Positions 1-64,000 of a DNA stretch of 64,000 nt are shown one piece after another. The notes beneath the pieces were generated by a model. It had not been told where the DNA came from. It did no database searches and saw only the letters and a list, made by a program, of their open reading frames with translations. Made by a program: the position numbers and the translations under genes. Source of the DNA: an uncultured Syntrophaceae bacterium (GTDB lineage Bacteria > Desulfobacterota > Syntrophia > Syntrophales > UBA2185); the NCBI GenBank assembly GCA_964564625.1, contig CAZMBE010000006.1, positions 42,998-106,997 on the forward strand, written 5' to 3'. Position 1 is the stretch's first letter, and each line of letters opens with the position of its first letter.

Positions 1-2
1 CG

Positions 3-158
3 TGGGGTCTCGCCGGTTTTGCCGGTCCCTGGGTCGGCGGCTATCTGAAGGATACGACGGGTTCATATTATGCGCCGTTCCTTATCGCGGCGGCGTTCTG
101 CGCCCTTGGAACGGTAATTCTTTTCACGACGAAACCGCCGGAGAAGAAACACGCATAG
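3..158 (+). CDS. 3' end of a membrane transporter gene (MFS-like C-terminus); the 5' part lies outside the window
   Basis: Frame 3 is open from the window edge to TAG 156-158. It reads [51 protein letters not shown], a terminal TM helix plus charged tail. A hairpin terminator follows. Confidence 0.45.
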
Positions 159-195
159 TTTCTGGGTAACGATCTCAGGAAGATTTTATGTTCAT

Positions 196-230
196 GGCGC
201 CCCGGGATATTCCCGGGGCGCCTTTTTATT
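196..230. terminator. Bidirectional rho-independent terminator between convergent genes
   Basis: GGCGCCCCGGG-atatt-CCCGGGGCGCC forms a perfect 11-bp stem (196-222), followed by TTTTTATTT. Confidence 0.8.
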
Positions 231-2940
231 TACCAGCCTTCATTCGTCTTCGCAAATGCACCTTGAGTATCTCCATTGATGCAAAGACGACCATACCGAA
301 TGCCAGGATCATCCCGATTGTCTGAAACGTCGGCATGGTTACGCCAAAGGCGTCTCGAACGGTGGAAATCTGAAGGACGGCAGCGGTCAGTATAAACTGA
401 GAGATGACGGCAATAGTCAGCCACATATGGGGCGGCGCCTGGAAGACGCTGTAGCGCATGGAACGGAAGTTGAGTGCGATGATGAGTTCGATGATGATGA
501 ACAGAAAAAATATCTCTGTCCGCGCATAGGTGATGTCGATCAGATCATGGAAGAAGAGAAGAAAGAAAAAGGGGATTTCGATCAGGAACGCCATGGCAAT
601 GAACACCTTGACGTCCCATGAGAAGACACTCTCTCTCGGATCGCGGGGAGGCCGCTGCATGATGTCGGGATCGGGAGGCGAAATGCCGAGGGCAAGGGCC
701 GGCAATCCATCGGTGACGAGGTTGATGTACAGAATTGCCGCAGGCAGCAGGGGGAGATACTCAGCTCCCATGACGAGGACAACCCCGCCTATCACAACGA
801 CTTCCGTGATGTTACACCGGAGGAGAAAGGTCAGATATTTCTTGATATTATCGTAAATCCAGCGCCCCCGTTCGATGGCGCTGACGATTGTCGCAAAGTT
901 GTCATCGCTCAATACCATATCGGCGGACTCTTTCGCGACTTCCGTACCGGTAATCCCCATGGCGATACCGATGTCCGCCTGCTTCAGGGCCGGTGCGTCG
1001 TTCACCCCATCGCCCGTCATGGCAACGACTTCCCCCTGTTTTTTCCATGCCTTCACGATCTTGAGTTTATCCATGGGTGAGACACGGGCGTACACACTTA
1101 CCGTATCGACGATCTTTTCGAATTCATCATCAGACATCTTCTCAAGTTCTTCACCGGTTAACACCCGATCGCCCTCGGTATAAAAACCAATCTCTTTCGC
1201 GATTGCCACCGCCGTCAGTTTGTGATCGCCGGTGATCATTACCGGCTTGATGTGCACCTCCTTGCAGATGCGCGTTGCCTCGATTGCTTCCTCACGCGGC
1301 GGGTCCATCATGCCAACAAGTCCGAGAAACGTGAAGCCCCGTTCAATGGCATCCTCGTCGCAGGCCGCCCCATCGGGAACCATACGATACGCGATGCCGA
1401 GGACGCGGAGGGCGTCCTTTGCCATTGTCTCGTTCGCCATGAAAACAGCGTTACGCTCACCCATGCCGATTGGTTTTGCGACTCCTCCATGCATAACATT
1501 GGAGCAACGCTCAAGAACAACTTCCGGGGCGCCTTTCATGAACGCCATCAGCGTGCTGTCCTTCATCCTGTGGATCGTCGTCATGCGCTTCCGTTCAGAG
1601 CTGAAAGGTACCTCCTCGATGCGTTCGTTTTCGAGACGCAAATCGCTCTGGCGCATGCTGGCCTTTTCTGCAGCAACGATGAGGGCTCCCTCCGTAGGAT
1701 CGCCTTTAATTATCCATTTCCCGTCCTGATTTTCGAGGACTGCGTCATTGCAAAGGACGCCGGCATGCAGCAAGAGTCGCAGTGATGGTATTGTATCGGG
1801 AGCGACCTGCAGGGCGTTTCGATCCTTGAAATGACCTTCCGGTACATAGCCGGAGCCGGAAATGTCAAAGAATGTGTTGTCTGTGAAGATTTGCCTGACA
1901 GTCATTTCCCCTTTGGTAAGTGTCCCGGTCTTGTCGGAACAAATGACCGTTGTGCAGCCGAGTGTTTCGACTGCAGGCATCTTCCGAACAAGGGCGTTTC
2001 GCTTTGCCATCTGGTGCATGCCGATAGCGAGTGCACCGGTCACAATTGCCGCGAGAGCCTCGGGCACGGCGGCAACAGCGAGGGATACCGCAAACATCAC
2101 CATTGCGACGAGGAAGGAGAAATCGATCACGCCGGTGAACGCCTCGCGTGTAATACTGACTGCCGCAACCAGAAAGCAGATGGCGAATGAAATGATGCCG
2201 AGCCATTTGCCGATCTCTTCCGTCCGTTTTTCAAGAGGTGTCTTTTCCGTCTCGATGCCGGCCACCTCTTCGGCAATTTTGCCGAACTCTGTCTGCATAG
2301 CCGTTGCCGTAACGACCGCCTTCGCCCTTCCATAGCTGACCGTCGTTCCGGCAAAGACCATGTTTTTGCGGTCGCCGACGGAAACGTGCTCTGGCAGGCA
2401 AGTACAATGTTTGCCCACAGGCATTGATTCCCCCGTCAGCGGCGCCTCGTCGCACTTGAACGAAAATGCTTCAATCAGCCGCGCATCCGCAGGTACGCGG
2501 TCTCCCGCTTCGAGGAGAAGAATATCCCCAGGAACAAGCTCTTTGGACGGCGCCTCGATTACTCTACCGTCACGGAGGACGGTTATTGTAGGCGAGAGCA
2601 TATTTTTCAGCGCTTCCAGGGCCCGTTCTGCCCTATATTCCTGGGAAAAGCCGAGGATGGCGCAGAAAATGACGATTATAAAGATGAGGGCTGCGTCGAA
2701 ATGCTCGCCGACCAAAGCCGAAAGCACCGTTGCAACGAGGAGGATAATGATGAGAAGATTCTTGAACTGGTTCAGAAAGAGCGCCAATGGAGATACCCCC
2801 TTCTCTTGCCTCAGTTCGTTGAAACCATATGTTTTAATTCTCTCTGCAGCAACGTCCGTAGCAAGCCCCCGATGTATGTCCGTTTCGAGAAGCTCCAGTA
2901 CTCTCTCAGTGTCCAGAGCGTGCCATATTTTTCCGGTCAT
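226..2940 (-). CDS. Cation-transporting P-type ATPase, type II (Ca2+-ATPase-like)
   Basis: 904 aa. Motifs present: TGES (LTGESMPV), phosphorylation site [21 protein letters not shown] and [11 protein letters not shown]. Multiple hydrophobic TM segments at both ends. Confidence 0.93.
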
Positions 2941-3131
2941 AAAATCCCTCTGAGTGATTTTTTATGTAACCGTCAGGGCGTCTTTATTATCATAACACCA
3001 AGAACGAATCCATATAATTGAGGTTTGTTTTTTGATTGATTATGTAATAGTATTTTAACCTCTTTAGCTTTGTCATTGACTGGGTGTTTCATAAACCGAT
3101 TATTCCTTATCAACAATTATAGGGGGGTAGT

Positions 3132-3287
3132 ATGGATACGTTCACTTTTGGCATAACCATGACTATTGTCGGCATGGGGAGCACACTCCTTAGTCTCTGG
3201 TTCCTGACCCTGATCATCAATCTGCTGAAACGCATATTTCCGTACCAGGAATCAAACAATGAGAAAAAAAAGGAGGCCAAATCATGA
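3132..3287 (+). CDS. Small OadG-like gamma subunit of a Na+-translocating decarboxylase (51 aa, below the ORF-track cutoff)
   Basis: The ATG at 3132 is preceded by AGGGGGG. The product MDTFTFGITMTIVGMGSTLLSLWFLTLIINLLKRIFPYQESNNEKKKEAKS has a single N-terminal TM helix and a charged tail. Its stop overlaps the next start (ATGA at 3284-3287). Confidence 0.6.
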   Translation: MDTFTFGITMTIVGMGSTLLSLWFLTLIINLLKRIFPYQESNNEKKKEAKS

Positions 3288-4423
3288 TGTCAGCATTCCA
3301 ATCCGGTTTAAGTAGCCTGGTAATGGGGTTCGGCCTTTTGACCATTGAAAACATCATTATGATGGCGGTCGGCTGCGCACTCCTTTATCTGGGAATCAAA
3401 AAGAATTACGAACCACTTCTCCTCGTTCCTATTGGGTTCGGAGCTTTACTGGTGAACATTCCCCTGGCAGGCATGATGGCGCCGGATGGCCTGCTCCGGC
3501 ATTTTTATGATGCCGGCGTCATGACGGAGATATTTCCCTGCCTGATCTTTATCGGCATCGGCGCAATGACGGATTTTGGCCCTCTCCTGGAAAATCCGAA
3601 GATTCTCCTCCTGGGGGCGGCAGGGCAGTTCGGGATATTTCTGACACTCGCGTTGGCCCTGCTGTTAGGATTTTCACAGCTCGATGCGGTAGCCATAGGA
3701 ATTATAGGGGCCTGCGACGGTCCAACGTCTATCTATGTGACGTCGAAGTATGCACCTCATCTGCTGGGGGCGGTATCCGTAGCAGCATATGGATATATGT
3801 CCCTGGTGCCCCTCATTCAGCCACCCATCATGCGCATTCTCACGACGGATAAGGAAAGGAAGGTGAGAATGGAGTACCCGAAAAAATCCGCTTCCCCGGC
3901 GCTCAAGATTCTTTTCCCCGTGGTCGTCACAATTGTGACCTGCCTGATCGCCCCCATGGGGACGCCACTCATGGGAATGATCATGCTGGGGAATCTCATG
4001 AGGGAATCCGGCGCGGTAAGCCGCCTTACCAAGGCTTCGGAAAACGAGATTGCGAATGTGGTGACTCTCCTCCTTGGGCTTTCCATCGGCGCTACAATGG
4101 AGGGTGCCGCATTTCTCAAACCACAAACCCTTCTCATCCTCAGTCTCGGTTTTATTGCCATCTGCCTCGATACAGTTGCAGGGGTACTCTTCGGGAAACT
4201 CATGTGCCTGTTAACGAAGGGCAAGATTAACCCGCTTATCGGGGCGGCAGGTATCTCGGCATACCCCATGGCGGCGCGCGTAGTCCAGGCCGAAGGCCGT
4301 AAATATGATGAGAATAACTGGCTTTTGATGCACGCAGTCGGCGCGAATACGGGCGGCCAGATCGGGTCAGTCATGGCTGCCGGAATCATGCTCTCTGTAT
4401 TGAAGGGAATGGGAATCGGTTAG
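3284..4423 (+). CDS. Na+-translocating decarboxylase beta subunit (OadB/MmdB/GcdB family)
   Basis: 379 aa polytopic membrane protein with family-typical stretches (GACDGPTSIY, AAGISAYPMAARV, ANTGGQIGS). Translationally coupled to the OadG-like ORF. Confidence 0.88.
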   Translation: MMSAFQSGLSSLVMGFGLLTIENIIMMAVGCALLYLGIKKNYEPLLLVPIGFGALLVNIPLAGMMAPDGLLRHFYDAGVMTEIFPCLIFIGIGAMTDFGPLLENPKILLLGAAGQFGIFLTLALALLLGFSQLDAVAIGIIGACDGPTSIYVTSKYAPHLLGAVSVAAYGYMSLVPLIQPPIMRILTTDKERKVRMEYPKKSASPALKILFPVVVTIVTCLIAPMGTPLMGMIMLGNLMRESGAVSRLTKASENEIANVVTLLLGLSIGATMEGAAFLKPQTLLILSLGFIAICLDTVAGVLFGKLMCLLTKGKINPLIGAAGISAYPMAARVVQAEGRKYDENNWLLMHAVGANTGGQIGSVMAAGIMLSVLKGMGIG

Positions 4424-4592
4424 TCGTGAGCCGGGATTTGGCAGGGTTAGTTATTTCGTATGCCCTGATTGACAGGTTTTTTGAAAAGTGCGGAGGGTTC
4501 AATATCATAATGAAGTTAAGCTTTTCATTGAGTAAAAAATACGTTATAATGAAATAAATAGGTACTTCATCACCAAGAAAGGAGGGAGTTTT

Positions 4593-4886
4593 ATGAAAGC
4601 AGCAATGGTTTTTACCGGCTCTGGACCCATTCTGATTCTGACCTCTTATCCTTCAATCGATGATCCCAATTTCATAAGTAAATTAAAGGCAAAGGGGATT
4701 AAAAAATTCATTGTTTCCGAGATTCCCATGGATCAATGTGAAAACCTCTATGGTTCCAATTACTTTGACATCGTGCGCGATCTCCGGAACGTGGATGATA
4801 TGAGGGTCTTGGATTATGATGGCCACCGCATCTTGAATAATTTTTCTTTAAAAAAGATGGGGAAGCCTTTCATCTATGAGGATTAA
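4593..4886 (+). CDS. Hypothetical small cytoplasmic protein (97 aa)
   Basis: Strong RBS (AAAGGAGGGAG) 5 nt upstream of the ATG. No recognisable motif. Confidence 0.55.
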   Translation: MKAAMVFTGSGPILILTSYPSIDDPNFISKLKAKGIKKFIVSEIPMDQCENLYGSNYFDIVRDLRNVDDMRVLDYDGHRILNNFSLKKMGKPFIYED

Positions 4887-4949
4887 TTTATCTTTTTACG
4901 TGTCATTATGAATGATGACATAACACTGCAATAAAAGGGGGGGATAATT

Positions 4950-5243
4950 ATGATAAGAGTAATGATTGAAAGACATTGCCAGCCCGGTAAAGAGAAGCAA
5001 CTCCGGGATCTGTTGCTGGAATTGAGATCTGTGGGCATGCGGCAGCATGGATACATCACCGGTGAGACGCTTCGGGAAGCGGAGAATCCCTCCGTCTTCA
5101 TGGTCATCAGCACATGGATGACCCTTGAAGCCTGGAAAGTATGGCAGACTTCCAGACAGCGCCTGATAGTTGAGGAGATGATCGATTCTCTCCTCACTGA
5201 GACAAGAAAAGTACGCGTTTTTGTTGAGTATTCAGAGGTCTGA
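4950..5243 (+). CDS. Antibiotic-biosynthesis-monooxygenase (ABM) domain protein, dimeric alpha/beta-barrel fold
   Basis: 97 aa. The pattern IRVMIERHCQPGKEKQL...FMVISTWMTLEAWKVWQTS is typical of ABM/Dabb proteins. RBS is GGGGGG. Confidence 0.7.
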   Translation: MIRVMIERHCQPGKEKQLRDLLLELRSVGMRQHGYITGETLREAENPSVFMVISTWMTLEAWKVWQTSRQRLIVEEMIDSLLTETRKVRVFVEYSEV

Positions 5244-5413
5244 TCAGTGTCCGTCTGAAAGGAAAGCTTTGCCTCTGGTCTGGCGCGGGATCGAAGCGTG
5301 CCTTGTATCTCTACGTCCTTCCTTAAGAAGGGTCAGGTGCGATACGGGAAGGAGCGCAAGGGAGAAACCCCTTAAATAAACTTTTTACAACAGTATTCGC
5401 AAAGGAGGAGAAA

Positions 5414-5698
5414 ATGGGCACATTCTTTTTGTTTGGTAAATATTCATCAGCAGCGCTGAAGGGAATGAGCGCGAACCGGACTGAGAAGGTACTGAAACTC
5501 ATCAAAAAGTTCGGAGGTGAAGTAAAATCGATTTATGCATTACTCGGAGAAGTAGACCTTGTTTTTATCCTTACCTTTCCGGATGTGGAAAAAGCGATGC
5601 AGGCATCCGTTGCCCTGACAAAACTCACGGGGATTTCCTTTACCACGCTGCCAGCCGTAACAGTGGAAGAATTTGACAAAATGATGGCAAAGGTTTGA
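5414..5698 (+). CDS. GYD domain protein
   Basis: 94 aa. The N-terminus FFLFGKYSSAALKGMSANRTEKV and the ALLGEVDLVFILTFPD core match my recollection of the GYD family. RBS is AAAGGAGGAG. Confidence 0.7.
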   Translation: MGTFFLFGKYSSAALKGMSANRTEKVLKLIKKFGGEVKSIYALLGEVDLVFILTFPDVEKAMQASVALTKLTGISFTTLPAVTVEEFDKMMAKV

Positions 5699-5859
5699 GA
5701 TTATTTGCCACGGAGGGGGTAACGGGTTCCCTCTTTTGCAATAGGGAATCACCATGGATTGTATAACGAATGTAGAGAATTTATAATGGTTTGAAGGTTA
5801 TCGTTAATACTAAACGGGGTGTGCAGATTAAAACGTTGTAGAGGAAAGGAGGGGTTATT

Positions 5860-6069
5860 ATGTCAGTGTATAGTATTATCGAACTCGTAGGATCAAGTCC
5901 AACATCGTGGGAAGATGCTACTCGACATGCCTTGGCAACCGCGTCCAAAACGCTCGAAGATCTTAGAATTGCAGAGGTTGTAAAACAGGATGTAACTGTT
6001 GATAATGGGAAAATAACATCGTTTCGGGTAAGACTTAATATCTCGTTTAAGTATCATGAACGTGTGTAA
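5860..6069 (+). CDS. Dodecin-family flavin-binding protein
   Basis: 69 aa. VYSIIELVGSSPTSWEDATRHALATASKTLEDLRIAEVV... matches the dodecin signature. RBS is GGAAAGGAGGGG. Confidence 0.75.
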   Translation: MSVYSIIELVGSSPTSWEDATRHALATASKTLEDLRIAEVVKQDVTVDNGKITSFRVRLNISFKYHERV

Positions 6070-6088
6070 AATTTTTCTTGGGTTGATG

Positions 6089-6112
6089 TTCCCCGCAGCA
6101 CGCTGCGGGGAA
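6089..6112 (+). terminator. Stem-loop downstream of the dodecin gene (probable terminator, no U-tract)
   Basis: TTCCCCGCAG-cacg-CTGCGGGGAA stem-loop, 20 nt after the stop codon. Confidence 0.4.
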
Positions 6113-6547
6113 TGAAACCTGAGACTCTTCGACGTCACGGGGTCACTTCGACTAAGTCCTTTTTCTGCGGCTCTGCCTTGAAAAAAGCAAAGTTTCATTG
6201 AATCCGGAGGCGAGCGAAGGGGGTACATTATTATTCCTTGCGGATCGAAAACTTTTCGTAATTTGATGCGGAGAGCTTCAACAAGAAATCATTTTCGCTT
6301 TGAACTACCCATGTCCTGCCTGAAGCACCAATCTATAATTTTCTATCAGAAAATAGTTGACATAAAAGCTTTTGGATGATAGGAAGGACACGCAAAAAAA
6401 CCGATTCGCCCACCAATATTGAGACCTTTGAATAACGGTAAATTTGCCGAATAGACTGCAATGTATTAAAAATTTATGTATTAACTGTCAGCGGAAGGGT
6501 TTTCTATTCAAGGGTTTCCTATTGATTATATCTTCAGGAGGTAGATT

Positions 6548-8227
6548 ATGTTTGATGTAAAGGAGTTGGAAAAGATCAAAGCCGGGAAACAGAAATGGGC
6601 GGGAGGGCCTCTGGCGAAGACCTTGAGTAAAGCCCCGGAAAAAAAGGCTTTCACCACATGGTCCGGCATCCCTGTCGAGACTCTCTATACCCCGGCGGAA
6701 GTTGCCGGTATAGACTACGAGAGCAAAATCGGCTATCCCGGTATGTATCCGTATACCCGTGGTGTTCAGCCGAACATGTTTCGGGGCAGGTTCTGGACCA
6801 TGCGTCAGTATGCCGGATTCGGCAGCGCCAAAGAGACGAATGCCCGCTACCGCTACCTGTTAGGTCAGGGGCAGACGGGATTGAGTGTGGCCTTTCATCT
6901 TCCCACCCAGGCAGGTTATGACAGTGACCATCCCCTCTCCATGGGCGAGGTAGGAAAGGTCGGCGCGGCCATAGACCATATCGGCGATATGCGCATTCTG
7001 TTTGACAAGATTCCTCTGGAAAAGGTCACCACGTCCATGACCGTCAATGCGGCAGCGACGGCGCTTCTGGGCATGTACCTGTCCGTTGCCGAAGAACAGG
7101 GTGCGAAGTACGATCAGTTGGGTGGAACCATACAGAATGATGTTTTGAAAGAAATCATCTGTCGTGGCCAGTATATCTATCCCCCCAAGCCGACCATGCG
7201 CCTCACCGTCGATCTGATCGAGTTCTGCCAGAAATATGTTCCCCGGTGGAACAGCATCAGTATCAGCGGGTATCACATCCGCGAATCAGGTTCCACTGCG
7301 GCTCAGGAAATAGCGTTCACCATCGCGGATGGAATCGCGTATGCTGAAGCCTGCGCAGCAAGAGGGATCCCAGTCGATAGTTTTGCACCGCGTCTCTCCT
7401 TCTTCTTTAATGCCTTCACCGATGTTCTGGAAGAGGTAGCAAAATTCCGCGCCGCGAGACGCGTATGGGCAAAAATCATGAAGGAGAGGTTCAAGGCCAC
7501 AGATCCCCGGTCCATGATGCTCCGTTACCATGTGCAGACCGGTGGTGTTACCCTGACGGCACAGCAGCCGTTGAACAACATCGTAAGAGTTGCCTTGCAG
7601 ACACTCGCCACCGCATTAGGCGGGAACCAGTCCCTCCATACAAATTCGTATGATGAGGCCCTGTGTCTCCCCACCCAGGGGGCAGTGACCGTCGCCCTCA
7701 GGACCCAGCAGATTATCGCCGAGGAGAGCGGCGCCTGTGTGACCGTCGATCCTCTGGCCGGTTCTTACTATGTAGAGTACCTGACCGACAAGATCGAGGC
7801 GGAAGTCGAAGATTACATCAAGAAGATTGACGCCATGGGTGGAACCCTGACGGCCATCGAGCAGGGTTATATTCAGAAGGAAATTCAGAACAGTGCGTAT
7901 CTGTTCCAGAAGTCGATTGATTCCGGTGAGCGGGCATATGTCGGCGTGAACAAATATACCATGGAAGAACCCCCCGTAACGGATCTCCTGAGAGTGGATA
8001 TGAAGGTTGGCGAAGAAAAGGCCAAGGAACTCAAGGAATGGCGAGCCAAGCGCGATAATGCCGCCTGGAAAAAGGCCCTGGATAAACTGCGTGATGTATC
8101 AAAGACAGATACAAACGTAATGCCAGCTGTTATTGAGGCAGTAAAGGCCGGGGCTACCGTCGGCGAAGTCTGTGACGTGTGGCGTGATGTATTCGGGCAG
8201 TATCGACCCAAGGAATTTATTTCATAA
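6548..8227 (+). CDS. B12-dependent acyl-CoA mutase, large (substrate-binding TIM-barrel) subunit, methylmalonyl-CoA mutase family
   Basis: 559 aa. Contains YPYTRG, FWTMRQYAGFG, GLSVAFHLPTQAGYDSDHP and GGTIQNDVLKE. RBS is AGGAGG. Confidence 0.92.
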   Translation: MFDVKELEKIKAGKQKWAGGPLAKTLSKAPEKKAFTTWSGIPVETLYTPAEVAGIDYESKIGYPGMYPYTRGVQPNMFRGRFWTMRQYAGFGSAKETNARYRYLLGQGQTGLSVAFHLPTQAGYDSDHPLSMGEVGKVGAAIDHIGDMRILFDKIPLEKVTTSMTVNAAATALLGMYLSVAEEQGAKYDQLGGTIQNDVLKEIICRGQYIYPPKPTMRLTVDLIEFCQKYVPRWNSISISGYHIRESGSTAAQEIAFTIADGIAYAEACAARGIPVDSFAPRLSFFFNAFTDVLEEVAKFRAARRVWAKIMKERFKATDPRSMMLRYHVQTGGVTLTAQQPLNNIVRVALQTLATALGGNQSLHTNSYDEALCLPTQGAVTVALRTQQIIAEESGACVTVDPLAGSYYVEYLTDKIEAEVEDYIKKIDAMGGTLTAIEQGYIQKEIQNSAYLFQKSIDSGERAYVGVNKYTMEEPPVTDLLRVDMKVGEEKAKELKEWRAKRDNAAWKKALDKLRDVSKTDTNVMPAVIEAVKAGATVGEVCDVWRDVFGQYRPKEFIS

Positions 8228-8246
8228 TGTGTGGAGGTGACTTACA

Positions 8247-8648
8247 ATGGCAGAAAAGAAGATAAAAATTATCGTTGCAAAACCCGGGTTGGACGGCCAC
8301 GATCGTGGGGCCAAACTCCTTTCCCGTATCTTTGCTGAGGCCGGTATGGAAGTCGTCTACACCGGATTAAGGCAGACACCGGAAATGATTGTCGAAGCGG
8401 CGCTTCAGGAAGATGCTGATGTGGTTGGTTTGAGCAGTCTATCAGGTGTCCATAACTACTTCTTTCCGAGGGTGGTTGATCTGCTGAAGGAAAAGAAACT
8501 TGCTAATGTCCTCGTAGTTGGAGGAGGAATCATCCCACTGGAAGACATTCCCGAATTGAAGAAGGCGGGAGTTTCCGAAATCTTCGGACCGGGAACATCG
8601 ACGGAAGTTATCGTTGATTTTATTAAATCGAACGTAAAAGCCAAGTAA
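8247..8648 (+). CDS. Acyl-CoA mutase small subunit (cobalamin-binding domain)
   Basis: 133 aa. B12-binding DxHxxG motif ([12 protein letters not shown]) plus SSLSG and GGGIIP. Starts 19 nt after the large subunit. Confidence 0.92.
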
Positions 8649-8689
8649 CGAAACGTCCGTAATGTACGGATACGCTGTAGAGATGAGCA

Positions 8690-8722
8690 GGGGAGGTTGC
8701 ATACCGCCTCCCCTGTACTATT
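8690..8722 (+). terminator. Stem-loop between the mutase small subunit and meaB (partial terminator or processing site)
   Basis: GGGGAGG (8690-8696) pairs with CCTCCCC (8707-8713), followed by TGTACTATTT. Confidence 0.35.
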
Positions 8723-8798
8723 TAACTATAAATCGACCATTAGTTGATGCGTTTTGCGATTTACTAATGTATCACTGTTCAGGATCGAATAAAAAGCT

Positions 8799-9758
8799 AT
8801 GATTATGGATTATGTAGCCGAAATCCTTCAGGGATCGCCGTTGGCAGTTTCCCGCGTCATCACTTGGCTGGAAAACGAGGATGAACGGGCCCGGGTATTA
8901 ATGAAAGAGATCTATTCTCACACCGGGAATGCGTATTTGCTGGGAGTCACCGGTTCTCCCGGTACAGGGAAGAGCACCCTTACGGACGGTCTTACCTGGC
9001 AACTGCGCAATAAAGGACTTACCGTGGGGATTGTAGCGGTTGATCCTTCAAGTCCCTTCACAGGAGGAGCCTTGTTGGGAGACCGGATAAGGATGACCCG
9101 GCACAGTGAGGATTCAGGGGTCTTCATGCGCAGCATGGCTACCCGCGGCTATCTCGGTGGGCTTGCCCAGTTTTCGAGGGGAGCGGTCAAAGTGCTTGAT
9201 GCTTCGGGGAAAGACTACGTAATCATCGAGACCGTAGGGGTAGGGCAGGACGAAGTGGACATTATGCGCGTTGCGGATACCACATGCGTCGTTCTGGTTC
9301 CCGGCCTCGGTGATGTGATTCAGAGCATGAAAGCCGGGATTATGGAAATCGCGGACATTTACGTGATCAACAAATACGATCAGCCTGGGGCGGATCAGCT
9401 GTATTCTGAGGTTCGGTTCCGGGTTGATCAGGATGCGAGTATAAAAGACCGTAGTTGGGTGCCTCCGGTTATCCGAACTGTTGCCGTCGAGGGAAAAGGC
9501 GAGGATGATCTCATAGAAGCCATAGCGGCGCATCGAACGTATCTGGAGCAGAGCGGGAAACTTCTGGAAAAACGTCGAGAAAGGACACGTGAAGAGACCC
9601 TGCAAATGATTCACCATGAACTCTTCCGTATTATCCGCGCACGACTTGCCGAAAATAGCAGAATCGAACATATGGTAGAGAAGATCATGGACCATGAGCT
9701 GAGCCCATACAATGTTGTGGAGGAAGTAGTCGGTGAGTGGCTCCCTCCAGCAAAGTAA
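8799..9758 (+). CDS. meaB: MeaB/ArgK-type G-protein chaperone of B12 mutases
   Basis: 319 aa. P-loop GVTGSPGTGKSTL, ETVGVGQ and NKYD motifs. Located next to the mutase subunits. Confidence 0.9.
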   Translation: MIMDYVAEILQGSPLAVSRVITWLENEDERARVLMKEIYSHTGNAYLLGVTGSPGTGKSTLTDGLTWQLRNKGLTVGIVAVDPSSPFTGGALLGDRIRMTRHSEDSGVFMRSMATRGYLGGLAQFSRGAVKVLDASGKDYVIIETVGVGQDEVDIMRVADTTCVVLVPGLGDVIQSMKAGIMEIADIYVINKYDQPGADQLYSEVRFRVDQDASIKDRSWVPPVIRTVAVEGKGEDDLIEAIAAHRTYLEQSGKLLEKRRERTREETLQMIHHELFRIIRARLAENSRIEHMVEKIMDHELSPYNVVEEVVGEWLPPAK

Positions 9759-9993
9759 GGCAGTTAAAGGACACTCGGCCTCGCATAACTTCAGGCGTAG
9801 TAAAGTATCATTTCGTAAAAAGCTCTCCTACTAACCACAGGAAACAGACAAGTGCGTATTTCTGAGGGTTATTTGTATTTCAATTTGCTTTCGATCATGT
9901 ATAGCCACAGAAAATTTGTTTCTTAAGATCTTTTGTGATATAAATTTAAAAGAACATATTGAATGAGATTATCAAGCTATCGGGAGATGATTC

Positions 9994-10488
9994 ATGAGAA
10001 AAGATAGCCTCGTATGTTTCCGTTTGAGTAGAAACATGCGCGAATCCTTGGCCAAAGTGGCTCAAGAGGATAAACGATCTCTTTCATCAATGATCGAGAT
10101 CATTCTATCCCTTTATCTGAAAGAGAGGAAAGCGCTTAAGGGTGTCAAGAAAGAGAAACGTCAGTACCCGAGAAAAGCCGTTTCTGTCCCCGCTTTTATT
10201 AATCAATGCAGTTCGGGGGAAACAAAGTTGCATACGGGATCAGTAACGAATATTTCCCTCGGGGGTGTACACGTATCTATTCCCCAGGATGTTGCGGATG
10301 AAATTTTAGTCGATCCGGATAAAACTAAATTTGAAATTATTTTCACGTTGCCCAATGAGAGCAGGCCCATTCGTCTAATGTGTGAACCGAGGAGAGTGGT
10401 AGATATCAAAGAAGCTCTTCATGTCGGTGCATCTTTTGTCGATGCCGATTTTAACAGCTATAAAGCACTTCATACCTACCTTACGTGA
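9994..10488 (+). CDS. Ribbon-helix-helix (CopG-like) DNA-binding domain fused to a PilZ c-di-GMP-binding domain
   Basis: 164 aa. The N-terminus VCFRLSRNMRESLAKVAQEDKRSLSSMIEIILSLYL has an RHH pattern. PilZ motifs RQYPR (RxxxR) and NISLGG ((D/N)xSxxG) are present. Confidence 0.7.
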   Translation: MRKDSLVCFRLSRNMRESLAKVAQEDKRSLSSMIEIILSLYLKERKALKGVKKEKRQYPRKAVSVPAFINQCSSGETKLHTGSVTNISLGGVHVSIPQDVADEILVDPDKTKFEIIFTLPNESRPIRLMCEPRRVVDIKEALHVGASFVDADFNSYKALHTYLT

Positions 10489-10609
10489 CAGGTCAGCGCA
10501 ACGCGCCTTATTTCTCCAAGACGTCAGAACCTTATATGACACAATGGTGAATATGTGCATTGTGTCATTCGTACCTACCCTTTTATAACCTCGCTATTGG
10601 AGATACAAG

Positions 10610-11014
10610 ATGAAACAGAGAAAATCGGTAACTGGGAAGGAAAATATAGTCAATTTCAAAGGAATCATGAACCAAAAAAAGAGAAGCGACGTGTGTGCCC
10701 TGGGGTATGACGAGTTCAAATTTGCAGTTACCCAAATCCTTCTGAGTATAGTCGAGGCCATGGGGGAGAATAATAAAAAAATAGATGAATCCTTTAAAAG
10801 GTTAATTGATCATCTTAAAATGGTCAGCGATGAATTGAAATTTATAAAAAAAGTGCTTTATATGGAAAGGATATTGAACGGTGAACACAGGGACGGACCT
10901 ATGACCATTGAGCAAAAAGCATTACTGGCAGAAGCATTTGGGTTCGAGTTCAACGAATTTGTGAAGCAGGCTACACGCAAAAGAAAAAGCCCTAAAAGTA
11001 AAAAAACATCGTAA
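10610..11014 (+). CDS. Hypothetical protein with Lys-rich C-terminus
   Basis: 134 aa ORF. The RBS is weak (TTGGAGA). No motif recognised. Confidence 0.4.
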   Translation: MKQRKSVTGKENIVNFKGIMNQKKRSDVCALGYDEFKFAVTQILLSIVEAMGENNKKIDESFKRLIDHLKMVSDELKFIKKVLYMERILNGEHRDGPMTIEQKALLAEAFGFEFNEFVKQATRKRKSPKSKKTS

Positions 11015-11107
11015 TTGGAGACAGGTTCACTAACGAGTCTTCATCGCTATGAAGGTAGCCTCCATATGTGCCCCCTTCACGAAAGAAGGTAACTGCGGCA
11101 CGAGCCT

Positions 11108-13765
11108 TTAGTTGGCCCGGGTCTGGCGATAGTACCAGTGCAATTGTCCGCGGCTGCTGTCTTCGTCAATATTCTCCTCGGCGATCATCTTTTCTCCCCG
11201 CGCAGAGGGCAATACTTCCTTGAGTTTCCATGTGTTCTCGTGGCGGCCGAATGTCCAGTATTCTTCGAAGGGTGTCACGTAGCGCTGTTCGTTCAAAATC
11301 CGCGGGCCTTTGCGCATAGCCTTTTGGGCATGTGCGCTGATACGCACAATGAATTCATCTTTTGCCGGATTGGCAAAATTTCTCACCAGGATCAGCTCTA
11401 CTTTGCGAACGCAAAAGTTTCGATACTCCACGGTAATCCCGTCCATTTTCCATTGCCCGATCTGCGTGCGCAGGTTCTGTGCCACATCCTTAAAGAGGTC
11501 GCTTTCCGGCACCTGCGCCGGTTCTCCCGACTCCTGCACGAGAAAGACATTTAAAAATACCTGTCGCGCCCTCTCCAGCATTTTCGTGCGGTCCCAGATT
11601 TTGTCCGTTTGGACAAGGAAGCTCAAAAGACGGTCTATCCGTGTGGATTTTTCTCCGACACCCTTCTCAAGCCAGGGCCCCGCCGCACCCGTTATTGTCG
11701 CCGTTTCTCCGTAAATATTTTGGATAGTCTGGTCGGTAAACATCTCTGCAAAGTTCTCATCCTTCAGAATATCAGATTCTCCGGCCTGTTCGATCTCTCG
11801 GAGCAGCCAGGTATTTCCTGAACGGTGGAATGTCCAGAATTCCTGAAACCGCGCAGGGCTTTGGTCGCCTCTTAAAAATTTATTTGTATGGTCATCCACA
11901 TAGTAATCCCGCGCAGAGGCGGTTATGAGTGCGGTAAATTCACGCTGGTCGGGCTTTTCCGTGTAGCGGACATTCACCAGATCCACCCGCTCGACGTGAA
12001 GGTTCTCGATCCGGTTGATCTCATGGTTACGAACCAGTCCCTGGAGCTGCGATGTGTGCTGGAGGAAGAGATCGTCTGTGAGGAGTGGCTTCATCGGTCC
12101 ATAATCACGTTTCTCCCAGCATTCCTGCAGTGTACGAAATGTGGATTCGGTAAGTCTTAGCAATTCTTTTGGCGATAATAAAGGATCCTGCGTGCTTAAG
12201 AAATCCAGCAGCTTTTCCGTGCGGGAGCTTTTGGAGCCTACTTCCTCTGGGCTGTAAAGGAAATCCAAATTTTCGCTTTTCGAGGACCTGCGCCGTGTTG
12301 ACATAGAAGACCAGATCACAAGACCTATGCAGACAGTCCAGAAGATAATTACCCCGATTATTTCCACGGCGTCGCCGGGTGATTCGCTCTGGCCTGATCG
12401 TGAACCTGATCTTGAACTCGATCCGGAGCTGGAACGGCTGGAACTCCCTCCCTTATTGTGTACCAGAAAATCCGCTGCGAGAAACGTATGCGGCTGATCC
12501 ACACTGACGTTGTAAACTAACTCATCCCGTTCGCTTATTGACGTTTCGAGAACCGAAGCCTTCTTCAGCGTGTCGTCACTCCACGCAAGCACGGAGTGTC
12601 CGGGACGGAGCTTCCCCGCTTCGAGGAATGTGCCGTCAGGCAGACCAAGGGGGTGGTCCCGGGTCGTGCGGAGGACGCCGCGATCCGTCTTCACCACAAA
12701 GGTACGGGAATGTGTTGCGAAGATCTTTTTCACCCTTGCGTTCATCATGCGTTGCGCTGTATCAATTGCCTGCACGGTAGCGCCCGCGGAAAGCGTTTCG
12801 ATAGGAACTTGACCCGATGAAGTTCGGATCATGGTTCCGGCGGGGAAGCAACCACCGCCACCGCCTTTATTATGGACGGCGATGCCGCCAGCGAAAAAGG
12901 TGTTCGGATGATCGGTCTGAAGATTGTATACCCGAACGCGTTCGTGAACCCTCTCGAGCGAGAGGATTCTCTGTTCAGAAAGTGCCTTGCCATCCCAGGC
13001 GAAAATGGCATCACCGGTATTGAGAGCGTCTATTGTTTTAAACGTACCCTGTCCGACATAGAAGGGATGCTCAACAGTTACTTTGAGGATTCTGCGGTCT
13101 GTCTTGAGGATTACGTATTCATCAACCTTGTGACGAATGATGTGTCTCACCTTTGTGTGCACAATACGACCATCGGTCGAGTATGCGAGTAAATCATCTC
13201 CCGGACGGACATCACTGATGAGCGTTTCCGTGCCGTCGGATTTCAATATCCCGCTGTCTGGGAGAAAACAACCCTTGTTGTGAACTACCATATTGGCAGG
13301 AAAGAACGTCCCTCCCGGGATAACCAGTAAATTATGCGCAGGCTGCTGTGCCTGAACATGTTGAATTGAGTGGATAGGAACTTCTTGGAGGCGGCCGCCT
13401 CGCATGATGGTAACCATATCACCGACGTTAAGCAGCCTGGCGACGCGGTATTCACCGGGACCCACCATCACCGGGTGCTCTGAGGTGATTTTCACCGATT
13501 CTTCTCCGGCGGAAATCTTCAGATAATGATCGGTACTGACTTCGGTCAGCATCTGAACTTCTCCTGCCAGGATTTTTTCACGCGAAAAGCTCCAGACCTT
13601 GTCGCCCACGCGAAGCTTTTCAATTGCAACAATGCCTGTGGGAGTCATGACAGGAGTGCCTTTTGCCAGACAACCTCCGCCGCCGCGCGCAAAAACTGGG
13701 GTTGAAAAAAGAAAAACAAACAGTATTGCTCCTAATGCAACACTTTTTTTCATTGATCCTTCCAT
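11108..13765 (-). CDS. Membrane protein: signal peptide, 3 tandem Hint (Hedgehog/intein-like) domains, TM helix, 2 Tim44-like domains
   Basis: 885-aa ORF. The likely start is the internal ATG at 13753 (MKKSVALGAILFVFLFSTPVFA), which has GGAAGGA upstream. Three modules each start with G-C-(L/F)-x-x-G-T, contain T-x-(E/D)-H-P and end in V-H-N-K-G. A Ser/Arg-rich linker and a TM helix (AVEIIGVIIFWTVCIGLVIWS) follow. The C-terminal half holds two repeats resembling the Tim44 C-terminal domain (WTFHRSGNTWLLREI and WTFGRHENTWKLKEV). Confidence 0.8.
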   Translation of the reverse strand: MEGSMKKSVALGAILFVFLFSTPVFARGGGGCLAKGTPVMTPTGIVAIEKLRVGDKVWSFSREKILAGEVQMLTEVSTDHYLKISAGEESVKITSEHPVMVGPGEYRVARLLNVGDMVTIMRGGRLQEVPIHSIQHVQAQQPAHNLLVIPGGTFFPANMVVHNKGCFLPDSGILKSDGTETLISDVRPGDDLLAYSTDGRIVHTKVRHIIRHKVDEYVILKTDRRILKVTVEHPFYVGQGTFKTIDALNTGDAIFAWDGKALSEQRILSLERVHERVRVYNLQTDHPNTFFAGGIAVHNKGGGGGCFPAGTMIRTSSGQVPIETLSAGATVQAIDTAQRMMNARVKKIFATHSRTFVVKTDRGVLRTTRDHPLGLPDGTFLEAGKLRPGHSVLAWSDDTLKKASVLETSISERDELVYNVSVDQPHTFLAADFLVHNKGGSSSRSSSGSSSRSGSRSGQSESPGDAVEIIGVIIFWTVCIGLVIWSSMSTRRRSSKSENLDFLYSPEEVGSKSSRTEKLLDFLSTQDPLLSPKELLRLTESTFRTLQECWEKRDYGPMKPLLTDDLFLQHTSQLQGLVRNHEINRIENLHVERVDLVNVRYTEKPDQREFTALITASARDYYVDDHTNKFLRGDQSPARFQEFWTFHRSGNTWLLREIEQAGESDILKDENFAEMFTDQTIQNIYGETATITGAAGPWLEKGVGEKSTRIDRLLSFLVQTDKIWDRTKMLERARQVFLNVFLVQESGEPAQVPESDLFKDVAQNLRTQIGQWKMDGITVEYRNFCVRKVELILVRNFANPAKDEFIVRISAHAQKAMRKGPRILNEQRYVTPFEEYWTFGRHENTWKLKEVLPSARGEKMIAEENIDEDSSRGQLHWYYRQTRAN

Positions 13766-13867
13766 CAGTTCGCAAACCGGGTAGTGCCCCGGCCTCCAGA
13801 ATAAAGCTTTGTGAGGGAGTTAATGAGTCAGGAATACCTCTTTCGATATGCTTCAAATTGGCCGGTC

Positions 13868-14137
13868 TTAATGAAGCGCCGCGATGATGCCGCCAAGCAC
13901 TGCGGCGCCAATGACAATGCTCAGTCCGAGAATGCAGGCTCCCACTATCCTGCCGTAGTATTCTGCCACGGCGGCGTTACCGCGGGCGATTTCCCTTCCC
14001 TCATCGATGTTCGGAGTCAACCTTTCCATCAGCTTCGGTACAACACTTGACGCCAGAAGGACCAGCGCCATGCCGATGAGACCACCCACCAGAGAAAAGA
14101 GCATGGACCATCCAATATCACTCACTGTCTGTATCAT
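13868..14137 (-). CDS. DUF350-family small integral membrane protein
   Basis: 89 aa with hydrophobic helices separated by IDEGREIARGNAAVAEYYG, as I recall for DUF350. Confidence 0.65.
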   Translation of the reverse strand: MIQTVSDIGWSMLFSLVGGLIGMALVLLASSVVPKLMERLTPNIDEGREIARGNAAVAEYYGRIVGACILGLSIVIGAAVLGGIIAALH

Positions 14138-14199
14138 AGAACCCCCTTTCTTGTACGGGATCAGGATATACCATCACCGTAATCAACAGCATGGCTTGA

Positions 14200-14757
14200 T
14201 TAAAACTTGACTTGCGGAACCTCGCGGTCCCCGGCCGCTTCCATTTGAAAAAAAGGTTCTGCCTGAAAGGTATACATACTGGCAATTATGTTCCCGGGGA
14301 ACATTTCCACCTTGTTTTTATACCGCATGGCAGCATCGTTATAATACTGGCGGGAAAACCCGATCTTGTTCTCCGTCGCAGCCAATTCCTCCTGCAGTGC
14401 TATGAAATTCTCATTCGCTTTCAGGTTGGGGTATGCCTCGGCCAGGGCAAAGAGAGACCGCAAAGTCCGGGTTAAAGCGTTTTCGGCCTTGGCCCGCTCT
14501 GCGACGTTTCCCAGAGACGTTACTGCCTCCTGCCGTGCCTTGATGACCGCATCCAATGTCTGTCTCTCGTGGGCGGCGTACCCCTTAACAGATTCAATGA
14601 TATTTGGAATCAGATCATGACGCCGCTTGAGTTGCACATCAATCGAGCTCCAGGCATTTTTTACTTCATTGCGGGCGCGAACGAGGCCGTTGTAAAGGCT
14701 GATGATAAAGATACCACACACTGCGACAATGCCCAAAAAAACTAGAATCGATACCAT
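14200..14757 (-). CDS. lemA: LemA family protein
   Basis: 185 aa. N-terminal TM helix followed by YNGLVRARNEVKNAWSSIDVQLKRRHDLIPN...YYNDAAMRYKNKVEMFPGNI, the classic LemA signature. RBS is AAAGGAGGAG. Confidence 0.9.
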   Translation of the reverse strand: MVSILVFLGIVAVCGIFIISLYNGLVRARNEVKNAWSSIDVQLKRRHDLIPNIIESVKGYAAHERQTLDAVIKARQEAVTSLGNVAERAKAENALTRTLRSLFALAEAYPNLKANENFIALQEELAATENKIGFSRQYYNDAAMRYKNKVEMFPGNIIASMYTFQAEPFFQMEAAGDREVPQVKF

Positions 14758-14792
14758 TTCTCCTCCTTTATCATACCAAGGTAATGGGATAC

Positions 14793-14821
14793 ACTATAAG
14801 GAAAACAGACATGACCGTCAA
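14793..14821 (-). promoter_or_regulatory. Sigma-70-type promoter of the lemA operon
   Basis: The minus strand reads TTGACG (14821-14816), 17 nt, TATAGT (14798-14793), about 35 nt upstream of the lemA ATG. Confidence 0.6.
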
Positions 14822-14943
14822 GGAAAAATGGGCATAACGCTTTGCTTTCAAAGAATAATTAACGGTGAGAAGCCAGTTTTCAATCAACGTACCTTTGATG
14901 AATAATAATTCTTATATTTGTGAACTCCGTCGATACTTTACAG

Positions 14944-14971
14944 TTGACAAATTATGGTTTTCTACTATAAT
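14944..14971 (+). promoter_or_regulatory. Near-consensus sigma-70 promoter, about 340 nt upstream of the Cache-domain gene
   Basis: TTGACA (14944-14949), 16 nt, TATAAT (14966-14971). Confidence 0.55.
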
Positions 14972-15310
14972 TATAATAACATTACGTGTTCTTATGCTAT
15001 TCATATCATCTGTTCCGGATGTATCAGGCTCCTTCTGTGATCCAGTTACGTCTTGACTGTCAAACTGTCGATACAATGTTAATAAAAGGCTTTCCTATTT
15101 TCTGGTTAAGAAGGATAGAAAGTCCGGGAGAAAGCAAAGTACGACATATACGCTACGCGGAACGTTTATAATCTCCCGCAATGTAGTAAAACAAAGGCAC
15201 AAAATTTTTGTAACAATACCCTGGGATAGTGTCGGTATTGCCAAACAAAAGCTGATGTATCAGTAACAAAGTTTGCGGATCCTTTTAAAAGAAAGAAAAG
15301 GAGGTGCATT

Positions 15311-15745
15311 ATGCTTAAACAGTTTAAAGAAAATGCCCAGGAATGGGTGGAAAAGGCGATAGTGTATTATAAGAATTCCGGCAAGAAAATTGCTTTAGCT
15401 GAGTATTCAAATCCCACAGGACAGTTTGTCCAAGGCGAACTGTATATTTTTGTGTTGAGCCCCAAAGGGACTATGCTCGCACACGGAGTCAATGAAAGAT
15501 TTGTGGGGCAGGAGTTTGCCGATCTCAAAGACGCTGATGGAAAGCATTTCGTCAAGGAAATTCTTGAAACCGCCAACACACAAGGCAGTGGCTGGGTAAC
15601 TTACAAATGGCATCACCCAACGATAAAAGAGGTGCTCCCTAAGTACCTGTATTTTAAGAAAGTTGATGATTTGATCATTTGCAGTGGCATCTACCAGGTG
15701 GAACCGCAAACCTATATCTCTCAACCGGTTAAGCCGGAGAGCTGA
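15311..15745 (+). CDS. Stand-alone single-Cache (sCache_2-like) sensor domain protein
   Basis: 144 aa. YIFVLSPKGTMLAHGVNERFVGQEF...GSGWVTYKWHHP...KYLYFKKV is a typical Cache_2 pattern. RBS is AAAGGAGG. No signal peptide is evident. Confidence 0.7.
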   Translation: MLKQFKENAQEWVEKAIVYYKNSGKKIALAEYSNPTGQFVQGELYIFVLSPKGTMLAHGVNERFVGQEFADLKDADGKHFVKEILETANTQGSGWVTYKWHHPTIKEVLPKYLYFKKVDDLIICSGIYQVEPQTYISQPVKPES

Positions 15746-16104
15746 TTGTCTGGCGGATGTCTGTAAATGCAACACATGAACCGCATATACTGACACTATC
15801 CCGGAAACAGTGAAAAATGATGCAATGAACACCGTCGCAAGTATGCAGTAAATTGGAAGAACTAAACCTTTGCGCGATAGTCTTCATGCCCGTCTTTTTT
15901 TGATCAAGATAAGCTATTGTGTATTCGCCGTAGATGCCTTAATGGCGATTGTCGAGCACACCGAATCCCGTTACAAGCTCTTGTGCCGTACCGTCTCTAT
16001 GAGCCGGAGGATATTTCAATCGCAGGGGATTGCAGTACGGGAAGTTGAGAGATCAAATGTTGCAGGCCTTCCCTGGTATCAATGAAAGGGCATCATTTTT
16101 TTCC

Positions 16105-16133
16105 TTGACAATAGAACTATCGTTCTATAATAT
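16105..16133 (+). promoter_or_regulatory. Sigma-70 promoter overlapped by a LexA-type SOS box (GAAC-N4-GTTC)
   Basis: TTGACA at 16105-16110. Palindrome AGAACTATCGTTCT at 16113-16126. -10 element TATAAT/TAATAT at 16126-16133. dinB lies downstream. Confidence 0.6.
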
Positions 16134-16267
16134 AGCATTATGGTAAAGAAGCGCACAGCTCAAAGAGCGGTAAGACACATAAGCAATTTTCTTTGGGGGA
16201 ATCAACGAATGCCTTCCCATCGAGAAAAGTTAGATCTTCTCAATGCCCGATTGAAAGGAGAAAAAAC

Positions 16268-16501
16268 ATGCGGAGTATAGCACCACATTCATCACGGCTT
16301 ATATGGCGGCCACGAGCGGCTACCTATGGAATGTATTCTCAGCAAGGCGCAGCAATTCGTTTCCGTTATTTCGTAGAAGGCACGAATTGGGACGACGTGC
16401 TTCTTCATCGCGTAAAATGGTTTGACAAGCTGTGCATTGGTTGTATCATTTTTTCTGTTCTTTACTTTATTCCTGTACTTATCGTATCCATGTTAAAATA
16501 A
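16268..16501 (+). CDS. Small hypothetical protein with C-terminal membrane anchor (77 aa)
   Basis: ATG at 16268 is preceded by GAAAGGAG. The C-terminus is LCIGCIIFSVLYFIPVLIVSML. It lies between the SOS-box promoter and dinB. The track's longer 16193 start lacks an RBS. Confidence 0.35.
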   Translation: MRSIAPHSSRLIWRPRAATYGMYSQQGAAIRFRYFVEGTNWDDVLLHRVKWFDKLCIGCIIFSVLYFIPVLIVSMLK

Positions 16502-16534
16502 CTCATCTACTATTCAGAAACCGGTACTGCCATC

Positions 16535-17572
16535 TTGATGGATTCCCCGAAAAGAAGAATTCTGCATATTGACATGGATGCTTTTTTCGCCGCGGTTGAA
16601 GAGAAACGGCGGCCTGAAATTATCGGCAAACCTGTTATTATTGGAGGCAGGGGAGATCCTTCCAGGAGAGGCGTCGTATCTACGGCAAATTATGAAGCGA
16701 GAAAATATGGTATTCATTCAGCCATGCCATTGAAGACAGCCTATAGACTCTGTCCACACGCTATTTTCCTCCCCGTTGACTATGAAACGTACTTAGCCGC
16801 TTCCCAAGCATTCAAGAGGGTTCTCGCAGACATCTGTCCTAATATGGAAAGCGGGGGCATTGATGAAGCCTATCTTGATATTTCTGCCAGCAATGATTCA
16901 TCAGAAAACATTGCCCACGGTATCAAACTTGGCATTCGAGACAACACAGGTCTCACATGTTCAATAGGAATAGCACCGAACAAGCTTCTTGCTAAGATTG
17001 CTTCTGACATGAAGAAGCCCGATGGACTGACAATTCTTGGGAAAGAAGACGTTAAAGATACAATATGGCCCCTTCCTGTCAGGAAGTTGTACGGTGTTGG
17101 ACCGAAGACCGAAGCGCGGCTGAAGGAGATTAGTATAACTACGATAGGTCAAATCGCCGGCATTTCCCAGGAGCGGCTCATCATGGAATTTGGCAATTCG
17201 TACGGCAGGTATCTCTACTATGCTTCCAGAGGGTTGGATGATAGTCCCGTGATAACACACTGGGAGCCTAAGTCAATCAGCAGGGAGACCACTTTTCAGA
17301 CTGACGTCAAAGATTGGCAGGCGATTGCAAAGACGCTTGCTGCGTTGACCAAGGAAGTCATCTCTGACATGGTGGGAAGTGGATACAAAGCCAGGACCTT
17401 CACGATTAAAGTGAGATTCAGCGATTTCCAGACCTTGACAAGAGCAACGACGCTTCATGATTTCGTCGATTCCGAAGAAGAAGTAAGGAAAGCAGTTTTC
17501 CGCTGCCTGAAAAAAGTCAATCTGGATAAGAGGGTGAGGCTCCTCGGCGTAAGGGCCAGTAATTTTAGTTGA
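16535..17572 (+). CDS. dinB: DNA polymerase IV (Y-family)
   Basis: 345 aa. ILHIDMDAFFAAVEE, SIDEAYLDIS-like (GIDEAYLDIS) and GIAPNKLLAKIASD motifs. Confidence 0.95.
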   Translation: MMDSPKRRILHIDMDAFFAAVEEKRRPEIIGKPVIIGGRGDPSRRGVVSTANYEARKYGIHSAMPLKTAYRLCPHAIFLPVDYETYLAASQAFKRVLADICPNMESGGIDEAYLDISASNDSSENIAHGIKLGIRDNTGLTCSIGIAPNKLLAKIASDMKKPDGLTILGKEDVKDTIWPLPVRKLYGVGPKTEARLKEISITTIGQIAGISQERLIMEFGNSYGRYLYYASRGLDDSPVITHWEPKSISRETTFQTDVKDWQAIAKTLAALTKEVISDMVGSGYKARTFTIKVRFSDFQTLTRATTLHDFVDSEEEVRKAVFRCLKKVNLDKRVRLLGVRASNFS

Positions 17573-17827
17573 TAAAGTTTATTGCCTCCTGCCAATCATT
17601 CTGGCTTTCTATTTATAAATAAAATTCTGAATGCGGGAAAGGAGTGAGTGAAGATTACCAATTGAACTTTTGAAGATATCTTCAATTTATAGTAAAAGCT
17701 TCCGGGAAATTCTTTTCATGATTTCATCAACTTGAAATAATCGATTCAAAAAGAGAATAGAACCGTCTTGAATATAGCATGTTTGGGCGACACCTGTCGG
17801 ACAGTTCCTGCTTATGACACGTATGAC

Positions 17828-18199
17828 TTACTGATAGTGCATCTTCGTCTTGCTCGATGTCTGGCATTTGATATCGCAAACCACATTCTTCTTGAAGTGG
17901 ATATCGACCAAGGTGGTTTCCGATTTCCACTCGGAACCGACACCTACGAGAGAGGTGAAAACACCCGCTCCCGTTATATTCTTATCCATATAGGCATACT
18001 TCCATATCTCGATTTCGTTCTTGGCGTCGTATTCCGTATCTATTGGCTCGCTGCATACTCGCATGACATCTTCCTTGGTCGATTTTCCTATTATTATATT
18101 CTGCTTTACCGCTTCCACATCAATTCTTTTTCCCGCCGTCGCACACGATAGAATGAATATGGACAAAACAATAACAATTGGAAGCCTCTTGTACATCAT
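17828..18199 (-). CDS. Hypothetical lipoprotein
   Basis: 123 aa. Signal peptide with lipobox (FILSC). RBS is GGAGGAGGG. Confidence 0.6.
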   Translation of the reverse strand: MMYKRLPIVIVLSIFILSCATAGKRIDVEAVKQNIIIGKSTKEDVMRVCSEPIDTEYDAKNEIEIWKYAYMDKNITGAGVFTSLVGVGSEWKSETTLVDIHFKKNVVCDIKCQTSSKTKMHYQ

Positions 18200-18283
18200 G
18201 GTTTCCCTCCTCCAATGGTCTTTTCTTCCCGCCTAACCCATGAGATGCATCTCACATGAGCCATGACCTTTAGTTTCCCGCCC

Positions 18284-18478
18284 CTACTCATATAAATCCT
18301 GGTGCTTCAAATGAATGGGGGGCATTTTCTCAGGGACCTGGGTAATGCATTCTTTATATAGTTGCTTGACCTTTCCGTCCTCTCCATATCGATATTCCTC
18401 GTAACATTTCTGAACGGTCACGGGAGCACAGGAACCAAAAAACAGGACACACAACAGTAGAATACAACATCGTTTCAT
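18284..18478 (-). CDS. Small hypothetical lipoprotein (64 aa)
   Basis: Internal ATG at 18478 (MKRCCILLLCVLFFGSC lipobox), preceded by AAGGAGAA. The track's longer start has no RBS. Confidence 0.5.
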   Translation of the reverse strand: MKRCCILLLCVLFFGSCAPVTVQKCYEEYRYGEDGKVKQLYKECITQVPEKMPPIHLKHQDLYE

Positions 18479-18638
18479 CAGACATTTCTCCTTATATAGT
18501 TTATTGGATGCATCGATGGACAACAACACTACTGAAAACGTAAAAAAATACCCGTTCTGTTTTTACATTTTTTGCACTGCCACGAAAGAACTGTCTCATT
18601 CATCGACAAGATTCATTCCTTCAACGGCTATATCAACG

Positions 18639-20042
18639 TCATTGGCCGATACTTAATGCCGGGTCAAACTTACCCGATACGGTTGGTGACTGTGCATTGC
18701 CTGTCTCCCTCCTGACCTGTTCGGACAGATAGGGGATCAGCTCTCCCAGGGTGACATGGCTATCCTTGTTATAGTCTGCATCGCCATTGAGACCCTTGAG
18801 GAGGAAATATGTGAAGACGCCGTGACCTCCACCCCACTGCTGACCTTCCTGGGAAAACTGTCGCTCATCTGACGCGCTGATGACGGCGATGCCATCACCG
18901 ATCTTGGAGAGATTCTGGATGCCAGAACTTATGGGATTGATAGTGATGCCTCTCGTGGCGCGTCTGGCGACGTCGAAAGACTGTCCAATGCCTCCAGAAT
19001 GGCACGCGTCTGCGATCACCACAACTTTCCGTGCCTTAATAAAACGTTTCAGGGCTGTTTCAATATCCCACATCGGGAATCCCGTTGTGGCCACATCATC
19101 ATATTGGGCATCATAGGGCAGGAGAAAAAGATTTTGAGGGTAATCGGGGGACTGGGGGCTGCCGTGTCCGGCAAAATATATCATGACCGTATCTTCTTCG
19201 AGGGCTTGTCCTAACCAGTTAAAGAGGGCATTCCTGATATTTTGTGCCGTTGCCTTCGAATCAAGGAAAATCTTAACTCTGGATGGCGCATATCTCCCTC
19301 CTTTTTGTGAAACCAGCCACTTGTTGAATGCCCGTGCATCAGCGGCGGAGTATCGCAAGCCGGCAATCCGCGAGTCTTGGTACTTGGAGATTCCGATGAT
19401 GACGGCCCATTTTTGCCCTTGCACGGGGAGATATCCTGCATCTCTCTTGCCTGCTTTTCCCTGGGTGGGTTCGGCTGACGAGACCTTTACCTGCGTTTCC
19501 ATGTGGTCTATGCCCGTGTCCACAAGGGCAACCTCAACATCAACAAAGCCGTCATTGTCCGCGGTGGCTCCATAAAGTTCATTTATCCTGAAATAGAGAG
19601 TTCCCTCTTCCTTTGGTACGAGTCGATACTCGTAGCCGATGCCGAACGGCTCACCGTTCTCACCGATCTTACCGATCAAGGCGCCGGCACTCCATTTTTT
19701 CACGATGACAAACATTTCCGGGCAGATTGTACTGTGCGTCTCGACTCCGGACGGGCTTGTCCATCCGCATAAAATGCCGGCATGCCACCGACCTCGGGCA
19801 GAAATCTGATATGATGAGTTTTTTTGAACAATCACGCCGGAATTTTTCCATTCATTAGCCTTTGCATACACACGTGAGGACTTCTTCTGGATTTTCTGGT
19901 CCAGCGTGAACTGATCGACCTTTTCTGTGTACTTGAGCCCAGTGCATCCTGCCAGGATCATCAAGAACACATGAACTATAATTAGCGATTTCAAATTTGC
20001 CTGAAAATTCATGAAAGATTCCTCGAACGGCATCTCCAGCAA
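18639..20042 (-). CDS. Lipoprotein with LecA/PA-IL-like lectin domain fused to a caspase-family (peptidase C14) domain
   Basis: 467 aa. Lipobox ILAGC. The lectin-like region (ARGRWHAGILCGWTSPSG...GALIGKIGENGEPFGIG...LYFRINELYGATADNDGFVDVEV) resembles P. aeruginosa LecA. The caspase dyad is YFAGHGSP and VVVIADACHSGG. The real start may be the MNFQ Met at 20012. Confidence 0.8.
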   Translation of the reverse strand: MLEMPFEESFMNFQANLKSLIIVHVFLMILAGCTGLKYTEKVDQFTLDQKIQKKSSRVYAKANEWKNSGVIVQKNSSYQISARGRWHAGILCGWTSPSGVETHSTICPEMFVIVKKWSAGALIGKIGENGEPFGIGYEYRLVPKEEGTLYFRINELYGATADNDGFVDVEVALVDTGIDHMETQVKVSSAEPTQGKAGKRDAGYLPVQGQKWAVIIGISKYQDSRIAGLRYSAADARAFNKWLVSQKGGRYAPSRVKIFLDSKATAQNIRNALFNWLGQALEEDTVMIYFAGHGSPQSPDYPQNLFLLPYDAQYDDVATTGFPMWDIETALKRFIKARKVVVIADACHSGGIGQSFDVARRATRGITINPISSGIQNLSKIGDGIAVISASDERQFSQEGQQWGGGHGVFTYFLLKGLNGDADYNKDSHVTLGELIPYLSEQVRRETGNAQSPTVSGKFDPALSIGQ

Positions 20043-20330
20043 ATAAAAACCCGCTCTCTTCTGAGATACGGAGTTTCAATAATCTTTTCATGGCACCAAC
20101 ATTACCAACAAGTTCTGATTCATTGTTAACCTTTTGACGAAGCCCTATGGGCAAATGCTTCTTTTTCTGCTCCAAATTCTACGAAAAGTCAAGAGACAAA
20201 TTTCTTTGATAACCACTTGAAGGGATACATATCTGTCAGAATAACCAGATGCCTGGCTGCAGGTAGGAGTCAGTTGATTTTATCCTTTCAGAAATTTCGC
20301 GAGATGGTCACCAGAAGAATTGTTCCATCT

Positions 20331-20406
20331 TGGTCTCCGTCCCCGGATTCAAAATGGGGGATGGGCTGTGGCGCAGCTCGCCAGCATCGCTACGAACCCG
20401 ACGGAG
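20331..20406 (-). pseudogene. Degenerate 76-nt tRNA-like element (tRNA remnant or pseudogene)
   Basis: The minus strand reads CTCCGTC...TTTGAATCCGGG-GACGGAG-A-CCA. There is a perfect 7-bp acceptor stem at exactly tRNA spacing, discriminator A, an encoded CCA and a T-loop-like TTTGAAT. U8, the D stem, the full T stem and a 7-nt anticodon loop are missing. Confidence 0.35.
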
Positions 20407-20611
20407 CCCTATCGGATCAGCTCTTCCGTGTGGACGATCTTACAGGTCTTTTTACACATTTCCAAAAGAATCCATAATGATAAATTTGAATAGCATTATG
20501 ACTTGGATTGTGCTATTTGCACACCTGCCGCAGGACAGATGTTTTTTTGTGATCTTGGCTGAACGGGAGAAAACAAACGATGCAAGTGCACAAAAAGATA
20601 AAGGCACATAA

Positions 20612-20638
20612 GCCTCTTCAAATAGAGGCATTTTTTTT
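20612..20638 (+). terminator. Rho-independent terminator-like hairpin immediately upstream of the 20669 gene
   Basis: GCCTCT-tcaaat-AGAGGC followed by A and T8 (20631-20638). Confidence 0.5.
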
Positions 20639-20668
20639 GCGAAACATTTTCACAATAAGGAGGCAACT

Positions 20669-21061
20669 ATGATGTTCGTAGGCAAGAGAATGGTGTCATT
20701 TCTCACCGTGGTGTGCCTGCTGTGTGCCGCCTCAATCGCCCATGCGGATGCAGCCGCCGTAGCCAGGAGTATTGCCGAGTTCAAGGTGGCCTCCCAGGAG
20801 TTGGTCAGGCTGTATACGGGTGCCAGGGACGAAGCGTCAGCAAAGGCCACGGAGGCACAGATCAATGCGGCATCCAAGCGGCAGAAAGCGGCCGAGAGTT
20901 CATTGAACGCGGCGATACAGAAACTTGATCCCAATAAACAGGGAAGTGGCAAGATGATTGAAAAGGTGTTCATGGAGATGCAGGCTGCCAACGAAGCTGT
21001 TTCGGCAGCACATTTAAAGGCCATGGAAAATCAGGCGGTCGCCAAGGCACAGAAAAAGTAG
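20669..21061 (+). CDS. Secreted Ala/Lys-rich helical hypothetical protein
   Basis: 130 aa. RBS is AAGGAGG. Signal peptide VSFLTVVCLLCAASIAHA. Low-complexity helical sequence follows. Confidence 0.6.
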   Translation: MMFVGKRMVSFLTVVCLLCAASIAHADAAAVARSIAEFKVASQELVRLYTGARDEASAKATEAQINAASKRQKAAESSLNAAIQKLDPNKQGSGKMIEKVFMEMQAANEAVSAAHLKAMENQAVAKAQKK

Positions 21062-21168
21062 CTCTCTAGACAATATGCACCAGCGGTCGGCAACGTGCAA
21101 TAAGGAAACGATATGAACCGCAGTTGCCGTTCTTAACCGAATAACAATTTTGCTCGAAAGGAGCTGAC

Positions 21169-23391
21169 ATGAATCGATTTGATTACAACACGTGCGGTGA
21201 TATACTGTATTACCTGACATGGTGCCTCCGCTCAGTAATGATCATTGCCGTTGTCATGATGGGGTCTATTGAGTATGCAGAAGGAGCTCTGCAGTCTGCT
21301 CTTTCTTCCGGCGATCTTCAAAAAGTGTCGTCGTGGATTGCAAATGAAACCTCCCATCACCACCAGCCATACTGCTGGAAGCGAAGTTACGGCCGCGGTG
21401 TGGGAAAGCCGATGAAGTGCAAGGCAGGGGAAGCGTATGATGCCGGTTTGTGCTACACCCCGTGCCAGCCGGGTTACAAAGGTGTGGGCCCCGTGTGCTG
21501 GCAGAGTTGCGCGTCAGGGTTCAGGGACGATGGCGCTTTCTGTGCCAAACCGAAACCGTACGGCCGCGGCGTTGGCTACCCCTGGAAATTTGGCGATAAG
21601 GCGTTCAGTTTAAATGGTGCGCGCGCGCGGTGTGCGAAAGCCCACCCGCAGGGCTGTGAAAAAAACGGGGAGATCATTTATCCCAAGTGCAAAGAGGGAT
21701 TCCATCCGGTAGGGTGCTGCATTTGCTCGCCCGACTGTCCCCCGGGCCAGAGCGATATCGGCGTTTCCTGTGCAAAAAAAAGTTACGGGCGTGGCGTAGG
21801 CAGACCTGTGTCAACATGCCCGGCCGGGAAGGATAAAGATGCACTGCTGTGCTACACTCAATGCAAGAGCGGATATCACGGCGTAGGTCCGGTCTGCTGG
21901 CAGCATTGCCCTTCCGGGCGAGTCGATTGCGGCGCCGGGTGCTCGACCAGTAAAAAATCCTGCGTGAAGGATACCGCCAAAATGGTCTATTCGCCGATAG
22001 CAGCCGCGGGGCAAACCGCTGCCTTGATCGTGTCTGGCGGTACGAGCTCGGCCGCGACCGGAGCCGCCGGAGCTGCCAAAGCTGCCTCCAAGTATGCAAA
22101 GCTCAAGAAATTGTGGGAGAAGACCAAAGGTGCCAGGGAACTTGTCAAAGACGCCAAGAGAGCCGGTACGGTTGGCTATGAAACGTATAACACGACCAGT
22201 TTGTGGCTTAATGAATTTGTCGGCGATTTTGAACACATGACCACAAAAAGTGTTGTCAGTGAATTGGAAAGGCGTTTTAAGGGCGACGCGCTGCTCTGGG
22301 TCAAGCGGCAGTATGCGATGAACCACCTGACATTGATGTTAAAGGCTGACGGCATCGACACTGCCGAAAGTGTGTTGACAGCGGTTTCTGCATTTGATCC
22401 GACAGGAATAACAGGAGTCATCGACGCGTATGCAAATCCTAAATGCGCAACCGCTGAGCCCTTCCCGGTGGTTACATTGCTGCCCCCATATGGGCCGCCA
22501 CTGCCCGCCCCTCCTCTGGCAGGGGGTCTCTATACCCTTGCGGCCCGTCATAGCAACAAGTGTCTTGACGTAGCCGAAGCAAGCGGCAAGAGCGGTGCCG
22601 ATGCCCAGCAATGGGATTGCAACAACGGAAACAACCAGAAATGGAACCTTGTTTCCAAGGGGGGAGACATCTATACACTCGCGGCGTTGCATAGCGGCAA
22701 GTGTCTTGACGTAGCCGGCTCGCGTACTGACAACGGTGCCAATATCCTCCAGTGGGATTGCACCAGCAAAGATAACCAGAGCTGGCGGATCACCAAAGGA
22801 GCAGACGGTTCTTACCGCCTCACTGCACGTCATAGTAACAAGTGCCTCGACGTGTCCGGCGCAAGCGGCAACAACGGCGCCGATGTCATTCAATGGGATT
22901 GCCACAGCGGAAACAACCAGAAATGGAATATTAGTCCATCAGCACCAGCCGCCCCGCCTCTTGCGGATGGGTTTTACACCCTCACGGTCCGTCATAGCGG
23001 CAAGTGTCTCGACGTGTCCGGCGCGAGTCGAAACAATGGAGCCAATGTTCTCCAATGGGATTGCCACAGTGGAAGCAACCAGAAGTGGCGCCTTGTTTGC
23101 AGAGGGGGAGATTCCTGCACGCTCTCGGCGTTACATAGCGGCAAGTGTCTCGACGTATCCGGCTCAAGCGTCAACAACGGCGCCAATGTCCTCCAGTGGG
23201 ATTGCCATGGCAAAGATAACCAGACCTGGCGGATCACCAGAGAAGGAGACGGTTATTTCCGTATCACCGCCCGTCATAGCGGCAAGTGTCTCGACGTGTC
23301 CGGCGCGAGCGTCAACAGCGGCGCCAATGCTCTCCAATGGGATTGCCACAACGGAAACAACCAGAAATGGAAGCTTAACAGGACCAATTAG
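21169..23391 (+). CDS. Secreted or anchored protein: Cys-rich repeat region, Ala/Gly-rich central region, two ricin-B-type beta-trefoil lectin domains
   Basis: 740 aa. RBS is AAAGGAG. YGRGVG...C..C..GY.GVGPVCWQ.C motifs are repeated in aa ~60-265. Six (QxW)-type subrepeats (ARHSxKCLDVxGxSxxNGAxxxQWDCxxGxNQKW) form two trefoils. Confidence 0.8.
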   Translation: MNRFDYNTCGDILYYLTWCLRSVMIIAVVMMGSIEYAEGALQSALSSGDLQKVSSWIANETSHHHQPYCWKRSYGRGVGKPMKCKAGEAYDAGLCYTPCQPGYKGVGPVCWQSCASGFRDDGAFCAKPKPYGRGVGYPWKFGDKAFSLNGARARCAKAHPQGCEKNGEIIYPKCKEGFHPVGCCICSPDCPPGQSDIGVSCAKKSYGRGVGRPVSTCPAGKDKDALLCYTQCKSGYHGVGPVCWQHCPSGRVDCGAGCSTSKKSCVKDTAKMVYSPIAAAGQTAALIVSGGTSSAATGAAGAAKAASKYAKLKKLWEKTKGARELVKDAKRAGTVGYETYNTTSLWLNEFVGDFEHMTTKSVVSELERRFKGDALLWVKRQYAMNHLTLMLKADGIDTAESVLTAVSAFDPTGITGVIDAYANPKCATAEPFPVVTLLPPYGPPLPAPPLAGGLYTLAARHSNKCLDVAEASGKSGADAQQWDCNNGNNQKWNLVSKGGDIYTLAALHSGKCLDVAGSRTDNGANILQWDCTSKDNQSWRITKGADGSYRLTARHSNKCLDVSGASGNNGADVIQWDCHSGNNQKWNISPSAPAAPPLADGFYTLTVRHSGKCLDVSGASRNNGANVLQWDCHSGSNQKWRLVCRGGDSCTLSALHSGKCLDVSGSSVNNGANVLQWDCHGKDNQTWRITREGDGYFRITARHSGKCLDVSGASVNSGANALQWDCHNGNNQKWKLNRTN
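22520..23388 (+). repeat. Six tandem ~135-140-nt coding repeats (ricin beta-trefoil subdomains) with high nucleotide identity
   Basis: Strings such as CGTCATAGCGGCAAGTGTCTCGACGT and CAATGGGATTGCCACA recur at regular spacing. The repeats create long spurious antisense ORFs in the track. Confidence 0.85.
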
Positions 23392-23517
23392 TTCAGTTTT
23401 ATCAGTCCCTGCGGTCGACGATAAAGTGAAATGGAAGGCCCATTCCGGGGCATAAGGTAATTGTGCTAAGGAGTTTCCAGATTCCGGTAAAGAAATTGGG
23501 GCTGATGATAGATCTTT

Positions 23518-23720
23518 TTGGTCGATGTGACTGTCAGGACGATCCTTCTCTCTTCGGACGGAAGGAACATCCGCATAGTTCAGCCAACTAAGGATCTGTT
23601 ACGAAGCAACAATGACAATATGACGCGTAGATTTGGGTCATATCAACGAAACTGGTTATGCATCCATGAACATCACAATGGATCGTTATGGTCATTTGTT
23701 CAATGACCTGGATTTTACAA
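23518..23720 (+). pseudogene. C-terminal remnant of a tyrosine recombinase (phage-type integrase), frameshifted
   Basis: Two frames carry ...ILLSSDGRNIRIVQ... and LGHINETGYASMNITMDRYGHLF, the integrase box II with the catalytic Tyr. No upstream catalytic domain is present. It abuts the 3' end of tRNA-Leu. Confidence 0.6.
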
Positions 23721-23835
23721 AGCGACAAGTCGATATCCTTGAAACTTCCTTCCAGTCCGTTAGAAATCGGTTAGAAAAGGGCAAAAAAGAAGGGGTTGAA
23801 GCACATGAACACTTCGCTAACCCCTTGAATTTCCA

Positions 23836-23922
23836 TGGTGCCGAAGCCCGGACTTGAACCGGGACGGAGTTGCCCCCACTAGACCCTGAACCTAGCGCGT
23901 CTACCAATTCCGCCACTTCGGC
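23836..23922 (-). tRNA. tRNA-Leu (anticodon CAG), CCA encoded
   Basis: 87 nt. Acceptor GCCGAAG/CTTCGGC, anticodon stem CTAGG/TCTAG with loop TTCAGGG, long variable arm, T arm CCCGG-TTCAAGT-CCGGG, then ACCA. Confidence 0.93.
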
Positions 23923-24043
23923 ACTGTGCCATTAACGTTGGTTGTCTACACTGAGACGGAGATCATTGTCAAGAAAAAATGGACTTGAAATTAACTCCAT
24001 TAATGCTATGTTAACGCGGTAATTCGGAAGGGCGTATCGCAGG

Positions 24044-24976
24044 ATGAAAGTTATTAGAGGTTTAGAGGAAATACCGCAGGAATTCCGGGATGCCCATATA
24101 ACAATAGGCAATTACGACGGCGTCCACCTTGGTCACATCCCTATTCTTAAAAAAATTATCGAGGAAGCCCATAGGGAAAACCGGAAGGCTCTCGTGATAA
24201 CTTTTGACCCGCACCCGAAAAAGGTGCTGCATCCGGATATCAGCCCTTTTTATTTGATTACTACTCTCGAAGAGAAAATACAGCTTCTCGAGGATGTAGG
24301 AATCGATGGCGTCATCCTTATCCCCTTTAACCTCGAATTTTCTAAAATAAGTGCCGAAGCATTTGTAAATCATATTCTCTGGCATAAACTTCATATCAGG
24401 AAAATCTTCGTCGGTCATGACTATTCCTTTGGTAAAAATAAAGTGGGGAACGCAACATTTCTTACCAATAAAGGGAAAAAGCTTGGTTTTGAGGTTGATG
24501 TTTTCAGTGCGGTAAAATTCGGTGATGAGACAATAAGCAGTACCCGCTTGAGATACGCCATTCTTAACGGGAATATAAAGATGGCGATGCGCCTTTTGGG
24601 AAGGCCATACAATGTCAGCGGTATAGTGATCCCGGGTAAAAGTCGGGGCAGCACCCTTGGAATTCCGACGGCGAATATGAAACCGGACAAAGAACTTATT
24701 CCTGCCGAAGGCGTGTATGCCGTCATTGTCCTTCTGGAGGGTAACCGTTACCAGGGCGTCTTGAACATAGGATATAATCCTACCTTCTCTGATAGTGAGC
24801 GTTCTATAGAGGTGTTTATCCTTGATTTCAGCGGAAACATCTATGGGAAAAGATTAAGCGTGTTTTTCATCGACAGAATCAGAGATGAAATCAAGTTCGA
24901 TACCCCGGAACAGTTGGTGGGGCAAATCAGGAAAGACATCGATCAGGCACTGATAATACTGAAGCCGTATTTTTGA
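24044..24976 (+). CDS. ribF: Bifunctional riboflavin kinase / FMN adenylyltransferase
   Basis: 310 aa. N-terminal ITIGNYDGVHLGH nucleotidyltransferase motif. The C-terminal riboflavin kinase region has GIPTAN and the PTFS-type pattern. Confidence 0.92.
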   Translation: MKVIRGLEEIPQEFRDAHITIGNYDGVHLGHIPILKKIIEEAHRENRKALVITFDPHPKKVLHPDISPFYLITTLEEKIQLLEDVGIDGVILIPFNLEFSKISAEAFVNHILWHKLHIRKIFVGHDYSFGKNKVGNATFLTNKGKKLGFEVDVFSAVKFGDETISSTRLRYAILNGNIKMAMRLLGRPYNVSGIVIPGKSRGSTLGIPTANMKPDKELIPAEGVYAVIVLLEGNRYQGVLNIGYNPTFSDSERSIEVFILDFSGNIYGKRLSVFFIDRIRDEIKFDTPEQLVGQIRKDIDQALIILKPYF

Positions 24977-25039
24977 TAATAGATTTCTCAGTCACTCCGT
25001 TTAAATTTTGCAAACATCAATTAGTTTTTCCCTTCCATC

Positions 25040-25744
25040 ATGAAGATTCAACAACTCCACCACTGGGATGTCACATACAGAGAAGCAGTCAGTATTCAGC
25101 ATGGCCTCAAAGAAAAACTGGTTCTCCATGATGAGAATTTTCCTGAACAGATTACCACCATCGCCGGCGCTGATATATCCTATTCAAAGCAGAGTGACCT
25201 GTTTTTTGCAGCCGCAGTTCTGCTGGCCTACCCGGCTATGGAAATCATAGAAGAGACCTGCGTCACCAAAAGGACACCCTTTCCGTACGTCCCGGGGCTT
25301 CTCAGTTTCCGGGAAGGTCCGGCTGTTCTGGAAGCCTTTGTGAAGCTCCAGAGTGTCCCCGATGTCGTTATTTTTGATGGCCAGGGAATTGCCCATCCGC
25401 GGGGCATGGGCCTCGCATCACACATGGGGTTGTTTTTGGACGTGCCTTCCATCGGCTGTGCCAAAAAAAGGCTCGTGGGTGTGCATGGCGAAGTTGGCCA
25501 TGTGGTTGGAGATTACGCGGATCTCCTTCTTGACGATCACGTGGTGGGAGCTGCTGTCCGTACCAAGAACAAGGTAAAACCGGTATTCATATCACCGGGG
25601 CATAAAATCGGAACGCGAAGAGCGATTGAGGTGGTTCTTTCCTGCTGCAGGGGCTATAGACTTCCTGAACCGGTCAGACAGGCGCATATGACTGTAAACA
25701 GAAAGCGCCTGGAGGGTGTCAGTCTTGATGATTTTATTACATAG
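25040..25744 (+). CDS. nfi: Endonuclease V
   Basis: 234 aa. IAGADISY, PYVPGLLSFREGP, FDGQGIAHPRGMGLASHMG and IGCAKK motifs. Confidence 0.9.
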   Translation: MKIQQLHHWDVTYREAVSIQHGLKEKLVLHDENFPEQITTIAGADISYSKQSDLFFAAAVLLAYPAMEIIEETCVTKRTPFPYVPGLLSFREGPAVLEAFVKLQSVPDVVIFDGQGIAHPRGMGLASHMGLFLDVPSIGCAKKRLVGVHGEVGHVVGDYADLLLDDHVVGAAVRTKNKVKPVFISPGHKIGTRRAIEVVLSCCRGYRLPEPVRQAHMTVNRKRLEGVSLDDFIT

Positions 25745-25890
25745 CAGAAAACTGGATTTGAATAGATGAAGCCGGGAAAATTATACGACGAGGTAAGGCG
25801 CACGAGTTGTGAGGAATGAGTCCTACACTTACCTGCGTCGCAGTGATCATGGGAGATGCATACGATAGCTACGGACTTTTTTTGGGGCCG

Positions 25891-26805
25891 TCAATTCTTG
25901 CTGAAATAGACTTCGTGTATGTAACTTTCCGCGTAGCTATTGGTCTTTTGTGTGTTGATATGAAACTGAACGCCGTGGGTTATTCCCGGGGGGTAGCTGC
26001 TTTTAACATCTTTAAGGAGCTTTTTGTAATCCTCGTATATATTTCTCTTTTCCGTATACCATTGTCCCAATGTATCTGTGTTATTCCTCACCACGACGTA
26101 CCTCAATTTCCCTCCACCTATCTGTGTACTTCTTCCCGTCCAGTCTTTGGGGGCCTCGTTGTCCCAGATGTAACCCAGGACGGGGGTGTTTAATGCCTCG
26201 GGAAATCCCGTAGGAGTAAACGCGACATAGATCTGAATCGCCTGATCATCCTTGTCGGATTTTCTCACATCACCGCCATCAGGAAGTTTGTCAACTTTCC
26301 ACTTCCAGTTTATGTAAGGGTATTCTTTGATATCAACCTTTATGCCCCTCTTCACGCCGAAGGATGATGCGTTGCTGCTCTGTATGTGAAGATAATAGGT
26401 ATCCGACCCTTTTTCAAGTTTAAGAGAAGGTGTGCCTTTCTTTCTGTCCAGCGTCCAGCCCGCGGGAGCGCCTTCCTGCATCTGGGGAGAATCAAATCCT
26501 GCGACGAGAACAATATCCTTTCCTGCCGGTGCTGGTGGTCTGGCAGGGGCTTCCGGAGCAACAGCCGGGGCACGGGGAGCGGAAGATGGCGCCGGCCTGA
26601 CCGGTTTTGCGGAAGGAATGGCTTTGTCTGGTGAAGTTTTTGGTTTTTCCGCAATAACAGCGGGTGTTTCCGGAGGTGGCGGCGTTGCAGGGATTGAGGC
26701 CTTGATGCCAGATTTTTTCGGCTCTTCGCCCTTTGTACAACCTCCTCCGGTAATAAGTGTTGCAACGAGTAACAATGACACAATAAAAGTAAAAAATCTC
26801 TTCAT
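25891..26805 (-). CDS. Lipoprotein with Pro/Ala-rich linker and DUF3047-like C-terminal domain
   Basis: 304 aa. Lipobox ITGGGC, a ~90-aa Pro-rich spacer and a C-terminal beta-rich domain (WTLDRKKGTPSLKLE...YINWKWKVDKLP...DDQAIQIYVAF). Confidence 0.6.
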   Translation of the reverse strand: MKRFFTFIVSLLLVATLITGGGCTKGEEPKKSGIKASIPATPPPPETPAVIAEKPKTSPDKAIPSAKPVRPAPSSAPRAPAVAPEAPARPPAPAGKDIVLVAGFDSPQMQEGAPAGWTLDRKKGTPSLKLEKGSDTYYLHIQSSNASSFGVKRGIKVDIKEYPYINWKWKVDKLPDGGDVRKSDKDDQAIQIYVAFTPTGFPEALNTPVLGYIWDNEAPKDWTGRSTQIGGGKLRYVVVRNNTDTLGQWYTEKRNIYEDYKKLLKDVKSSYPPGITHGVQFHINTQKTNSYAESYIHEVYFSKN

Positions 26806-26812
26806 GAATACA

Positions 26813-27385
26813 TCAAGTTGCCGCTTCTCTATGCTGTGTGTAGAGATCCATAATCTCCGATCTCGTCAATACAGCATCGATACGGTCAACAAATTTCTTT
26901 ATATTTTCCCTGCCGCCTTCTTGTCTATCAATGAGGGCAATCACGCGATCAATTATTAAGCCTGCCTCTTTCGCAATTTCTATTGCGGTTATTGTTGAAC
27001 CTCCTGTTGTGATCACGTCGTCAATGATAACGACCCGTTCGCCTGGCATGACATTCCCTTCAATGGGGCTTTTTGTGCCATGACTTTTGACATCCTTTCT
27101 CACCACAAAGGATTTAATCGGTTTATTCTTCTGATAGGAAACAAGAGAAAGGGCATTGGCGATGGGGTCCGCGCCGAGGGTAAGGCCGCCCGCGGCCGTT
27201 ACATCCGCATCATGAAGCATGTCAAAGAGAATATTCCCGATGAGATACATCCCTTCAGGGTCCAGGGTTGTTGATTTGCAGTTGAAATAGTAGTTGCTTG
27301 TTTTTCCGGAAGCCAGCGTAAAAGGCGGGTCATCTCTGTACTGAAAGGACTTTTTCAAAATTATTTCTGCAAGCCTTCGTTTCAT
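26813..27385 (-). CDS. pyrE: Orotate phosphoribosyltransferase
   Basis: 190 aa. PRPP-binding motif VVIIDDVITTGGS. Family-typical N-terminus (FTLASGKTSNYYF). Confidence 0.9.
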   Translation of the reverse strand: MKRRLAEIILKKSFQYRDDPPFTLASGKTSNYYFNCKSTTLDPEGMYLIGNILFDMLHDADVTAAGGLTLGADPIANALSLVSYQKNKPIKSFVVRKDVKSHGTKSPIEGNVMPGERVVIIDDVITTGGSTITAIEIAKEAGLIIDRVIALIDRQEGGRENIKKFVDRIDAVLTRSEIMDLYTQHREAAT

Positions 27386-27501
27386 ATGTCATAAAATATT
27401 TGCGATAGTTTCTGGGCACGGCTTACTACCCTATAATACAGTATTTGTCTACTTATTTTCTTGGGAGCTTTCAGGTGACAGCTTTTTAGGCAGATTAAGA
27501 A

Positions 27502-29913
27502 CTATTTCTTGGATTTGAGCACCTTATCAATTACCCGTACCGCTTCCACACCATCCTTCGCGTATAATGCTCCAACAGAGGCGGCATAGGTTTTTGTAAC
27601 CACGGCCCCTCCTAAAATAAACGGACATGAATAACCCTTATTTCTTGCCAGCTCAATGATTTCCTTCATGTTTACCATGGTCGTAGTCATGAGAGCGGAG
27701 AGACCCACAATATCCGGTTGATCATTCTTTATGGCCTTAATGATGGCTTCGGGCGGTACGTCTTTGCCGAGATCGATAATTCTGTAGCCATGATTTTTAA
27801 GCATCAGGGCGATAATATTTTTGCCGATGTCATGGATATCTCCTTTCACTGTAGCAAGAATAATGATCCCCTTCCAGGCCCGGGCAGTTTTGTCATGTTG
27901 CAGCCTTGGTTCCAGATGACCGAGGGCGGCCTTCATTGCTTCGGAGCTGGCAATCAACTGTGGCAGAAAATATTTCCTCTGGTCAAAAAGCTCTCCCACC
28001 CGGACAATGGCCGGTATCATACAAACATCGACAAGGGCTGAAGGAGACGTTCCCGATGCGATAGCACTTTCGACCAAGTCGATAATGCCGTCTCGATTTC
28101 CCTCCAGGATGCCTTGGGATACCTGCTTGTCCGGCGAAACGAATTCTTTGGGAGGAAGGGTTTTCTCCAGTGCAGGGTGATCGGAGAAATGCCGGATATA
28201 CGAAGCAGCGTTCCTGTCTTTCTGCATGAACACATTGCCTGCCATTGTAATATTCATCAGATCCCTGTCGGCAGGATTGGCGATCGCCATGGTTAACCCG
28301 GAAGCCTGCGCCATAGAGAGGAATGCGGCGTTCAGCCATTTTCGTTCCGGCATGCCGAATGACACATTGGAGAGGCCTAAAATCGTTCTGCATTTGAAGT
28401 GATCCTTGCACCACTCTACAGTTTTCAGCGCCTCGAGAGCAGCGTTGGGTTTGGAGGCCACGGTCATGACCAAACCATCCGTGATGATGTCGTCTTTGGA
28501 AAAGCCGAAGCCTTTCGCGGTCCGGAATATTTCCCTGATGATTTGTTTGCGCCTGGCCGCTGTTTCCGGGATCTCGCTGTTTGTTATGGGTAAAAGGATA
28601 AACATGGCGCCATATTTTCTGGCGATGGGGAGCAGCGTTTCCAATTTTTGCGATTCGCCTGAAATGGAATTTATCAGGGCACGGCCGGGATAGATTCTGA
28701 GGGCTGCGACTATCGTTTCTATATTTGGGGAATCAATGACGAGGGGCAAGTTTGTGCTTGTGGACAGAAGATGAAGAACCTTTTTTATCGTAGTGACTTC
28801 ATTAACGCCATGGGCGCCGACATTCACATCGAGGAGATCAGCCCCCTGCTTTTCCTGTTCTTTCGCCATTTGCCTGACAAGGGCCATTTTGCCTTCAAGA
28901 AGTTCCTGCTGCAGGATCTTCTTCCCCGTTGGATTGATTCTCTCGCCGACTACGAATAATGGACTGTCATGCTCAAATATCTTGAAGCCTCTGGCGGAAC
29001 TGACAGCGCTCAGGGATTTCCTCACGGGCATCACCGCGGGTGCGCGGGCCACGTTTTTCTTTAATAACCTGATATATTCGGGAGCAGTCCCACAGCAACC
29101 GCCTATGAGGTTCACCCCGACGGCCACAAACTTCTTCCCGAAGGAGGCGAATTCCCCGGGTCCCATATCGAAGACCGTTTTTTTGCCTGTCAGCCGTGGC
29201 ATACCCGCGTTCGGTTTCGCGACAATGGGGACTGTGGCATAGGGTTTCATGGCGTCAATAAAATTTATCATCGTATCGGGCCCTGTGGAACAGTTGCACC
29301 CCACGGCATCCGCTCCCAGACTCTGCAAGGTGATAAGGGCGCTCACCGGGTCCGTACCGCTGAGGGTATACCCGTTTGTTTCATAGGTCATTGTGACTAT
29401 GGTGAAATGGCCCGTAATTTCCTTCACGGCAAGGAGTGCTGCCCGCGCCTCCTGGATATCCATCATGGTTTCGATAGCAAAAAGATCAACACCGCCATCA
29501 AGAAGTCCCGTTACCTGTTCCTTGAAAATTTCGACGGCCTCATCAAATAAGAGGTCGCCGAAGGGCTCAATAAAATGTCCCGTCGGGCCTATGTTGCCGG
29601 CAACGAGAACGCCTTTCCCCACGGCGCGTTTCGCGAGAAGGGCAAGCTGTGTATTGATATCCCTTGTGTTATCGATTCCATACTCACTGAGCTTCACACG
29701 GTTTGCGCCAAAGGTAAAGGTAAACACAATATCCGAACCTGCTTTTTGGTACGCAGCGTGTATCTTTTGCAGGGCATCCGGATTCTTTACACACCACATC
29801 TCCGGACATACGCCTGCCGGCATACCCCGCGCGTGAAGCTCTGTTCCTGTGGCACCGTCGAGTATGAGGACTCTTTTATGCAAGAGGTTTATGATCTTAC
29901 GTTTTGGATTCAT
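27502..29913 (-). CDS. metH: Cobalamin-dependent methionine synthase core (Hcy-binding, pterin-binding and B12-binding modules) lacking the AdoMet activation domain
   Basis: 803 aa. N-terminal homocysteine S-methyltransferase region (GGCCGT), a pterin-binding barrel and a C-terminal B12 domain with DIHDIGKNI (DxHxxG). The protein ends right after the B12 domain. Confidence 0.88.
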   Translation of the reverse strand: MNPKRKIINLLHKRVLILDGATGTELHARGMPAGVCPEMWCVKNPDALQKIHAAYQKAGSDIVFTFTFGANRVKLSEYGIDNTRDINTQLALLAKRAVGKGVLVAGNIGPTGHFIEPFGDLLFDEAVEIFKEQVTGLLDGGVDLFAIETMMDIQEARAALLAVKEITGHFTIVTMTYETNGYTLSGTDPVSALITLQSLGADAVGCNCSTGPDTMINFIDAMKPYATVPIVAKPNAGMPRLTGKKTVFDMGPGEFASFGKKFVAVGVNLIGGCCGTAPEYIRLLKKNVARAPAVMPVRKSLSAVSSARGFKIFEHDSPLFVVGERINPTGKKILQQELLEGKMALVRQMAKEQEKQGADLLDVNVGAHGVNEVTTIKKVLHLLSTSTNLPLVIDSPNIETIVAALRIYPGRALINSISGESQKLETLLPIARKYGAMFILLPITNSEIPETAARRKQIIREIFRTAKGFGFSKDDIITDGLVMTVASKPNAALEALKTVEWCKDHFKCRTILGLSNVSFGMPERKWLNAAFLSMAQASGLTMAIANPADRDLMNITMAGNVFMQKDRNAASYIRHFSDHPALEKTLPPKEFVSPDKQVSQGILEGNRDGIIDLVESAIASGTSPSALVDVCMIPAIVRVGELFDQRKYFLPQLIASSEAMKAALGHLEPRLQHDKTARAWKGIIILATVKGDIHDIGKNIIALMLKNHGYRIIDLGKDVPPEAIIKAIKNDQPDIVGLSALMTTTMVNMKEIIELARNKGYSCPFILGGAVVTKTYAASVGALYAKDGVEAVRVIDKVLKSKK

Positions 29914-30046
29914 GGCCTTTCATTTCACAACCCTTTCCTGTGTGTGTTTTCGTGGCTGTGAACTATAATAATCAGGTTTCTCTCTTGTCAAGAGCAAAGC
30001 AAGTTCCCCTATGATAAGTGTAACTCTGAATCCGACCTTACCATTT

Positions 30047-30757
30047 TCAGGAAGCTGTATCGAGTATTTTGGCGGTAATTTCGTTTCCCTCAAATATCTT
30101 GTCGATTGCATCGGAAAGGGCCGTATTGATTTGCTCTTCGAGTCTTTCTTCAGAAAACAGGATGTGCTCAAGGCTGACTGAACTCTTGGCTGACACCTTG
30201 TAGAAGATCTTGCCTGCCTGTGTGTTGGCGAGAAATACGGTGATCTTTGCCTGCGCCCTGTATTTCTTAATAGTCACTTTATCATCGCAAATGACTTCCA
30301 ATTCGTCAATACTTCCACCGATGAGGATGGGCGACCATTCCTTGCGGATGCTCTCCTCTTTGAGATTCCATCGTGGTACATCGGGGGAAACCTGATAACC
30401 GGCCTTCAGCAATACGTCTTTCATCGCCGATGCCACGACCATAGGGGGTTTCACGTATTTGGGAAGCACGGGGATGTTCTGTCTGCCAGATTTAATGACC
30501 CGTCCGATAACCATTGTATCGCTGACTGTGCGAAGATCTTCAAAGGCGGCAACGGTGATCTTGATTTTTTTTTCAGGAGCTTCTATTTCCCGTGCGGGCT
30601 TGGTGGGAGTGTATTTCATGTCCACGCTGTACAAGGCGGGAGCGCAGCCCCATAGTATGGCAAACGCCAGTGCTGCAACAACAAATCCCAGTTTTTCTCT
30701 CGCAACACGCCATGTCATATGCCGGCGATTATTGTTTCGGGGTTGTATATGATTCAT
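30047..30757 (-). CDS. Hypothetical lipoprotein
   Basis: 236 aa. Lipobox AILWGC after a basic N-terminus. The start may be the internal MTWRV Met. Confidence 0.55.
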   Translation of the reverse strand: MNHIQPRNNNRRHMTWRVAREKLGFVVAALAFAILWGCAPALYSVDMKYTPTKPAREIEAPEKKIKITVAAFEDLRTVSDTMVIGRVIKSGRQNIPVLPKYVKPPMVVASAMKDVLLKAGYQVSPDVPRWNLKEESIRKEWSPILIGGSIDELEVICDDKVTIKKYRAQAKITVFLANTQAGKIFYKVSAKSSVSLEHILFSEERLEEQINTALSDAIDKIFEGNEITAKILDTAS

Positions 30758-30957
30758 TATTTTCCTCCTGTCATACGTGAAAATAACCCTTCTATGTGTG
30801 TAGCAATGAATGCCTTTCGGGTAGGGGAAGTATGGGGTAAGAGAAAATGTATGTCAATACATTTCATGCAGTCTATCAAAAAAGGGTTCACAATTTTTCG
30901 TATAGGATAACGGCACCGCGGGGATAGGTATTGAGTGGCATCTCATCTATTGCACGC

Positions 30958-31782
30958 TTACACTATTGAGGGCGGCATATTTTCAAATACCCGGCCATCG
31001 GGCATGTACTCGACGATCTTGCCATTTTCCTCTCTCATGACGGTGAGAATTGCGTTAATCTTCTTCTTTTCCGCCGCGCTGATTGCTTCGGCGATCGTTG
31101 TGTAATTGGCAAGTTCTTCGATTGTTACGAGGGTAGGGACAACCATGTTGAATTTGTGCCGATTGTAGCCCTCAAGGATCTCCCATGGTGTAAGCCAGGC
31201 ATGTCTCGTCAGTTCAATGCCGTTATGGATAGCCTTCTGGTGTGCGGGAGCTTCGGCGATAAAAAAGCGCACGTCATATCGGAGAGATAATAACTCGGGA
31301 GTGATCCAGTGAGAAAAATAATGGAGGCGATCTGCAGCGAGAGTCAGTCCCTCGTTCTCGAGGATCGCTTTCAAGGTAATTTCACCTGTCTGAAGTTGTT
31401 TACGGTACGTGCGGAATCGCTGCCGGATATCTTCCGGATCGAATGAAATGATTGTTGTATCGCTGTGATACGCCAGCAACAGTCCAACCTCTTCGAAAGT
31501 TTCCCGTATCCCCGCCACCCACGCACCTAATGCTTTGTCCTTTGATGACATATCGTGGAAAACGGTCTGTGCCTGTGTCAGAGTGATGCCGGTACAAAGG
31601 GCTTCCATTTCAGGAAGGCAGTCTTCCTGATCCAGGCATCCTCCGGGGAATACATAGGATCCGGGGACAAATTTACTGCTTGGATGCCGCAATACCATTA
31701 ACACTTCAAAACTTCCCGCATCTTTTCTGAGAGATGGCCGTAGGAGAATGATTGTCGCTGCATCCTGTGGTGTAACAGGCAT
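30958..31782 (-). CDS. NUDIX hydrolase family protein
   Basis: 274 aa. Nudix-box-like GGCLDQEDCLPEMEALCTG...IRETFEEVGLLLA. Confidence 0.75.
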   Translation of the reverse strand: MPVTPQDAATIILLRPSLRKDAGSFEVLMVLRHPSSKFVPGSYVFPGGCLDQEDCLPEMEALCTGITLTQAQTVFHDMSSKDKALGAWVAGIRETFEEVGLLLAYHSDTTIISFDPEDIRQRFRTYRKQLQTGEITLKAILENEGLTLAADRLHYFSHWITPELLSLRYDVRFFIAEAPAHQKAIHNGIELTRHAWLTPWEILEGYNRHKFNMVVPTLVTIEELANYTTIAEAISAAEKKKINAILTVMREENGKIVEYMPDGRVFENMPPSIV

Positions 31783-32002
31783 TTTTCACACCTTACGATA
31801 TTTTTTATCGCATATACATGTCATGGTAGCGCAACAGACTTGACTATGTAAACAATCATCTGTAAGAAATTATATCTGATGTGGAAAAGAAAAGAAACTG
31901 AAAACAGGTTTTTCTCTGGGTGTGGCAAATTTTTTAGATAGTTATGGACGGGCTGTCACCTGACCCAGTGCTGAAGCATCCGAAAGTCTTGCCTGAAACG
32001 GG

Positions 32003-32626
32003 TCATTCCTGTTGAATTCCAGTGATAGCTGTAACGGATTTCTCCGGGATGAGCATGCAGGTTTCCGTGATCTGGATGCCTATTTTTTCAAGCTGGAGCA
32101 GAACATGTATCATCTTTTGGGTTTCCAGCAGCAGATCACCATAGCCTGCGGAATAGCGATTCTTCAGTAATCTTCTTTTTTCCCTGAGCAAGGTCCGGTT
32201 GAAATAGTCCATTATCCAGGTAAGCGAGGCATCAACCATTTCACTTGCTGTAGCATCGAACACGAGGGCACGTGTCAGATTGTTTTCGGTAACATCGTGC
32301 TCAATGGCCTTCATGATGCCGCTGCCCGCGGTGGCTCCCATGAGGACGAGTTCATGACAATGTTCCAGGAGCTTAGCCAGTTGCTGACTTTTGAACATTG
32401 CAGCTTGAGTAAGAATAATCTCGGCGTCTTTTATTTCCTGAACGGGAAGGCGCAAGGCGGCGCCTTTTAATTGAATCAGGGATTGGGCATCCCGGATATA
32501 CCGCTCTATCTCTTCTTGCTGGGTGTGAGATATGTCTGTTACGCCCTTAGTGAATCCCAGCCGTCTGAATATCTCTTTGCGGGGCGCGGGGATGGATATG
32601 GATTCGAAAAAAAGGACAGGCTTCAT
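32003..32626 (-). CDS. Stand-alone methionine synthase (MetH) activation-domain protein
   Basis: 207 aa. C-terminal RYSAGYGD...GIQITETCMLIPEKSVTAITGI matches the MetH reactivation module (RxxPGYP...LTES.AM.P..SV). Its start overlaps the leuD stop (ATGA at 32623-32626). Confidence 0.7.
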   Translation of the reverse strand: MKPVLFFESISIPAPRKEIFRRLGFTKGVTDISHTQQEEIERYIRDAQSLIQLKGAALRLPVQEIKDAEIILTQAAMFKSQQLAKLLEHCHELVLMGATAGSGIMKAIEHDVTENNLTRALVFDATASEMVDASLTWIMDYFNRTLLREKRRLLKNRYSAGYGDLLLETQKMIHVLLQLEKIGIQITETCMLIPEKSVTAITGIQQE

Positions 32627-33123
32627 ACCTTTTGCTTCGCCAGGTGTTTCATCAAACCGCCGTCTTGTATGAGTTCCTGCATGAACGGTGGTATAGGGTT
32701 AATCTGAAGCGGCGCTATACAGGAGTCTTTTATCCGGATAGTCCCGTTGTTGCCGTCCACCTCGATTTCCTGACTGTTCGACACCTTGTCCAGCAAATCT
32801 TTCGACTCAAAAATAGGGAGCCCTATGTTGAAGGCATTCCGATAAAATATGCGGGCAAAACTCTTGGCGATCACGCAGGAGATGCCGGCGGCTTTGATCG
32901 CGATTGGTGCATGTTCCCGCGATGAACCGCAGCCAAAATTTTCTCCTGCTACAATTATATCGCCAGGGCGTATTTTTTTTACAAACTCCGGATCTGCATC
33001 TTCCATACAGTGGGCGGCCAGATACTCGGGGTCAGATGTCGTTAAATAGCGGGCCGGGATAATCGCATCGGTATCTATATTATCTCCAAACTTCCAGACT
33101 TTTCCCTTGAAATTCATTATCAT
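32623..33123 (-). CDS. leuD: 3-isopropylmalate dehydratase small subunit (short, type-2 form)
   Basis: The start is trimmed to MIMNFKGKVWKFGDNIDTDAIIPARYL (ATG at 33123, GGGAG RBS). The 243-aa track ORF's N-terminal extension overlaps leuC. GCGSSREHA motif present. Confidence 0.88.
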   Translation of the reverse strand: MIMNFKGKVWKFGDNIDTDAIIPARYLTTSDPEYLAAHCMEDADPEFVKKIRPGDIIVAGENFGCGSSREHAPIAIKAAGISCVIAKSFARIFYRNAFNIGLPIFESKDLLDKVSNSQEIEVDGNNGTIRIKDSCIAPLQINPIPPFMQELIQDGGLMKHLAKQKV

Positions 33124-33139
33124 TATACTCCCTGTTCCC

Positions 33140-34399
33140 TCACAATTCCCCGGGACCGGCAATCCGCCCCAATACCGCCGAGGCCGCGGCAATGGCCGGA
33201 CTGGCAAGGTATACCTCGCTCCCGGTATGTCCCATGCGGCCGACGAAGTTCCTGTTTGTCGTGGAAACGGCCTTTTCACCGTCCGCGAGGATCCCCATAT
33301 GGCCGCCAAGACAGGCGCCGCACGTGGGTGGACTGACGACGGCATTTGCATCAATGAATATTTCTATAAGGCCTTCTTTGAGAGCCATTTTGTATATTTC
33401 CTGTGTGGCGGGTACAATAATCAAACGTATGAAAGGCGCTGCCTTTCTTTTTTTGAGAATGCCGGCTGCTACGCGGAGATCTTCGATCCGGCCGTTTGTG
33501 CATGATCCGATAATGACCTGATCAATTTTAAGATCCCCCACCTGGCTGATTCCCCTTACATTGGAGGGAATATGGGGATACGCTACCTGTGGTTCTATTT
33601 TGCCGACATCGATGTCGATCACAGAGTCATAGGCGGCATCCGGATCAGAGTCGTACAGGATGTATGGCCTTTTTGTCCTCTCCGCAACATATGTCTTCGT
33701 GATATCATCGGGGATGAAAATGCCATTCTTTGCTCCCGCCTCGATGACCATGTTGGCGATGGTCAACCGGTCGGCCATGCCCAGCTTCCCGACTGTTTCT
33801 CCGGTAAACTCCATAGCCTTGTACCGCGCCCCGTCGACACCGATCAAACCGATGATATAGAGTATCAGGTCTTTCCCGGAAACCCACTTTTGCATTGTGC
33901 CGTGAAAAACGATTTTTATCGTCTCCGGAACCCTGAACCAAACCGTGCCGGTCAACATGGCAGCGGCCAGATCGGTACTGCCGACACCGGTGGCAAAGGC
34001 TCCCAGAGCCCCGTACGTACACGTATGACTGTCGGCGCCAATGACCAGGTCTCCGGGGATCACAATACCCTGTTCGGGAAGGAGCGCGTGTTCAATGCCC
34101 GCCCTGCCGACCTCATAATAGTGGGTGATTTCCTGTTCCCGGGCAAATTCTCTCAAGAACTTACATTGCTGGGCCGAATCGATGTCTTTGTTGGGTGTAA
34201 AGTGATCGGGGACGAGGACTACCTTGTCCCGGTCAAATACCTTTACACCTCCGGCCTTTCTGAATTCTTTGATAGCGATAGGCGCCGTTATATCATTCCC
34301 GAGGGCGATATCCACTTTCGCGTTTATCAGCATCCCGGGCTGTACCTCTTTGAGATCTGTATGGTGACACAGTATCTTCTCTGTAATGGTCATGCCCAC
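33140..34399 (-). CDS. leuC: 3-isopropylmalate dehydratase large subunit (aconitase family, type 2)
   Basis: 419 aa. IGADSHT, GSCTNGR and CGACLG Fe-S ligand motifs. Confidence 0.92.
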
Positions 34400-34455
34400 G
34401 TCTTCGATTCTCCACTTTGCGATATGCTTGTATTCCCTTACACTATAATCATTCT

Positions 34456-36003
34456 TTACACAATCTTAACCTTCTTCACATCCCCTTTGATGAACTCGAG
34501 GCGGTTCAACGCGTTGATATATGCCTTTGCGGAAGCGACAATGACATCAGGATCAGCGCCGCGTCCCGCCACGGAGTGTCCGTTATATTTAAGTTGAACC
34601 ATAACCTCTCCAAGAGCGTCAGTTCCTCCGGTAACTGCCGTAACGACATACTTCAGCAGGTTATAATTGGTATTCGTAATTTTCCTTATTGCCGCGAAGG
34701 TCGCATCCACTGGCCCGACACCAAACCCGGCATCCTGGATGGTCTTTCCGTCAACCTCCAGTTGCATGGTCGCTGTCGGTACCGCCACGTTGCCGCTTAT
34801 TACATTAAGATACACAAGTTTGTACCGTTCGTCGATTTTGTAGACTTCTTCATACACAATAGCTTCCAAATCTTCGTCGAAAATCTCTTTTTTCACATCG
34901 GCCAATTCCTTGAATCGAATAAATACCTTTTTCAGGTCAACAGAGGTCAGTTTATAGCCCATTTTCTTGAGATGTTCGGACACTGCATGACGGCCAGAAT
35001 GTTTCCCGAGAACCAGGTGGGTTCCGGAAATGCCGACGGATTGAGGAGTCATAATCTCGTAGGTGATCTTTTCCTTGATCAGACCGTCCTGATGGATGCC
35101 TGACTCATGGGCAAAGGCGTTCGCCCCGACAATCGCCTTGTTGGGCTGAACAGCTATACCTGTAATATGGGTGAGAAGTCTCGACGATTGGTAGATATGT
35201 TCTGTTTTGATTCCCGTGCGAAATCCAAAAAAATCCTTCCTTGTTTCCAGGGCCATCACCACTTCTTCCATAGCGGCGTTGCCGGCCCTTTCACCGATGC
35301 CGTTTATGGTGCATTCCACCTGCCGTGCCCCGTGTTTCACGGCCGCCAGCGAATTTGCCACCGCAAGGCCAAGATCGTTGTGACAGTGCACAGAAATAAC
35401 GGTCTTATGGATATTTTTTACCTTTTCAAACAAATAGGCGATCAAGTTACCAAATTCATCAGGCATGATATAACCCACGGTATCAGGGATGTTCACAGTT
35501 GTGGCACCGGACGCGATCACTGCTTCCACTATATCACACAGGTAGTCCCAATCCGTCCTGGTGGCATCCATAGGTGAGAACTCAACGTTCTGCGTAAACG
35601 CGCACGCATGCGCGACGGCGGCACAGGCCTCTTTAAGAACCTGAGCCCGTGTTTTTTTAAGCTGATACTTCAGGTGGATATCGGATGTTGAGATAAAGGT
35701 ATGGATCCGCGGCTGCGCCGCCTCTTGAACGGCCTCCCATGCGCGGTCGATATCGGTGAGATTAGCTCTCGCAAGGGCGGCTATCTGCGGTTCTCGCACC
35801 TCCCTGGCAATCTGCTGAACGGACAAAAAGTCTCCTTCCGAAGCAACGGGAAAACCCGCCTCAATGATGTCCACACCCAGTCGTTCAAGCTGCAGGGCGA
35901 CCCTCAGTTTTTCGTCAGAGTTCATGCTCGCTCCCGGAGACTGTTCTCCATCCCTGAGTGTCGTATCAAATATAAATACTCTTTCCTTTTTTTTCGATTC
36001 CAT
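34456..36003 (-). CDS. leuA: 2-isopropylmalate synthase
   Basis: Start at [24 protein letters not shown] (ATG at 36003, AAGGAGG RBS). HCHNDLG motif and a C-terminal LeuA dimerisation/regulatory domain. The track's 36024 start lies inside the upstream terminator's T-tract. Confidence 0.93.
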
Positions 36004-36023
36004 CGTTTCCTCCTTTTCTTGCA

Positions 36024-36066
36024 AAAATAAAAAAGGCCATGGGCTTTTTTGAGCCCATGGCCTTTA
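36024..36066 (-). terminator. Rho-independent terminator directly upstream of leuA (candidate attenuator)
   Basis: The minus strand reads AAAGGCCATGGGC-tcaaaaaa-GCCCATGGCCTTT followed by TTTATTTTT. It ends about 20 nt before the leuA RBS. Confidence 0.75.
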
Positions 36067-36088
36067 GGTACTTGTTTTTAAAATTGGG

Positions 36089-36208
36089 TTACGGATTACC
36101 TAAAAACGTCGGGCGCCTGGTATGCAGTAAAAGGCTAAGAAGGGCGAGGCCCAGCAGGGTAACCATGCTTGTCAAATTCACTGTTGCCTTTTTCATGCCA
36201 AACGTCAT
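36089..36208 (-). CDS. Candidate Leu-rich leader peptide of the leu operon (39 aa)
   Basis: The minus-strand ORF encodes MTFGMKKATVNLTSMVTLLGLALLSLLLHTRRPTFLGNP. Eight of 11 consecutive codons are Leu. Its stop is 23 nt upstream of the terminator hairpin. Confidence 0.4.
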   Translation of the reverse strand: MTFGMKKATVNLTSMVTLLGLALLSLLLHTRRPTFLGNP

Positions 36209-36348
36209 TTTCAGAAAATCCTTATAAATATTTTCGGAAAATAAACTAAAACAGTTTCTCTGTCAAGATTTATTTTGTTGTACGAATAGATGAATCCATA
36301 GAAGCATGGAGCCGGGCTTTAATTCCTTACACCGAATCGTTCTCCGGT

Positions 36349-39300
36349 CTACCGGGCAACCAAATGAAATCTCACCGTCGACTGGAGACCCGCCTCATCT
36401 AAAGCTCTTATAAAGATGGCATGACGGCCGGGGGGTAACTTTATCTTCGCTTCCCAGAATGATGATCCACTGGCGGTATTGAACATCCCGTCCTCGCCCA
36501 CGCGGAATTCCACACGCTGTATCCCCACGGAGTCCTTTACAAACCCGAGGATACTGATATTCTGTCCCGATGGTACCGGTTGATCTTCGGCGTGTGAAGA
36601 AATGAAAATCCTCGGCGGATCGAGCAAATCTTTCCCGTCAGAAGGCAAGAAATCTAAAAATCCCAAAGTCCCTGCAACGGTAGGGCCGATATCAACCATT
36701 TCCACGGCAGACCTGACGGTATGGCGGCGTCCCCCAGGCGGGTTCAGTATGAGGAGGGGTACATGGTCTTCCAGGCGTTCCCCCCTCCCATGCTGACCAA
36801 GATATATGCTGCCCCAAGGGGCGAAATAATAAGGACTCTTTGCTTCAATGAACAAATCTCCCGACCGGTTTGATCCGGAAAGCCCCACGGTACGCAACAC
36901 AATGCGTTCCGAGCTCTCTTCAGCCAGTCGCATTATGGTGGGAGCACCGTCACCTCGCTCCATCATGTACACAACTGGCTCATTTCCCGGTGTTTTAGCG
37001 CCGATAAAAAAAATCCGTGATACATACGGCTCTTTAATAATGAGAGCCGCCACTGCTTCAAGGTCGGCCTGTGAGGGCAGGGACTTCCAGTCGGCTCCAG
37101 GCGTGCGGATCGAGACAAGGGCCGCATTACCGTTCGAGTTTGCCATGGTGGCCACGCCAAAGTCGGTTGCATGCCTGTCGAGGTGACCCTCCGAATCCAA
37201 TGGCGGACGGTACGGGCTTTCCGCAAAGGCACGGTAGACTTTTTCAGCATCGATGGCGTACTCGTCCCTTCCTATGGTGTCTGCCTGTCCGTGATCGGAG
37301 ACGAGGAAGATCACTGTTTCATCGAGGAGACCTCGTACTTCGAGGGCTTTCACGAGATCTCCGATCAGAGGGTCGATCTTCTCTGCAACGTACTTCGCCT
37401 GCCGATCATCGGGACCTCCGGCGGGACCGGGGCCATGGGCATGAGACCACCCATCCAAACCGGATAGCCATATTGCCATGAGTTCCGGCGCATCGTCGCT
37501 CTTGATCATCTCCACAGACTTTTTCATGGCGGACTTATCCAGCAATGCGTATGAGTTCACAAAAGGCAGGATATTCAGGCTTACAATCGCGTCGACAAGA
37601 TCCGGATTGACAACTTTGTCCGCGCCTCGCCTTACCGGATCAAATACGACAGCGGTGAGGGCCTTTCTCCCTCGCTTTGCCTCCGCTTCCTTGAATGCTT
37701 CGTAAATAGTCCGGACATCAGAAGACATATCCACATCGTGAATCGGGGGGCCACCGAACGACCAGGAGCGGCCGAGACCGGGATCCTCCTCGGTGCCATA
37801 CTTGACATACTCACGCGATCGCTTATAGAGAGGTTTGTCTTCTTCGATGCTGCGGTCAAACCATTCATTGCCTGTGATCATGTGCCGACCTGGATACACT
37901 CCTGTGAATATTGTCGTGTGGTTGGGTAAGGTGAGAGAAGGGAGGGTAGCGAGGCATTTCTCGAAGCGAACCACGCCCCGTTCCCGGATGAGGCGGCTCA
38001 GGTTGGGAAGCTTTCCCTGATCGAGGGGGTAATATGCCGATTCATCTCTCAATGCATCCACCACCACTACAATGGCACGAGCCCTGATATCGAGACGTTT
38101 CCTGAGAAGCCGAAACGCCTGAAGAGCCTCAGATCCGGTTATCGGATCGAGTGGTTTAAAGGTTGGGACTTCACCGGGGGCGGGCTCAAAGAGGCCGAGA
38201 CCCCTCGCGAGATCCGCCGCGCTCTGGTACCAGGCGTCGGCCCTGACATCATTGAATCGGGGGGTTTTGCCGAGAAGCTTGGTCGGCAGGGTCGGATCCC
38301 TTGTGACCCTGGTGAGCACATCCTCGAGGATCACGACAAATTCCGCACGACTGACGACAGCGGTGGGACGGAACGTTTGATCAGGGAATGGCTCAAGCCC
38401 CCGTATTCCCATGACAAGGACACGGTTGATGTCCTCTCGATGGGGGCTTTCGGCAATATCTATGACAACCGGAGGGGTTCCGGGTTTTTCTATTGTCGGT
38501 TGCCATGTGGGAGAACCCTGGAGTGCGCGGAGGCGATCCACTCTGAGTTCTTGAATCAGCAGTGTTGCAACCTCCCCCCTGTTCACCTGGAGCATGAGTC
38601 CCAGTTTCTTGCCCGGTTCACTGCGCGGGGCGTATGAGTGGACTGCCCGGATCCGCTCGACTTGCATTTCGATGTCTTTCCCCGGGAGAGCCCCTTTCAT
38701 CCTCGCGCGTTCAAACGCCTCGAGGGAGCGGGAAAACAGGAGACCACGCTGAAAAATTTCGCCGAGTCTGAGGAGGCTCTCCTGGTCTTCAGCGCCGGCC
38801 AGTTCGAGAAGCGCCCACTCTCGTTCGGCAATGTCGAAACCATAGGAAGGAAGCTCGCCGCGGACACTCCCCTCAGCGAGAATCGTAATTGTTGCGCGGG
38901 CAACCAGGATTCGCTCTTCCTGAGAACCGGAGCGGATCATAGCCTGGCGGATTTCGGAAAGCGCCCGTGAGGTATTCCCGGTTTTTGAGAGTGCCTTGGC
39001 AAGTCCAAGTCTGGCTTCCGTGGATTCCTCGTTTTTTTGCACTGCCGACTGGTATTCGGAAAGAGCCTTCTCGAATTGAGCATTCGCGAACAATCGGTTT
39101 CCGGACTCGATCAGACTCTGGACATCCTTATCCGATACTCCTGGAGAGGTCTTTCGTCCCGCCTCCCGGTAAAATTTGATAGTCTTTTTGAGATCAAGGT
39201 ACTCCGGACTAAACCCGAAATCCTTCATCTCTGCGAGGGCCATGTCTTCGGACCACCCTTGCACCTGCATGCGGTAGACCGCTGCCATTATCCCGGTCCG

Positions 39301-39741
39301 CTCTTCTCCATAACGGCAATGAAAGAACACCGGTTTTGCGGAAGGGTCTGTGGCAATTTCGAGAAAACGAAGTATCGTTTCGCGTTTTAGCGTGTCAAAT
39401 ATGGGGAGTGGAATGTGTTCAATCCGGAACCCGAGTTCCTGTGCCGTCTTTTCGTAGGGAACCTCATCTCTCAGACAGATGAGGGTCTTTATGCGTTCCC
39501 GCGCTAATGCCCGCAGTCCATCCTCTGTGGGAGAAGCGCCCCGGTACACATCGGTATCCATGCGGGCAAATCGATCGATGCCGTCAACCTTGATACGTTC
39601 GGCCTTTGCGGGTGGATGCGGTACCAATGGCGCCTTGGCTGCCGCAACGCCAAAACAGCCTATCATACAAAGCATTGAAACAGTGAACCCAAGCACTATG
39701 GATCCGCCTCGCGTAGATTTTTTTGAACCTGAGTGTATCAT
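36349..39741 (-). CDS. Large exported multidomain protein: CX5R dual-specificity/tyrosine phosphatase, TPR-like region, SLH-like repeats, alkaline-phosphatase-superfamily (NPP/phosphodiesterase) domain and a C-terminal Ig-like domain
   Basis: 1130 aa. N-terminal hydrophobic signal or anchor. VFFHCRYGEERTG (HCX5R). FNDVRADAWYQSAADLARGLGLF and VVSRAEFVVILEDVL are SLH-like. VVVDALRDE, LPSLTLPNHTTIFTGVYPGRH and LVSDHGQ are AlkP/NPP core motifs. Confidence 0.75.
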   Translation of the reverse strand: MIHSGSKKSTRGGSIVLGFTVSMLCMIGCFGVAAAKAPLVPHPPAKAERIKVDGIDRFARMDTDVYRGASPTEDGLRALARERIKTLICLRDEVPYEKTAQELGFRIEHIPLPIFDTLKRETILRFLEIATDPSAKPVFFHCRYGEERTGIMAAVYRMQVQGWSEDMALAEMKDFGFSPEYLDLKKTIKFYREAGRKTSPGVSDKDVQSLIESGNRLFANAQFEKALSEYQSAVQKNEESTEARLGLAKALSKTGNTSRALSEIRQAMIRSGSQEERILVARATITILAEGSVRGELPSYGFDIAEREWALLELAGAEDQESLLRLGEIFQRGLLFSRSLEAFERARMKGALPGKDIEMQVERIRAVHSYAPRSEPGKKLGLMLQVNRGEVATLLIQELRVDRLRALQGSPTWQPTIEKPGTPPVVIDIAESPHREDINRVLVMGIRGLEPFPDQTFRPTAVVSRAEFVVILEDVLTRVTRDPTLPTKLLGKTPRFNDVRADAWYQSAADLARGLGLFEPAPGEVPTFKPLDPITGSEALQAFRLLRKRLDIRARAIVVVVDALRDESAYYPLDQGKLPNLSRLIRERGVVRFEKCLATLPSLTLPNHTTIFTGVYPGRHMITGNEWFDRSIEEDKPLYKRSREYVKYGTEEDPGLGRSWSFGGPPIHDVDMSSDVRTIYEAFKEAEAKRGRKALTAVVFDPVRRGADKVVNPDLVDAIVSLNILPFVNSYALLDKSAMKKSVEMIKSDDAPELMAIWLSGLDGWSHAHGPGPAGGPDDRQAKYVAEKIDPLIGDLVKALEVRGLLDETVIFLVSDHGQADTIGRDEYAIDAEKVYRAFAESPYRPPLDSEGHLDRHATDFGVATMANSNGNAALVSIRTPGADWKSLPSQADLEAVAALIIKEPYVSRIFFIGAKTPGNEPVVYMMERGDGAPTIMRLAEESSERIVLRTVGLSGSNRSGDLFIEAKSPYYFAPWGSIYLGQHGRGERLEDHVPLLILNPPGGRRHTVRSAVEMVDIGPTVAGTLGFLDFLPSDGKDLLDPPRIFISSHAEDQPVPSGQNISILGFVKDSVGIQRVEFRVGEDGMFNTASGSSFWEAKIKLPPGRHAIFIRALDEAGLQSTVRFHLVAR

Positions 39742-40017
39742 CCCCTTGCCTCCTCAGCTCATGGATTGTTCCGACATCGGCTATCGTCAACTTTATTTTC
39801 ATTACCGATCCCTGCAATTGCATCCGAACCGGTTCCTGCATTTTTTACCACAATTTGTGGTAAATTAGTATAGAAATGAACCTTTCTTTGGCGGCTCACT
39901 TCCATATCTGGTCCAGGTAACATGGGATACTCTTTTGCTTAACAATAAATTTATCTTGTATTTCCTCGAGAAAATACTTACTGTCTACATTGAATATAAG
40001 AAAAGGGAGGGAATTGC

Positions 40018-41322
40018 ATGGAAACACACCTTGATCCGAAACTTCCACTTTTGCAGGATGCCGACGTGGAGAACAAGATAGTCCTCCTTCGTGTTGACCA
40101 TAATGTGGTCAAGAAAGGAGCCATTGAAGACCCGTTCAGGATAGATCAGACTATTGGAACTATATTCAATATCGTCGAAAGGGGCGGCAGACCGATCATT
40201 ATGACGCATATAGGAAGGCCCCGGGACAAAACAGGCAAAATTAAAGTAGACAAATCAACGTCGGTGGAACCCATCGCAGAATATCTGGAGCGTAAACTGC
40301 ATACAAAGATCTACTGTCCCAGCTTCAGACCGGAAGGTGATGAAGGAATAAAAAGCATCGACACCTCGATAAATCTTGCTGTAAAAAATCTGAGAGAAAA
40401 GAAGATAGGCGCCATTTACCTCCCGAATACGAGATGGTTCCATGGCGAAGAGTCGAAAACAGAGTTCAGTGAAGATTTTGCACGCCAACTGGCCGGCTTG
40501 GCTGAAGTCTTTGTGAATGATGCCTTCGGCTCCTGGCAGCCGCATGTTTCCACCTATCACATCACGAAGTACCTCCCGTCGTTTGCAGGGTATCTCATGC
40601 AAAAGGAGATACAGAATCTTTCACAGGTTCTGCAGCCAGAAAGGCCGTTCATTTCTGTCGTGGCAGGCGCAAAATACAATACGAAAATAGGGCCCCTTAA
40701 TGAAATCTATAAAAAAGTGGATAAACTGATTCTTGGCGGGATCATTTACAACACCTACCTGTGCGCAAAGTATGATGTATCGATACGCGGTATTGAACCG
40801 GAAGATGTCGCAGCTGCGGGAAATCTTGTAGAGATGGATAAAACGCAGCACAAGATACTGGAACTTCCTTATGTGTATGAATCGGATACCATGGAAGGGA
40901 AGATAGAGGGGAAATACAGGGTCCGGTCGATACAGGAATTTAAAAAAGGCGCAAAACTTCCGTATATCCTGGATATAGCAAAAGAGTCGTTCGAAGATCC
41001 GGAGATATCGGAAACGCTGAATTCGGCAAGAACCATTTTTGTCAATGCAGTCATGGGATACACACCGCATTTTACGGAAGGCTCCGCTGCCCTGGACAGC
41101 AAAATCGATCAGAATGCAGCGGCAAATAAACTCTATGGAGGCGGGGATACGCTTCAGGAATTCAAAAATCTGTGCCCCGGTCTCTACCTATCCACGATCG
41201 ATAATTCGAAATACTATTTTTTTACGGGCGGCGGCACAGTGTTGAAAGCCATTGAGGAGGGAACTCCTTACGGCCTTGAGGCGGTGAAAGCGCTTATTGA
41301 CAACGGCGGGAAAGCTCCGTGA
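40018..41322 (+). CDS. Phosphoglycerate kinase family protein (divergent, 434 aa)
   Basis: VLLRVDHNV...IIMTHIGRP, FVNDAFGS, LGGIIYNTYL and FFTGGGTVLKAIEEG match the PGK fold. The canonical AHRAH(A)S segment is replaced by SWQPHVS. Confidence 0.7.
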   Translation: METHLDPKLPLLQDADVENKIVLLRVDHNVVKKGAIEDPFRIDQTIGTIFNIVERGGRPIIMTHIGRPRDKTGKIKVDKSTSVEPIAEYLERKLHTKIYCPSFRPEGDEGIKSIDTSINLAVKNLREKKIGAIYLPNTRWFHGEESKTEFSEDFARQLAGLAEVFVNDAFGSWQPHVSTYHITKYLPSFAGYLMQKEIQNLSQVLQPERPFISVVAGAKYNTKIGPLNEIYKKVDKLILGGIIYNTYLCAKYDVSIRGIEPEDVAAAGNLVEMDKTQHKILELPYVYESDTMEGKIEGKYRVRSIQEFKKGAKLPYILDIAKESFEDPEISETLNSARTIFVNAVMGYTPHFTEGSAALDSKIDQNAAANKLYGGGDTLQEFKNLCPGLYLSTIDNSKYYFFTGGGTVLKAIEEGTPYGLEAVKALIDNGGKAP

Positions 41323-41490
41323 CGTTCATGGAACTAATTCCATGGTGATTGGAATTAGTTTTGAGATAGCGTGATATCTTCTGCCAATCGGATCCAGGAA
41401 TACAGGCTCCGCCCGTAACTATAATCCATGAAGGACTTTGTACCCAGTGTGTCTGTGGGCTGATTCGCGGTTACTTTTTATCTGATTCCA

Positions 41491-42552
41491 TCACAGTCTC
41501 AACATAGAAAGATCCACATCGTCAATTCTGTCCGGTTGCCATCTCGGCTGATCATCCCTGTCGATAAGACGGGCCCGGATGCCTTCAAAAAAGTCCCCAT
41601 GCTTTATGATAAATTGCATTGCCCGGAAGTCTGACTCATACACCTTGTTCATGGGGAGATGCTCATTATGGCGCAATAGCTTCAAGGTCAGCACCAGCGC
41701 TGTCGGTGATCTTTCTGAAAGTCCCGAAAAGATTGCCTCACAGGGAGACAGATGGATGCGGCACGCGTGAAGAGATGCGATGATCTCCCGGAGTGATGAT
41801 TGTCCCGCAAAATGTTCCGCCATCCACTGGTCAACATCCGGTTTTGGCGCGATGTTTCTGTTAAAATATATACTAACCTCCCTCATCAACAGTGGCAATA
41901 GCTCTTTTGCGCTTGTCGCTTCTTTTATTCGGAATGTTTCAATGGTTTTTATCAGATCATGGACATTTTCCGATCTCGTCAGATGGGTAGCAAATCTCAG
42001 GCGGACGCACTCACTGCCCCGCATCTCAAAACTTGTTAGTCCCAGATATTCCGGATAACCAGGGGGACATTTGCCGAACATCCATCCGGTTGCACCCACA
42101 TCGGGGAAATATCCGATTCTTGTTTCCGGCATGGCCATACGGGTATTTTCCGTGGCGATAACCCAGTCTGCGCCGGATGCAATGCCAAGCCCCCCTCCCA
42201 TTGTGACGCCGTCAGCGATGACTATCACCGGCTTGGGGTAGCGGTGAATCATCAGATCAAGTTCGTATTCTTCCAGAAAAAACTGATTCACTTCTTCCAT
42301 GGCGTTGTTCTGAATGCACCAGGCCACACGCTTCATATCCCCTCCCGCGCAGAATCCCCGATGGCCCATACCGTAAAATAGAACCGACTTGCATTCGTCA
42401 TCCGTGAGCGCTTTTTTCAAATACCCGGAAACAAGACGGATCATTTCGAGGTTGAGGCTGTTCAATGCCTCTTGGCGATTGAGAATAATCGACATCCCTG
42501 CATCATGGCGAATGGATATGACAGGGGAATTTTCAAGGTCATTATTGTGCAT
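41491..42552 (-). CDS. Enoyl-CoA hydratase/isomerase superfamily protein, 3-hydroxyisobutyryl-CoA hydrolase-like (ECH_2)
   Basis: 353 aa. FCAGGDMK oxyanion-hole region and GVTMGGGLGIA. The long C-terminal helical extension is typical of the hydrolase subgroup. Confidence 0.8.
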   Translation of the reverse strand: MHNNDLENSPVISIRHDAGMSIILNRQEALNSLNLEMIRLVSGYLKKALTDDECKSVLFYGMGHRGFCAGGDMKRVAWCIQNNAMEEVNQFFLEEYELDLMIHRYPKPVIVIADGVTMGGGLGIASGADWVIATENTRMAMPETRIGYFPDVGATGWMFGKCPPGYPEYLGLTSFEMRGSECVRLRFATHLTRSENVHDLIKTIETFRIKEATSAKELLPLLMREVSIYFNRNIAPKPDVDQWMAEHFAGQSSLREIIASLHACRIHLSPCEAIFSGLSERSPTALVLTLKLLRHNEHLPMNKVYESDFRAMQFIIKHGDFFEGIRARLIDRDDQPRWQPDRIDDVDLSMLRL

Positions 42553-42690
42553 CAGTCTTACCGGCTCTTACATACAAGAGAAGAGCTGTTCAGGAATGTG
42601 GAAAAGGAAAAAATTCACTGCTGGTTTGTCATGCCGCAACGGTATCAGGAAAGCAGAATGAACCTGTTTACCATAAGGACGATTTGGTAA

Positions 42691-42915
42691 TTACCGGGAC
42701 ATTTCCGCGAGCACTTCTTCAACCTGTTTGCCTGACATAACACCCATATCCAATAATATCTCTCCTATCATGCTGTGGCGTCCTTCTTTAATTTCCTTTT
42801 TTACCTGCAGCATAAGGGCCGTGATGAGTTCATCGTCGGAGATGAATCCCTTTTCTATGGCGATAAGCCCGAAGCGCTTTTTATTATGTGCCAATGTATC
42901 CAGTTCTTTTATCAT
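42691..42915 (-). CDS. Stand-alone MshEN/T2SSE_N-like small protein (candidate c-di-GMP binder)
   Basis: 74 aa. RFGLIAIEKGFISDDELITALMLQ fits the 24-residue MshEN motif RLGxx(LVI)(LVI)xxG(LVI)(LVI)xxxxLxxxLxxQ. A second, weaker copy is MIGEILLDMGVMSGKQVEEVLAEM. Confidence 0.55.
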   Translation of the reverse strand: MIKELDTLAHNKKRFGLIAIEKGFISDDELITALMLQVKKEIKEGRHSMIGEILLDMGVMSGKQVEEVLAEMSR

Positions 42916-42991
42916 AAATTTTCTCCATATAATGTTATAGAGTAGTGATCATCACTGGAAAGATGGGGGTACCGTCTTTTTTCGCGGTAAT

Positions 42992-43339
42992 TTATGCCCT
43001 GATCATGATTAAAAGCATTTTAAATCTCTTCATGGCTTTCAGGGCGTGTGGTTCGTGCGCGGGCATGATGATCATTTCACTTTCCTTCACCTGGTGTGGT
43101 TTCCCGGATATATGGATTTCAGCCTCTCCATCTAAAATATACACGAGCGCATCGAAAGGTGCGATGTGTTCACTTAAGCCCTGCCCTTCATCAAAAGCAA
43201 AAATGGTCACGGTGCCCGTTTTTTTACCAACGATTTCCCGGCTTACAATTGCGCCGTCTTGATATCTGATAGAATCCCGTAACTGAAATGCCTGCGACGG
43301 AGATACTTTCGTCGTGCCTTGCGTGTCTTTAGCTGTCAT
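42992..43339 (-). CDS. Cupin domain protein
   Basis: 115 aa. Cupin motifs GLSEHIAPFDALVYILDGEAEI and MPAHEPHALKA. Confidence 0.8.
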   Translation of the reverse strand: MTAKDTQGTTKVSPSQAFQLRDSIRYQDGAIVSREIVGKKTGTVTIFAFDEGQGLSEHIAPFDALVYILDGEAEIHISGKPHQVKESEMIIMPAHEPHALKAMKRFKMLLIMIRA

Positions 43340-43602
43340 TTTTCATACTCCTTTTACTATACGTACAAAGTTCACATGAGGTAGTAGTAAAAACTGCATA
43401 CTTGCCGAGGTTCTTTGCAAGGGTAAGTCGAAACCCTGTGGAACGCAAAGGGGAAACAACGTGAGGAACTCATTCAATATCATTATAGTATGAGATCACT
43501 TCATATTACCCGTAATGCCTGATCAGATTATCCAAAACCTTCGCAGTTTTCTACAACCAAGCTTGCCCCGAGGCACCAATTGACCAATGTATAAAATAAT
43601 TT

Positions 43603-43644
43603 TTGACCTAAGTCAAAGATATCAGTATTATCAAATACTATATT
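43603..43644 (+). promoter_or_regulatory. FNR/CRP-family binding palindrome plus -10 box (class II-type promoter) upstream of fprA
   Basis: TTGAC-ctaa-GTCAA at 43603-43616. TATATT at 43639-43644. This places the palindrome centre near -41.5. Confidence 0.5.
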
Positions 43645-43797
43645 GAGGTCCTCCTGTGCAAGCGAATGTAGAGAGCAAAGCAGACGGGAAGGAAAGGGCA
43701 GTATCTATATTACTCCAAAGGGATAAGAGAGTAATACAGAAAGACCTCATTGATGAAAAGAAATGAAAATAAATTCTTTAGAAGAAAGGAGTTCAAC

Positions 43798-44988
43798 ATG
43801 AAATTACATATTAAAAACAACGTATCATGGGTCGGCAAGATCGATTGGGAACTCAGAAAATTTCACGGGGATGAATATTCAACACACCGTGGATCAACCT
43901 ATAATTCATACCTGATCGAGGAAGAAAAGGTTGTTGTGATTGACACAGTATGGGCTCCCTTTGCCAAGGAGTATGTTGCAAAGCTTGAAAAGATTATCGA
44001 CTTGAAGAAAATCGACTATGTCATCGCAAACCACGCGGAAATAGATCATAGCGGCTCCTTGCCGGAGCTCATGAGCCGCATTCCCGATACACCGATATAT
44101 TGTACCGCAAATGGTGTAAAATCCCTGAAAGGGCACTACCACCAGGACTGGAATTTTCAACAGGTTAAAACAGGGGATCGTTTGAGTCTTGGGAAAAAAG
44201 AATTGATATTTATAGAGGCGCCAATGCTTCACTGGCCCGACACCATGTTTTGTTATCTGACTGGCGATAATATTTTGTTCAGTAACGATGCCTTCGGCCA
44301 GCACTACGCGACGGAATTCATGTTCAATGATCTCGTCGACCAGGCGGAATTGATGGCGGAATGCGTAAAGTACTACGCGAATATCCTGACGCCGTTCAGT
44401 CAGTTGGTCGACAAAAAAATCAAGGAGGTTTTATCATTCAAACTGCCCGTTGATGTTATCTGTACAAGCCATGGAGTCATCTGGCGGGATAATCCGGTTC
44501 AAATTGTTGAGCAGTATGTGAAATGGGCGAACAGCTATAAGGAAAACCAGATTACCATCGCATACGACAGCATGTGGAACGGGACCCGTGTCATGGCGGA
44601 GAATATTGCTCACGGGATTAAACAATCCGATGAGAAAGTAAATGTGAAACTGTACAATATCGCAAAAGCGGATAAGAACGATGTGATCACGGAGATATTT
44701 AAATCCAAAGCCATTCTTGTCGGTTCGCCGACCATCAACAGGGGCATTCTGACGGGTGTCGCCAGCGTTCTCGAAGAAATAAAGGGATTGAGATTCCAAG
44801 ACAAAAAAGCGGCTGCCTTCGGCTGTTACGGATGGAGCGGAGAATCCGTAAAGATCATTTCACAGGACCTCGCAGCCGCGGGTTTCCAGGTCGTTAATGA
44901 GGGGATCAGGGCTATGTGGAACCCGGATGCCAAGAGCATTGAAGAGTGTATTGAATATGGCAGGAAGGCAGCCGAACTTTTTAACTAA
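43798..44988 (+). CDS. fprA: A-type flavoprotein (FprA / flavodiiron protein: metallo-beta-lactamase plus flavodoxin domains)
   Basis: Start at MKLHIKNNVSWVG (ATG at 43798, AAGGAG RBS). Di-iron ligand motif NHAEIDHSG. C-terminal flavodoxin module (ILVGSPTINRG, FGCYGWSGE). Confidence 0.9.
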   Translation: MKLHIKNNVSWVGKIDWELRKFHGDEYSTHRGSTYNSYLIEEEKVVVIDTVWAPFAKEYVAKLEKIIDLKKIDYVIANHAEIDHSGSLPELMSRIPDTPIYCTANGVKSLKGHYHQDWNFQQVKTGDRLSLGKKELIFIEAPMLHWPDTMFCYLTGDNILFSNDAFGQHYATEFMFNDLVDQAELMAECVKYYANILTPFSQLVDKKIKEVLSFKLPVDVICTSHGVIWRDNPVQIVEQYVKWANSYKENQITIAYDSMWNGTRVMAENIAHGIKQSDEKVNVKLYNIAKADKNDVITEIFKSKAILVGSPTINRGILTGVASVLEEIKGLRFQDKKAAAFGCYGWSGESVKIISQDLAAAGFQVVNEGIRAMWNPDAKSIEECIEYGRKAAELFN

Positions 44989-45052
44989 CTAATCTGTCTT
45001 TTGACGTCACATTTTTGGATCAATTTCCGGCCTGGCGAATTTCCATAATCCC

Positions 45053-45072
45053 CGCCCCTTGGGCGGGGACTT
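45053..45072 (+). terminator. Stem-loop downstream of fprA (probable terminator, no U-tract)
   Basis: CCCCGCC-cctt-GGCGGGG hairpin about 65 nt after the stop. Confidence 0.35.
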
Positions 45073-45135
45073 TCATCCCCTGTAGAAAAATTCAAGTTAC
45101 ATCTTGCGCAGACGCGAAAATCGTTGTTTGTTCAC

Positions 45136-45164
45136 TTGACAAATTATGAGCCTATGCTTATAAA
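45136..45164 (+). promoter_or_regulatory. Sigma-70-type promoter of the DUF134 cluster
   Basis: TTGACA (45136-45141), 17 nt, TATAAA (45159-45164). The ATG is at 45189. Confidence 0.55.
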
Positions 45165-45188
45165 TATCGCTATAGAAAGGGAATCATC

Positions 45189-45605
45189 ATGGCAAGACCG
45201 AGGAATTGCAGGAGAGTGGCGTGTCTCCCCGAAAGCCGGTATTTCAAGCCAAGAGGAATCCCTCTTTCCGCTCTTGAGGAGATAAATTTAACGATTGATG
45301 AATTCGAAGCTATTCGTTTAGCCGATCTCGAGGGCCTGTACCAGGAGCAGGCTGCGGAAAGAATGAACATCTCCCGGCAGACATTCGGAAGGATTATCGG
45401 TTCCGCGCATAGAAAGTTGGCGGAGGTATTGGTTGCAGGAAAAGCGCTAAAGATAGAAGGAGGTGATTTTGAGGTAGACGAGGTGAGAAAATTTACATGC
45501 TACGACTGTCAACATTCATGGGAACTTCCTCATGGGACAGGCAGGCCTGGGAACTGCCCTTCCTGTCAGAGTGTAACGATACATAGAGCGGAAGAAAACA
45601 GATGA
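45189..45605 (+). CDS. DUF134 (UPF0251) family predicted DNA-binding protein with C-terminal zinc ribbon
   Basis: 138 aa. MARPRNCRRV...YFKPRGIP...LTIDEFEAIRLADLEGLYQEQAAERMNISRQTFGRI is the DUF134 signature. The C-terminus has CYDC...CPSC. Confidence 0.8.
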   Translation: MARPRNCRRVACLPESRYFKPRGIPLSALEEINLTIDEFEAIRLADLEGLYQEQAAERMNISRQTFGRIIGSAHRKLAEVLVAGKALKIEGGDFEVDEVRKFTCYDCQHSWELPHGTGRPGNCPSCQSVTIHRAEENR

Positions 45606-45713
45606 TGTGCTATTGATGGACGCAGAGGCACAAGGCAGGGCTTCGGGTGTCGCGGAATGCGGCAAAAATAACGTCAAAGAAAATACTATTTTATTTGAAA
45701 TGGAGATTGAATT

Positions 45714-46085
45714 GTGAAGGTATGTTTTCCAGTTTATAAAGATGAAGGCGTCAACAGTACTGTATATGATCATTTTGGTTCCTCGCCAGAATTTATCATT
45801 GTTAATACGGAACTCCAGACTGTGATCACTATTGATAACAACGATCTTGACCATGTCCATGGGGCGTGCAATCCCGTAATGGCCGTGGGAGGAAATAAGA
45901 TTGACGCGGTTGTTGTCGGTGGGATCGGCGCGGGGGCTCTGATGAAACTCAATGCGGACGGGATTAAAGTATATAAAGCAGTCAAAGAGACAGTAAAAGA
46001 AAACCTGGATCTTCTGAAAGACAACAGACTTCCCGAACTGGCTTTGCGTCAGACATGCGGAGGTCATCAGGGATGCTGCCATTAA
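45714..46085 (+). CDS. NifB/NifX-type (dinitrogenase Fe-Mo cofactor-binding fold) domain protein
   Basis: 123 aa with a GTG start. HFGSSPEFIIV...VVGGIGAGALMKLNADGIKVY pattern. Confidence 0.75.
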   Translation: MKVCFPVYKDEGVNSTVYDHFGSSPEFIIVNTELQTVITIDNNDLDHVHGACNPVMAVGGNKIDAVVVGGIGAGALMKLNADGIKVYKAVKETVKENLDLLKDNRLPELALRQTCGGHQGCCH

Positions 46086-46099
46086 AGGAGAATAAAAAA

Positions 46100-46978
46100 A
46101 TGGATTGTGAACAACACAATAAAGGGAAAAACCATGGTTGTCAGGGGCAGCACAAGGATCCTGATAGAAAATTGAAGGACTTTACCGAGGATTTCACTCT
46201 GGTAAATCGTCTGGCCAAGATCGATCACAAGATTATGGTCCTCTCCGGGAAGGGCGGAGTCGGCAAGAGTACCGTGGCGGTGAATATTGCCGTCGCACTG
46301 GCCCTTGCGGGGAAACAGGTGGGAATTCTGGATGTCGACTTTCATGGCCCTAGCATACCTACCCTGCTGAAGCTCAACGGGAACCCAGTGAAAGCGGGCG
46401 ATGACGGTATTGAACCCGTGGATTTTGTGGAAGGCATTAAAGTAATGTCCATAGGATTTTTCATGCCGGAGCAGGACAGGGCAGTGATCTGGAGAGGCCC
46501 CATGAAGATCAGCGTCATAAAACAGCTTTTGGCGGAGGTAAGCTGGGGTCATCTGGATTACCTTGTGATTGACTTTCCCCCAGGTACCGGGGATGAACCC
46601 CTTTCCGTGGCTCAACTGATTCCTGACGCCGATGGCGCCGTTATTGTAACCACCCCCCAGGATCTATCCCTTGTCGACGTGCGAAAATCGATTGACTTCT
46701 GCAAACAGCTGAAACTTCCTGTTTTGGGAGTGATAGAAAACATGAGCGGCCTCGTCTGCCCTCATTGCAGTCAGGTGATTGATGTTTTCAAACGAGGAGG
46801 CGGAGAAAAAATGGCCGGCGAGATGGGTGTACCATTTTTGGGCCGTATTCCTATAGAACCATTGATTGTGGAGGCCTCTGACAATGGGAAGCCTTTCCTC
46901 TATCATTATGGGAAAACGCCGGCCGCCGAGGCTTTTGCCGGAGCCATTAAACCGATCCTGGGAATGGTTGCCAAATAG
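46100..46978 (+). CDS. Mrp/NBP35 (ApbC) family Fe-S cluster carrier ATPase
   Basis: Start at MDCEQHNK (ATG at 46100, AAAGGAG RBS). Deviant Walker A SGKGGVGKST, DFPPGTGD and the CPHC motif. Confidence 0.88.
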   Translation: MDCEQHNKGKNHGCQGQHKDPDRKLKDFTEDFTLVNRLAKIDHKIMVLSGKGGVGKSTVAVNIAVALALAGKQVGILDVDFHGPSIPTLLKLNGNPVKAGDDGIEPVDFVEGIKVMSIGFFMPEQDRAVIWRGPMKISVIKQLLAEVSWGHLDYLVIDFPPGTGDEPLSVAQLIPDADGAVIVTTPQDLSLVDVRKSIDFCKQLKLPVLGVIENMSGLVCPHCSQVIDVFKRGGGEKMAGEMGVPFLGRIPIEPLIVEASDNGKPFLYHYGKTPAAEAFAGAIKPILGMVAK

Positions 46979-47263
46979 AGAGACCTTTTCCGATACATTA
47001 CCGCATCGCTGATGCTACTCAAATGACATAACAATAGTTGTGCAAACAGGCAAGATATTGTTGGTTTGGGCAGTGATGTAGGGATTATCGTCAAGATCGA
47101 TACATGAATGGACAAACGCTGACAAAAGAAGAAGGATAGCAGTCCTCAGAGGGTCCGATGCCGTCCTTAAGACGGCGCATTAGCCTGGCTTTATCCGCGG
47201 GGAGCATAGGGAAGGTTTCAATACAATCAATAATTATCTCCATCAAATCGAAGGAGGTGAACA

Positions 47264-47839
47264 ATGTCACAGGTAAAAGGCCTTCTGCGGCAAGTTGATG
47301 AGGCGGAATCAGAAACCTTAAAACGTATCTCCACAGCATGGAGAAACAACGCTTTCGACGACATGAACCTCCTGCGCACCTTTGCCCTGCGGCAGGGCGT
47401 GCTGGACATCTTTCTTGGTTTCATGCGCTACATCTACTCCAAGTCCACTGTGGAGCCGGAACTTATCGAAATGGCCCGCATCAAGTCGGCCTGGCTCGCC
47501 GGGTGCCGCCACTGAGGAACAGTTCGGTCTGCTTCGGTGAAGCAGATGGGATTGAGCGAAGACAAGGTTGAGAAGATCCGCGATTACAAGAATTCCGACC
47601 TGTCCGAACGTGAGAAAGCTGCTCTCCGGCTGACTGAAATTATCGCTTCGGAGCCCCACACTCTTGATGATGCATTCTTCGCTGAATTGAAGAAACACTT
47701 CAGCGATGAGCAGCTCCTTGACCTGGGAGTAGCCGTGGGGCTGCTGAACGGGCTGCATCGATTTCTAGAGACCTTCGGCGTTCTTCCTGACAGCTACGAT
47801 GAAGGCGCTTCATGTGAAGTGCCACAGCGAGGAAAATGA
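47264..47839 (+). CDS. AhpD-like / carboxymuconolactone decarboxylase family protein, probable selenoprotein (in-frame TGA at 47513-47515 read as Sec)
   Basis: Track ORFs 47264-47515 and 47537-47839 share one frame, separated by a single TGA. Read through, the sequence is E-x11-C-R-H-U, the AhpD E-x11-CxxC motif with Sec in place of the second Cys. A hairpin lies 15 nt downstream. RBS is GAAGGAGG. Confidence 0.7.
47527..47547 (+). promoter_or_regulatory. Candidate bacterial SECIS hairpin
   Basis: CTGCTTC-ggt-GAAGCAG (47529-47545) can be extended by T-A and G-T pairs. GGU is in the apical loop. It begins about 15 nt after the UGA. Confidence 0.55.
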
Positions 47840-47989
47840 TCTTCTCCCAATGAGGCAAAAGGAGCAGTCTTTATTGATTTTCTGGGCCATATTCTCATAA
47901 GGCTCGCAGCCGACAGGAATACATTACCTTGAATTATGAGAGGTATATGATATAGAGAACATGATGATTCTGCATAGAGGTCTGCCATC

Positions 47990-49375
47990 TTGTCGGATAA
48001 AAGAAATACTGTCTGGTCTTTTTTCTCCTCCGTAAAACTGACCGTATCGCTCTTAATAGTCATCGCCTTTACCTCCATTCTCGGTACGGTAATTCCCCAG
48101 CAAGAAACAGTTGATACGTTCGTAGAACGTCTCAGCCCCGCCATGGTGTCTGTTTTGCGAACTTTGCAGTTTTTCGATATCTATCATTCCGCGTGGTTTA
48201 TGATGCTCCTCTTCCTCCTCGCCATCAATTTGATGGTCTGCTCCGCGAACCGATGGCCTTTTTCCTGGAAGCGTTTCCGGGGAATATCCGCCCCTGATAA
48301 AGAGGAAGTGTTAAAGGACCTGCCTCCGGAGCTGCTCATTCATAGTGAAGGGGTACTCTCCGAGGAAGCCTCCCGCATTGAAGGTGTCTTGAAGAAGCTC
48401 TATGGAAGGGTGCGGCGTAAGGATACAGATAGCGGGGTATTTTTCACAGGAGAGAAGGGAAATGCATCATACCTTGGTGTGTATTTAATCCATCTCAGTA
48501 TCCTGGTTATCCTTGCCGGCATGATCATCGGATTTCTCTTCGGGTATGATGCATATATGGAGCTACCCGAGGGTGAATCGACAGATACAGTCATGGTCAA
48601 AAGAGGAGGAAAGTTTAAGAAACTCAACTTCACTTTACAATGTGATCGTTTTTCTGTGGAGTATTATGAAGACGGCACGCCAAAGATGTACAGATCGGAA
48701 CTCTCTTTTATAAAAAACGGCAGCATACTCCAAGAGAGTGCTGTTCTTGTCAATCATCCTGCAACTTTCGAAGGGATACGCTTTTATCAGGCAAGTTACG
48801 GTACTGTCTCTTCCGGTATTGCCCTCATTCTTGTCGGTAAAGGACATAATCAGAGAATAATAAAAGTTGCGGAGGGGACTGAGTTTGACCTTCCGGGTAA
48901 GGATGGGAAAGCGAAAATACTTCGCATGGAGGAAAATTTCATGCGTATGGGGCCGGCAGTCAAGATTCAAATTACATCATCAACACAAAATGTTCAATTC
49001 TGGGTTTTTCAAAACATTGAAGAGATTGAAGTGGCCGATCCTGGCCTGAGGCAGCGTGTACCGATATTTAATCCTGGCTTTATCCCCCCATACGTTTTTT
49101 CCCTTGTGGCGTTTCAACCAAAGCACTACATAGGTCTGCAGGTAAATTATGATCCCGGTGTTCCCATAGTTATCTGCGGATCTTGTTTTCTCGTTGCCGG
49201 TTTCCTCGTCGTCTTTTTTTATGCCCATCGCCAGGTATGGGTTGGAATCACTAATGAAGGAGCAAACACCCGTATTAGTGTCTCCGGAAAGACCAACAAG
49301 GATTCCGCCGGCCTTGCCCGCGAGATATCCCGACTGATTAAAGAGATAGAAAAAACCGGAGCACGCAGTGCATGA
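47990..49375 (+). CDS. resB: Cytochrome c biogenesis protein ResB/Ccs1 (system II)
   Basis: 461 aa with a TTG start. The N-terminus WSFFSSVKLTVSLLIVIAFTSILGTVIPQ is typical of ResB, with a large periplasmic domain. Its stop overlaps the ccsA start. Confidence 0.85.
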   Translation: MSDKRNTVWSFFSSVKLTVSLLIVIAFTSILGTVIPQQETVDTFVERLSPAMVSVLRTLQFFDIYHSAWFMMLLFLLAINLMVCSANRWPFSWKRFRGISAPDKEEVLKDLPPELLIHSEGVLSEEASRIEGVLKKLYGRVRRKDTDSGVFFTGEKGNASYLGVYLIHLSILVILAGMIIGFLFGYDAYMELPEGESTDTVMVKRGGKFKKLNFTLQCDRFSVEYYEDGTPKMYRSELSFIKNGSILQESAVLVNHPATFEGIRFYQASYGTVSSGIALILVGKGHNQRIIKVAEGTEFDLPGKDGKAKILRMEENFMRMGPAVKIQITSSTQNVQFWVFQNIEEIEVADPGLRQRVPIFNPGFIPPYVFSLVAFQPKHYIGLQVNYDPGVPIVICGSCFLVAGFLVVFFYAHRQVWVGITNEGANTRISVSGKTNKDSAGLAREISRLIKEIEKTGARSA

Positions 49376-50220
49376 TCAACACAACCATTCTTAGCTGGGT
49401 AACTTACGTATACTTTGCCGCCTTTGTGTTGTACTTCATGCGGATGATCAGAGGCACGGATATATGGGGGCGCATGGCCTCTATTGCCGCCGTTTTCGGC
49501 CTTGTTGCCCATTCTGCCGGGCTGATCATGCGGTGGATCGAATCATATGCCATGGGAATCGGCCACGCCCCTCTTTCTAATTTTTATGAATCGTTGATTT
49601 TTTTTGCGTGGACAATCGTGCTTCTTTCCCTGATTTTTGAATGGCGCATCAAACATAAAGGTCTTGGCGTATTTGTGCTCCCCCTTGCATTTCTTGCCAT
49701 GGCATTCGCGTCTCTCTCTCCAAATATCAATAGCAGAATCCAGCCGCTCATCCCGGCACTCCAGAGCAACTGGCTGACAAGCCATGTCATGACCTGCTTC
49801 ATGGGATACGGGGCCTTTGCCATCGCCTTCGGGTTGGCGTGCATGCACTTTGCGAAGAATTTCACTCTCAACGCAACGGATTCTCAGAGTTCGTTACTGA
49901 GGTTCCTGCCATCACATGAGGGTATCGACGAGCTCATCTACCATAGTGTTGCCCTGGGATTTGTTTTTCTCTCCCTGGGCATCATTACCGGTTCTGTCTG
50001 GGCCCACTACGCGTGGGGATCATACTGGAGCTGGGATCCAAAAGAGACCTGGTCATTGATTACGTGGCTGATTTATGCCGCCATGCTGCATTCACGCTTT
50101 GTGCGGGGCTGGCGGGGAACAAGGATGGCTCTTATGGCCATTATTGGTTTTGCGGCGGTGCTGTTCACCTATCTGGGAGTAAACTATCTCCCCGGTCTCC
50201 ACAGCTACTTGCAATCTTAA
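49372..50220 (+). CDS. ccsA: Cytochrome c biogenesis protein CcsA/ResC (heme handling, WWD motif)
   Basis: 282 aa. WGSYWSWDPKETWSLITW tryptophan-rich motif. Polytopic membrane protein. Confidence 0.9.
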   Translation: MINTTILSWVTYVYFAAFVLYFMRMIRGTDIWGRMASIAAVFGLVAHSAGLIMRWIESYAMGIGHAPLSNFYESLIFFAWTIVLLSLIFEWRIKHKGLGVFVLPLAFLAMAFASLSPNINSRIQPLIPALQSNWLTSHVMTCFMGYGAFAIAFGLACMHFAKNFTLNATDSQSSLLRFLPSHEGIDELIYHSVALGFVFLSLGIITGSVWAHYAWGSYWSWDPKETWSLITWLIYAAMLHSRFVRGWRGTRMALMAIIGFAAVLFTYLGVNYLPGLHSYLQS

Positions 50221-50394
50221 AAATATTCTGTAACGCCTCTTTCCATGAAGTAATTCCCTGTCAAGCATTCACATTATTATCAAAAATATCAATGCCATTA
50301 TTGTTGTTGTGTCTTTCATTGACGCACAAGGCTAATGTGCGCTATTATTACTCGCAGAAAAAACTAAGAAAATACTACGAGAAAGGAGGTACCT

Positions 50395-50919
50395 ATGGAA
50401 CAAGAAGAAAGAAAAGGCTGGAACCCATATATTGCCGGTGCCCTGACCGGGCTTTTGCTCGTATTTTCTGTCTGGTTTACCGGTAAGTATGTAGGGGCTT
50501 CAACGACATTTGTCCGATCAGCAGGCTACATCGAGAGGTTCTTTAGTGCGGACAGGGTAGCCAAGATGGCGTACTTCCAAAAGGAAGTCCCGAAGATCGA
50601 CTGGCAGTTTCTCTTTGTCATAGGCATCTTCATCGGCGCCCTCATTTCCTCGACAACATCCCAATCCTTCCGTTGGCAAGCCGTACCTACCCGCTGGGAA
50701 GGTCGTTTTGGACCGTCTGTTCCAAAACGCGCCCTCGCCGCCTTTATCGGTGGCGCCGTGGCCATGTTCGGAGCCCGTCTCGCCGATGGTTGACCGAGCG
50801 GACATGGGCTGAGCGGTTCGCTTCAGTTAGCTGTCAGCGGGTATATTTCTCTGATCTGTTTCTTTGTCGGCGGGATTATTGTCGCTCGCCTTCTTTACCG
50901 GGGAGGGATCAAGCCATGA
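50395..50919 (+). CDS. YeeE/YedE-family sulfur-compound transporter, first half-protein, probable selenoprotein (in-frame TGA at 50791-50793 read as Sec)
   Basis: Reading through the TGA gives FGARLADG-U-PSGHGLSG...LLYRGGIKP, ending at TGA 50917-50919, which overlaps the next ATG. The family motif is G-C-(T/P)-S-G-H-G, so Sec replaces the conserved Cys. A hairpin lies 17 nt downstream. RBS is AAAGGAGG. Confidence 0.65.
50808..50827 (+). promoter_or_regulatory. Candidate bacterial SECIS hairpin
   Basis: GCTGAGCG-gtt-CGCT(T)CAGT forms an 8-bp stem with one bulged U and GGUU at the apex. Confidence 0.45.
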
Positions 50920-51443
50920 ACGAACTTATCTATGGATTCATTACCGGGATCATTTTCGGTTTTCTCCTTCAGAAAGGGCGGGTAATCCGTTATGATAAGC
51001 AGATTGGCGCCCTGCTCCTGAAGGACATGACGATTGTCAAATTCATGCTGTCCACGATTCTTGTAGCCATGGTGGGGGTCTATTTGCTCGTCGATCTGGG
51101 TCTGGCGAAACTCTCCCTGAAGGCCACGATCTTCGGGGGAAATATAGTCGGCGGTTTGATTTTCGGCTTCGGGTGGGGGATTCTCGGCTATTGCCCCGGC
51201 ACCCAGATGGGCGGTCTCGGTGAGGGAAGATGGGACACTCTCTGGGGAATCATCGGCATGCTTGTCGGAGCAGCGCTCTTTGCCGAGATGTATCCCACTT
51301 TGAAGGCTACTGTCCTGATGTGGGGAGATTTCGGCAGGATTACGATCCCACAGATCCTCGGCATTAATCACTGGCCGGTCATCGGGGTCATGGTTGTGCT
51401 TGGAGTAATTTTAATGCGGTGGTTCGAGAAAAAAGGTTTGTGA
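50916..51443 (+). CDS. YeeE/YedE-family transporter, second half-protein
   Basis: Start at MNELIYGFITGIIFGFLLQKG (ATG at 50916, ATGA overlap). GWGILGYCPGT motif. The track's 50673 start is an out-of-context extension across the upstream gene. Confidence 0.8.
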   Translation: MNELIYGFITGIIFGFLLQKGRVIRYDKQIGALLLKDMTIVKFMLSTILVAMVGVYLLVDLGLAKLSLKATIFGGNIVGGLIFGFGWGILGYCPGTQMGGLGEGRWDTLWGIIGMLVGAALFAEMYPTLKATVLMWGDFGRITIPQILGINHWPVIGVMVVLGVILMRWFEKKGL

Positions 51444-51508
51444 TGTAAAATGGTTACGTAATGGTATTTCTTTGAAATAATCATATAAGATACTACCAAG
51501 AGGTAAAT

Positions 51509-51754
51509 ATGTCTGACCAAATCATATCGGCCCGTGAAATATCTGATCTGCTCAAATATGATAAAAGAAATGTTCTAGATGAATTAATTTCCAGTGCCCG
51601 TAAAACTATTTTAGCAGGTTATAAAGTTATTATTCGTGAAACATATCAGAACGCACCCCCTCAAGACTTAAAGACGTTTACAACCGTAGGAGAAATTGAT
51701 GCGTGGGTAGAGGATATTGATTTACTTGATGATATAAATGCAATAAAAAGATAA
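51509..51754 (+). CDS. Hypothetical small acidic protein (81 aa)
   Basis: ORF with RBS AGAGG in an AT-rich stretch. No motif recognised. Confidence 0.4.
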   Translation: MSDQIISAREISDLLKYDKRNVLDELISSARKTILAGYKVIIRETYQNAPPQDLKTFTTVGEIDAWVEDIDLLDDINAIKR

Positions 51755-52007
51755 TATTTTATTGGAGAAAAAATCTCCTCAAGGAAGAGAATAAATGGCA
51801 TGCGTTTCGTGCCGCTGATAATTGGCCGGCTATGTTTGATTGATTGAGCATATTCGGCCTTTTCCCGTTATTCTATTCAGGCGCTGGTTATGTTATCAGA
51901 AGCCATGATGTTTTTTCTCAGGATATATACACATTGACCGGTGAACGATACGGGTCAATTCGATTAACCAATTCAAAGAAATAACAGAAAAGCAACCGTA
52001 ACCTTAC

Positions 52008-53282
52008 ATGAGCATTTCAATAATTACCCTTGCCGTAGTTTTTCTTCTTATAGCCATACGACAAATCGGAAGCGCCAGACTCAAGATATGGCAGATAATG
52101 CTTGGCGGCGCAGTCATTGTAATCCTTACAGGAGAGATTACTCCACGTGCAGCGTTTCATGCGATTAATGTTGATGTGATTTTCTTTCTTTTTGGAATGT
52201 TTATAATCGGTCAGGCTATAGAAGACTCAGGGTACTTAACCCATATCTGCCATAAGTTCTTTGGAAAGGTGAAGTCAGTAGACAAATTAGTTCTTGCAAT
52301 CCTTTTCACAATGGGGATTGGCTCTGCAGTCCTTATGAACGATACGATTGCAATAATCGGCACATCTATCGTGATTCTTCTTGCAAAAAGAAACAATATC
52401 TCTGCAAAGCTTCTTTTGCTTTGCCTTGCTTTTGCAGTCACCATTGGAAGCGTAATGAGCCCTATCGGAAACCCGCAGAATCTTCTTGTTGCAACGGGCG
52501 GTAATATAGGAAATCCTTTTATCACTTTCTTAACATATCTGTTTATTCCAACAGTAATAAATCTTCTGTTCACATATGTTCTCCTTAAGTTATTTTATAA
52601 AGAAGAATTCAACATAACGAATCTCCGAACCAACAGTGAACATATAAAACACGTAAGGCTCTCAAAAGTTGCAAGAATATCCTTACTCCTTGTTATTTGC
52701 TTAATTGTGGCTAAAGTTGCCCTTGTATTCGTGAATTTCTTTGTAACTGTTGATTTTGACTTTAAGCTTACCTATATTGCCCTTATTGGCTGTTCGCCGA
52801 TATTAATCTATCGGTTCATGTCAAAGAAGAAAAAGTACAGGTTTCATATCCTGAGAAAAATAGACTGGTGCACGCTCATCTTCTTTGCATCAATGTTTGT
52901 CCTTATGGAAAGTGTATGGCAGACGGGTTTTTTCCAAAATCTGATATCGGTCCTTTCTCTTGACATGACAAGCATTGTGGTCATTATGATAATTTCAGTC
53001 ATTGTAAGTCAGCTTATATCAAATGTGCCGATGGTTGCGCTGTTTTTGCCGCTCATTATCTCTGCAGGCGCAGGAAGTAAAGAATTAATGGCGCTCGCGG
53101 CCGGCTCTACCATTGCAGGAAATCTTTTCATTCTTGGCGCAGCCAGCAACATAATAATAATCCAGCACGCAGAGAAAGAAAATCAGGGTGAAAGTATCAC
53201 CTTTCTTGAATTCGCAAGAGTCGGAATACCCTTAACAATAATTAACATGTCAGTGTATTTGTTCTTTTTTTGGATACTATAA
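52008..53282 (+). CDS. ArsB/NhaD-superfamily anion/ion permease
   Basis: 424 aa polytopic protein. Repeated GSxxSPIGNPQNL / GNLFILGAASNIII hairpin motifs are typical of the ArsB/NhaD/CitMHS fold. Codon usage is visibly more AT-rich than the neighbours. Confidence 0.7.
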   Translation: MSISIITLAVVFLLIAIRQIGSARLKIWQIMLGGAVIVILTGEITPRAAFHAINVDVIFFLFGMFIIGQAIEDSGYLTHICHKFFGKVKSVDKLVLAILFTMGIGSAVLMNDTIAIIGTSIVILLAKRNNISAKLLLLCLAFAVTIGSVMSPIGNPQNLLVATGGNIGNPFITFLTYLFIPTVINLLFTYVLLKLFYKEEFNITNLRTNSEHIKHVRLSKVARISLLLVICLIVAKVALVFVNFFVTVDFDFKLTYIALIGCSPILIYRFMSKKKKYRFHILRKIDWCTLIFFASMFVLMESVWQTGFFQNLISVLSLDMTSIVVIMIISVIVSQLISNVPMVALFLPLIISAGAGSKELMALAAGSTIAGNLFILGAASNIIIIQHAEKENQGESITFLEFARVGIPLTIINMSVYLFFFWIL

Positions 53283-53587
53283 CCTAAACCCGCTTGTTCG
53301 TGTTGTCTTTTCATTTTCTTGACTCCTCGATCTTGTAAAGCGGACAGAGTAACGACTTGATGTCTGCGTTTCCCGCCGCCGATTGTCGTCCACGGAATCT
53401 TCAGCCTTCGGATTAGTATCGCTCTGTAGAGGATTATTTTGAAAACTGTGCCGGGATCTATGACAAGCATTTCTCCAGGCACTGCGGAATCTGGCGGTTC
53501 TATGTCGAGCGCATGATATGCCGATATCTTGATGCAGCCTGCCCCGTACTTGCCACGGGAGCTATCTGCACAACGGCTTTGCCTCAT
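53183..53587 (-). CDS. Doubtful hypothetical ORF downstream of nifS
   Basis: 134-aa ORF with no clear RBS. Its 3' 100 nt overlap the permease gene on the opposite strand. No family recognised. Confidence 0.2.
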   Translation of the reverse strand: MRQSRCADSSRGKYGAGCIKISAYHALDIEPPDSAVPGEMLVIDPGTVFKIILYRAILIRRLKIPWTTIGGGKRRHQVVTLSALQDRGVKKMKRQHEQAGLGYSIQKKNKYTDMLIIVKGIPTLANSRKVILSP

Positions 53588-53641
53588 CTCAATAACATCA
53601 TGGGCACTGATATGAGACGAAAACCTTACGCGCCCCCTCCG

Positions 53642-54817
53642 TTACATATTCTTGATGCTCGATATTTTTCTGAGTTGGGTGGTAATTTCAATCAGAGTTT
53701 CTATTACGTAATCAATCTCTTCACCTGTATTGTCCTTTCCGAGGGAGAACCGTATCGTGCCCTGGGCTGTGAGGGCAGGTATACCCATCGCAAGGAGGAC
53801 ATGAGAAGGTTCCGGGGACTCCGTAGAGCAGGCAGAGCCCGAAGAGGCGCAAATCCCCTTCAAATCCAAATGGAGGAGAATAGATTCCCCTTCAATGAAT
53901 TGAAAACTCATACTGCTCGTATTGGGAACCCGTGGAGCCTGTATCCCGTTTATCTGGACACCGTCGATTTTTTCCAGGATGACGGACTCAAAGCGCTGCC
54001 TGAGGTCCGATATCCTTTGCGATGAAGCATTCAGGTTTTGTGTGGCTATGGAAAGCGCCTCCGCCAAGCCGACAATCCCGGGAATATTTTCCGTCCCCGC
54101 CCGAAGGTTGAGTTCATGATGTCCGCCTGTCTGAATCGGCGCGATCGGCGTGCCTTTTCTCACGTAAAGGGCGCCGATGCCCTTGGGGCCATGGAATTTG
54201 TGTCCTGAAACGGAAAGAAGATCAACACAGAGATCATCGACGTGAACAGGTATTTTACCGGTGGCCTGAACGGCGTCAGTGTGAAAAATAATTCCCTCAC
54301 GCTTGGCGAGGGTGCCCACTTCGGAGATCGGTTGGATAACGCCTGTTTCATTATTGGCGGCCATGATGCTGATGAGAATCGTTTTCCTGTCAATACGCCT
54401 GCGCACATCATCGGGATTGATCCGGCCGTTCGAATCCACAGGGAGGCAGGTTACACGGAATCCTTCTTTTTCCAGATCCCCGCATGTTCTCAGTACCGCG
54501 TGATGTTCAATACGGGAGGTGATGATGTGGTTGCCCTTTTCCCTCAGTGCGCGCGCCATGCCCCGTATGGCAAGATTGTCCGACTCTGTTCCCCCGCCGG
54601 TAAAAATGATTTCGTCAGCGGTTGCCCCTAAGCATGCGGCAACCTTTTCTCGGGAGTTTTCCAGGGCGGTCTTTGCTTCTCTCCCCAGCCGGTACGGACT
54701 TGAGGCGTTTCCATACTGTTCCCTCAGGTAAGGTTCCATAGCCTGGAAGACATCGGGATGGAGTGATGTCGTGGCATTGTGATCCAAGTATATCATGGCA
54801 GTCTTTTTGTTCCTCAA
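53642..54817 (-). CDS. nifS: Cysteine desulfurase (NifS/IscS class I)
   Basis: 391 aa. PLP-Lys motif SGHKFHGPKG and catalytic loop SSGSACS. Its start overlaps the stop of the upstream scaffold gene. Confidence 0.92.
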   Translation of the reverse strand: MRNKKTAMIYLDHNATTSLHPDVFQAMEPYLREQYGNASSPYRLGREAKTALENSREKVAACLGATADEIIFTGGGTESDNLAIRGMARALREKGNHIITSRIEHHAVLRTCGDLEKEGFRVTCLPVDSNGRINPDDVRRRIDRKTILISIMAANNETGVIQPISEVGTLAKREGIIFHTDAVQATGKIPVHVDDLCVDLLSVSGHKFHGPKGIGALYVRKGTPIAPIQTGGHHELNLRAGTENIPGIVGLAEALSIATQNLNASSQRISDLRQRFESVILEKIDGVQINGIQAPRVPNTSSMSFQFIEGESILLHLDLKGICASSGSACSTESPEPSHVLLAMGIPALTAQGTIRFSLGKDNTGEEIDYVIETLIEITTQLRKISSIKNM

Positions 54818-55281
54818 TCAGGTCTTCGTGATACCCGCTTCTTTTCATAGTCATCAATCGCGGCTAAAAGTGCGTTAATCCCCATGAGGGAGCAATGCCG
54901 TTTATTTTCGGGAATGCCCCCCAGGGCGAGAACCACGTCGTCGTCCGTGAGATTTTTTGCGTCCGCGATTGTTTTTCCCAACGCCAGCGTGGTGGCCATG
55001 CTGCTTGTCGCGATGGCGCCGGGACAGCCGAAGGACTGGAATTTGATATCGGAGATTCGATTCTCTTTCACCTTAATCCAGAGTTTCATCTGGTCACCAC
55101 AGGAAGGGTCGCCAATCAGGGCATAGCCGTCCGCGTCGGATATTTCCCCCACATTCCGGGGGTTTGTAAAGTGATCTATGATAATCTCGGTATAAAAAAG
55201 CACAGGGCCTTTGTGCGCTTGCGGTTCTTCTTCCGGTTGCTTTTTGTATAGATCTCTCCAGTCATTTGATTTCTTAACCAT
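54814..55281 (-). CDS. NifU/IscU-type Fe-S cluster scaffold (N-terminal domain type)
   Basis: 155 aa. Three ligand Cys in GDPSCGD, FGCPGAIA and KRHCS. Confidence 0.88.
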   Translation of the reverse strand: MVKKSNDWRDLYKKQPEEEPQAHKGPVLFYTEIIIDHFTNPRNVGEISDADGYALIGDPSCGDQMKLWIKVKENRISDIKFQSFGCPGAIATSSMATTLALGKTIADAKNLTDDDVVLALGGIPENKRHCSLMGINALLAAIDDYEKKRVSRRPD

Positions 55282-55496
55282 TTCTGTATTACCTTCTCTA
55301 TTTCCCTAACTATTTATATCCATATAGCTTTTTCTGACAGAAGCCAGAATTGATGCGTAAATATAGGCCAAGGATACGCATGTGTCAAGAGAAGATGAAA
55401 AAATGAAGAGGGAGTGCGGTGTCGATAATTCGGTTTGCGACTATTTTTCCGTTTTGTATATTGGATCACTCCGAAACGTGAAGTACGTGTGGTGGC

Positions 55497-55547
55497 AAAG
55501 AAAAAAGTGATCCCCCGGAAGGCGGAGGTTCTTCCTCCCGGGGGATC
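55497..55547 (-). terminator. Rho-independent terminator of the ZraP-like gene
   Basis: GATCCCCCGG (55508-55517) pairs with CCGGGGGATC (55538-55547). On the minus strand it is followed by ACTTTTTTCTTT. Confidence 0.8.
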
Positions 55548-55562
55548 TGTTAAAAGGAATGG

Positions 55563-56081
55563 TTACCAGTTACCTCTCATCATGCCGTGGCCACCACCAT
55601 GATAGCCATGGCCTCTACCGTAAAATCCTTCACCGCCTCTCATACCTTGGCCATACCCGCGTCCCGGTCTAAATGTTTTCAATTGCTCCTGCTGCTCAGG
55701 AGTCAGTACTTTGAGTACGTTAAGTCTGTGGACGGTCCTTTTATCCTGCATCTGATCCCGGATGGTCCTGATCTCTTTCTGCATCGCCAGTATCTTTTCC
55801 TGATCGGGGTTCTGCTTCAGCCAGAGCAGTCTCAATTCGCCCCGCTTGCTTAACATCTTATCCTGAAGGGGCTTTACATCCTTAAGATGGGCTTCACGAA
55901 GGGCGTTGACTTTCGCTGTCTGTTCTGCAGTCAGGTTAAGTCCGGACAGCGCCGTCACATCCCCGCCGTAACAGTGTCCCCCACCGTGCCCTCTGCCCCA
56001 TCCCGGACCGAAAGCGAATGCGGAGGCCGCAAAAGCAGTCACAGCAACCACTGTGACGAATGTCATTACTAATTTTTTCAT
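55563..56081 (-). CDS. Periplasmic Spy/CpxP/ZraP-family protein (LTxxQ motifs, Gly/His-rich termini)
   Basis: The start is trimmed to MKKLVMTFVTVVAVTAFAASAFA (ATG at 56081, AAGGAG RBS), because a sigma-54 promoter lies inside the longer track ORF. LTAEQTAKV and LTPEQQEQL motifs. GHGGGHCYGG and GHGYHGGGHG tracts. Confidence 0.8.
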   Translation of the reverse strand: MKKLVMTFVTVVAVTAFAASAFAFGPGWGRGHGGGHCYGGDVTALSGLNLTAEQTAKVNALREAHLKDVKPLQDKMLSKRGELRLLWLKQNPDQEKILAMQKEIRTIRDQMQDKRTVHRLNVLKVLTPEQQEQLKTFRPGRGYGQGMRGGEGFYGRGHGYHGGGHGMMRGNW

Positions 56082-56125
56082 GGTTTTATTCTCCTTTGAG
56101 TTTTTTCTTTTTAATTGTGTAGAGA

Positions 56126-56140
56126 GCAAGCGCCGTGCCA
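56126..56140 (-). promoter_or_regulatory. Sigma-54 (-24/-12) promoter
   Basis: The minus strand reads TGGCACGGCGCTTGC, a perfect TGGCAC-N5-TTGC, about 45 nt upstream of the ZraP-like ATG. Confidence 0.8.
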
Positions 56141-56237
56141 CATGGCCAGAGTGTAACGTAACATACTTACTTTGCTTGGTTATTTACGAAATATCCCCCA
56201 CGAGTGACCAGTGTATAGAGATGTGGGGAAGAAAAAT

Positions 56238-58076
56238 ATGGATAATAAGTATCCAATTGTGGTATCCAATTGTCTAAAAAGTATCCAGGCACCTATGAAG
56301 AACACAGAACACAGAAGCAGGAAAAAATTCTGGGCTGGCATTTCACCCTGGTTTATCATTGGGGCGGTCGTTATTTTAGTGCCTATCTTCATTATGATGG
56401 CCCTGGAGAATATTGGCAAACAAAAGGACTACACTACTCAGCTTCTGATCGAAAAAGGAGAAGCCCTCATCAGGTCGTTTGAGGCAGGTGCGCGAACGGG
56501 TATCGGAATGCGCTGGAGCAGCTTTCAGCTCCAGAAACTATTGATTGAAACGGCGGAGCAGGAGGGTGTAGACCACATAATACTCACGGGTACCGACGGC
56601 ACGATCATCGCCGACAGCGACCCCTCGATGATAGGTGAGAGGTACGGTGTGGATCTTGAGCTTGTTCGTATATCCGGATTGAAGAAAGCAGAATGGCGCC
56701 AGGTCCCCAACCTTGAAGGCGCCGACACATTTGAAGTATACCGCCGGTTTGCTCCGACAGAGACATTCGCTCAGGAATTTTTCCGTATGCTGAAGTCTGA
56801 GCGCAGATCCTCTGAATCAGGTACTCCGGGTACAGGCATTCAATCACCCGGTTTGGTCATATTTGTGGGCATGGATATGGGGCCCATTGACGCATTGAGA
56901 AAACAGGACAGGGAACATACGATCTGGATGTCCGTCATTTTTGTTTTGATAGGGATATCGGGCATAATCTCCCTGATCCTCGCCCAGAGTTACCGCTCAG
57001 CAAAGATATCTCTATCACGCATAAAGGCCTTCTCGGACAGCCTGGTGGAAAACATGCCGATTGGCCTCATTGCCATTAACGATCGGGATGAAATCATTTC
57101 CCTTAACCAGACCGCGGAATCCGTGTTCGGATACTCCATCCGGGACATTTCCGGCAGAAAGGCCGGGGATATTCTGCCTGAGCCCTGTAAAACGCTTCTT
57201 GAATCCCTCAAAACCGAAAAAAAAGTGATCGAAAAGGAGATAGAGTGCCCGGTAAAAGATGGGACGATCGTTCCCCTGGAAGTAATAGCGACAGTGTTGG
57301 AAGAGGGTACGGGTGATTTTCTTGGGTATGTGATTCTGTTCAGGGATATTACAGAGATCCTTCACCTCAAAAAAGAGATGGAAAGGAGCCGGCGCCTCGC
57401 GTCCCTCGGAAGCCTTGCCGCCGGTGTGGCCCATGAAATAAGGAATCCGCTGAGTTCCATTAAAGGCTTCGCTACTTTTTTCAAGGAGAGGTATCACAAC
57501 AATCCGGAAGATCGCAAGACCGCTGAAATCATGGTACAGGAAGTGGAACGCCTGAACCGGGTCATCAGTCAACTTCTCGAGTTCGCGAGACCGATTGATA
57601 TGAACAGGCGTTGGAATTCCATTCAGGAAATAATCCGGCATACACTGAAGATGATCGAAGGCGAGGCAGGAGAGAAGAAGATTTCACTCCATGCAGATAT
57701 CCCCGCCAAGCCAGGAAATATTTTCATCGATGCGGATAAAATCACGCAGGTGATGCTGAACCTCTACCTGAACGCGATCAGCGCAATGGAGAGCGGGGGT
57801 ACCCTCGGCGTGGCCCTTTCCCTGTCTGGCGACCGGATGGTACAGATTGATGTGTCCGATACGGGAGCGGGAATTGATGAGGAGGATCTGCTCCGTATCT
57901 TCGATCCGTACTTCACGACGAAACCCTCGGGGACGGGGCTTGGCCTCGCCATCGTTTACAGGATCATTGAAGCCCATGGCGGGGAGATCAGGGTAGAGAG
58001 CGAACGGGGAAAGGGAACAAAGGTAACCGTTCTTCTTCCGGTCGGTCCGGCCACTGCGGTTTCAAATCAAACGTAA
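56238..58076 (+). CDS. Sensor histidine kinase (two TM helices flanking a periplasmic domain, then PAS, HisKA and HATPase_c); ZraS/HydH-like
   Basis: H-box HEIRNPLSSI. N, G1 and G2 boxes (LNLYLNAI, DTGAGI, GTGLGLAIV). The start is uncertain: GTG 56211, ATG 56238 or ATG 56295. Confidence 0.85.
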   Translation: MDNKYPIVVSNCLKSIQAPMKNTEHRSRKKFWAGISPWFIIGAVVILVPIFIMMALENIGKQKDYTTQLLIEKGEALIRSFEAGARTGIGMRWSSFQLQKLLIETAEQEGVDHIILTGTDGTIIADSDPSMIGERYGVDLELVRISGLKKAEWRQVPNLEGADTFEVYRRFAPTETFAQEFFRMLKSERRSSESGTPGTGIQSPGLVIFVGMDMGPIDALRKQDREHTIWMSVIFVLIGISGIISLILAQSYRSAKISLSRIKAFSDSLVENMPIGLIAINDRDEIISLNQTAESVFGYSIRDISGRKAGDILPEPCKTLLESLKTEKKVIEKEIECPVKDGTIVPLEVIATVLEEGTGDFLGYVILFRDITEILHLKKEMERSRRLASLGSLAAGVAHEIRNPLSSIKGFATFFKERYHNNPEDRKTAEIMVQEVERLNRVISQLLEFARPIDMNRRWNSIQEIIRHTLKMIEGEAGEKKISLHADIPAKPGNIFIDADKITQVMLNLYLNAISAMESGGTLGVALSLSGDRMVQIDVSDTGAGIDEEDLLRIFDPYFTTKPSGTGLGLAIVYRIIEAHGGEIRVESERGKGTKVTVLLPVGPATAVSNQT

Positions 58077-58102
58077 TCGCGTGAAGGAGTAACATACTGC
58101 CC

Positions 58103-59467
58103 ATGAAAGAAAAAAATACCATCCTGGTGGCGGATGATGACCTTGCCCATCGTACCATGCTGCGGACGCTTCTCGGCGGCTGGGGATATGAGGTCGCTGA
58201 AGCCGATGACGGCCAGAGCGCCGTAGAGGCTGTTCACAAAAGACCCTTCGACCTGATTCTCATGGATATCCGTATGATCAGGGTTTCCGGGCTGGAGGCC
58301 CTGGTGGAGATCAAGCGTTTCAATCCCGCCATTCCTGTGGTCATCATGACGGCCTATGCGTCGGTAGAAACGGCGGTGAAGGCGCTGAAAGAAGGAGCCT
58401 ACGACTACCTCACCAAACCTCTCGACTTCGACGAACTGAAGATCATCATGGAACGGGCAATGGAGCATAGGCGTCTGCAGGAGGAAAACCGCTATCTCCG
58501 GGAGAGCCTTGCCTCGCAGTTCGATCGGCGGAACCTCATCGGGCAGAGCGGTCCCATGACGAGGCTGATGGAAACCGTTACCCAGGTTGCGCCTTCTGAA
58601 GCAACCGTATTGATAACCGGTGAATCCGGAACGGGAAAGGAAATGATCGCGGGTGCCATCCACTTCAACAGCCGGCGGAAGGATGGTCCCTTTGTGAAGA
58701 TAAACTGTGCCGCTATTACAGAGACGCTCCTGGAGTCGGAACTTTTCGGTCATGAGAAGGGAGCTTTTACCGGCGCTGAAAGGCGCAAAGAGGGGAAATT
58801 CCGGCAGGCTGACAGGGGGAGCATCTTCCTGGACGAAGTAAGTGAAATGTCTCTTGCCATGCAGGTCAAACTCTTAAGGGTGCTCCAGGAGAGGGAGATC
58901 GTGAGGGTCGGCGGCGAGGAAGTGATCAAGATTGACGTGCGGGTTATTGCCGCGACCAACAAGGAACTGGTCCGTGAGATCCATGCGGGCCGTTTCCGGG
59001 AAGACCTTTATTACCGTCTCAACGTGGTGACTCTCCATGTGCCTCCTCTCAGGGAGCGGAGGGAAGACATACCTCTCATCGCCCAGCACTTTTTAACTCT
59101 CTTTGCGGAAAAGAATCACAAAAATATCAAAGGATTTACTCCCCGGGCCATGGATCGGTTGCTGAAATACAGCTGGCCGGGAAATGTGCGGGAACTCATG
59201 AACGCTGTTGAACGGGGTGTGGTGCTTTCACGGTCGGAGTACCTGGACGAAGAAGAATTTTCTCTCATACTCCAGGATCAGCCGCGGTCGATAGAAACGC
59301 CGGCTCCACAAGCCACAACTTCAGCCCCTTCCCTTGATGCAGTTGAGAAGGAAACGATCCTGAGGGCTTTGGAAACATCGGGAGGGAATAAGAGCGAAGC
59401 CGCGAGGCGTCTCGGCATCACCCGACGTACCCTGCACCTCAAGCTGAAAAAATACGGTATGATGTGA
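58103..59467 (+). CDS. Sigma-54-dependent response regulator (REC, AAA+ and Fis-type HTH domains), NtrC/ZraR family
   Basis: 454 aa. Receiver Asp (LILMDIRM), GESGTGKE Walker A, GAFTGA sigma-54 contact loop and a C-terminal HTH (AARRLGITRRTL). Confidence 0.93.
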   Translation: MKEKNTILVADDDLAHRTMLRTLLGGWGYEVAEADDGQSAVEAVHKRPFDLILMDIRMIRVSGLEALVEIKRFNPAIPVVIMTAYASVETAVKALKEGAYDYLTKPLDFDELKIIMERAMEHRRLQEENRYLRESLASQFDRRNLIGQSGPMTRLMETVTQVAPSEATVLITGESGTGKEMIAGAIHFNSRRKDGPFVKINCAAITETLLESELFGHEKGAFTGAERRKEGKFRQADRGSIFLDEVSEMSLAMQVKLLRVLQEREIVRVGGEEVIKIDVRVIAATNKELVREIHAGRFREDLYYRLNVVTLHVPPLRERREDIPLIAQHFLTLFAEKNHKNIKGFTPRAMDRLLKYSWPGNVRELMNAVERGVVLSRSEYLDEEEFSLILQDQPRSIETPAPQATTSAPSLDAVEKETILRALETSGGNKSEAARRLGITRRTLHLKLKKYGMM

Positions 59468-59600
59468 AACGAAAGGCATCGCGAGGTGAAGACCGGCCTT
59501 TCTAAAGCAAGTCACAAAACGGGGTGGCCAGCATTCAGAGGTATTGTGTGCTCACATGAAATGATGTGAAGCGCGATTGTATGTGAAAACGTGATGAATG

Positions 59601-59637
59601 AAAAGAGGGCGCTGATCTAATGGCAACGCCCTCTTGT
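59601..59637. terminator. Hairpin between convergent genes (probable bidirectional terminator)
   Basis: AGAGGGCG (59604-59611) pairs with CGCCCTCT (59627-59634). T-rich flank on the minus strand. Confidence 0.45.
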
Positions 59638-59673
59638 GTCGTAAGACACTTGGAATAATAGCTCCCGTGTGCG

Positions 59674-60864
59674 TTATCTGCCGCTCTTGAAATCGTCTCT
59701 CAGAAGCTCCCTCGTAATGATCATCCTTCTGATCTCGGATGTACCGGCGCCGATCTCCCAGAGCTTCTGATCCAGGAAATGCCGGGTAACCGCGTATTCC
59801 GTGCAGTAGCCGTAACCGCCGAAGATCTGGACCGCGTCGAGGCCTATTTTGGTTCCCATCTCACCGCAGAAGAGAAGCGCTGCGGCGGCCATTCGGTCAA
59901 GGTCCGTGCCTTTTCCGCCGACCTTGTCCTCAAGGGAGTCGTAATACGCGGCGGCGCTGTACGCCATCCATTTGGAGGCGAGATAGCCTGTATACATATT
60001 GGCCAGCTTCTCCTGGATTGCCTGGTAAGAAGCGATGGGCTTACCGAACTGTACCCTTTCCTTGGCGTACTTGAGGGAAAGCTCGAGACAGCTCCTCTGG
60101 CTGCCGAGGGTACAGCCGCAAAGGGTGATCCGCTCCGTGCAGAGACCGCTCGTGAGGACTGCGACGCCCTTGTTCAGGCCTCCTATGAGGTTCTCCTCAG
60201 GAAGTTCCAAGTCCTCGAAGGTGACCAGCCCCGTGGGGGATGTCCTCATGCCCCATTTCTTGATTTTCTCCACGGTAACGCCCTTGACCTTATCGAATTC
60301 GAAGGAGAAAGCGGAAATGCCCTTGGCGCCCGCGGCTGGATCGGTCTTCGCGTAAAAGACCATGAAATCGGCGACGGGGGAGTTGGTGATGAAGATCTTG
60401 CTCCCGTTGATGATGTATTTGTCGCCCTTCTTTTCAGCTTTTGTCGCCATGCTCATGGCGTCGGAACCTGCATTAGGCTCCGTAATGCCGAGGCAGCCGA
60501 TCCATTCACCGGTGCACGACTTGGGAAGGACATACATCTTCTGCTCTTCCGTGGCATTTCGTCTGAAGTTGTCGAAACAAAGGGTCTGGCTTGCACCGAC
60601 GCTCATGGACAGGGCATTGCTTATCCGGGCGATCGTCTCATACACGAGAAGCGTATCTACATAGCCTAGAGCGGAACCGCCGTATTTTTCCTCGAAGACG
60701 ATCCCGTTGACACCAAGATTTCCCAGTTCCCTGAATAAGTTCGGGGGCATTTCATCTATTTCATACATATGTTCCATCTGCGGTTCCAGCCAGTTGACTG
60801 CCCACTTGTGGACGCTTTCCTCCAACCATCGCTGCTCATCTGTGAAAGTGAAATCTAACGCCAT
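59674..60864 (-). CDS. Acyl-CoA dehydrogenase
   Basis: 396 aa. All three ACAD domains are present. GLGITEPNAGSD-type motif (CLGITEPNAGSD), and the catalytic-base region has the C-terminal YEIGAGTSEI-type pattern (WEIGAGTSEI). Confidence 0.9.
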   Translation of the reverse strand: MALDFTFTDEQRWLEESVHKWAVNWLEPQMEHMYEIDEMPPNLFRELGNLGVNGIVFEEKYGGSALGYVDTLLVYETIARISNALSMSVGASQTLCFDNFRRNATEEQKMYVLPKSCTGEWIGCLGITEPNAGSDAMSMATKAEKKGDKYIINGSKIFITNSPVADFMVFYAKTDPAAGAKGISAFSFEFDKVKGVTVEKIKKWGMRTSPTGLVTFEDLELPEENLIGGLNKGVAVLTSGLCTERITLCGCTLGSQRSCLELSLKYAKERVQFGKPIASYQAIQEKLANMYTGYLASKWMAYSAAAYYDSLEDKVGGKGTDLDRMAAAALLFCGEMGTKIGLDAVQIFGGYGYCTEYAVTRHFLDQKLWEIGAGTSEIRRMIITRELLRDDFKSGR

Positions 60865-61008
60865 ACACTACCTCCTTAACTATACATTGACTTTGCTGTA
60901 CCGGCTGTGGAAACCGCACGCGAAAGTTCTTATATGACTGCTTCTATCCGGTACGCTCGCGAAACCAGGATGTTCACGGGTTCAGCGAGTCTTAGAACGC
61001 GAAACAAC

Positions 61009-62523
61009 TTATTTGGCTGACTGGTAGCCCTGATCCCAATCGAATCCGGAGAATTCGCCATGCAACCCCATCTTGTAATTTCGTCTGTCAGAATAGGAGG
61101 GATATCGCCTGGTTTTCCCTTCCACCGGCAGCATGGAGACGGGGAATTTCGGAGCCAGCAGACCGTTTTCGTGGGCCGCCTTCTCCAGCATTTCCCGGTC
61201 ATCGGGATGGGCAATGGAGATCAGCGCCGCTGCCCTTTCATAACCGCTCAATCCCCTCAAGTTCACGATGCCGTACTCCGTGCAAATGTAATTCGATAAC
61301 TGGGCCGGTACATCCACCGTTGATCCTTCGGGCAGGAAGGGAACGATCCTCGATGTGCCGTGCTTGCTCCTCGCCGTCATGGAGGCGACGCCGCGCCCTC
61401 CTTTCGACTGGGCGCAGAAGGCAACGAAATGGAAGTAACCGCCGGTACTCGAAATCGGGCGTTTTTCATAGAAACCGGAGCACTGCTGGCCGAGAAGGTC
61501 AACGGCCACGCAGTTATCAATGGCGATCATGTTGTCGAGCCTGCTGAGATTATGCAGGTTATTGGTGTAGCTGATATCGTAGACCGCCAGGTTCTGGTTC
61601 CGGTGGATTGTGTCATAGTACCACTTTACGTCCACGGGGAAGGCAAAGGTATAGACACTCTTGCCGCGGTCGGCGGGGAGGGTCTTGTACGCGTTGGTCA
61701 CCTGGCCCGATTCTATCATCTTGATGAGGCCGGCATTGAGCATCTCCGTGTGGATGCCGAGATCCTTGAATCCCGCATCGGCCATAGCGCCGACACATGC
61801 GGAGGGAAGGGAACCGATTCCGAGCTGGATGATGTCCCTGTCTCTCATGATCGTCATGATATGCTTGGCAATGGCCTCTTCCTCGGGCTTTGCCTTAATG
61901 GCCTTTTCATTGATCTGGGGCCATTTATATTTCTCGCAATCCACCTCGACCCAGTAGTCGATTTCATCGATATTGATGGTGTTGAAACGGCCGCCTTCGG
62001 CCCAGGGATAATCTGCGCGAACCTCAATGACTTTTTTCTTTGCGCACTGACTGAAGATATTGGCGTTGTTGGTGCCGTACGCGAAATTGGCAAAGCCGCG
62101 CTCATCGAAAGGCGATGCGGCATTCCACCACCAGTCAAACCCGCGGTTTTCCTTTAACGCACTGGTGAAGCGATAATGGCAGAACCACATGCCCATCGCC
62201 CATCCCCAATGAGCCCAGTCGCTCACATTATTCGTATCCCTGGCCTTGCGGTTCCAGGGGAAGAAGAAATATTCATGGATACAGTGAAATTCCTGCAGGG
62301 GGTCAACCTGTTGAAATTCGGGGTGGGGGAAGAAGCTCGCGTATAACCAGAGTTCAATGTCTTTCAGCGTGGGGCCGATCCTCTTTGCCAATTCCTTCAT
62401 ACACTCTGTTGAATCGCCTCCAACCGAACCCGGCTGGATCCAGTCTCCGGATTTGACCATATCCAGAATCTGCTGGGTCGTTCTCTTCTTATCACGAATC
62501 TTCTGTTGAATAGGTGTCGTCAT
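61009..62523 (-). CDS. Acetyl-CoA hydrolase/transferase family protein (4-hydroxybutyrate-CoA-transferase-like), divergent
   Basis: 504 aa. QLGIGSLPSA...DLGIHTEML and the C-terminal SRIVPFL pattern match the family. RBS is AAGGAGGG. Confidence 0.7.
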   Translation of the reverse strand: MTTPIQQKIRDKKRTTQQILDMVKSGDWIQPGSVGGDSTECMKELAKRIGPTLKDIELWLYASFFPHPEFQQVDPLQEFHCIHEYFFFPWNRKARDTNNVSDWAHWGWAMGMWFCHYRFTSALKENRGFDWWWNAASPFDERGFANFAYGTNNANIFSQCAKKKVIEVRADYPWAEGGRFNTINIDEIDYWVEVDCEKYKWPQINEKAIKAKPEEEAIAKHIMTIMRDRDIIQLGIGSLPSACVGAMADAGFKDLGIHTEMLNAGLIKMIESGQVTNAYKTLPADRGKSVYTFAFPVDVKWYYDTIHRNQNLAVYDISYTNNLHNLSRLDNMIAIDNCVAVDLLGQQCSGFYEKRPISSTGGYFHFVAFCAQSKGGRGVASMTARSKHGTSRIVPFLPEGSTVDVPAQLSNYICTEYGIVNLRGLSGYERAAALISIAHPDDREMLEKAAHENGLLAPKFPVSMLPVEGKTRRYPSYSDRRNYKMGLHGEFSGFDWDQGYQSAK

Positions 62524-63310
62524 AGTGATTCCCTCCTTAAATCAATGTAATTTTATTCCATCAATATGAATTTATTCAGCTATTCTGGCACACCACTTGA
62601 AGTTACAATATTTTTATCCCGCATAAATCTTTCCGAAGAAATGAATTTCTAAAATATGCAAGCTATTCGTGAGCGTTGAGAACATATTCCGCCCGCCTAC
62701 TGTGGAATTGACAAGGTTCATGGGGCGTCTGTGCATAGTTGCAACGGTATGGCAGTTCAAAATCTTGATGGTAACCCGTAAAAAATTATTCTCTTTGTCA
62801 ACGCGTTAAGCTGGGCTTTCAGTTTTTTCATCTATCGCGAATGCCATGGCATATCGCATACCATGATTGATTTTTCAAGCATAAGTAACGAAATAGGGCA
62901 ATTTTCCAGAAACGTTGCCATTTTTTTCAGGATTCAAGGGGTTGAATCGGGTGCAGGTACGATGCGAGCTATGTCTTCTCTCCCGGGTAGAAGGAAAAGA
63001 CGGTCGGAAAGGGGTTCTCTTCCAGGGCCATCATGCACGACCGGCAGGTATGTCCAGAATGGCTTTGACAGGAAGGGGCGTGATGTACCCGAAGGCAGCC
63101 CGCTTTTTGGGATGTAACGACCGTTGTATCGCAAGAACCGGGCATCTTATGAAATCGATAATGGATGTGACCTGCTATGGGAGGCCAAAAGGACAGACTG
63201 GAACAGAGCTTCGTGACAAAAACATACAGTGCCGTTTTCAGTCAGTCGTTGTAAGGAATGGTTTCCGTCATTACAATCCTTTATGATATAGTAAGGTCAA
63301 TAGTACAACC

Positions 63311-64000
63311 CTATTCTCCCAGGGCCAAGAGTGTACCTTTCAGCTCCCGCAGAGCCCTGAGCCCTTTTTTCAGCATCCCTTTATTCGGGGCCTCAGAAAT
63401 CATTTTGATCAGGAACTCAAGATGACCAATCACGGAGCGGAACTCCCGGGGACTGGCGCCGCGATCCCTGGCGTGTTGATATCCTGTAAAGATTTTCTGG
63501 CCGGCCTGATCCAGACTGTCATGGGCCAGGGCGCAAATCATGTTCGCCTCAGTTTCTACCAGGCTGTTCCAGAAATCCGGGGCGTCTTTTTCTTTTTCAG
63601 CCGCTGCCGCCCGGGCCTTATCACACCATGCATCAATCTCTGAAAGAAGTTTATCCGAAAGTATCTTGCTGCTTCCTTCACCGTACAACTCATTCAGGAT
63701 TTCAGCAACGAGCCAGTTTAGCAGGGAATAAGTGTCAAGCGTGCCCTTGCCATCCCTGAAAGCCAGTTCATGCGATTCTTTGTAGCATGCCGCCATGGAC
63801 TCCAGGGCTTTCTTTCGATCATCACCGGCGGAGATATGCGCAAGCCTTTTATAGGCGCTGCCTGACAGGCTTAGACGTTCCGGAGTAGAGGCAAAGGATC
63901 TGAGGAGTTCAAGTTCTCGGATTGCGTCTTTGATGACCTCGGCGGGCTTATTCCCAAGGGGATCTTGCCGCTGAGATTGATACAGATTTACCGCCCACCT
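63311..64000 (-). CDS. Helical-repeat hypothetical protein, 5'-truncated by the window edge
   Basis: The minus-strand frame stays open from 63796 to position 64000 (RWAVNLYQSQRQDPLGNKPAEVIKDAIRELELLRSF...), so the track's Met at 63796 is internal. All-helical, TPR-like composition. Confidence 0.55.
   Translation of the reverse strand, partial: RWAVNLYQSQRQDPLGNKPAEVIKDAIRELELLRSFASTPERLSLSGSAYKRLAHISAGDDRKKALESMAACYKESHELAFRDGKGTLDTYSLLNWLVAEILNELYGEGSSKILSDKLLSEIDAWCDKARAAAAEKEKDAPDFWNSLVETEANMICALAHDSLDQAGQKIFTGYQHARDRGASPREFRSVIGHLEFLIKMISEAPNKGMLKKGLRALRELKGTLLALGE

Follow-up and report, generated by a model that had tools for sequence, protein, structure and literature searches.

The question raised by this locus is whether an in-frame UGA in the first of two adjacent YeeE/YedE-type genes ends translation or is decoded as selenocysteine (Sec). 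An earlier note on the window (the whole stretch of 64,000 nucleotides analysed) had described a 132-aa ORF stopping at this TGA, a continuation of the same frame over 41 codons and an ATGA junction with the following gene; these sequence statements are correct at every coordinate. Judging from comparative sequence evidence, the UGA almost certainly inserts Sec in place of a conserved substrate-contacting Cys. The best explanation of the locus as a whole, to which a probability of roughly 0.85 can be given, is a coupled operon encoding a heterodimeric split YeeE/YedE sulfur transporter, with the UGA of gene 1 read as Sec. The features on which this reading is built are collected in Table 1.

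Table 1. Features of the transporter locus and of the neighboring selenoprotein gene, in window positions.
Feature	Position	Strand	Remark
AhpD/CMD-like selenoprotein gene (context, outside transporter)	47264..47839	+	motif C-R-H-U (CxxU), TGA 47513-47515
Promoter-like site TTGACG-18 nt-TATTAT	50319..50348	+	10/12 consensus matches only; 47 nt 5' of gene 1 start
Shine-Dalgarno AGGAGG, gene 1	50384..50389	+	sequence reading
Gene 1, PmpA/YedE1-type half-transporter (C-terminal-half-like)	50395..50919	+	174 residues including predicted Sec133
In-frame UGA, predicted Sec (U133)	50791..50793	+	equivalent: Cys293 of S. thermophila YeeE, Cys302 of E. coli YeeE
Post-UGA extension, 41 codons	50794..50916	+	remaining LD-loop motif PSGHG and last transmembrane helix
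SECIS-like mRNA hairpin	50808..50827	+	8 pairs, bulged U 50822, apex GGUU 50815-50818
Shine-Dalgarno-like GGAGGG, gene 2	50902..50907	+	sequence reading; inside gene 1 extension
Gene 2, PmpB/YedE2-type half-transporter (N-terminal-half-like)	50916..51443	+	175 aa
TGC codon, Cys93 of gene 2, motif GYCPGT	51192..51194	+	equivalent: Cys91 of StYeeE

Gene 1 was read from its ATG at 50395 to a terminal TGA (50917-50919) that overlaps the ATG of gene 2 (50916-50918) in an ATGA junction. The internal TGA sits in the gene 1 frame within FGARLADG-TGA-PSGHGLSG, beyond which exactly 41 further codons (PSGHGLSGSLQLAVSGYISLICFFVGGIIVARLLYRGGIKP) can be read before the terminal TGA. A longer alternative to gene 2 (ORF 50673-51443, 256 aa, TTG start) arises from extending the frame upstream and was rejected as an artefact, because in orthologues the gene 2 product has 175 aa and begins at the ATGA junction. 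The pair is flanked upstream by cytochrome c biogenesis genes (ResB/CcsA) and downstream by an 81-aa ORF and a CitMHS-type permease gene. No sulfur-enzyme or TusA/YeeD-type gene was found next to the pair among these flanks in the window.

Both genes had been proposed to encode half-proteins of the YeeE/YedE type, which is borne out by Pfam PF04143 (Sulf_transp, gathering cut-off 27 bits): gene 1 matches positions 173-310 of the 310 profile positions with 91 bits and gene 2 the opposite half, positions 15-150, with 53.9 bits. A DUF6691 match also passes for gene 2 (31.1 bits). Gene 1 aligns to residues 238-328 of the S. thermophila protein (StYeeE) and gene 2 to residues 5-117. In the alignment with PDB 6LEO, U133 of gene 1 falls on C293 and C93 of gene 2 on C91; the equivalent of Cys22 is absent from the pair, gene 2 having Ile at that position. 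Split members are expected to be without a C22 equivalent (PMC11582611). The homology of the 41-codon extension with the family was confirmed by its alignment with StYeeE residues 294-328, which form the LD loop and last helices. It is thus strongly supported by alignment that gene 1 is the counterpart of the C-terminal half of full-length YeeE, and that its N-terminal half is represented by gene 2. The published mapping of PmpA/PmpB onto the YeeE halves agrees with this assignment (PMC11582611). The gene pair is kept in all loci examined and, going by these matches, represents the split PmpA/PmpB (YedE1/YedE2) organization that is already known.

The claim that the conserved Cys of the transporter is replaced needs to be narrowed to one subunit. 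It stands for the Cys293 equivalent in the PmpA-type subunit, but the Cys91 equivalent is still a Cys (C93 of gene 2). The codon of Cys93 is TGC or TGT in all 42 Sec-type loci matched by motif search, and GYCPATG could be read directly in two of the 12 loci missed by this search. The alignment from the PDB profile search did not extend into the N-terminal 60 residues of gene 1, and no claim is made that R41, which lies in this segment, corresponds to R215 of StYeeE. An AlphaFold2 model of the closest Cys homologue, P0001, built on a 39-sequence alignment, was of low confidence (pLDDT 56.7, pTM 0.32); it has helices at 11-29, 35-49, 70-88 and 109-129, a loop at 130-139 and then the segment 140-168. 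Because of the low confidence of this model, residue 133 was positioned by sequence alignment alone.

Across 78 species-representative loci, the codon at the UGA site is TGA in 55 and TGC or TGT in 23, always within G-[U/C]-[P/T]-SGHG. These loci span Syntrophales, Syntrophorhabdus, Desulfobacterales, Nitrospirota and Acidobacteriota, and Syntrophorhabdus aromaticivorans UI carries the same TGA. At the aligned position homologues invariably have Cys rather than Trp or Gly, and full-length homologues of gene 1 (171-177 aa) read RLADG-C-PSGHG at the site. The UGA thus replaces the motif Cys, as the earlier note had claimed, and TGA alternates with Cys codons among orthologues. The same TGA recurs at one invariant position of the motif in 55 independent genomes at species level, which is far beyond chance.

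One competing explanation takes the TGA as a true stop, gene 1 as a truncated 132-aa gene or pseudogene, and the 41 codons as an untranslated spacer. Products of 132 aa are indeed annotated in many assemblies (e.g. P0029, P0043, P0071), and both genes here do use TGA as their normal stop codon. However, a true stop would have to fall exactly on the invariant Cys in 55 species, and the supposed spacer is conserved in frame, in length and at the amino-acid level. It is 36-42 codons long in 51 Sec loci, where its codon differences relative to the window amount to 741 synonymous and 476 non-synonymous ones, the synonymous being at least as numerous in 49 of the 51. The post-UGA codons encode the rest of the invariant PSGHG and the last helix, and the 41-codon extension contains no in-frame ATG, GTG or TTG and so lacks a start codon from which it could be translated separately. 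Finally, the truncated protein would be devoid of the essential residue. A true stop is accordingly regarded as highly improbable, and the 132-aa products as genes cut short by gene callers.

The hairpin that had been noticed downstream of the UGA, with a bulged U and a GGUU apex, is real. Its stem, CUGAGCG/CGCUUCAG plus a G.U closing pair, begins with a first paired base 17 nt beyond the U of UGA and brings the apex GGU to +25-27 from that U. Folded alone (25 nt) it reaches -8.9 kcal/mol (z = -2.27, 6/200 shuffles as good); longer single-sequence folds do not reach significance, with z = 0.17 at 45 nt and z = -1.04 at 60 nt. Against Rfam, the segment 50300-51500 gave no match at E <= 1. Support for the predicted hairpin comes mainly from the comparison with other loci, single-sequence folding being marginal. 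The closing pair 18-37 covaries with five pair types (AU 20, GC 15, CG 6, UA 4, GU 2), and the hairpin cells are paired in 89%, against 26-41% when the partners are slid. The complete hairpin is found in 47 of 52 Sec loci but in only one of 23 Cys loci. The SECIS-like hairpin is therefore conserved and covarying where the codon is TGA and essentially missing where it encodes Cys.

A second candidate selenoprotein gene lies 3.3 kb upstream of gene 1. It is AhpD/CMD-like with a weak CMD match (20.2 bits vs a cut-off of 23), and the hairpin 3' of its UGA is more stable (-21.2 kcal/mol, z -4.61, 0/200 shuffles as good). Its apex GGU lies at +24-26 from the U of UGA, and the similarity in hairpin spacing previously reported between the two genes is thus confirmed. 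By contrast, selA, selB, selD and tRNA-Sec were not found in the 64-kb window, where a tRNA scan gave only tRNA-Leu, and no tRNA-Sec turned up when 32 related loci were scanned along with the window. Ten large ORFs of the window were inspected and are unrelated to Sec machinery. Two ORFs that resembled SelB and SelA by size (56211-58076 and 58103-59467) are a ZraS/ZraR-type two-component pair. The Sec competence of the source genome is consequently supported indirectly, by the second CxxU gene.

The lack of visible Sec machinery in the 64-kb window would suit another explanation, in which the UGA is read through as something other than Sec, either by near-cognate insertion of Trp or Cys or under a reassigned code. 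Nevertheless, TGA is the codon that ends the extension throughout the 51 Sec-type loci and also terminates gene 1 and gene 2, so that the genetic code is taken to be the standard one. The invariable Cys of homologues at the aligned position, the covarying GGU-apex hairpin that accompanies TGA and not Cys codons, and the nearby AhpD-like CxxU gene of the same layout all argue against a non-Sec residue as well. Such read-through is given very little credence.

The reading as a Sec-containing split transporter suggests the following model. Genes 1 and 2 would be translationally coupled and yield two halves of one Sulf_transp membrane transporter. Decoding of the UGA as Sec under the direction of the SECIS-like hairpin is strongly supported and gives a 174-residue product of about 18 kDa, with the codons beyond the UGA supplying the last helix. 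Sec133 takes the place of StYeeE Cys293, a residue that lines the periplasm-facing indentation and touches bound thiosulfate, and Cys93 of gene 2 would be the next relay residue. In StYeeE, C293 contacts thiosulfate at the periplasmic position I, and both C293A and C91A inactivate the protein (PMC7449682). These two cysteines are about 7 A apart in StYeeE. The split transporter YedE1E2 imports zero-valent sulfur and needs both subunits and both Cys (PMC10812762). The dimer encoded here may likewise import a sulfur species, most likely sulfane/zero-valent sulfur or polysulfide and possibly thiosulfate, with the outer Sec passing it on to the inner Cys. The selenolate at the entry site would be a stronger nucleophile and a better leaving group than a thiol. 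When selenium is limiting, translation would stop at the UGA and give a 132-residue product without the motif and last helix, presumably inactive. In the literature searched, no protein-level evidence of Sec insertion was found for any member of the family.

In related loci, a CoA-disulfide-reductase-like flavoprotein gene lies directly downstream of the pair in 13 cases, 12 of them of the Sec type. Other recurring neighbors encode a rhodanese, an MBL-fold protein fused to rhodanese, and a 266-aa protein read as TtcA-like from its SGGKDS motif alone. These neighbors bear on the substrate. Even with the Sec reading right, the pair could handle selenium like its YedE/FdhT relatives, for instance by taking up selenite or selenide from which selenophosphate is made. 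Members of the YedE type are found together with selenium-utilisation genes, and a YedE-like protein was implicated in Methanococcus Se transport (PMC5322559, cited in PMC11582611). The use of Sec by the organism and weak NCBIfam matches to selen_YedE_FdhT and seleno_YedE point the same way. However, the scores against the YedE/FdhT models (NF033796, TIGR04112) are 33-36 bits, vs cut-offs of 350 and 200, and the TsuA models (NF041049, NF052577) score higher, with 36-54 bits vs cut-offs of 400 and 645. By these scores the pair is an equivalog neither of the selenium-linked YedE/FdhT nor of TsuA. The link to selenium-associated YedE made in the earlier note thus holds at the level of the superfamily but not of the equivalog. 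Moreover, the recurrent neighbors are CoADR-like, rhodanese and MBL-rhodanese genes and not selD, selA or yedF, and close Cys-type orthologues are widespread. Selenium as the substrate is thus judged improbable, and sulfur import is retained as the preferred reading.

A further step would be to regard Sec at the C293 equivalent as the mark of a mechanistically distinct subclass, in which covalent chemistry would take over from the S-H-S hydrogen-bond relay proposed for YeeE. A selenol is largely deprotonated at physiological pH, which makes it a poor hydrogen-bond donor and an excellent nucleophile. Given this chemistry and the widespread natural exchange of Sec and Cys at the site, it can therefore be argued that the residue does chemistry, beyond the hydrogen bonding proposed for YeeE. 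In the distinct subclass, the selenolate would attack polysulfide or thiosulfate and form a Se-S intermediate to be passed to the partner Cys93, and a CoADR-type persulfide/polysulfide reductase in the cytoplasm of syntrophic anaerobes would receive the imported sulfur. Such a covalent subclass is speculative and, on balance, unlikely. If true, the Sec/Cys alternation would be the first evidence for nucleophilic pore cysteines in the YeeE/YedE family.

To our knowledge, integral membrane transporters are rare among selenoproteins. Nevertheless, the description of a Sec-for-Cys substitution in a transporter motif as unusual overstated its novelty: the gene is real, but a Sec-containing YeeE/YedE family is already catalogued from genome surveys. 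YeeE/YedE is listed in published selenoprotein inventories with the motif GUxSG and the representative WP_012471001.1, which is cited only in these two reviews (PMC13188914, PMC9312934). The main text of neither of their primary sources (the GOS paper; Peng 2016) names the family, and WP_012471001.1 was not among the matches of a homologue search seeded with the Pelobacter orthologue. The catalogued proteins belong to the same Pfam family, and D-G-U-P-S-G of gene 1 fits GUxSG, the likeness being one of motif and description. They also share their NCBI product name with 174-aa Cys orthologues of gene 1 (e.g. P0050, Pelobacter propionicus). No difference from gene 1 can be demonstrated, WP_012471001.1 being either half-size or full-length; the published entries come without SECIS, structural mapping or function.

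Full-length YeeE/TsuA (S. thermophila, PDB 6LEO/8J4C; E. coli YeeE) belongs to the same fold family as the pair and has both of its central Cys-position motifs. In contrast, it is a single gene, whereas the pair is split in two with the order swapped, the C-terminal-half-like gene coming first, and is devoid of the central helix H7 and of Cys22. YeeE/TsuA works with YeeD/TsuB, while no YeeD/TusA-like gene adjoins the pair. YedE/FdhT (NF033796, TIGR04112) belongs to the same superfamily and is linked to selenium biology but is itself a Cys protein and not a selenoprotein.

The closest counterpart in architecture is the split PmpA/PmpB of Serratia, equivalent to YedE1/YedE2 of Cupriavidus pinatubonensis and Sinorhizobium meliloti. 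As in the present pair, two half-size genes are adjacent, one C-terminal-half-like (C293-type) and one N-terminal-half-like (C91-type), each subunit with one conserved Cys-position residue and neither with a C22 equivalent. The likeness was drawn through the YeeE mapping and published descriptions, the known subunits being about 130 aa long, with four TM helices, vs 174-175 aa here. Sulfur-enzyme neighbors (rhodanese, MBL-fold/PDO-like, TtcA-like ORF) are shared with the related loci but not with the window. PmpA/PmpB occur in aerobic Proteobacteria, whereas the clade of the pair is found in anaerobic Syntrophales and other Desulfobacterota. The PmpA-type subunit has Cys in the known systems and predicted Sec here, the residue replaced being the very Cys seen touching thiosulfate in the crystal structure of YeeE.

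Direct reading of the window confirmed the gene layout described in the earlier note, in which gene 1 is interrupted by an in-frame TGA, continues over 41 open codons and ends at a TGA overlapping the ATG of gene 2; gene 1 encodes a PmpA/YedE1-type half-transporter and gene 2 the PmpB/YedE2-type half. No in-frame ATG, GTG or TTG occurs among the 41 codons of this extension, which therefore cannot be translated independently. In 51/51 related loci of Sec type (TGA at the motif codon) the true end of gene 1 is again a TGA, and the junction to gene 2 is mostly ATGA or TGAATG. The same codon would thus be read as Sec and as stop, 41 codons apart, within one gene.

Features of the window around the transporter pair (window positions)
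Feature	Position	Strand	Remark
Flavorubredoxin-type nitric oxide reductase	43750-44988		
DUF134 protein, Nitro_FeMo-Co (NifX/NifB-like), ParA/NUBPL-type P-loop ATPase	45189-46978		3-5 kb upstream of pair
AhpD/CMD-like gene	47264-47839		3.3 kb upstream of pair; weak CMD/AhpD Pfam match
In-frame TGA, AhpD/CMD-like gene	47513-47515		C-R-H-U motif
Hairpin, AhpD/CMD-like gene	about 47520-47554		Apex GGU at +24-26; -21.2 kcal/mol, z = -4.61; 0/200 shuffles as good
Shine-Dalgarno AGGAGG, gene 1	50384-50389	+	Read directly from window
Start ATG, gene 1	50395	+	Read directly from window
In-frame TGA, gene 1	50791-50793	+	Context ...FGARLADG-TGA-PSGHGLSG
SECIS-like hairpin, gene 1	50808-50827	+	8 pairs, bulged U 50822, apex GGUU 50815-50818
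Terminal TGA, gene 1	50917-50919	+	Exactly 41 open codons after first TGA
Gene 2	ATG 50916-50918, end 51443	+	ATG overlaps terminal TGA of gene 1
81-aa ORF	51509-51754	+ (as gene 2)	65 nt downstream of gene 2; without cysteine
NifS/NifU	53642-55281	minus	
ZraS/ZraR-like sensor kinase and sigma-54 response regulator	56211-59467		

The reading of the gene 1 UGA as selenocysteine, proposed in the earlier note, is supported by four independent lines of sequence evidence: Cys alignment, codon alternation, conservation past the UGA and a covarying hairpin. Among 5.8 billion proteins searched, the closest full-length relatives (171-177 aa, identity up to 85%) all read RLADG-C-PSGHG, placing Cys at the UGA position, and a second population of '132-aa' proteins (86-91% identity) corresponds to calls truncated at the same TGA. 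The resulting 122-nt 'gap' before gene 2 recurs on independent metagenome contigs with unrelated genomic contexts. Scanning a single genome for each species gave 80 loci, of which 78 covered the motif. Orthologues carry either kind of codon there (TGA 55, TGC 17, TGT 6), without exception in the context G-[U/C]-[P/T]-SGHG. The TGA forms are spread across Syntrophales, Syntrophorhabdus, Desulfobacterales, Nitrospirota/Thermodesulfovibrionales, Dissulfurispiraceae and Acidobacteriota. Syntrophaceae/Syntrophales MAGs come closest to the window (84-87% identity). The extension measures 36-42 codons across the 51 intact loci of Sec type (41 or 42 in 45 of them) and differs from that of the window by 741 synonymous and 476 non-synonymous codon changes, the former at least equalling the latter in 49 loci. 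This conservation pattern contradicts a true stop or a pseudogene, either of which is very improbable. In two loci (L006:6397-7100 and L012:443-1040) a frameshift or N run in the extension or junction gives the impression of fused or out-of-frame genes, which is an assembly artefact and not biology.

A hairpin with bulged U and GGUU apex had also been claimed after the UGA, and comparison of related loci substantiates it. Taken alone, the 25-nt hairpin of the window (-8.9 kcal/mol, z = -2.27) folds modestly better than shuffles, and in 45-60 nt contexts its folding is not significant, so the case for it rests mainly on comparison. Across an alignment of 50 distinct Sec-type sequences 89% of cells are paired, against 26-41% after sliding the 3' partners by 1-3 columns. 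The closing pair, which links a Gly wobble base with the first base of a Leu/Ile/Val codon, covaries through five types (AU 20, GC 15, CG 6, UA 4, GU 2), and two further pairs show rarer double changes. A subclade with GLAQ in place of GSLQ forms another, bulge-free stem with a GGUCUG loop at an unchanged GGU distance. The apical GGU is present in 48/52 Sec loci versus 2/23 Cys loci (TGC or TGT at the motif codon), and mean local folding energy is -10.7 versus -4.8 kcal/mol, a difference to which GC content may contribute. In Desulfovibrio Cys forms the peptide GLSGSLQL is unchanged, but its codons do not pair. Read-through of the UGA without Sec, or an altered genetic code, is hardly credible: TGA ends both genes and all 51 extensions as a normal stop codon, Cys is the only residue ever aligned with the UGA, and the hairpin goes with TGA, being complete in 47/52 Sec loci and 1/23 Cys loci. 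That one TGC locus with complete hairpin and GGU apex (L018:6001-6516, Syntrophorhabdus sp. PtaU1.Bin058) may reflect a recent Sec/Cys switch.

No tRNA-Sec was found in the 64-kb window, nor any Sel protein among the ten large ORFs checked. Indirect support for Sec competence of the organism comes from the upstream AhpD/CMD-like gene, probably a second selenoprotein gene. CxxU proteins of this type are established in selenoprotein lists. The UGA-to-GGU spacing of the upstream gene is essentially equal to that of gene 1 (+25-27), in line with the similar hairpin spacing noted earlier.

With the stop replaced by Cys, the 174-residue product of gene 1 matched Pfam Sulf_transp PF04143 (91 bits) over profile positions 173-310 of 310, and gene 2 (175 aa) matched positions 15-150 (53.9 bits) and also passed DUF6691. 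Each is therefore one half of a YeeE/YedE transporter, with the C-terminal-half-like gene first. Residues 68-168 of gene 1 aligned with residues 238-328 of Spirochaeta thermophila YeeE (StYeeE; 6LEO, 8J4C), the UGA falling on Cys293 (AGGC293NIGH); residues 7-121 of gene 2 aligned with residues 5-117, Cys93 (GYC93PGT) falling on Cys91 and an Ile occupying the Cys22 position. The partner Cys codon is TGC or TGT in 42/42 Sec-type loci matched by motif search, and of the 12 loci missed, 2 were inspected by eye and carry GYCPATG. These data support the reading of the pair as a split YeeE/YedE transporter with a selenoprotein as its PmpA-type subunit.

Cys293 of StYeeE is located in the periplasmic indentation, where it touches thiosulfate bound at position I, and complementation is abolished by C293A and C91A but not by C22A (PMC7449682). 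In Cupriavidus, import of zero-valent sulfur or polysulfide by the split YedE1/YedE2 depends on both subunits, and a Cys-to-Ser change at either conserved position destroys activity (PMC10812762). We infer that genes 1 and 2 encode a heterodimeric importer of a sulfur species. Sulfane sulfur or polysulfide is the likeliest substrate and thiosulfate a possible one, with Sec133 as the presumed outer capture site and Cys93 as the inner one. A selenium substrate is unlikely, being disfavoured by family scores and neighbours. Both genes fall outside the TsuA and selenium-linked YedE/FdhT equivalogs of NCBIfam (33-54 bits versus cut-offs of 200-645).

Clustering of neighbours over related loci placed a CoA-disulfide-reductase-like flavoprotein (444 bits to TIGR03385, under the 579-bit equivalog cut-off) as the next gene after the pair in 13 loci, of which 12 are Sec type; it is absent from the window. 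This CoA-disulfide-reductase/NADH-oxidase-like protein has 476 aa and the active-site motif SYGSCSLPYY, and the copy in locus L027 begins ~129 nt past the pair. On the upstream side, 11 Cys-type loci have an MBL-fold plus rhodanese protein, and locus L001 has rhodanese, an HmcB/HybA-like Fe-S protein and cytochrome b; 6 loci contain a 266-aa protein, putatively TtcA-like by its SGGKDS motif. These neighbours echo the contexts reported for YedE1E2. The window flanks are uninformative (ResB/CcsA upstream; the 81-aa ORF, a CitMHS-type permease and NifS/NifU downstream). The 81-aa ORF was rejected as a YeeD/TusA-type partner, since it is without cysteine and without Pfam or NCBIfam match. The DUF134, Nitro_FeMo-Co and ParA-type families recur upstream in the metagenome contig L001 (L001:1-1478), with the first two fused and the genes on the opposite strand, which indicates partial synteny.

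A Sec-containing YeeE/YedE family with motif GUxSG is already listed among selenoproteins, with Zhang & Gladyshev 2008 and Peng et al. 2016 cited as its sources (PMC9312934, PMC13188914), and a 2026 review places it among predicted Sec-containing transporter subunits. The main text of the two primary papers does not name it, and no experimental work on Sec-containing members was found in the literature. Gene 1 probably belongs to this catalogued family, by its compatible D-G-U-P-S-G motif and by the shared NCBI product name of its 174-aa Cys orthologues. The additions made here are modest: Sec is mapped to the Cys293/PmpA-type position, the SECIS is seen to covary, TGA/Cys alternation proves broad, and a CoADR-like protein is associated with the pair; the main interest is the mechanistic implication of a putative selenolate at the substrate-entry site. 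The split two-gene architecture is published too: Dahl and colleagues proposed a PmpA-PmpB heterodimer, in which the short PmpA resembles the C-terminal half with the Cys293 equivalent and PmpB the N-terminal half with the Cys91 equivalent (PMC11582611), and this half-by-half relation to YeeE is exactly that of genes 1 and 2.
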